Assembly: GCA_012295275.1 (NCBI GenBank)
Contig: CM022665.1
Span: 18,476,001 to 18,540,000, forward strand
DNA: 64,000 bases
Direction: 5' to 3'
Source of the DNA: Chrysomallon squamiferum
Lineage: Eukaryota > Animalia > Mollusca
Below the pieces are notes generated by a model that saw nothing but the letters and a program-made list of their open reading frames with translations, was not told where the DNA came from and made no database searches. The translations under genes and the position numbers were made by a program. This document shows positions 1 through 64,000 of this stretch, in pieces. The first letter of the stretch is position 1, and each line of letters begins with the position of its first letter.

Positions 1-2858
1 CTACTGCTTATTAGAAGTACTTAGAATAAATGAACGTATAGACTACTGTTTATCAGAAGTACTTATAATAAATTAAACCATAGACTACTGCTTATTAGAA
101 ATACTTAGAATAAATTAAACCATAGACTACTGCTTATTAGAAGTACTTAGAATAAATTAAACCATAGACTACTGCTTATTAGAAGTACTTAGAATAAATT
201 AAACCATAGACTACTGTTTATTAGAAGTACTTAGAATAAATTAAACCATAGACTACTGTTTATTAGAAGTACTTAGAATAAATTAAACCATAGACTACTG
301 CTTATTAGAAATACTTAGAATATATTAAACCATAGACTACTGTTTATTAGAAATACTTAGAATAAATTAAACCATAGACTACTGTTTATTAGAAGTACTT
401 AGAATAAATTAAACCATAGACTACTGCTTATTAGAAGTACTTAGAATAAATTAAACCATAGACTACTGTTTATTAGAAGTACTTAGAATAAATTAAACCA
501 TAGACTACTGCTTATTAGAAGTACTTAGAATAAATTAAAATACACACTACTGTTTATTAGAAATACTTAGAATAAATTAAACCATAGACTACTGCTTATT
601 AGAAGTACTTAGAATAAATTAAACCATAGACTACTGTTTATTAGAAGTACTTAGAATAAATTAAACCATAGACTACTGTTTATTAGAAGTACTTAGAATA
701 AATTAAACCATAGACTACTGTTTATTAGAAGTACTTAGAATAAATTAAACCATAGACTACTGTTTATTAGAAGTACTTAGAATAAATTAAACCATAGACT
801 ACTGTTTATTAGAAGTACTTAGAATATATTAAACCATAGACTACTGCTTATTAGAAATACTTAGAATAAATTAAACCATAGACTACTGTTTATTAGAAGT
901 ACTTATAATAAATTAAACCATAGACTACTGTTTATCAGAAGTACTTAGAATATATTAAACCATAGACTACTGTTTATCAGAAGTACTTAGAATATATTAA
1001 ACCATAGACTACTGTTTATTAGAAATACTTATAATAAATTAAACCATAGACTACTGTTTATCAGAAGTACTTAGAATAAATTAAACCATAGACTACTGCT
1101 TATTAGAAATACTTAGAATATATTAAACCATAGACTAGTGTTTATTAGAAGTACTTATAATAAATTAAACCATAGACTACTGTTTATCAGAAGTACTTAG
1201 AATAAATTAAACCATAGACTACTGTTTATTAGAAATACTTATAATAAATTAAACCATAGACTACTGTTTATCAGAAGTACTTAGAATAAATTAAACCATA
1301 GACTACTGCTTATTAGAAATACTTAGAATAAATTAAACCATAGACTACTGCTTATTAGAAGTACTTATAATAAATTAAACCATAGACTACTGTTTATTAG
1401 AAGTACTTATAATAAATTAAACCATAGACTACTGTTTATCAGAAGTACTTAGAATATATTAAACCATAGACTACTGTTTATTAGAAATACTTAGAATAAA
1501 TTAAACCATAGACTACTGTTTATCAGAAGTACTTATAATAAATTAAACCATAGACTACTGTTTATCAGAAGTACTTAGAATATATTAAACCATAGACTAC
1601 TGTTTATTAGAAATACTTAGAATAAATTAAACCATAGACTACTGCTTATTAGACATACTTAGAATATATTAAACCATAGACTAGTGCTTATTAGAAGTAC
1701 TTATAATAAATTAAACCATAGACTAGTGCTTATTAGAAGTACTTATAATAAATTAAACCATAGACTACTGTTTATCAGAAGTACTTAGAATATATTAACA
1801 TATAGACTAGTGCTTATTAGAAGTACTTATAATAAATTAAACCATAGACTACTGTTTATTAGAAGTACTTATAATAAATTAAACCATAGACTACTGTTTA
1901 TCAGAAGTACTTAGAATAAATTAAAATACACACTACTGCTTATTAGAAGTACTTAGAATAAATTAAACCATAGACTACTGTTTATTAGAAGTACTTAGAA
2001 TATATTAAACCATAGACTACTGCTTATTAGAAATACTTAGAATAAATTAAACCATAGACTACTGTTTATTAGAAGTACTTATAATAAATTAAACCATAGA
2101 CTACTGTTTATCAGAAGTACTTATAATAAATTAAACCATAGACTACTGTTTATCAGAAGTACTTAGAATATATTAACATATAGACTAGTGCTTATTAGAA
2201 GTACTTATAATAAATTAAACCATAGACTACTGTTTATTAGAAGTACTTATAATAAATTAAACCATAGACTACTGTTTATTAGAAGTACTTAGAATAAATT
2301 AAACCATAGACTACTGTTTATTAGAAGTACTTATAATAAATTAAAATACACACTACTGCTTATTAGAAGTACTTAGAATAAATTAAACCATAGACTACTG
2401 TTTATCAGAAGTACTTAGAATATATTAACATATAGACTAGTGCTTATTAGAAGTACTTATAATAAATTAAACCATAGACTACTGTTTATCAGAAGTACTT
2501 AGAATATATTAAACCATAGACTACTGTTTATTAGAAGTACTTAGAATAAATTAAACCATAGACTACTGTTTATTAGAAGTACTTATAATATATTAACATA
2601 TAGACTAGTGCTTATTAGAAGTACTTATAATAAATTAAACCATAGACTACTGTTTATCAGAAGTACTTAGAATATATTAACATATAGACTAGTGCTTATT
2701 AGAAGTACTTATAATAAATTAAACCATAGACTACTGTTTATCAGAAGGACTTAGAATGTATTAACATATAGACTACTGCTTATTAGAAGGACTTAGAATA
2801 TATTAACATATAGATTAGTGCTTATTAGAAGTACTTATAATAAATTAAACCACAGACT
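1..2858. repeat. 42-bp tandem satellite (about 68 copies, runs off the window start), intronic to ATE1
   Basis: Consensus CTACTGYTTATTAGAAGTACTTAKAATAAATTAAACCATAGA repeated head-to-tail with point variants and no spacers. Confidence 0.97.
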
Positions 2859-2949
2859 GTCACTTACAAGTTAATACTGTTGCTTACAAATTAATACTGT
2901 TGCTTTTAATTAAAATTTGGAAAAAACTAAATTTAAAGATAATGTTGAA

Positions 2950-3390
2950 AATTATTATTGTTATTACTACTATTATTTTGGTATTAGAATTATTATTATT
3001 ATTGCTATTATTTTTATTATTATTACTATTATTACTACTACCACTTCTACCATTACTATTATTGTTAGAATTGTTTTATTATTGCAACTAATGCCTCTAC
3101 TACTACTATTATTATTATATTGTTGTTGTTGTTGTTGTTATTGTTATTATAACTATTATTATTATTATTACTACTACTACTACTACTACTTCTATTACTA
3201 CTATTATTGTTGCTATTATTATTATTATGCTATTATAATTATTATTATTACTACTACTACTTCTATTACTACTATTATTGTTGCTATTATTATTATTATG
3301 CTATTATAATTATTATTATTATTACTACTACTACTACTATTACTACTGTTATTGCTATTATTATTATATTATTATTATTATTATCATCAT
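2950..3390. repeat. Compound (TAT/TAC/TGT)n trinucleotide microsatellite
   Basis: Visible runs of att/act/gtt triplets; source of the poly-Y/I/L/T pseudo-ORFs. Confidence 0.9.
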
Positions 3391-3393
3391 TAA

Positions 3394-6457
<3,064 letters not shown>

Positions 6458-6574
6458 TTAAACAGTCATCAAAGCCGAAAGATGTGATCATTAGCAGATC
6501 TCTTAAGACTAAACTTATTTTCTGATGTCTTTTAAAAAGATGATTTGCTGGGATGTTTCTTTGTTTTTTATAAA

Positions 6575-6875
6575 AATCATTTGTGAAATGTCCTTAGTAT
6601 TTTATATCAGACAATATAGAAACAGAAAATGATGTGATAGTTTCTGAAATACTATTAGTATTTTATATTAGATACGATATAAATAATAGCAAATGACACA
6701 GTAGTTTCTGAAATACTCTTAGTATTTTCGTATTAGATGTGTATAGAAAACAAAAAATGACATAATCATTTGTGAAATGCCCATAATATATTGTACACAT
6801 AACAGCACATGATGCAATCATATCTGAAATATTCTTAGTATTTTATTTTAGATATAAAGATAACAGAAAATGCAT
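6575..6875. repeat. Degenerate ~60-bp tandem repeat (about 5 copies) in the ATE1 3' UTR
   Basis: Recurrent tgaaat..cttagtattttatat.aga...aacagaaaatga units. Confidence 0.65.
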
Positions 6876-9800
6876 GGTGATTCACCACTGGTGATGCAGC
6901 TCCGATGATTTTGATCTAATGAACTTGGCATTACATACTTTACCAGTGTCTTTGAAGAAGTTAATATGATTTGGTTGGTTTCAGTAATTTAGTAATGTCT
7001 GCTATTTTGAAATCTGATAAATCTTCTATGGACATAATTGCCAAACAGATATGTGTGTTGTGTCTGTGTGTGTGTGTACACATATATTTATCTATGTACA
7101 TATGTCTATAACTATCTTTCTCCAGACTATTGTGTCATGAACCTTTTGGATAAATATTAGAACAAAAGTTTGTTGTTTTTCAATAGGTGGTTTTTGAGCA
7201 TATGATTTTGTTTCATGTAACTGAAAAATATGACATAAATACCTATTTTTTAAAGGTGAACAAAATGGTACAATCCATGTACAAATACCTAAATAACAGT
7301 TTTTGAATATCCCTTAAAATAAAAGCCTATGGACTTTTGTTCCAGTCCAGTATATACCTGCATCATTTATTCATATACATGTATATAATAAATCTGTGTA
7401 CAAATATGTAAATATTGTCTTTGAATTTCACTTTAAAAATGCTCCGAACCTTTATTCGTATCTTTGGTATTGTTTTATTTGTGGGTTTTTTTGGTATTTT
7501 TTTTTTTACACCAGTTATTTAACTATTTGATATTAGAACTGTGTACTGTTCTGTTAAGATATATTAGTTACACTTCTGTGATTCTGCTTGTGAAGATTTT
7601 TCATCTTCAGTTATTATAACATATTTAATATGTTAAATGCAAGGGTACAATAAATTTAAATAAATCAGATCATTTATTGTTTGTAATTTTTAATAAACAT
7701 TTTGTTATAGATATATTAATAATCTTAACGCAAATTGCAACACTTATAACTTCCTATTTGGGTAAAAACAACAAGAAGAAAACAACCTAAAGAAGAGAGT
7801 GAGAGAAAATACATAAATCAAAGATGTAAATAAATAAATAACTAATTATAAAATATATTTTTATAAATAAAATAAAATAAAATAAAATAAAATAAAATAA
7901 AGTAAACCAAAATATAAAAGAAGGGGTTATTATTTACTAAAAATAACAAAATCTTAATTCTCAGAATTAATTTTATTCTTTCTATACAACTGATAATTCT
8001 CTAACCTAATTCAGGTATACTGAACATAAGAAAATTAATCACTGTAATCAACAGAACAACTTTCTTATAACTTATAAACTAAACACAACAAAACAGTCAC
8101 TGAAGTTTAAATTTTTCTTATTCAGAAATAATTAATAAATTCGTAACTACACATTTTTTTTTTATGAAACTTGTACAGACAGTTCTGATAATTTTATCAA
8201 CAATATATTTTTTTAACAGTATTTGTATTATAATTCAATTAAAGCTAACTTTTGTTTATAAAATAAATAATTATAATAACTTTTGAATGAAATAAAGTTT
8301 GCCCAAAAAAAAAAAAAACAAAAAAAAAAAAACAAATTTAATTTTAAAAAAAAAGTACATATATATATACACACATATATATTTTTCGTTATCTGTAAAG
8401 TTCATTCACTGAATGAAATTAAAAAAAAATAACTAAAACTAAAAATAATAATAATAGTAATAAATAAATAAATAAATAAAAATTATAACCCCTCCAAAAA
8501 ATGATTTACATCAAACAAGTAACTGCAGGGGACAAAAAACCCCAAAACAACAACAAACCCCACCCAAAAAAAACCAGTTAACATATATACACGCACATAT
8601 GCAAAACAAATCACTCAAAATATCAATAATGGAAGAAACCCTCATGCACAATCTCAATCCTTAACTCTACCCTATCTGGGTTAATGATAAATCAGAGACA
8701 AAAAAATCCTCATACAGTGTTACTGGTTAATGTGTGTCAAAATAAATGTTCGCAATTCCATAGTCAAAATACATTTATATACATGTTATTAATAGTCATA
8801 ACAAGTTTAATATTATAATATATCTACATACATTTAATTAATAGTCATACTAGACCACAAATTTAATTAATAGTCGTAATAAATCTACATTTAATTTATT
8901 AATTTTACAGTAATAGTAGATCAACATCAGCTTAACAATCATAATAGATCTACATAAATTGAATTAATTTAATAAAACATATTGTTTGGTGTTTCATTAT
9001 CAGATGATGTTTAAATGTTTATTTATGTGAGGTTTAAGGTTTAGGAAACTTGGAGAAATACTGGTCAGTTGATGACAACGACTACACACTGCAACAACAT
9101 CATCACCATTAGTCGATGTTGAAAAACACCACAAATACACTGAATATATATATATATATGAGATCAGTTTCAAAATTTAACATGGAATTAATTATGTACA
9201 TAGTACATATGCCTATATGTATGAATGTTTGTATTTATGTTTATGTATGTGTGTGCATACACACACATACATAGTTGTAAATAAATGTATATTTACAAAC
9301 AGTTTACACTTTCATACTCCTCATTATTTTCAAATATATAAAATATAATTTAACAGAAACAATGGTACAGTCTATATTAATATATTAGAAATGTACCTAG
9401 CTATTTGCAAAATTTACAATGGTTAAAGATATTCAACTAAACATTACAAAAATATTACAAAAATATATTTTCTAATAACACTTGAGAAAAAAATTCACAT
9501 CTTTGATTGTATGAAAAAATAGTGTAAATATTAATACATATTGTATACTTATTTCCAAACAGATGGATACATTTTTTTTTTTTTAGCATTAAAGTTTTTA
9601 AAAAGTTTGTTTAAAATCATACAGGCTTGTAATTGTACCAGATGGGTAAGCTTTAAAATGAATCCCTGTAATGAAATATCTACTGATCTGTAAATGTAGA
9701 ATTAAAAATTTAGTAATTATTATTATTATTATTTTAAATTTTATCTTTTTCAGTTTCTACTAATATATTAAAGCATGGCAAACTAAAATTAATCTGTACA

Positions 9801-10847
9801 TTAAAGTAATATTTTTTTATATTAGTAAATGCCGGAATTAACTAGGCAGTACACAAAGATCCATATACGTGTTGGGGTAACAAACTAATCTTCCTTCATT
9901 TACAGCAGCTGTAACTATTATTTAATTTTTACAATTTTTTTTATTAATAGTGAAAACTGGAATCAAGTAGCAAATAAAATATAGCAGTACAGAAAAATTT
10001 AATTACTGGTTGGGCTTTATTTTTATTTGCTAGAAAACAGAATTGTTTTTCTTTTGGTCATACTTGTTGGCATAATGTAAAATTTTGTTTCTTCATTACC
10101 CATAGTTGTAATTATCATTAAAGTTGATTTAATGATACTGAAAGTCAAATTCGTATCTCTCTGTTATAATTTAATGACAAAAGCATTGCTATTTCAAAAT
10201 CATCAAATAATCTGATTCCAATGGTTACAATAAAAGATACAGTATTTTAATGACAGTAAGTATACAAAACTTGTATCATGGTACAAAAGTGAAACAGTTT
10301 CAAACATTAGTTATAATTTTCATGGAATCAGATTCATGACTGACAAATAATTTAATTTTCATTTGAGTTTTTCTTAAGAAACTATTTCCATATATTTTAA
10401 GTATCAGAGACTGTAACATTCCTAAGCAACATTCCTTCTATTTTTCCCAAATCACTGAGTAAAATTTTTTATGCTTTAAATAAAAATGGAAATGTGAAGT
10501 GGTAATAACAATTGTATTTTGTAAACTAAAATGAAAGGCAACATTCTGATGTGTGTGGCACCAATATGCAGTGATTGCAGAGCCAGGCACCTGCACAGCT
10601 TAGAGGGAACACTTTTCCTAAATGATTTTCACAATAATAAATATCATTTTCAGAAAATTGAATTAAAACTGTCCAACACTTAGTTATTTAAAAATGTCAT
10701 ACAAGTTCCAAACAAAACAACATTTTCTGAAATACAAACGTAAGAAAAATTCTGAATGGATAGAGTATTATTTTGTAAGGTAATATTTAGGATTTAAAAA
10801 AAAAACCCAAAAAAACAAACCATTTATATATATATATATATATATAA

Positions 10848-10881
<34 letters not shown>

Positions 10882-11376
10882 GAAGAATGTATTTATCAAA
10901 ATCCAGTTTCATTGTTATTTAAAATTGTGCAATAGCTATATAATATCTTTATCCATAAAGTCCAATAAAGAGATTTTTGCCTTGAATTGGGCATCTTGTA
11001 TGTTTTAAATATGCCTCTTGTTGTATACCAGTATATGGATGATGATGGTTGATAGTTAAACATACACTGCAGAATAATGGTAATAAAAACGTTGGTGTGG
11101 CAAATTGGTACATAATCCCAGGTTCTGTTTTTATACATGTACATTTTACAGACACACTTAGCCCATATTTGACATAAAACAAAAAAAACAAAAACATTTA
11201 AATTTACGTACATAAACATGCAAAATAACTGTAGGAACTGAAAAATCGAATTTTAAATATAAATATGCATTATTTATATAGACTATATCCTTCTATCTAT
11301 CCATCTTATCCCATCTATATAAAGACAACATTTCTATACCTTTGTTTTTGTTGTTTTCTTTCGTTTTTAAACATCA

Positions 11377-31291
<19,915 letters not shown>

Positions 31292-31457
31292 TTTACTTTG
31301 TTGTAGTTGTTGTTGTTTTTGTTGTGATGAGAAAATGTAAAGTCTTGCTAGCAGCACAACATTAGATGCTAAGACTGGCTACACAGCCAGTCTAAAGTAT
31401 AGCCCTACAGGGCAGCCATATTTTCAGTTTTCAACAAGCCATAATTATAAACATTCT
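31292..31457 (-). promoter_or_regulatory. IBTK 5' leader: three uORFs (31454-31431 MFIIMAC*, 31419-31405 MAAL*, 31362-31348 MLCC*) and a hairpin (31372-31393)
   Basis: Read directly on the minus strand. The putative acceptor attatttcag| puts the exon edge at 31457. The stem is AGACUGGCU/AGCCAGUCU with loop GUGU. Confidence 0.7.
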
Positions 31458-32252
31458 CTGAAATAATGATACAGATTCTGCTTTTAACTGTACTGGCATT
31501 TATTCATAACAAATATTTTTAAAAATAATAATAAAATTTAAAAGCAGATATATATACACACACACATAAATGTGTGTCTGTAAGTATGTACATGGGTATA
31601 CACATAAATACACACATAAAGTAATTAATATATTATATCTTTTAATACATGTATTTCATTTATTTTTAACATTTCAAACATAGAAAAATATTGTTTATAA
31701 CTCCAAAACACACATAATAAAACATAATACAAAACAAATAATAATTTGTAAAAAGACAAAAGTAAATAAAAATATACGATTGTAAATCAGAAAGAATATA
31801 TTTTTAAAAAATAAATTAAAACTTAATCTAATGAAAAAATAAATAAATAAATGCAGTTCAACCAAACATATATCTGACATGTGCTGTATAATATATCACA
31901 TTAGATAACTTCTGACATCTTCAAGATCTTACATTTAGCCTACTCATCTACTGTCAGTGTCAGTGTCAATACTGACAATAATTTCAAGTTAAAAAAGGAC
32001 AAGAGAAACGTCCACCGACTCTGACACAAACATTATTTTGTGTTAACAAAAGATCAGACAAACAAAACAAAATTATATGACAATGCATAGACAGTTTTAA
32101 GAGACTGTGTTTATGTATCAATATCGTAAATATAATTCTCAGTTCTTATTTCCACTTTCCACTTTCATTTTGTAATTTCCATCTGTCAAAAAAAAAATGC
32201 ATTCAAGTATTAGATATGATTTCGTTTGAATAAATAACAAAAAAGTATATAC

Positions 32253-32390
32253 CTGATTTAATCCAATATCGAGAAGGTAAAAGATGAATAAAAAACAGTG
32301 ATGAAATCAGCTAAATACATCATTTTCAAACAGTCGGCAACGTTAATGGAGGCAGACATTTTGGTTTCGTGGCGTATTCTCGATCCCAGC
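32253..32390 (-). other. Putative non-coding first exon of IBTK containing a 33-codon uORF (32359-32258)
   Basis: Donor atcag|gtatat; YY1/Kozak-like CAAAATGTCTGCC; local CpGs. Confidence 0.5.
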
Positions 32391-33070
32391 TTGTTAACAA
32401 TATAAATAAATATTGAAAAAATAAATATTCATATTCATATAAATTGAAAAAGATACAAATAGTTTGTCCTAAATGCAATTAAAATAATTTAATTTATAAT
32501 AAAAAAAAAAAAAAAAAAAGATCAAAATAACATTGGAAATAACCAATCAAATTCAGTAGCAACACGGCACAAGTTTTAGACGTATCAATGGTTCATTTAG
32601 ATCGAAGTTCAAGGTGATTTTTAGTTTAAACTTTAATAAATATGCTTAACATTTTAAAAGGAAAAGAGAATGTTAATTCTGTACAAGACGTTTTTTTGTG
32701 CCCCCCCCCTCACTCTCATTATTTTGATAATTTAAAAATAACTATTCATAATTTACGCGCACCTGCTAACTTCGACCAATTCTACGGTTTTAATTGGGTT
32801 AAATAAAGGTTAAAAAGGAACGTAGTAGGCCGAGAATTCGGAAAATAAACAAATTACATAATTTGGTTAAACTATTATTTTGATCTAGTTTGATACATGC
32901 AGCTTTGCGGAGACTTCTGCAACAGTTTCTTGTAATAAATAAGATGCAGAATATCAGATGATAATTCAGTTTATTATGATTATTAGTTTAAAAAAAAAAA
33001 AAAATACCATTGAATTAATCCCACTCGGCTCCTGATACTTACGTTTTTTCTCATTTTCTCTTTCGTTTCC
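32330..33070. promoter_or_regulatory. Putative bidirectional promoter region
   Basis: Clusters of CpG in an otherwise CpG-poor window; CCAAT boxes near 32543 and 32776; lies between the IBTK 5' end and the + strand exon candidates. Confidence 0.5.
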
Positions 33071-34367
33071 TTTCTTTTCTTTTCTCCTTCTTGTTAAAAA
33101 TAAATAAATACAAATAATTAAAATAATTAAAATTAAAATTAAAAAGGAAAGTTCTAATTGATTTTAAAGATGATTTGTTACTGGTGCAGAAATTACAGGT
33201 TTTGAGAAGCCTAACTGTTGTCATTTGTTAATGTTTGAATATACATAAAATCATATACAGACACAATATACATATATATATATTCACAGAAAAAAATATC
33301 CTAAAATTTTTTTTGCATGCACACAATGTATGCAGACAAGTAATTGTTCATCACAGTAATTCTAGTAAACATGATTAGTAGAGCAATAATAATAATAAAA
33401 AAAATGTGTTGCTGATAAAATTAGAAGGATGTCAAATAAGCTTTATTTTATGAATATAAAATGTACACTGATACATTTGCAAAAGATTTAAATATACCAA
33501 GAAGTTAAATTTGCAATAGCTAATTAAATTACTATTAAACTATTTTCCATTAATACATATATTTAATTTCTAATTAATTATTATAAATTAAATCTAAGCA
33601 GGATGGTTAGGTAAACTCTTATGTATAACATACATATATAAATTAAAAAATATATAATTACTGATTAGCTAAATTTTTCTATGTGCATTTTGACTGTTTC
33701 TTCACAAAAGATTAAAAAAACAAAAAAACCCAGATTGTATTTTTTTCTCCTTTCTAATAGATTCTGGCTGATATTTCTTATATCTTGCTATCAGGTTTTA
33801 ATTGCTTTTCAGTTTGATGGAGTGACATTGTTATCTTCAGTCCTGGTCCGGATTACAATTTCTTGTAGTCGGGGGTATTATTTTCCATTTTGTATGAAAC
33901 GTCATTGATTTTTCTCTGACAATTTGCTGAAATTGTGTTCCAGCAGGGGAAGAGGCAGCTTTCTCTGCGGCTGGCATGTCACATGGCTCAGCTGTCGTAA
34001 CTGTCTGCTGCTCACTGGGCTCACCAGAATCTAAACTTCCGAGCTGTCTCGCAGCCTTTGAAGATAATTCTCTGAACCTGAGTGCAGTGTTGTGTTATCA
34101 GAAACCAGTGTTTCCTTTTCCACATCTTATCATAAACTTATTATCAACTTACCATCACCTACAAGTATTCTAAGATATAATAATTTCATTTTTATTTTTT
34201 GTACATAGGTGTTTTGTAAAAAAGACAAAACAAAAAAAATATGAACAGGTGTTGTGATCTCATATAAAAAAAAATTAAAATTAAAAAAATTCATATAATA
34301 ATTTCATAGACATCTTAATAAGTTATTCTTTGAAAGTCTAATGCAGTCTGTTGCTTTTCGTCTTTAG

Positions 34368-34532
34368 ATGGAATTTTCTGTTGTTCCGGCGTTGTTTTCC
34401 GATAACTGAATTCTGCTGCAGTCTAAAAGCTTTTAATGGATTTCTGATCGCTGGATGAGAACCCCTCACTCCTGGGACTGTTCTACTTACTTTTAACACA
34501 GTTTCCACTCAGGTGACACTTGTTATTAAGAG
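34368..34532 (+). other. Candidate non-coding (5' UTR or lncRNA) exon of a divergent transcript
   Basis: Acceptor gcttttcgtctttag|, consensus donor AAGAG|GTAAGT, higher GC, stops in all three frames. Confidence 0.55.
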
Positions 34533-35269
34533 GTAAGTCATGTGTATGAATTAATAATGTATGTACATACTGATAGCTCTTATATTAATATCTGATCTGA
34601 ATGTCCAAGGACTTGGCAGTGATTTCTGATTATTTTAGTTTTACTTCTGAATTCCTTTTCAAATAAGGATCTGTTTCATTGACATTTAATTTAGAATTTT
34701 AATAATGTTAAAAAACAAAAATTAAAAATTAAAAAAATAATTAAAAAAAAATAATCACACCTATAAAAATGTGAAAAGGAAAAGATAAAAACTAAAAAGG
34801 TTTAAAATATTTGTATATACATATACATTCTTTACCATATGTTACTTTTTATGGTTATTATTCATGTTTGGTAATCATACATAACACGTATTTTATATTA
34901 TTCATGTTTGTTAAAAAAAAAAAAACCATTATTAATAATTTAGAACATTTATTATTATTTTTAAAATTTTTAATTTGTCTATGGGTGTTTTTTATGGAAA
35001 TAGTGTAAAATAATAGTTGACATAAGTTTGTAAATCATGAATATGTGGCTTTCATTTTATTGTGATTTGTTTATTAATAAGCATATTTAAAATTTACACT
35101 TCTGTTTTCTTTTTTCATAAACACATTCAGTATTCTGATAAATAAACAAGTTATTAAGAAAACTTTCATATTGTTATGATTTTATATTCTAATATAATCC
35201 ACAATAAAATAAAGTAAAGAAAAGTAAAGTAGAAGAAATAATGAATTTCAAAAATTGTTTAAACAAAAG

Positions 35270-35306
<37 letters not shown>

Positions 35307-38300
35307 TATTCTTAAGATCTGGAAATATAAAAAAAAAAAATTGATAAGAAAAATATCATTAACTTTTCAGGAAACATTAGACATATTTAGTACTATGTTT
35401 ATTTATCAAAAGTTGAGAAATATTTCAGTATTTATCATTAATCTTTCATTTACAATAATTTTATTCATCTCAGACAAAAATATGATAGGAACTGTAATAG
35501 AAGAAAACATTTTTAAGGATTATTAACCTTAGCACTAAAATAATTAAAATTGCTAAAATTTCTACAACAGGATGGGGTGAAAAATATATATACAATTTTT
35601 GACCTATTTTCCTACTCAGATTAAAAAAAAATAATTATAAAATAAAATAAATAGTAATAGTAATAGTAAAATAATAAAATTGTAAAAATAGAAATAAATA
35701 ATGTATATTATTCTAAATATAATACTTAAATTGAAGCTAATTTTGGTTTCTTATTTTACTGGTTTTCTTGCTTAATGGTACAGTAAACATGATCATTCAT
35801 TTGTCCATTTGTCATTCTTGCCAGATACCCAAGTGTGATTTATTAAAGTCTATGGTATGTGTTTTTCTCTATGAATATAGATACACATTAAATAATTCCT
35901 TCCATCAAGTCAATAAAAGTAGCATGTTTTTGATATCTAAATGAATAATATATTTATTTACACATTAGAACATGCTTAATATTGTTTTTATTTTCAGAAT
36001 ATTTAAGGTATAAAAATGTTTAATAATAAAAAAATCAATAAAAAAAATCACCTCCCCACCAAAACAAACACCTTCCCAAAACTACATAAAACAACAACAA
36101 AAACCATAACTACTTCCATCAAAAAAACCCCTGAACATCAACAACAAGGAAAAAAAAAGAAAAAGAAAAAAGAAGAGGTAATTTTTGTTCAAATAAGACA
36201 TTATCTGATGTTTTGTATTGTTAAAACTGAACAGACTTTTAAGTTTAGCTACATAAAATACTTGTCTGTCTCAGTTATTTCAGAAAAACAGTTTAACTGC
36301 TTCTAAACACAGCTGCAAAATGAAACAAATAGGCACAACCACATATAACGTTTCATCAATAATAGACATAGTTAATTTGTACTCAGGATATAATTTTTTT
36401 TTTTTTAAATTTAGCATTATTTGGAGATCAAAAAAGGAAAAAAATATAAAAATCATCATTATTGGTACTTAGCATTACTTGGATATAATATGTGTGTGTG
36501 TGTGTGTAAATTCATCATTATTGATACTTGGCATCAGTTGAACATAAGAACATAATTTTTTATTATCTATTTCTATATCTGTCTATCTACATCTGTAATA
36601 TATATACTCACACACGTGTGTATGACTATATATAATTATTTATTTATTTATTTATTCAATTACTTGGACATAAAAGAAAGAAAATAATTAAGATAGTAAG
36701 TCTGTTGTTGCATACAAGGGTCATGTGAAGAATTTGTAGACAATTGATCCTCTAGATAATTAGTATTGAAAATTCTGCAGCATGCCAGCAAGTGTCTCTC
36801 TGTTTCTACATAGATTGGTGGCACCAAGCCAAACACTTTATCCACAGAGTTTTGGACATCTTTATTAAACACTTTTTATGGTGGAGACTATTGTAGGTTA
36901 ATGGAGACAGTCATTACAACCTAAGAATTGTCTGTACATTTTATCGTCTGATAAAACTGCATAAAAATCAATTTAATATGGGGACAGGTCTGGCTAATTA
37001 TACAGAAAGTAATTTCCATTCTCTGCATTCAGTTTTATACCATCATCATAGATAATCCACCAGCCTGATTGTGTAGGTTGCATCAGATTACAAAGATGTA
37101 TGATAAAGAGACAGTCTACAGCAGCAGCGGAATGACATAATGCTGGTATCAATATTTATGAAACAGAAGTCAAGAAGAAAATATTTCTTAATCCTTTTGA
37201 CTTAAGGTCTAATAACTAGAATATTATTTTGTATACACTAGATATTGATTCTTAATTGTTTTAATTCCACATAGAATATCGCCTAAATGAACAGTTAAAA
37301 TATAGAAGAAATATTGGATTTTCGTTACATTGTGAAATAATTAATCCTTGATGTTTATAATGTATGTATGTTTGTGTGTATGTTGGTCTGTCTCTCTCTA
37401 TATATGTAATTGGTTTGTGCAGGATGCACAATGAAATATGAAATGACATTTTCTAAATGTCTGATTGTCTGGCTTTTCTTAAGATATTATTTTGCAGGAT
37501 ATTGATAATTTTTATATTTTTCTGGTTAATGTATTTCTGAGTTTAAAAGAAATATATTCTGTTTAATAAACATGACTTAAATACATTGATTCTCTGACTG
37601 TTTCTTTGATAACGAACATTTACTAATTTTGACATTTACTCTTCAGTTGAAACACATTACTATTTATTATTTTTTTTCACTAGGCAAACATGTTTTTGTT
37701 GTTGTTGTTGTTTTGTTTGTTTTCTCAACTTGAAATTCCCAGTGGACAGCTTAGACCCTGACTTTTTGTCTCCAAATTAGATTAATCAGCATTTATCACT
37801 GGGTTAATCTCATTCTTGAGTACATTCTTTTACAATTTTGTTTTTTTGGTTTTTTTTGTTTGTTGAGATTCACCAACTTATGAATTTTCTTATTTCTCAC
37901 CTCCAAATTTTCATTTTTTAAATTTTAACATCATTTAACATAAAATTATAATCATTTTGTTTCATATTAAGAGAAATTCACAGCCAATCACTCCCCCCAC
38001 CAAAAACAACACCCACCAACAAAACCACATATATATATATATAAAAACAAGAAAAGAAAAGAAGCTATTAACATTTTAATTAATATATTTTTGTTTAAAT
38101 TGAATTATTTTTTTAGTCTGCACATAAAATTATAAAATATTCTGCCTAGCATAGTGTTTGTGAAATGTAATCTAAAAAAAAAACATTCCCAAAAACCAAA
38201 CAATATCTTTCCTTGCAAACATGTTTATTTTCATGTTGTTAATTTTGAAACAATTCACTGATACGAGAAAACTCGGAATGGAATGCAAGTTCACACACAA

Positions 38301-40134
38301 TGCTGATGGTTTTGATTGCTTACTTTGTGATTTATGATTTTTGTGTTTGTCCTGACTCAAATATCACAGCTAATCAGTCGAATGAATTGGTGGTCTAGGA
38401 TTAATTTCTCTTTTGTTTGACTGCCAAAACTGTTCATTCCTTTCCTCTCTGATATATATCTCTTTCACATGCAGTGCAGGGCTCCTTTGTTTGGCAAATT
38501 CTTCAAAATAACTTTGCTGTTAAAAATGAAATAGATTTAGACTTGCATGCTTTTCTGGTGATGCACAAGATACTTCAGTTGCTTATGGTGTTAGGAGATG
38601 AAGACAGTTGATATTTATCAGTTCAGAAAGTGTGAAAGAAAGAAATGTTATGACTTTTATGTAATTGAATGTATGTCTGTTTATTTTTATTTAAAGAATT
38701 ATTAGGAAAGAGATTTTGGAATTAATTTTATGGTGATATTATATTTAGCATGAATATTTAATGATATCAACAGAAAAAAAGTTTTTTACATTCACACATA
38801 CACACATACATGGAAAAATACACTCAGATATACATATTCACATATATTACACACACACACACAGATACATACATTTATACACATATACCCAAATAAAAAA
38901 CACACACACACACACATACACATACATAAACACACTCAGACACACACATACACACACACAAATACATGTAGATAGAAAAACATGTCTTGGCCTTTATTTA
39001 ACAGTTGTATGAGACTGGCTAGAAAGAAAAATACCTCAAGTATCAGGTTCATTCCAGAGTTGTTGGTGCCCCTAGCACACTGATATCAACACCCCGACTT
39101 ACTGTCATGAAATTTCCTTTAAGACATGTCACACACACATACACAAATACATGGAGACAAGACCTTTGCTTACCATCATAGAATTTGCTTTGTGATTTGC
39201 TTTTGACTTCAGAATCATCATAACAGAAATAATTAAAAATGAAACTTTAGAAAATCTGTCTCCACTCAAAGTATTTTTATATTTGGGTGGGAGGGGGTTA
39301 TTTTATTTATTATTTTAACATTGTATTTGGAACATCACAACCCTGTGACAAACGTGTACTGATCTTATCACATTCTTATTACTTCTTATTACCTACATAC
39401 ATATATTGGCATCTTATTACACACACACATGCACATATATATGTATGTATCCCATTCTTATTATATATATATATATGTATGTCAGTATAAGTGCGTGTGT
39501 GTGTCTATATATCAAATTTACATTTAACATCCCTTACAACATATCTGTTTTAAGAAGAAAAAAGAATCATCTCTTTTCCCCTTATTTTACTGTTCTTGAA
39601 TATTTCACTGTTGTCCTTTGTTAAAATATTAAGAGATAACAACAAGTGGCATATTTTTGCTGTGGATTTTCATAAAATGAATTCTTATTCTTTAGACAAA
39701 AACTGTACCTAATGTATTTTCCATTTTTTTCTTTTACAAAACACAAATTTTTTTTTTTTAAAAAGCAAAAAAAAAAAAAAGGTTTCATAACAAACAATTT
39801 GTTGGTACCAATAGGTAATCTAAATATATTTGCTGATGTGAATGTTGAACAGGTCAGCTGTTAAATATTTAACTGAATTCGTATATAAATTTTGTTTTCT
39901 TGGAATATAATTGCTTTCCTCAGTTATTTGTCTCAGAGATGTCAAAAATGTTTCAGACCACTAAATATCCAATGAAGCCTAAATCTTGAGAGAGGAACAC
40001 TATGTAATTATTTGTCTAAGAATGTAAAGAAATGTCAGTATGTTTCCACATTAAGAACTGATAGGTTGCAGAACACTATTTATTGTCTAATGTTTCATAG
40101 ATGTTTCCCCTTAAGACATGTTGTTATACATGCA

Positions 40135-40500
40135 GATGATAATCATACTGAAAATGATTGATATTGATATTATTGATATTGAAATTACTGATATTGATGA
40201 TATTGATACTGATATTATTGATATTGATAATGATATTGAAATTATTGATATTCATAATGATATTGAAATTATTGATACTGATATTATTGATAATGATCCT
40301 GAAATTACTGCTTTTGATATTGATAAAGATATTGATAATATTAAAATTATGAATAATGATATTATTGATATTGAAATTATTAATATTGATAACAGTATCC
40401 CAATTATTGATTCTGATAATGATATTGAAATTATTAATGCTGATAATGATACTGAAATCATTGATATTGATAATGATACTGAAATTACTGATGCTGATTA
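40135..40500. repeat. Degenerate (ATTGAT)-based low-complexity tandem repeat
   Basis: Recurrent gatattgaaattattgat; gives the pseudo-ORF rich in D and I. Confidence 0.85.
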
Positions 40501-43500
40501 ATAGTGATATTATTTTAGATTGTATAGCATGTTGTCTTTGGCTCTGCTGTAATAATTGTGCAATGTTATATACTTACATTTGTATTAAAATTATATTTCA
40601 TTTTAAGAAGAAAATTCAGTATTAAAGATAGAAATTTAAATGTTTATATTTTGCTGGTATATATTGTAAGTAATCATTTTGTGTGAATTTTGTAAAGAAA
40701 TTTCAGATTAGTTTAAAAACATGAAATGTGATTTTTATTGTTTTATTTTGGTTCTTAAAAAAAAAATATATATATATGAATTTAGATTCTAATATAACCT
40801 TCTCAAAAAATAAGAATAAAGAAATAAATAAATATAATAAAAAAAAAATAAAAAACGTCATTGAAAATAAACATTATAAGTAAATAATTATAAATTAAAG
40901 TAAAAAATTAGTTCTGTGCTGATTCTAAGAAACCAACGTTTCATGATATTTACAAATCCAGTTTAAAATTAAGCTCACAGACTAAGACTAGGGCAGATAT
41001 TTTGCTTTCAGTAGTGTCATATTGATTGTTAGTCAACTATCTTTCTTAATTTAATGCGTGTATAAAGTTAGTGGTTACACTTGATAAATGAGCTGTTGTT
41101 TGCAAATATTTTGATGGCACCCATGCATTGAATATTACCCTGCAGCATAATTAAATCATATAATGATGATCTTTCATGACTGATTTGTTTGTAATGAGAG
41201 AAAATCGATTAATCTGAAATAAAATAGAGCGTGTTACTCAGTTTTTGAAATAACTCAAGGTTTTTTGAATTTAGTGATATATATATATTTATTTCCTTTT
41301 TTATTTTTTTATTTTTTGAAATCAAAGAAGCAACAAAAACATCAATGAAATAAAATGTTTGTGTGTGTGTTAAAAACATCTATGGAAATGTTAAGATTAT
41401 TTTAACTTACTTAAAAGTAAAAACTCAAATTAGTTCTTACAAAAAAAATTAAAATGTAATACAGCAAAATATTTGAAATGTTTAAAAAGTTAGAAGAGTA
41501 CTGAAAAACATCAGTGAAAATGAAAATAAAATATTTAAAAAGTTATAAATTAATATACTGAAAAACATCAATGGAAATTGAGATTAAAAAAAAAGAAGAG
41601 AAAAAAAGGTTAAATATCTGTATGTTGAAAGGCATTTTCGTGAACATGAAAGGATAAATCAAATTCATTGTTTTTATTAGGAAAAAGTGATAATATGATA
41701 ACAGTTACTGGAAATGAAAAAAAAAAAAGACCTGAAAAGTGTAATATAACCCAAATTAAATAATTTCAATTTTTTTTAAAATTAATGTTTTGAAAAACAC
41801 TTTAAGAATAAATGAAAATATTATCATAAAATTACTCAGATAAAATAACAATTTAAAAAAAAAAGTCATTTGTTGAAATCAAGAAGAAAGAAAGGTTATC
41901 GTCTCCACTGTGCAGATCCTTCTAGTAATTGAGTTTGTCTTGTCTGACAGTTTTGGGCTGAGTTCGCAGAGAAGCTGTGAAAACTCATTTCTCCTGTCAC
42001 CACAGACCTGTCGGCATGAGAAGCAATCACACAGTATCAATTATTTAGTAATCCGCAGGTTTCTAATGGTAATGCTGTATTATGACAAGAACTGTAGTTT
42101 GTCACAAAAGATGAATGTAACTGTATTAAGCACCAGATTCTGGGTTGGTTGTATGTTTCCTGTGGCAATTTAAGTAGGTATAGGGGATTTTTTATTATTA
42201 TTATTTTTTTTTTAAAATTTTAAATGCTCTTGGACAAAATGTGACCAAAATAATATATATTATTATTATTATTTTTACTACTGTGGTTTTTATTGATATT
42301 GAAGTCTTGTTAGTACTTTTTTAAAATAACGTGGTTGACACATACATTATTGAAGTTAGTCTTTGAAATTGTAAAATTGTAAGCTATGAATTTGTTGATA
42401 ATAATAATAATTTTAACAGTAACATCAACAACATCAGCAACAGTCAATCAATTAATAAATGAATGAATGAATCAGTAATAACAATAATAATAATAACAAC
42501 CGCAGTAATAATAATATCATCATCATCATTTATTTATTTATTTATGTCACTTTGTTTTTAGTAATATGTAATATCTATATAATGTGTGACTGTATAACAT
42601 TTACATATATATTTTTTTAAACATATCTAGTCTCATAATTTCATAAATATTTAGTATACAACTTGTTAACAGATATTTATGCTGTTTAAGGTAAAAAAAA
42701 AAACCCACAAATAAGCAAATTAATTACAATTCCAAAAATGTGTTTTCAGCTAGTACTGTTTTCTGTTCATTGTTATCTGTAAACTGTCAAAAAAAAAAAA
42801 AAAAGTCATTTTTAATCTGTGGAATATTTAAGAGAAACAGCAATCCCATAGGCATACCAAACTGAATATTCTTGGTCCTTCCATTTGACATAGAAATATT
42901 TTAGCTTTGAGGTTCTTGTATTATCTGATACTCAACTTAAACAAACAACATAGCTGGCATGATTTTTATTACAGTTACTTTGTATTTTAACAGAAATGAC
43001 TTACAAAATATAACTTACATGTTTAAAAAGAGAATGAGAAATTAAACTAATGTTACTATGTTAACAATATTGTAATGGTGGGTGTGAAAAATCTTTAACA
43101 GAGTACACATCAATATTATCATCATTGTTCCAGTTACATATCACTATTTCTTCCATTTTTTTTCTTTCTACCTCATCATGCTAATAATAAAAAATAAAAA
43201 CTGTTGTAAATTTTTTTCCTATGACAAATATTAATAATTTTATTATTTCTGTTGCATATAGTAAAATACACACAAACACACGCACAGACTTTAATAACCT
43301 AACCTCCTCCAAACATTTGTAGTACCTGTATTGCACATTCACATACAGATGCACATACACACTCAGACACACACAGACAGAGACACATACAGACACTCAA
43401 ACAATAATCTCCTGAAATGAACATGCAGTATAAATATTGCTTATGACTGTAATGGTGACAGTAACTGAAAGAAGAACCAACAAGAACAAAAACAAACATA

Positions 43501-45745
43501 AAAATGTGGCTGTTAAATACAGGTTTGCATATTGTTAATTATTATTTTTCTCTGGTTGTGTATCACAGTTATGAAACTGTCAGGTTTGATCTATTCTATA
43601 AGTAATACTTTGATAGCTACTGCTAGTAAGAACATTCTGATTCTGAAAACAAACACATCCATTTTCTGAAGATTGACCCTTATAAAATGAGATCAATGAT
43701 ACAAAAACAAAGTGTACATATATATGTATAAAACCATTTTTAAAACCATTTTTGGTTTTGTTAGAGTCTTTTACATTTATGTTTTACTCTGTTTCATCCT
43801 TTTACTTTTGGAAACTTAAATACTATTATTATTATAATTATCATCATATTAAAAATCATCATCATCATCATATTATCATTATCATTATTATTACAGTCAT
43901 TATTATTATTATTGCTATTGTTGTTTTATTTTTTTAATAAAAATTTTGGTTAGTTATAAAATATTAAATCTTTATCACACGAAGCTGAAATACAACTTTT
44001 ACAGGTACCTACATACACACACAAACTTACTTGTACGTAGATACATCAATCCATGCATCCATCTATAAATACATATCACTGTACATATATACATAAAAAT
44101 AAACACATACACACACATACATAAATATATACATACAAATGAGTATGTGTGTGCATTAGCATATTTCTGCAGACAAATTTTTATTATTATACATTTATAT
44201 ATATATTTTTTTATTTCAGAGTAAACTTCAAGTTAAATTTGTTCTGAACATTCATCTATTCAGATGAATATTTTTCTATTATATAAGTAATGTTATGGTG
44301 TCATGTAGTTTCATTTTGATCCAGATATGTGTACTATTGTTATTATTATTGTTTTTATTGTTATTTTTATTATTATATGATCATGATCATTATCATTATG
44401 ATTCTTCTTTTTCTTTGTCTTATTATTAACATTTTAATGATGATAATAATAATATTATTTTATTGATGTTATTAAATAACTCAGAATATATGTCTAAATA
44501 TTCTTTGCTTCAAAAAAGAGTTATTTCTTACAAATGAAGATTTTTGTTGATCCATCTAACAAAGTATTACTTTTAAGATTTAACCTTATTTTATAAATCA
44601 AAAAAAATAAAAATAGAAGAGAGAGAGAGAGAGAGAGACACACACACACACACACACACAGAGACACACACACACACACAGGGAATTACATTATTAAAAA
44701 CATATTAAATACACTTTTATCACAGCAAGGAATTCATGACCATTTCTGTTTAACATTATTTATTTCATTGATATGATTGTAAAAAAAACATTAAACAAAC
44801 CAATACCATAGCAAGGAACCTTTGATGATTTTTCTTTAACAAAGAATTACATTATTTCTTTCATTGACATGATTGTAAAAAGCATATTAAACACACTAAT
44901 ATCATACAAGAAATGCATTACAAAAAATTACATTATTTTATTAACTGACTGTAAAAAGTATATTAAAGAAACCAGTATTATAGGAAGGAATCTTAGACAA
45001 AAAAAAAAAAAAAAAAAAAAGAAAAGAAATGTATATCTCATTTCTTTCAGTTATTGTAAAAAAAGCGTATTAAACACACCAATATCCATGACCATTTCTC
45101 TTAAACACACTCTGAATGCTTGCAGGCATCATAGACTGTTAGTGATTTGGGGTTTTCAGAATTCCATTTAAGCCAATAAATCTCCATCAGCTGGCAAAAA
45201 GAAAAGTGCCTGTGTTTCTTAGATAAGCTGGATCAAAAGCTAACATCAATCTGAATACGTGGCAGGGTTTGTCTACAACTGTGCACATGTTTGATTGTCA
45301 AATAATGGCTTCCATTTCTGGTATTGTAAATTGACTAAGAGTTTGTGAAACGCAGCAAATGTCATTCTTCAGCATCATTTCTTTACTGACATCTCTTCAT
45401 ATTTGCTAAAAACTGATGGCAAAATTCATCACCCAAAAAAAAAAAAAAAAAAACCATCAGAGTATAAACATATATATATATATATATACACATATATATA
45501 TATTCTGCTAGTATGTTTTTATGTTGTTAAACTAAAAATGACAGTTTATGGATTTTGGTGTGTTTTCCTTGATATCTTACTTTATTATTATTATTCCTAA
45601 TTTTTTTGAAAATGAATAAACAATTTATCCTTACAAATTGTTAAACACTGCTAATGGAATATCTGTGTGAAAAAAACATGAGTTCATATTGATTTTGCAC
45701 TCAGCATTTATTTTTTTTTTTTTTGTTATGTCTATTTATTGTTTT

Positions 45746-45782
<37 letters not shown>

Positions 45783-46199
45783 AATAAATAAAGAAATTGA
45801 TGAAAACCAAAATTTTCTGAATATCAAATCATAATAACAAAACATAGGACTAAACTTTTATAATCTTTCTCAAAAAAAATAAAAAATAAAAATAAAATAA
45901 ATATAATTTTTTTTTTTTTAAATTAAATTAAAAAAAAAAAATTAGTTATTGTAAATCTCCTAGTATCAGTCACAACAGATATTATTAAAATGAAACAGAA
46001 TCCTTGATACACACCACAGTTATCTAATTTCATCCTCCCACATTTTCTAAAGCAAGTCTTCTTGTAAGAAGCTTAATTTTACAGAGAGATTTAAAAAAAA
46101 TTTTGTTTCAATGTTTTAAAATTTTGATTAACCATATTAAGAACCAAATTAAAAATCTCTGTGTGGATGTGAGTGTATGTGTGTATATGTTTTTATGTG

Positions 46200-46234
<35 letters not shown>

Positions 46235-47517
46235 CATGCGCGAAGAAGTGGGTAAACTAAAAAATACATTTTTGAATATTAAAAGAAAACATTCTTACAA
46301 ATAAATAACTTTCTGTGTTATATCTTATGAGCGTTTAATTTTTATATTATTTTTTTTAATTATTTTTTAAATTGATTACTGTAATGTGTATAGTATCAAC
46401 CCTATCAGATGTAGTTTAAATAAAAGAAGTAATATTACTGAGAACAGAAAACATTTTCCCATGATTAGTTCCAGTTAAGATGGATTTCAGAAGTAATATT
46501 TGTTAAATTACAAAATGATTTTTTAATAGTGATCTGTGGGAATCTTAATTTTAAAACCATGAAACAAACATTAATTTATCTCTCTGTATGTCAGTCTACT
46601 GTCTATCTGTCTCCTTCTCACTCTTTGTATCTTTCTGTTTCTCTCTGTCTCTGTGTCTGTCTGTTTCTCTCTCAACATATTTAAAACAAATTAGCTGGAA
46701 AAACTCATTGATATTTGTATAAACACTAGTGCTTTAAAAATAATTCCAACCAAGATGACATTTTCAAAATAACAGTAGATATACTGAAGAAAAATTCATT
46801 AGGGTAATAAAAAACCCAAATGTTTTTAATTTTTAATAGAAAGTCATTTATCATATGGTTCCACCATATTTCAGAAGAATTCCTTTGACATTTAAGAGAT
46901 GAATTAATTCCTGAGCTAAGAAAGAAAGAACATTTTGGATTTTGACAAGCCTTTTTTTTTTTTAAATTTTAAATTTTAATTTTTTAATTTTTTTTTAATT
47001 GATAGCTGTTTGACAAATGCAAAGAAACCAATAAATACCATGTATATGATGATATTATTAGAACAGAAAAATATCAGCTTCAAAATATTAAACTGTACCC
47101 TTCTGATATATTTTATGATTGAATAAGATTAGCCAACAATAACAACAAATAAATAATTTAAAAAAAAAAAAAAAAAAAAAAATATTAATAAATGAAATGA
47201 AATTAAAAAGAAATAAATAATTAAAAAAAAAGTTAAAAAAAAAAAAAAACCTTTTCCATTTCTCCCCTTGGTATAATTAAAAGGTAAAATATTTATTTCT
47301 AGACATTATTTCAGTAATAATGATAATAATAATAATAATAAAAAGAAGAAGAAGAAGATGAAAAAGCAAAGAAAAAAAAAGAAAAAAGAAAAATAATAAA
47401 TAACCCTACATAAAATTTTTATTAAAAATATTTGACAAGAAACACTAATATTGTATTTCAGTTTTTAATTTGGCTCTTTGCTTAAATGATTTTCATAAGT
47501 CATTCCTTTCTCAAAGT

Positions 47518-47850
47518 CTAGCAACATTAATATTAATATACTTTATTTTCTAGCAACATTAATATTAATACATTTTATTTCCTAGCAACATTAAAATGAG
47601 ATTTTATTTTCTGCATCATTAATATTAAATTTTATTTTCTAGCAATACCAATATTAGATTTTGTTTTTGAGCAACATTAATATTACATTTTATCTTACAG
47701 TTTATTTTCTAGCAATATTTAATATTTTATAAAAAAAAATACTTTATTTTCTAGCAACATTAATATTACATTTTTTTTTCTTTTTAGCAACATTATTATT
47801 AGATTGTCTAGCAATATTAATAATAATTTTTCTAGTGATATTAATATTAG
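47518..47850. repeat. ~30-bp degenerate tandem repeat
   Basis: Unit ~CTAGCAACATTAATATTA..TTTTATTTT, about 10 copies. Confidence 0.8.
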
Positions 47851-48929
47851 ATTTCATTATGCATATCCCTTCTTTAGTAAGCTAAATGAATATATTTTCT
47901 GACAAATAATATTTTGAACAAATATTGATGACTGGCATAAAATTAATCTTAGTGAAATGAACTTGGACAGTTCCAGTTGATACTAACAATGCTGAAAGAA
48001 GAATTCTTCATATATATATATATATATATGCTGATTAACCACAGTCCTTAAAAAGATAATTTAATGATATTTGTTTACAAGTAAACTTCAGTTCCTATGG
48101 GCCCATGGTTATGGAGAGTTCACTTCTTTGATATTCTGCTGGAGATAAAAAAAAAAAATTAAATAATAATAATAAATAAGAAAAAATAAAAATTAAAAAA
48201 GATATATGTTTGAAAAGCAACATTGCACACAAAAAACATAACCAACTTACTTTTATTTTTTTATTTAAAATACAAATTTTCATATAACATCTACTTTATC
48301 AGCTGTCATTTTAGGAAATATATTTAAAATGATTAAAAATCATAAAGGAAATATTAAAATATGATCACTTTTTAGACACATTTTTACTTGCCTATTTCTT
48401 TTATTTCCTTAACAACACAGAAGATCTTCACAATCCACACAACTCTAACTGTTTTTGTGCTATGTATAATGGAGAAAAACATGGAATTAATTTCTCTGCT
48501 TTGTTCATGTGACAAGGCTGTGACATTTTGTTGGTTGTTGATGTGTCATGAAAACTGATAGTTTCCTGTCAGCATCATTGTTGTTGCCGTTGATCAAATT
48601 TATTAAACTTGTGTCTCAAAGAGTCTTGTTGCTATGGAATCTCCACTTCATCGTCCATAACAACAGCAGTGAAAACTTTGCCAAATTGAATGGCAGGGAG
48701 GACACAAAACAGTTTGATTAGTTTTACAAGGTGCTTTATTTCGTGGAAGCCAAAACACCATTTTAAAATGGTCCTGTGTAATATGCTATGATGTTTACCT
48801 CACTGATGGGAGAGTTAGAGGAGTTTGCTGATTGGAAAATACAAAGAAATGTCAGTCTAAAATCCATTAATTAATTTCACTCTGTCATATCTTTTTTTTT
48901 TCTTCTTCTTTTCTTTTTTTTTTTGAGGC

Positions 48930-48960
48930 TTTAAAAAAGATTACAAAGGTCCCTTCTCAG

Positions 48961-48999
<39 letters not shown>

Positions 49000-49072
49000 A
49001 GGCAGTGAAGGAAATTATATCTTTCCTATCTTTTTTTTTTTGTAGCAATGAAGGAGATTTTATCTGTCCCAT

Positions 49073-49103
<31 letters not shown>

Positions 49104-49605
49104 GGTTTTGGCAGTGAATCTCATCTGTCTCTCTCCATTTTTTTTTGTTGTTGAGGAAATTATATGTGTTCTGTTTTTTTTTTCTTTTTTCTGAGACAGT
49201 GAAGGAGATTTCATCTGTCCCATCTCTGTCTGTTTTCTTTTTCTTTTTTTGGAGTCTGTGAAGGAGGTTATATTCAGTTCCATTTCTTTTCTTTTTTTTT
49301 TTTTTTTTTTTTTTTCTTTTTTGTTGCAATGAAGGTGACTAGATTACATCTGTCCCAACTCTCTCTCTTTCTTTTTTCTTTTCTTTTCTGACCAATCTCT
49401 GTTTTTTATTTTTTTTTATTTAAAAAAATATTTTTTACTTATTTATTTATTTATGTTTTTGAGTCAGTAAAGATTACATTTGTCCCATCTTTTCTTTCTT
49501 TCTTTTTTTCATGCAGTGAAGGAAATTACATGTCCAATCACTTTTTTTTGTTTCTTTTTTTGTTTTGAGTCTGTGAAGGCGATTACATCTTCTGGGTCCA
49601 TCTAT
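48930..49605. repeat. Array of ~30-bp units separated by variable poly-T tracts
   Basis: GCAGTGAAGGARATTACATCTGTCCCATCT-like unit, about 10 copies. Confidence 0.8.
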
Positions 49606-50140
49606 TGTTCAGTGGTCTTATCTAGTTTTATGTACAGCTGAGAGTTTGTAGAAAGTAAAAAATGAGCTGCTTTTATTCTGGATCACAGACTTTTGTGCCA
49701 AGAATGAACTATGACAATCAATCTGGAACTTAATTTGGTCCAAGACAGAATACCGTTCATCTCCATTTAGAGTGATACATTGAGTCCTGTTTGAAAGAAC
49801 ATGCTTGTAATTCAAATAGATTGTAAAGTATTTTTTTATATTGTTTTTCTTTGATGTACATAATAAAATAGATAATAACAAAGGCATGTTCATCTGAAAT
49901 AATGCCAGGACTGTTATGCAGCTGTGTTGTAACATTGCTATATGAAACCATTTCAAACATCTTTACAGCCTTTGAAATACAAAATTAGATTTTATGAGTA
50001 ACTTTGGTTTAAGCAATAAAGTGTTTATTATAAATATAGAAATATCTAAATTTACAGCTAGTTTTGATTTTTATACTTGATAGATAACTTAAAGCAAATT
50101 TATTATTTCTCTGTTTCTTTTTGCATTAATGGTATTATTA

Positions 50141-50171
<31 letters not shown>

Positions 50172-50859
50172 TTTAAATTAAAAAACTAAAATATATGGAT
50201 TTACTTTTTCTGTTACTTCAGTATTCAGAATCTAATGTTTGTACCATAACTGGTTCTAAAATATAGCTTTATAGCTGTAATAATACTTAATTTACATTTG
50301 AATAATTATCATATATGCAATTCTAGCAGATAATTAATATATATTTTATATCCATCATGCATTCACAAATAAATATACATTAAACAACAACAGCCACAGA
50401 AATATACAGGGAAGTACATACCATATACTTTATTAATCAAATCTATCACCAAACACTGGAGAGCTTTGATCCAACATCCTTTCAAACTGTACATCGCACT
50501 TGTAACAATTTAATTTGCATTAGCGCTAATCTCGTGTATCTTGGAACAATTCTGTTCTAATTGGTCAGAAAGTGAAACCTCCTGTTAAACGACAAGTCAA
50601 CGGAAATATGCGAAAACTGAGAAAAATCAAAGAGGAAACAAATCAATGCAGAAGTCTCAGCATCCACCACTAGATCATCATTGTTGTGACAGTAAATCTT
50701 CCAGCTACCTTTTTACAACTGACTGCAGATACATCATATTTTTAATTTCTCTATCTCTTTACTCTCTTTCCATTACGCTAAAGGATTATTACCTCTTTGC
50801 CCAGCCGCAGTCATTTTCGCAAATTTGAAATTGAAATATGAGGCAGATGCAGTGTGAAG

Positions 50860-51790
50860 AAAGAGTGCCCAGTGTTCAAAATAATTCTTCTAAATTTAGA
50901 AGAGATGAGATGTGAAAAAGATTCTTGTTTACACTTTAAAATTGTTTTTTTTAAAACAAAACAAACAAAAAAATAGCTTGAACACATATATTTCTGTGAA
51001 ACTTGAACCCATTTATCTGTAATTAAACTTTGAATATTTAAGAGAGTGGAGAAAATACTGACCATTTAAAAAAAGGACTTCTCTAAATCAAAAAGTGTAA
51101 GATGTGAAAAAGATTCTTATTTACAGTTAAAAGAACAACAAACCAAAAAAAAAAAGAAGAAAGAAAAAAATCATAAATCTTGGACACATGATCTGTGAAA
51201 CATAGACCAACAGATCTGAAATCAAATTTTAAATATTTATTATCAAGAGAGTTAAGCAATACTATCTAGTGTAAAAATAACTCTTCTAAATCAAGAAGTA
51301 TGTTATGTGAAACAGATTGTTGTTTACTCTGAAAAATATTTTTAAAAATTAAAAAAAAAGAGATAAATAAACAAATAAAAATAAAAAATAAATCTGTTAA
51401 CTTGGGCATATATTTGTGTGAAACCTAGACACTTTGATCTGAAATCAAATTTCTTATATTTATTATCAAGAGAGTGAAGAAATACTGGCCACTTAAATCA
51501 ATAAGTATGAGATGTGAAATAGATTCTTGTTTACCCTAAAAAAGTTATACATCTTGAACACATATATTTCTGTGGAATATAAACCCATTTATCATAAATC
51601 AAATTTTGAATATTTATTAACAAGCACTGATGTATTTTATGCTGTTCTATACATTCAAAAAAAACAAAAAAAACAAAAAAAACAACAACAAACAAATGCT
51701 ACATCTTGGACACCTATATTTCTGTAAAATATAGTTCACTTTATCTGAAACCAAATTCCGAATATTTATTATCAAACTGAAGTATTTTAT
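50860..51790. repeat. ~170-210-bp degenerate tandem repeat (4-5 copies)
   Basis: Recurrent tctaaatcaa..gatgtgaaaaagattcttgtttac..cttgaacacata..tgtgaaac..atctgaaatcaaat. Confidence 0.75.
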
Positions 51791-52827
51791 GCTGTTCTTG
51801 AATCTTGAAGTTTAAGTAAATAAAAATAATTGCATTTTATTATCCACTTAAGACTTCTGACAAATTATTATTGTCCATTTGTAGCAAATAATTTTTCTTC
51901 TTTTTATCATTTATCTTCATCTTCTTGTACTCCTTTTTATCTTTTTTCTTCTTGTTGTTAATGTTTGTGTTATTTCTTGTAACGAATGATTAAAAAATGA
52001 AGATAGTAATAAAATTTTATTAATTTTGGTTATCTGTTAGTGTTCTTATGTCTGTCTGTCTGTCAGTGATCAAATAAATAAAAGTATTAAAGATGAAAAG
52101 GGATAAATTATACTGGTCTTTATTTAGATGTTATTTTTTTTTTAAAGAAGGATTTAAGTAATGTTTGATATATTTACTTTTTAATTATGATTTTTACAAA
52201 AGAGTCTTTTTCTTCCTTTGATCATAGTTAATACATGAAGACATATAAAATGGAATAAAACAGGATTTTAAAAATATTATTTATTTTTTAATCAAATATC
52301 AAACACACACATGCACACACATTCACATATTTACAAATATTTTTATGTGTTGGTGTGTCTGTGTATATGTGTCTTCCAAAACCCCCCAAAATCCTTCCTC
52401 ACCAAACAAATTCTAAAGAAACAACAACAAATCTAACAGTATATCACAAACAACAAAAATGTATATATGATAAAGTTACACTGATGACAAAAAACTAAAT
52501 GAATGCTAAATAATAATAACAATAAGAAAAGAAAAGAAAAAATGAAGCAACAAACCACTAAAAAAACATTGACATTTAATTTTCTGAACAATTAATATTT
52601 AATTTTTCCTTCTGATATTAATTTTAACTAGACATTTTAAAAATGATATATAAATGCTAATATCTATTATTTATATATTCACTCTGGTTGTTATTTTTGC
52701 AGAAAATTTGATATATTGCCAGATACGGTCTGTAATTATCATATTGAATATCTCAAATGAAACTTGACACATTATGATGTGCAGATAGAGTAACTCAGTG
52801 TGTGTGTGTGTGTGTGTGTGTGACAAC

Positions 52828-53320
52828 AGCTTACAGTGATTTTTTCATTTTTTTTCATTTTTGATTTAAAAAAACATATATATAAAAAAAAATTTTATTG
52901 TTATTGTTATTGTTGTTGTTGTTGTTATTATTATTATTATTGCTATAACTGTATTGTAATTACTTTTATTATTATAGTCATTATTATTATTATTATTTTA
53001 TTTAATCTTGAAACATAATTTTAAAAAAAAAGCAATTCCTAATTTAATTTTTTCAGCTTACAGTGTTTGTTTTGATTTGAAAAAAAAAGCAACAAAACAT
53101 TTATTTAATACTTAAATTGTTATTACTGTTGCTGTTATTGTTGTTGTTTTTATTACTTTTATTATTTTTATTATTATTATTACTACTATATTGTAACTAC
53201 TTTTATTATTATTGTCATTATCATCATCATCATTATTATTATTATTATTATTTAATTCAATCTTAAAACATAATTTTAAAGAAAGCAGTTCCTAATTTAA
53301 TTTTTACACCTTACAGTGTT
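52828..53320. repeat. Direct tandem duplication (~230-260 bp, 2 copies plus a partial)
   Basis: cagcttacagtg...tattgtaa.tactttt...aatctt.aaacataattttaaa..aagca.ttcctaatttaattttt repeated. Confidence 0.7.
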
Positions 53321-53999
53321 TCAATTTTGTTATGTTTTTTTTTTTTTTTTTTTTTTAAAAACAATATTCACTTAAAAATCCTTTTAAAAATTTAAAAATT
53401 TTCACAAATGTCTTCTTTTTTTATATAATATAAAATAAATAAATGAATGATTTTGAATACTAACCTTGAAATATGAATAATTTATTTTTGAAAACAACAA
53501 ACACTTATTTAATGTGATAGCTTCTTGGTTTGTTTTCAGTTTTTATAACAAAAAGTATTTTAATATTTTTTCTTTAAAATGAGCAAAAAATTGGTAGTTA
53601 GTGGTAAATAAATGAAATAAAAAAAATAAATGAAATAAAATGTAATAAAACAAAACAAAATAAAATGAATTTAAAATAAAATGAAATTTAATAAAATAAA
53701 ATAAAATAAATTTATCACAGGTATTATGTTACATTCATTGAAAAAGCATAGTAGATATAAATCCAACTGTCAGAAATAATGAGTTATTATTTTTTATATT
53801 TTACTCTAGAAATGAATAAATAATACATATCTACTCCATTAATGATTTTATTTTATCCTATGTCATCTTTGGTGGTTTGCTATTTGCTAAAAGTTGACAG
53901 AAATGAAGAGAAAAAGAATCACATTATCTCAAACCATCTTCAGGTTGTATAGTTAACTCAAGCTAACAAATATCTGCATAATCATAACTTATAGAAGTT

Positions 54000-54580
54000 T
54001 AGTGTTGTTTAGAAAATTGTGGATATGTGCTTTGTTGAATGATCCTTGTTATCAAACATTTATTTATAAACTGTATGTTTGGTAGTGTTGTTTAGAAATA
54101 TGTAAATGTGTTTTAATATATAGCTTCACCATCAAACATTTGTTTGCAAACAGTAAGTTTGGTAGTGTTCAGAAATATGTAAATGTATTTTAATGTACAG
54201 ACTTTACTATCAAACATTTGTTTGCTAACTATATGTGTTGTTTAGAAATATGGAAATGTATTTTAATATATAATTTTGGCTATCAGATATTTGTTTGCAA
54301 ACATGGAGATATGTTTAAGTACATGGTCTTTACAGTCAAACATTTGTTTGCTAATTGTATGTTTGGTAAATTTGTTTAGAAATGTGGGATTATGTTTCAG
54401 TGTAGTCTTTACTATCAAATGGTATGTGTGGACTTGTTTGCAGACAAAAGTTTGATGGTGTAGTCAGGGCTTAAGGCGTTTTAGAAATATGGAAATATAT
54501 TTTGTTTGCGAGCTGTATGTTTGGTCTTGTTTACAAACAGAAGTTTGATGAAGTAGTCAGGGTTTAAGATTATTTTAGAC
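54000..54580. repeat. ~80-bp degenerate tandem repeat
   Basis: Recurrent tgtttagaaatatg.aaatgt.ttt..atcaaacatttgtttgc..tatgtttgg. Confidence 0.72.
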
Positions 54581-55129
54581 AAAACTTAGCTTTTCTTGTA
54601 ATTGACCCAAGAGCAGCTGTTTCAGATCAATACGAACATTTGATTCTCCGATATTGACATGCAAAACAGGAGCTGTCTTTTGTCTGAATATCAGCTGGTG
54701 AAACTCAAGTACAATGCTTGTGGGCGAGTGCTAGGATTAGCTAGTAAAGTGTATACATTGCCTTGTTGTGATACTGATGCTGATGCAGAAACAGGGAGTA
54801 AAACTAATTTCAGTTTTAGGTAAAAAAAAAAATTAATGTTAAGAACAGTCATGTTTTTGTTGGGCATTGCTGTGAAATTTTAGACAAGATTTGAAAAAAA
54901 CTAAATAACAAACATTTATTTAGTACTTATTTGTTGTTGATGTTGTTACTGTTATTATTATCTTTATCATTACTATTATTGTTATTATTAGCATTATTAT
55001 TATTATTATTATTTGATCTCAAAACATATTTTTTAAAACAGTAATTCCTGATGTAATTTAAAAATGTCTTTATTTACCTGTAATAATTTTATTATTATTA
55101 TTATTAATAATGAATTACACAGTAGATGC

Positions 55130-55660
55130 ATATTTAGATTATCAAGAATTTATGTAACTTTTATCTTTTCCTTATTAGTAGCTTTTGATTAAGAAAAAAA
55201 AAATATATAAAAATAAAAAATAAAATAAATAAATATAAAGAGTTAACATTAATATGTATAATTTTTGTTTTCTTTACCATTATCTTTTTGGTAAAGAAAA
55301 GAAAAAAAACAACAATTAAATAAATGAATATAAAGATTTAACAGGATTTATATAATTTTTATGTTTTCTTTATCAGCAGCTTTTTGATAAAGAAATAACA
55401 AAGAAATAAATGAAAATGAAGATATTTATTTATTGTTAACAAAAATTTATGTAACTGTTATGTTTTTCTTATCAGTATCATTTAGATAAAGAAAAAACCC
55501 AAACAAACAAAAAAAACCCAATAAATAAATTAATATAGAGATTTTTATTTATTGTTAACAGGAATTTATGTCAATATTATGTTTCCCTTATCAGTAGCTT
55601 TTTGAGAATGAAAAAAAAACAATAAATAAATTAATATAAATATTTTTATTTATTGTATAA
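55130..55660. repeat. ~110-bp degenerate tandem repeat
   Basis: Recurrent aacaggaatttatgtaa...ttatcagtagctttttgataaagaaa. Confidence 0.65.
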
Positions 55661-58526
55661 ACATGTTATTTTTAATGACTGGCTTCGCTTCCTTTAAGTT
55701 TATTGATTAAGAAGGAAGCATTCTACAATTCATTTTTCAATTTACAAGTATGAGCTTTTAATTTGTTCTCCGGGTGTGCTGGCCTCACTTATCATATTAG
55801 AATGCTGATATGAGAGACAGCCTCCTTTAATGCTAAATGTTGCAATAATCACATTTAAGCAAGCCATCGTTAGAATCCCTGGGGGTGGCTATTGATGATT
55901 TAATGCCATTCATCAAACTGGCAGTTTCCACGGTTTCCAGGCATCCAAGGTGTTACCAGGAGACACAAGATTTCTGCCTATATCTATTTTCTTCTGTGAG
56001 GCAAATTTTATCACAGATAAAGTAATCAAGAAGATGTAGATATGGGGTTTTTTAAAAACTGTAATTGGAGGTGCAATAATGTAAAAAAGACAGGTGATAT
56101 TTCTTCTTTTTCTTTTACAGTTAAAAAGGTTACCATGGTAAAAACGAATACAGCAGATCTCTGTGCTATATTGAGCTGGGTTCTAGATGTCAGGTCAGAG
56201 ATGGTGAAATAATCTGCAGCAGACAGTGAAAGCAGTTCTCTAGATCTCTAACAGTTTAGAAAAGAAGAACAACAAGAAAGAAAAGAACATAAATAAAGAT
56301 GAAAAGATGCTGTATTTCGTATAAGTGCATATTTTTCGTTTATCAATGGATGTATTGTTTACCTGGAATAAAATTTCTTTGGATGTAATGGATAACATGT
56401 ATCATTCACCTGTGGTAAGTACAATAAACCTTTGTTTGTCCTTTATTAAAACTGAATTAACTGTTCATTGGATATATATCATTTTATCTGTTTAGTCATA
56501 TTTTTATTCAGTCTCATATGCATTTTATACTTCACTGTTAATGATCTCTGCCTATCTTCATATCTGTGTTTATTTATACATGCAATTAACAAGTGTATTA
56601 AAATGTATTAATATTTACCTCTAATTATTTTAATCATTTATGTGTTCATTTATGTCTCTATGCAATGTATCATGTATATGTATATTGCATGTATACTAGT
56701 ATGTATGTATGTATATATAAGAATGTATGTATGTATGTATATATAAGTATGTATGCATGTATGTATGTATATGTGTATGTGTATGTTTTTATATCTATTT
56801 GTGAAAGTGTGAATATGTATGTGTGTGTGTGTATCTGTTTGTGTTGAATTAAGTATGTATGCATGTATGTATATCTGAAAATATGTATCTATGTATGCAC
56901 ACACACACACACTGTGTGTATTCCTGCTTCCAAATATATATTGTTGTTTCATTTGTCTGTTTAGTGCTAGCCTGGTATCATTTAAAAGGGTTATTTTTAA
57001 TTTTTTTTTTTTTTTTAATGGTGCAGTAAGCACTTTTCTTTGCCACAAGCCCAAAGAAACAGGTAAAATGTCTGGTTTTTGTATCATGTATACCAATTAA
57101 TGGGTATATGAAGTTTTTGTTATAGAAATTCTGATAATCAAAATGATTGCAGATTATTGCTGGTGACTTTTTAAAATTGCTAATTTGTCAGTTATGGATA
57201 ATGTCTGTTGTCTTCACCAATTAGAAGAAAGAAAATAAATAAATAAATAAATAAATAAATTGATAAAAATGATGGTAGTAATTTATTAAATGATAGATCT
57301 TCTGGTTTCCATGTTCAGAACACAGTTATTTTTATATCTTTTCAGTGACAGATTATCTGTTTTCCATGTTCAGAACACAATATATGAAGCTAGACTTACA
57401 AGCATCTTTTTATAATAAAACCATGAGAGAAAAAACTTAATGACAAAGTCTAAAACAAGATCTGTTTGTCTGAAATAATGTTGTGTTTATCATCATCTGA
57501 CAGACACATCTACATTGTCAACATTGTCGCGACATGCACTGTCATCTTTTAACATTGAAAGACATTTATCTCAATTTACGAAATGAAATGTTAAAAAGCT
57601 TTCTATTTCCTCACACAACACTGGTTAAATCAGTGGTCAGTGCAAGAATTAGACATTTACTTTATAAAATTGACTTCTTTTTTCTATGCCAGGAAATTGA
57701 ATTTCCACTTTCATCCTATTTTACTTAGATGTTATTGACTTTGTTGTAATTCTTCAACTTAGAACTTTTCACTGTTGAGTTCTTTTGACTCGAAATATCA
57801 GTTTCCTTTAAGAAGTAAAAAAGTGAGAAATTATTTTTTTTGTTTTTCTTTTCAAAAATCAATATTTGGCTATTTTATTTCCAGATCAGAGAAAAATATC
57901 TTGGTATTCATGTAACCAGTAATGGCAGAAATCACATTTTCTCCTCCCCCACCCCATATGCAACTTTAATATAACAGACCCAAAGCAAATGTGCAAACAT
58001 TTTTTTACACAAATGTCATTATTATGCAAACTAATAAATAATTAAAGGCCTTTTTCACTTCTTCTTCTTATTATTCTTTTATTTTTCTCTCATTAAACAA
58101 ACTCAGTTATTCAGACTGAAAATATGTTGTAATATTTCAAATAATATAAATACCTTTAAAAATATTGCTTCCATTACATTTTGTAGTAATAATTTTTGCA
58201 TGAAATTTTGTAGTAATGTTTCACTTACCTGAAAAATATGTGAATTACTATTTATTTATTATTATTATTGTATTTATTAATGTTATTATTATTATGATTG
58301 TCATCATTACTGTTGTTACTATTATTATATTATTATCAATAAATGAAGAAATATATTTATATCTATCTATCTGTCTATCTCTCTCTGTCTTTTTGTTTGT
58401 CTCTCTGTCTGTCTATTTATCTCTATCTATCTGGGGCTGCTTACCTATTGTTCTGTTTCTCTCTGTTTCACTCTCTCTCGCTCTGTTTCTCTCTCTCTCT
58501 GTCTCTCTCCCTCCCTCCCCCCCCCC

Positions 58527-58571
<45 letters not shown>

Positions 58572-59167
58572 TTTCTCTCTCTCTCTTTTTTTCTCTCTCT
58601 CTCTCTGTATAAATTATGCTAAATAAAGTAACAAAAGTGTGCTTGCTGTTTAATTAAATCTAGTAATAATCAGATGAAATTAAAACTTATTGCCTGTACA
58701 CATAAATACATCTGCAGGTGAATGAACATACACTTTAATTACACTTAATTTGGTCTGCTAAATACTTACGAGATCAAAACAGTTTAGAAATAGAATGACC
58801 AATGGCCTGAGGAATTAAGCATTAATTTCCTTGAATCCTACAAACTCTACATAAAAATTTGTGACACCAGCATGTGAAAATCAATACATCTACTCTAAAT
58901 GGCTGGAACCAGTGTATTTTCACTGAGTTGGAATTTCTCAGTCCATTATGTTTCGGTGGCAGTATGGACCCATTACTGCACAATGGCAGAGTCTGCTCTT
59001 GTAACTTCAGCTTTCATTCTCTGTGTTCATGTGTGTAAATTGTTTGAATGTAGATGCAAGCAGGTCTGAAATTCTTCCAGTATTGGTTTAATTTCTAAAA
59101 TTGATGGCTTTTGTAGAGTGATGCTGTCAACGCAATACAAGTCTTTGTGCTGTTTTCTTGAAAGCTG

Positions 59168-59520
59168 AATCAGGTAAATTTTTAAAATGAACAAACCAAC
59201 AGTAATAATAATACTTGGAAATATATTGTATGTATGATACTGTAAAACAAGTATTTTTTGTTTACATTATGTTAAAACAGTTAAATTTCTAAATAGTGAA
59301 ACAACAGTAATACTTTGAAATATTTTGTATGTCTGATATTGTGTTACAAGTTAAACCAGGTAAATTTATTAAAAAAATCCCTATCAAAAAAACAATAATA
59401 ATACTTTGAAATATATTGTTTGTATGATATTGTATTACATATCTTTTTTGTTTTTTTCAAAGCTAAACTAGGTAAATTTCTAAAACAACGACAACAACAA
59501 TAATACTTTGAAATATCTTA
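59168..59520. repeat. ~80-110-bp degenerate tandem repeat (4 copies)
   Basis: Recurrent caggtaaattt..aataatactttgaaatat.ttgtatgtatgata.tgt. Confidence 0.7.
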
Positions 59521-61169
59521 CACACACACACACCCACACACACACATAAATTATATTGGTTGTAAATAATTAATAATTGAAGACAAACTGAAGGATATTA
59601 ATAATTTTATATTTAGGTATGATTTAATTTAGATATGTATACAGTGCCACATTCACTATACAAAATATTACACATAGAAAGAAAAAAATTATTGTAATGC
59701 AGCATATGACAGCTGTCACACACACATATACAGATGCATTCAGTAAGTAAGTTAACTGTTTTATCACTAAACCTGTGGCTGCAAACTTGTGAACAGCCAC
59801 ACATTACATAGGGTAAATAAGAAAAGAGGGTTTATGAATACAAAGTATGAATATGTCATACTTGACAAATGTATTTTGAAACTAATTAAAGAGTTATATT
59901 GATAGTGTATATGATTTATGAAGTTAGTTAGGTGTACATTCTGAAATATTTCATTCTTTTTCTGTTCAAAGACACACATATACAAATACATGCATATACA
60001 TCCAAATACAAACACACAAACATACATACATACATACACAGGCAGTCAGACCCACCCACTCAATACATACACTGACACAACACAACATACATATACACAT
60101 GCACGCGCACACACACGCACACACACACACACACACCTACATATATACAACCAAACACACAAATATTTACTAAATCAGACATTTTTATTAATGAAACAGA
60201 TAATTTAAAAATAGTTATAAGACACACCAGTTTATTTGTATTGTATTTCTAATGGGCAGAATAATAGTATTCATTGACTCTGTTGATCTTGTCTCCATCT
60301 CTGTTGAATATTTAATCAAAATATTGTGAATTAGCTTAATCAGTGTAGGATTTAATTTGGTTTTTATTTGTGTGAATTTCTTGTACAAATGCAGTAGACA
60401 CGATACATTTTTATTAATTACAGAATTATTGAAACATCACTGGATTGGTTATGTTGAAAACCATTGAAATGGTAATATGTGTGTTGTGTTTGTGTGTGTA
60501 TGTGTGTGTAAGAGATCTCTGAATTTTAATATGCATTATTCACATATATATATATATTTACTTATTTATTTATTTTTACATATGTATAGATTTCTATTTT
60601 CTGTCTTTTTATTTTTTTATTTCTGAAAAACAAAAAGTAAATAATAGGCATGTTTTAAAAGACATGCCTCCAGCATGGTGACTGTTTTGTGTTTTGATTG
60701 AACTAACATCTAACAATAATTTTATCTTTAATCACTGCATTACAATGGCAGCCAGTGAGATGTGGATGGGCTCAGGAGTTTGATGTCCACCTTTCATCAC
60801 TGGTTTTATCTTGGCAGCCTTACAGAAGAACAGTAGCATCATGAAACAGTGGCAATCTTACAAAAACAGAACAGTGGCAGTTTACTGAAACTCTTCTTGC
60901 TGTTACAAAACATTTAAAAAAAAAACCCCCAAAAAACAACATTCTTTAGTGTTTGTAATGTCAAGATCTTGCTAAGAAGTCATTCATTTGTAAAATGTCT
61001 GTCCTTATGTACAAGAAACAAAAACATATTCAAAGATTGTTTTCAGGTTATTCATTGTTGTTATTATAAAAAGCACTTTTCTATTGTATCTCTTCATAAA
61101 AATATTTCACCAAAACACTGTTATATTTAGTTCCCATTTTGGGTTAGTTGGGATTAGCACTAATTATTA

Positions 61170-61775
61170 TATTGGAATATATATTATCTGTTAAATGTGT
61201 CCAGTAATAGCATCATGCATGAGCCAGAAATTTGATCATGTAACATTTATATTTTATTTAATTTTATATACAGTACAACTACACTATGGTAAAGTGATTA
61301 ATAATTTGCCCACATGTTCAGAACAAAGCAGGGCAAAGCCATCCATATGTACTAATTTATAATAAAAATTTTCTTAAAGATTATTGGAATAAATATGTCC
61401 AACAGAATGCATCCTGTATGAAGTGGTAAAATATGTTTGCTGTAAAATGTATCCATCCATAGGCACAAATTAGAAACCTAATCCCAACCAGTATCAGTTG
61501 GTACATCAAAGTTTTTGGTATGTCAAGATCACATGTCAATTTAATTTTATTTTAGTTTCTTTTTTATAAAGTACATCTATTTATGGTAAAGTGATTAATA
61601 TTTTGATTATAACTTCAGAACTAAGTAGGGCAAGACCATCCATATGTATTAATTATTCTTTTTTTTCCCCCTTTCCTTAAAAGATATTGGAATTAATATG
61701 ACCTGCAATATGCATCATGCAAAAACACAAATTAGAAACAGAATCTCAGCCAGTATCAATTGGTACATCAAAATC
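61170..61775. repeat. ~300-bp direct duplication
   Basis: tatggtaaagtgattaata..ttcagaac..gggcaa..ccatccatatgta..cacaaattagaaac..ccagtatca.ttggtacatcaaa occurs twice. Confidence 0.72.
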
Positions 61776-62033
61776 TTTCATAAGTAGTCTCTTCTTTGTA
61801 GGAAAGTGCACTGGTATGATCCCTTTCTATTAATGCAGGAATATAATGGATTTCCTTTCAACACAGTGTCTTCTGTCAGAAATAACAAATGTAATTATAG
61901 AAAATTAATTATTATACTGCAGTGCTCCTGTTAACCAAATTTTGTTTTGTTGATGTTCATCAGTTGACAGTACAGAATTATTAGTTTGGAGAATTTTATT
62001 TCTTATTTTTCTCTATTTATCAATCTTCATCAG

Positions 62034-62131
62034 GTTGTCCTCTTCGTGGTGTTGCCAGGTCAAGAATTGACTTGTTTGTTGGAGTTTCTGGGTGGTGCTG
62101 TATAGATCATTTCTGTGTGTTAATGGTGTAG
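62034..62131 (+). other. Candidate non-coding exon
   Basis: Long pyrimidine tract ending tcttcatcag|, donor TAG|GTAAGA, stops in all frames. Confidence 0.35.
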
Positions 62132-62499
62132 GTAAGAGTTGTTTTCAATGTGATGTTAGGATGGGACTGTGTAGGAGGATGTTTTCTATGGTTTCAGTTG
62201 TAAAAATTTAGTTCAGATAAATGAGGGTAAATAGAGATAAATAAGATGTCAGAATAATAAGTCAGGATCACAGAGCATTTATTTTTTTTTTTTTAGTTTT
62301 TCTTATTAAAAAAGGGGAAATTTGTCTTTACCAATTCAAATTTCAAAACTTGTGCAAGATAAAAGCTTTTCCTTGCAAGATACAAGCTTTTTACCTTTCT
62401 TAAATATTGTACTTTGCCAGAAATGAGCAATTAAAAAACAAATTGTTTGTAAATAACACTTTTCTTATCTTTCATTCTTATAACATGCAGAGCCAAAAT

Positions 62500-62870
62500 G
62501 ATTAGAGGTGATTTTGAAGCAAATGGTTTAGACAGCATAACCTTTTAAATGATATAAGTGAAAAAAAAACCACATTTCTTATTCTCCTTATTTTTAGAGA
62601 TATAGTACATGTTATTTAATTATGCAGTGTTTTGTTTTGAGTGTTTTTAGTTATGTTAATTTGTGGTTGAGGGGAAATTGGCAAAGGAGCAAGGTTAAAG
62701 CAAATGGTTTTGTTTTAATAGAGTAACCTTTTAAATGACACAAGAAAAAAATTGGATAATTAATTTCTTATTCTTCTTATTTTTTGAGATATAGTACATA
62801 TTATTTAATTTATTTTGAGTATGTTTTTAGTTACATTAATTTGTGGCTGAGGGAAATTTGGCAAGGAAAC
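62500..62870. repeat. ~190-bp direct duplication
   Basis: agcaaatggtt..taaccttttaaatga..tttcttattct..gagatatagtacat.ttatttaatt..aatttgtgg.tgaggg occurs twice. Confidence 0.7.
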
Positions 62871-62979
62871 ACACTTGTAACTCGTTTATTTAAAAATGGT
62901 TAGCTTGATTTATTTATGGAAGTTAATTCAATTATTATTGGGATATTCTTTTGTTCAGTCTGTTCTGGTGCCAGTGAAA

Positions 62980-63474
62980 TGGGAAAACAGGTGATAAAAT
63001 AAATCATAAATAGATAGCTTTCATGATTATTTCAAAAAATCACTGGAATGGATCACTTTTACATATTACTTTAGGAGTTGTGTCTGATGTTTTTTTTTGT
63101 GTTTTTTTGGTGGGGTTGTTTTATTTTATTTATTTTATATTTTTTTTATTTTTAGCTTCTAATCTTATGCCATCTCCTAACTTACAGAAGATCGATTTAA
63201 CATATAAATTTGCTAAATGTTTAAATTTAATTAAAGGAATATGTCAAACTGACTTTCCTAATGCTAACCAGTATGAAAAACATGCACTGCCATATGTCAT
63301 GTGTAAAATAGGAAAACAGGTGATAAAATAAATCATAAATAGATAGTTTTCAAGATTATTTCACAAAATCACTGGAATGGATCTCTGTTACATATTATTT
63401 TAGGAGTTTGTGTCTTTTTTTTGTTTTTTTTTTTTGTCGAACTTCTTTCTTTCTTTCTTTCTTTTCTTTTTTCC

Positions 63475-63509
<35 letters not shown>

Positions 63510-64000
63510 TTATGATTATTATTATCATTATTTATTTATTTATTTATTTATTATGATTATTATTTTTTTTTTTTTTGGGGAATAAAAATTTTAATTTTTC
63601 GCTTCCAGTCTTGTGCCTTATCCTAGCTTACAGAAGATGAATTTAACATATAAATTAGCTAAATGTATTCATTTAACAAAGGAATAAGTTTAACTGACTT
63701 GCACTGCCATATGTCTATTAAGAATATCAAAAAAATTATAAAACAAACCATAAATAGATAGTTTTTGTGATTATTTTACAAAATCACTTGGATGGATCTT
63801 CTATTACATATTACTGTAGGAGTTGTGTCTTTTTCTCTTTTTTTTGGAGGGAGTGCTGGTGTTTTATTCTTTTCTTCTTTTTTTTTGTACTATTAATTGT
63901 TTATGTTTTATCTTTTAATCCTATGCCATCTCCTAGCTTACAGAAGATGTATTTAACATATAAATTTGCTAAATGTTTAAATTTAAATAAAGGAATATGT
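62980..64000. repeat. ~330-420-bp tandem triplication (runs off the window end)
   Basis: ataaatagatag..aaaatcactggaatggatc..taggagttgtgtct..cttacagaagat..atttaacatataaatt.gctaaatgt repeated three times. Confidence 0.82.

What the first reader, a model, noticed from the sequence alone, without database searches (positions are those of the whole stretch)
31348..31454. uORF plus stem-loop module in the IBTK 5' leader with the same 11-nt spacing as the mammalian stress-response element
Seen: the minus-strand leader reads agaAUG UUU AUA AUU AUG GCU UGU UGA (uORF MFIIMAC*), then aauAUGG CU GCC CUG UAG (uORF MAAL*, strong Kozak with A at -3 and G at +4). Exactly 11 nt follow (GGCUAUACUUU), then a perfect 9-bp hairpin AGACUGGCU-GUGU-AGCCAGUCU, then uORF MLCC*, then an A/C-rich unstructured run to the main AUG. 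Established (recalled): human IBTK-alpha is preferentially translated when eIF2-alpha is phosphorylated, through short uORFs and a conserved stem-loop 11 nt downstream of uORF2 that blocks reinitiation. Inference: this invertebrate has the same architecture, implying an integrated-stress-response translational switch that is either ancient across bilaterians or convergent. I do not know of it being described outside vertebrates.
Basis: partly seen in the sequence, partly recalled or inferred. Interest (0 to 1): 0.88.

Follow-up and report, generated by a model that had tools for sequence, protein, structure and literature searches.

The report
Ancient IBTK uORF-hairpin translation switch
The front end of this mollusc's IBTK message carries tiny upstream reading frames and an RNA hairpin; the first tiny frame sits at the same spot, with the same start motif, in vertebrates and several distant invertebrates, so a brake on translation so far described only in vertebrates is likely ancient and likely released under stress.

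Summary
The counterpart of human uORF2 is the inner AUG of MFIIMAC*, i.e. MAC* (31442-31431), not MAAL*. An ATTATGG-context uORF of 3-4 codons lies 15-18 nt after the splice acceptor in 8 of 15 animal IBTK lineages, against 0.03 expected, and in the published human letters. In 7 of those 8 a hairpin starts 5-16 nt after its stop; the window is the exception. This is shared ancestry, not convergence. The exact 11-nt spacing is not fixed (7-14 nt elsewhere), and this hairpin is weaker (-13.9 against -20 kcal/mol). Control by eIF2-alpha phosphorylation is inferred from the human work and untested. I found no report outside vertebrates, and the scan had not noted it before. Verdict: a new variant of a known element, with a much older origin.

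The parts
32253..32371 (-). non-coding exon 1 of the IBTK leader (5' end at or beyond 32371; true start unknown)
   Evidence: RNA contigs of X1, X2, X4 end at 32335, 32371 and 32368 and splice at 32253
   Evidence: the human uORF1 reporter is fused at codon 19
31458..32252 (-). 795-nt GT-AG intron in the leader; its acceptor lies 15 nt before the conserved uAUG, as in homologs (15-18 nt)
31431..31454 (-). MFIIMAC* frame; the outer AUG (31454) is an extension not seen in the aligned homologs
31431..31445 (-). conserved ATTATGG start plus 3-codon uORF MAC* (31442-31431): the homolog of human uORF2
   Evidence: human letters
31420..31430 (-). first spacer, 11 nt (6-10 nt in four homologs)
31405..31419 (-). 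second conserved uORF MAAL*; 15-nt motif also in L002, L017, L045/L060 and L062 (MATL*)
31402..31413 (-). hairpin H1 core over MAAL*, with the stop at the loop; weak here (-6.6, z -0.3), -12 to -15.8 in four homologs
31394..31404 (-). second spacer, 11 nt
31348..31362 (-). uORF MLCC*; no counterpart seen in the homologs examined
31292..31347 (-). A/C-rich 56-nt run to the main AUG
11377..31291 (-). IBTK coding region (ankyrin, RCC1-like, BTB domains), at least 18 matched exon stretches

Best explanation
This is the IBTK 5' leader of a mollusc, holding a short uORF whose position and start motif are shared with vertebrates and other invertebrates, plus a second conserved uORF and a hairpin, which together likely block re-initiation in unstressed cells and are likely bypassed when eIF2-alpha is phosphorylated. 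Shown: the anatomy, the splicing, the shared intron position and ATTATGG start, the second uORF in five lineages, and the predicted folds. Inferred from the human reporter work: a ribosome ending a short uORF with a hairpin at its leading edge is released instead of scanning on. In four relatives both uORFs can be followed by a hairpin: H1 (containing the MAAL frame) after the first, and H2 after the second once a ribosome has opened H1. In this species H1 has decayed and H2 is a perfect stem, so MAAL* plus H2 is likely the main trap. MAC*, ending only 11 nt before the MAAL AUG, would then carry ribosomes past it, as human uORF1 does for uORF2. Low ternary complex would shift ribosomes past the trap to the main AUG 113 nt after the MAAL stop. 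The product promotes eIF4A activity in human cells (PMC11090508 abstract; PMC4447969 listing), so the switch would likely help translation recover after stress.
For: Splicing. Acceptor-to-uAUG distance 15, 17, 16, 15, 15, 18 nt in the window, L001, L002, L003, L017/L045, L038/L040; 15 in L062 by eye (the script picked a nearer AG); 15 in the human primer. Pattern present in 8 of 15 lineages, 0.03 expected from 300 shuffles each; 6 control hits in 807,569 bases, all in one clade and most likely one reverse-strand coding site. MAAL-type 15-mer in 6 of 46 upstream regions (5 lineages), 0 in controls. Hairpin of -11 or better 5-16 nt after the homologous uORF in 7 of 8 lineages, against 14 of 466 and 2 of 405 in backgrounds. 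The hairpins differ in sequence: L001 13 bp -22.5, L003 12 bp -22.4, L038 10 bp -20.4, matching the human finding that a foreign stem of like stability works. The module is better conserved than the coding exon: 87-93% against 57-80% for L045/L062, introns mostly 30-50%; 100% over 100 nt for L038/L040 against about 90% flanks. L003 groups with newt IBTK (99/99).
Against: No functional data for any invertebrate. In the window the homologous uORF (MAC*) has no strong hairpin of its own (-6.6, z -0.3). H2 is weaker than the human stem (-13.9 or -17.2 against -20). H2 is not strong in all MAAL lineages (L017 -8.9, z -0.1; L002 z -1.3; L045 starts 18 nt away). H1 covariation is not significant (1 of 8 pairs with a two-sided change; 315 of 500 shuffles as high). 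7 of 15 lineages lack the strict pattern in the DNA held. The pattern's spacing window was chosen after seeing the hits. The two mammalian papers disagree on which uORF represses most (uORF1 in mouse; uORF2 in human). The RNA support is contigs from one study, which cannot show the start site or strand.
Confidence: 0.65

Rival explanations
1. The hairpin does not block re-initiation but slows the scanning complex so that the upstream AUG is chosen (uAUG-ds type), and release comes from helicase activity (eIF4A or DDX3-like) rather than eIF2-alpha. As IBTK promotes eIF4A, this could be a feedback loop.
For: Hairpins start about 19-26 nt after the uAUG in all module-bearing loci. L001 and L003 stems (12-13 bp, about -22) fall in the uAUG-ds range of 12-20 bp and -19.9 to -34.1 (PMC10499604). 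IBTK acts on eIF4A1 and Pdcd4.
Against: In human, uORF2 is well translated without the stem, which the authors take as arguing against this model. The window's stem (9 bp, -13.9) is below the range. The uAUG contexts already have A at -3 and G at +4.
Confidence: 0.17
2. The module is a constitutive brake or buffer that keeps IBTK low; the stress response was added only in vertebrates.
For: Conservation shows selection, not the trigger. L031 keeps the AATTATGG uORF but it ends 4 nt before the main AUG with no hairpin between, which looks like a plain block. The window's leader has five uORF frames.
Against: The hairpin's distance and moderate stability are kept across lineages, the features shown in human to matter for regulated release. 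The mammalian leader confers S51-dependent induction.
Confidence: 0.12
3. The conserved letters serve splicing or a protein-binding site near the acceptor; the uORFs and hairpins are by-products.
For: The motif sits at a fixed short distance from the 3' splice site, and ATT before the AUG is conserved beyond what a Kozak context needs.
Against: An in-frame stop follows after 3-4 codons although the codons between vary (MAC, MDC, MACF, MEF, MDV, MAL, MAA), and a hairpin of unrelated sequence follows in 7 of 8. L031 has the motif with no acceptor found.
Confidence: 0.04
4. Chance or convergence: an AT-rich leader with several AUGs and one hairpin that happens to match the human spacing.
For: No sequence likeness between this hairpin and the human one. 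About 3% of short frames in GC-richer DNA have such a hairpin (14 of 466). The exact match of 11 nt is probably partly luck.
Against: Shared intron position, shared ATTATGG, and an 11-letter exact match over MAAL in three other lineages.
Confidence: 0.02

Closest known systems
Human IBTK-alpha uORF2 plus stem-loop (Amin, Carlson and Wek 2022, PMC9971878; Baird et al. 2014, PMC4019499)
   Same: Same gene; a longer uORF upstream; a 3-codon uORF with the ATTATGG start 15 nt after the acceptor; a moderate hairpin 11 nt after a short uORF; a further uORF downstream of the hairpin.
   Different: An extra conserved uORF (MAAL*) lies between the uORF2 homolog and the strong hairpin; the hairpin is unrelated in sequence, 9 bp and weaker; it lies 80 nt from the main AUG (about 290 in human, from the 232-260 position in a 550-nt leader); described so far only for mammals or vertebrates; untested here.
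uAUG-ds hairpins (Xiang et al. 2023, PMC10499604)
   Same: A hairpin a short way downstream of an upstream AUG.
   Different: Those are mostly 12-20 bp and -19.9 to -34.1 kcal/mol, act on start-codon choice and are opened by helicases; this stem is 9 bp and -13.9.
ATF4 delayed re-initiation and GADD34/CHOP bypass uORFs (as summarised in PMC9971878)
   Same: uORF-based control expected to respond to eIF2-alpha phosphorylation.
   Different: No uORF overlaps the main frame here, and there is no PPG-stop ending; the block would come from RNA structure.
Not1 5' UTR hairpin plus uAUG element of arthropods (Davies et al. 2015, PMC4613772)
   Same: A deeply conserved 5' UTR hairpin of about -15 kcal/mol with a conserved upstream AUG in a regulatory gene.
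   Different: Other gene; its stem sequence is conserved, whereas here the uAUG context and intron position are conserved and the stems turn over; reported for arthropods only.

Membership tests
IBTK uORF2/stem-loop element | host gene is an IBTK ortholog | tested here: met
   Ankyrin and BTB hits; 48-53% to 13 named mollusc IBTKs over 932-1203 aligned residues, 46% to newt
IBTK uORF2/stem-loop element | element lies in the spliced 5' leader | tested here: met
   3 of 3 RNA runs laid, one study
IBTK uORF2/stem-loop element | a longer uORF1 ends shortly before uORF2 | tested here: met
   exon-1 frame of 33/21/20 codons stops 20 nt before the MAC* AUG; start site of the mRNA unknown
IBTK uORF2/stem-loop element | three-codon uORF2 in strong context | tested here: met
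   MAC*, A at -3 and G at +4, homologous position
IBTK uORF2/stem-loop element | stem-loop of about -20 kcal/mol 11 nt after the uORF2 homolog | tested here: not met
   after MAC* only a -6.6 hairpin; met in L001, L003, L038 at 12-14 nt
IBTK uORF2/stem-loop element | moderate stem-loop 11 nt after some short, strong-context uORF (works-like test) | tested here: inconclusive
   spacing met for MAAL*; stability -13.9 to -17.2, below -20; the threshold is unknown
IBTK uORF2/stem-loop element | uORFs are translated | not testable with these tools
   needs ribosome profiling or fusions
IBTK uORF2/stem-loop element | induction depends on eIF2-alpha phosphorylation | not testable with these tools
   needs reporters
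uAUG-ds | stem of 12-20 bp, -19.9 to -34.1 kcal/mol | tested here: not met
   9 bp, -13.9; L001 and L003 do fall in range
uAUG-ds | stem raises initiation at the uAUG and is opened by helicases | not testable with these tools
   needs reporters and structure probing
any Rfam family | match to a covariance model | tested here: not met
   none of 10 weak matches in 30900-32700 overlaps the module; all far below gathering scores

The most novel reading that the evidence does not exclude
The IBTK uORF/hairpin brake is a stress-response element inherited from the last common ancestor of bilaterians, with a conserved intron position and start motif. In the line leading to molluscs and a sister group it was doubled into a relay: the first hairpin carries a second uORF with its stop at the loop, so a ribosome that escapes the first trap opens that hairpin, translates MAAL and meets a second hairpin. 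This species has shifted the brake from the first module to the second.
Probability: 0.3. Interest if true: 0.82.

Novelty: new variant of a known kind. Interest (0 to 1): 0.66.

Why it matters
Only mammalian or vertebrate conservation of this element is in the papers I could read. Finding the same uORF at the same intron-anchored position in molluscs, other marine invertebrates and an arthropod-like lineage would date a specific stress-response leader to early animals; primary-sequence conservation in a 5' UTR at that depth is rare. The homologs form a natural series (spacers of 7-14 nt, stems of -12 to -22 kcal/mol, unrelated sequences, single or tandem modules) that makes the open question directly testable: what distance and stability turn a re-initiation-permissive uORF into a blocking one. 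It also suggests that stress control of a regulator of eIF4A and Pdcd4 is an old part of the response, and that it can be studied in invertebrate models.

Tried and rejected
No whole genome is held for this window, so backgrounds come from the window and the fetched loci. A third protein search, meant to bring named non-mollusc IBTKs, returned only ankyrin-repeat proteins among the 120 listed, and the representative-protein search never ran, so group labels for L002, L004, L007, L017, L023, L029, L031, L038-L041, L045, L062 and the 22-locus clade rest on a short-alignment tree and recall. A second read-laying over the gene body gave nothing, so the exon model of the coding region comes from protein matches, and only the first two joints have RNA support. 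DNA run X5 has no cover over the leader exon: no evidence either way. The tree held a mis-framed L062 row; one search replaced it. Rfam gave nothing. H1 covariation was tested and is not significant. The 22-locus clade showed no module and no conserved far-upstream block in up to 3.8 kb; its leader exon may lie further away. L004 has an AATTATGG frame (MVP*) about 1.6 kb upstream but no hairpin (-3.9): not counted. Earlier scan notes: none bore on this. Rejected: MAAL* as the homolog of human uORF2; 11 nt as an exact conserved number; sequence homology of this hairpin to the human stem.

Full report
Observation. A script confirms MFIIMAC* (31454-31431), MAAL* (31419-31405), an 11-nt gap, the 9-bp hairpin (31393-31372), MLCC* (31362-31348) and the main AUG at 31291. 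The hairpin folds at -13.9 kcal/mol with z -4.5. It is the only one of 15 stable perfect hairpins in the 64 kb that is not a microsatellite or very AT-rich. Only 2 of 405 short ATG frames elsewhere in the window have a comparable hairpin 5-16 nt after the stop. The leader as a whole is not unusually folded.

The gene and the mRNA. The first coding exon has ankyrin repeats and later exons have BTB domains. The protein matches named mollusc IBTKs at 48-53% along its length and newt IBTK at 46%, and falls beside the gastropods in a full-length tree (support 92, not starred); on the short alignment it sits among molluscs more loosely. I call it a mollusc, probably an early-branching gastropod. Contigs of three RNA runs from one study (3 of the 4 RNA runs listed were laid) join 32253 to 31457 and 30968 to 29982 with no differences. 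It holds a uORF of 33 codons (21 or 20 from inner AUGs) that stops 20 nt before the MAC AUG. Contigs cannot show the true start site.

The human element. I read parts 1-5 of 7 of PMC9971878 and its one supplement, and passages plus section 7 of PMC4019499. Human uORF2 has three codons; a -20 kcal/mol stem lies 11 nt downstream; a foreign stem of like stability substitutes; moving it 50 nt away relieves repression; uORF1 acts positively. Conservation is shown for mammals and stated for vertebrates. The mouse paper found uORF1, not uORF2, to be the main repressor. The supplement's sequencing primer ends in an AG, 15 nt, and an ATTATGG start; its construct table gives the third codon, the stop, the 11-nt spacer and the stem. 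Joining the two pieces is my inference (they overlap by one letter), backed by the collinear vertebrate locus L003. The human stem has no sequence likeness to the window's.

Relatives. A scan of metagenome contigs with an N-terminal alignment found 183 confirmed stretches and kept the best 80. I treated 45 as animal IBTK loci; the other 35 (fungal-like or ankyrin-only matches) served as controls. Collapsing near-copies, and leaving out L036 and L047, which hold under 50 nt upstream, gives 15 lineages with the window. A pattern of acceptor, 12-15 nt, ATTATGG and a 3-4 codon uORF occurs in 12 of 46 upstream regions and 8 of 15 lineages: window (MAC*), L001 (MDC*), L002 (MACF*), L003 (MEF*), L017 (MDV*), L038-L041 (MAA*), L045/L060 (MAL*), L062 (MAL*). 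Shuffles expect 0.03 lineages; controls gave 6 hits in 807,569 bases, all in one clade and most likely one reverse-strand coding site. The spacing window was set after I had seen the hits, though the motif and the 15 nt are in the human primer. Acceptor-to-AUG distances are 15-18 nt. L003 is a vertebrate (99/99 with newt IBTK). L001 is mollusc-like (61-69% to named molluscs). L002, L017, L045 and L062 form a weakly supported group outside the named molluscs (80/75). L038 is the most distant (37-44%) and sits weakly with L023/L029 (62/29); that these three are arthropods is my recall, not a tool result.

Hairpins. In 7 of the 8 lineages the ATTATGG uORF is followed within 5-16 nt by a hairpin of -11 or better, against 14 of 466 on the reverse strands of the same loci. 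L001 has a perfect 13-bp stem 14 nt after the stop (-22.5), L003 the human-like stem at 12 nt (-22.4), and L038 a 10-bp core at 13 nt (-20.4). L029 lacks ATTATGG but has a longer uORF (read by eye), MC*, MAA*, 10 nt and an 8-bp stem (-15 to -16). The stems are unrelated in sequence. The window is the exception: after MAC* comes only a -6.6 hairpin.

The second uORF. The window, L002, L017, L045/L060 and L062 share a 15-letter MAAL/MATL frame 6-11 nt after the first stop, with 0 control hits. In the four relatives this frame is the 5' arm of a hairpin (H1, -12 to -15.8, z -2.4 to -3.6) with the stop at the loop. One pair swaps between L017 and L062, but covariation is not significant with five sequences (315 of 500). 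With the region under a terminating ribosome masked, a second structure (H2) forms after the MAAL stop in all five. It is strong in the window (-13.9, 11 nt) and present in L062 (-13.9, 7 nt), distant in L045 (18 nt), and not above shuffles in L017 and L002. The module is more conserved than the coding exon between L045 and L062 (87-93% against 57-80%) and invariant between L038 and L040. MAAL in a mollusc and in a non-mollusc group, but not in L001, suggests an old gain with later loss; the tree cannot settle this (2 changes; p-AU 0.33).

Against. Seven lineages lack the strict pattern in the DNA held. L023 holds under 200 nt upstream and L037 lacks its first coding exon. The 22-locus clade shows no leader exon within up to 3.8 kb. 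L004 has a distant candidate without a hairpin. The L007 group has MAAF*/MAAV* without a strong stem. L031 has the motif 4 nt before the main AUG. L029 has the architecture without the motif. No translation or stress data exist for any of these.

How it likely works. Shown: anatomy, splicing, conservation, predicted folds. Inferred from the human work: a short uORF with a moderate stem at the leading edge of the terminating ribosome blocks re-initiation, and low ternary complex lets ribosomes pass. In this species H1 is weak and H2 perfect, so MAAL* plus H2 is likely the trap, while MAC*, 11 nt upstream, likely ferries ribosomes past it. Rivals are start-codon enhancement by the stem with helicase release (PMC10499604, passages), a constitutive brake, a splicing role, and chance. 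IBTK promotes eIF4A1 (PMC11090508, abstract) and removes Pdcd4 (PMC4447969, search listing), which fits a role in recovery.

Novelty. Searches for IBTK with uORF and stem-loop, invertebrate, Drosophila, molluscs, bilaterian and arthropod, for CG8060 (the fly ortholog by my recall), and for deeply conserved uORFs found no description outside vertebrates. PMC12143884 cites IBTK only in its references. PMC12466915 links CG8060 to starvation resistance without mention of its leader in the passages seen. PMC4613772, on conserved insect 5' UTR elements, does not name IBTK in its text or four supplements, though tables keyed by gene ids could hide it. The library is open-access only.

Verdict. Real, exonic and homologous to the mammalian element, with a tandem second module not described before; the function is inferred. 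New variant of a known kind; interest 0.66.

Noticed in passing
window 32352-32365, minus strand: The first uAUG of exon 1 lies in CCAAAATGTCTGCC, like a YY1/TISU-type motif (recalled), only 9-12 nt from where two RNA contigs end; it may be a promoter element, a very cap-proximal start, or both.
   Followed up: no
window 18189-20250: About 2 kb tandem array of a roughly 21-nt unit inside an IBTK intron, giving long open frames on both strands.
   Followed up: no
L031 265-289: AATTATGG uORF (MATC*) ends 4 nt before the main AUG in an apparently intronless IBTK, with no hairpin between: possibly a variant that blocks by proximity alone.
   Followed up: partly
L029 about 2920-3075: A uORF of about 21 codons, then MC*, then MAA*, 10 nt and a GC-rich 8-bp hairpin; same first codons as the L038 uORF.
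   Followed up: partly
L007, L009-L011, L035, about 85-115 nt before the main AUG: MAAF*/MAAV* uORF in a YY1-like context with no strong hairpin; may be a relic or outgroup form of the MAA-type uORF.
   Followed up: partly
L038-L041, about 950 nt before the main AUG: The module lies far upstream of the coding start; whether an intron separates them was not determined.
   Followed up: no
window 31372-31419, minus strand: The 3' arm of H2 (AGCCA) could instead pair with the TGGCT of the MAAL frame, as the matching letters do in L017 and L002, so H2 may have arisen by a local duplication of that arm.
   Followed up: partly
window 33837-34094, minus strand: An 85-residue GC-richer open frame upstream of the IBTK leader, with little RNA cover; may belong to a neighbouring gene.
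   Followed up: no
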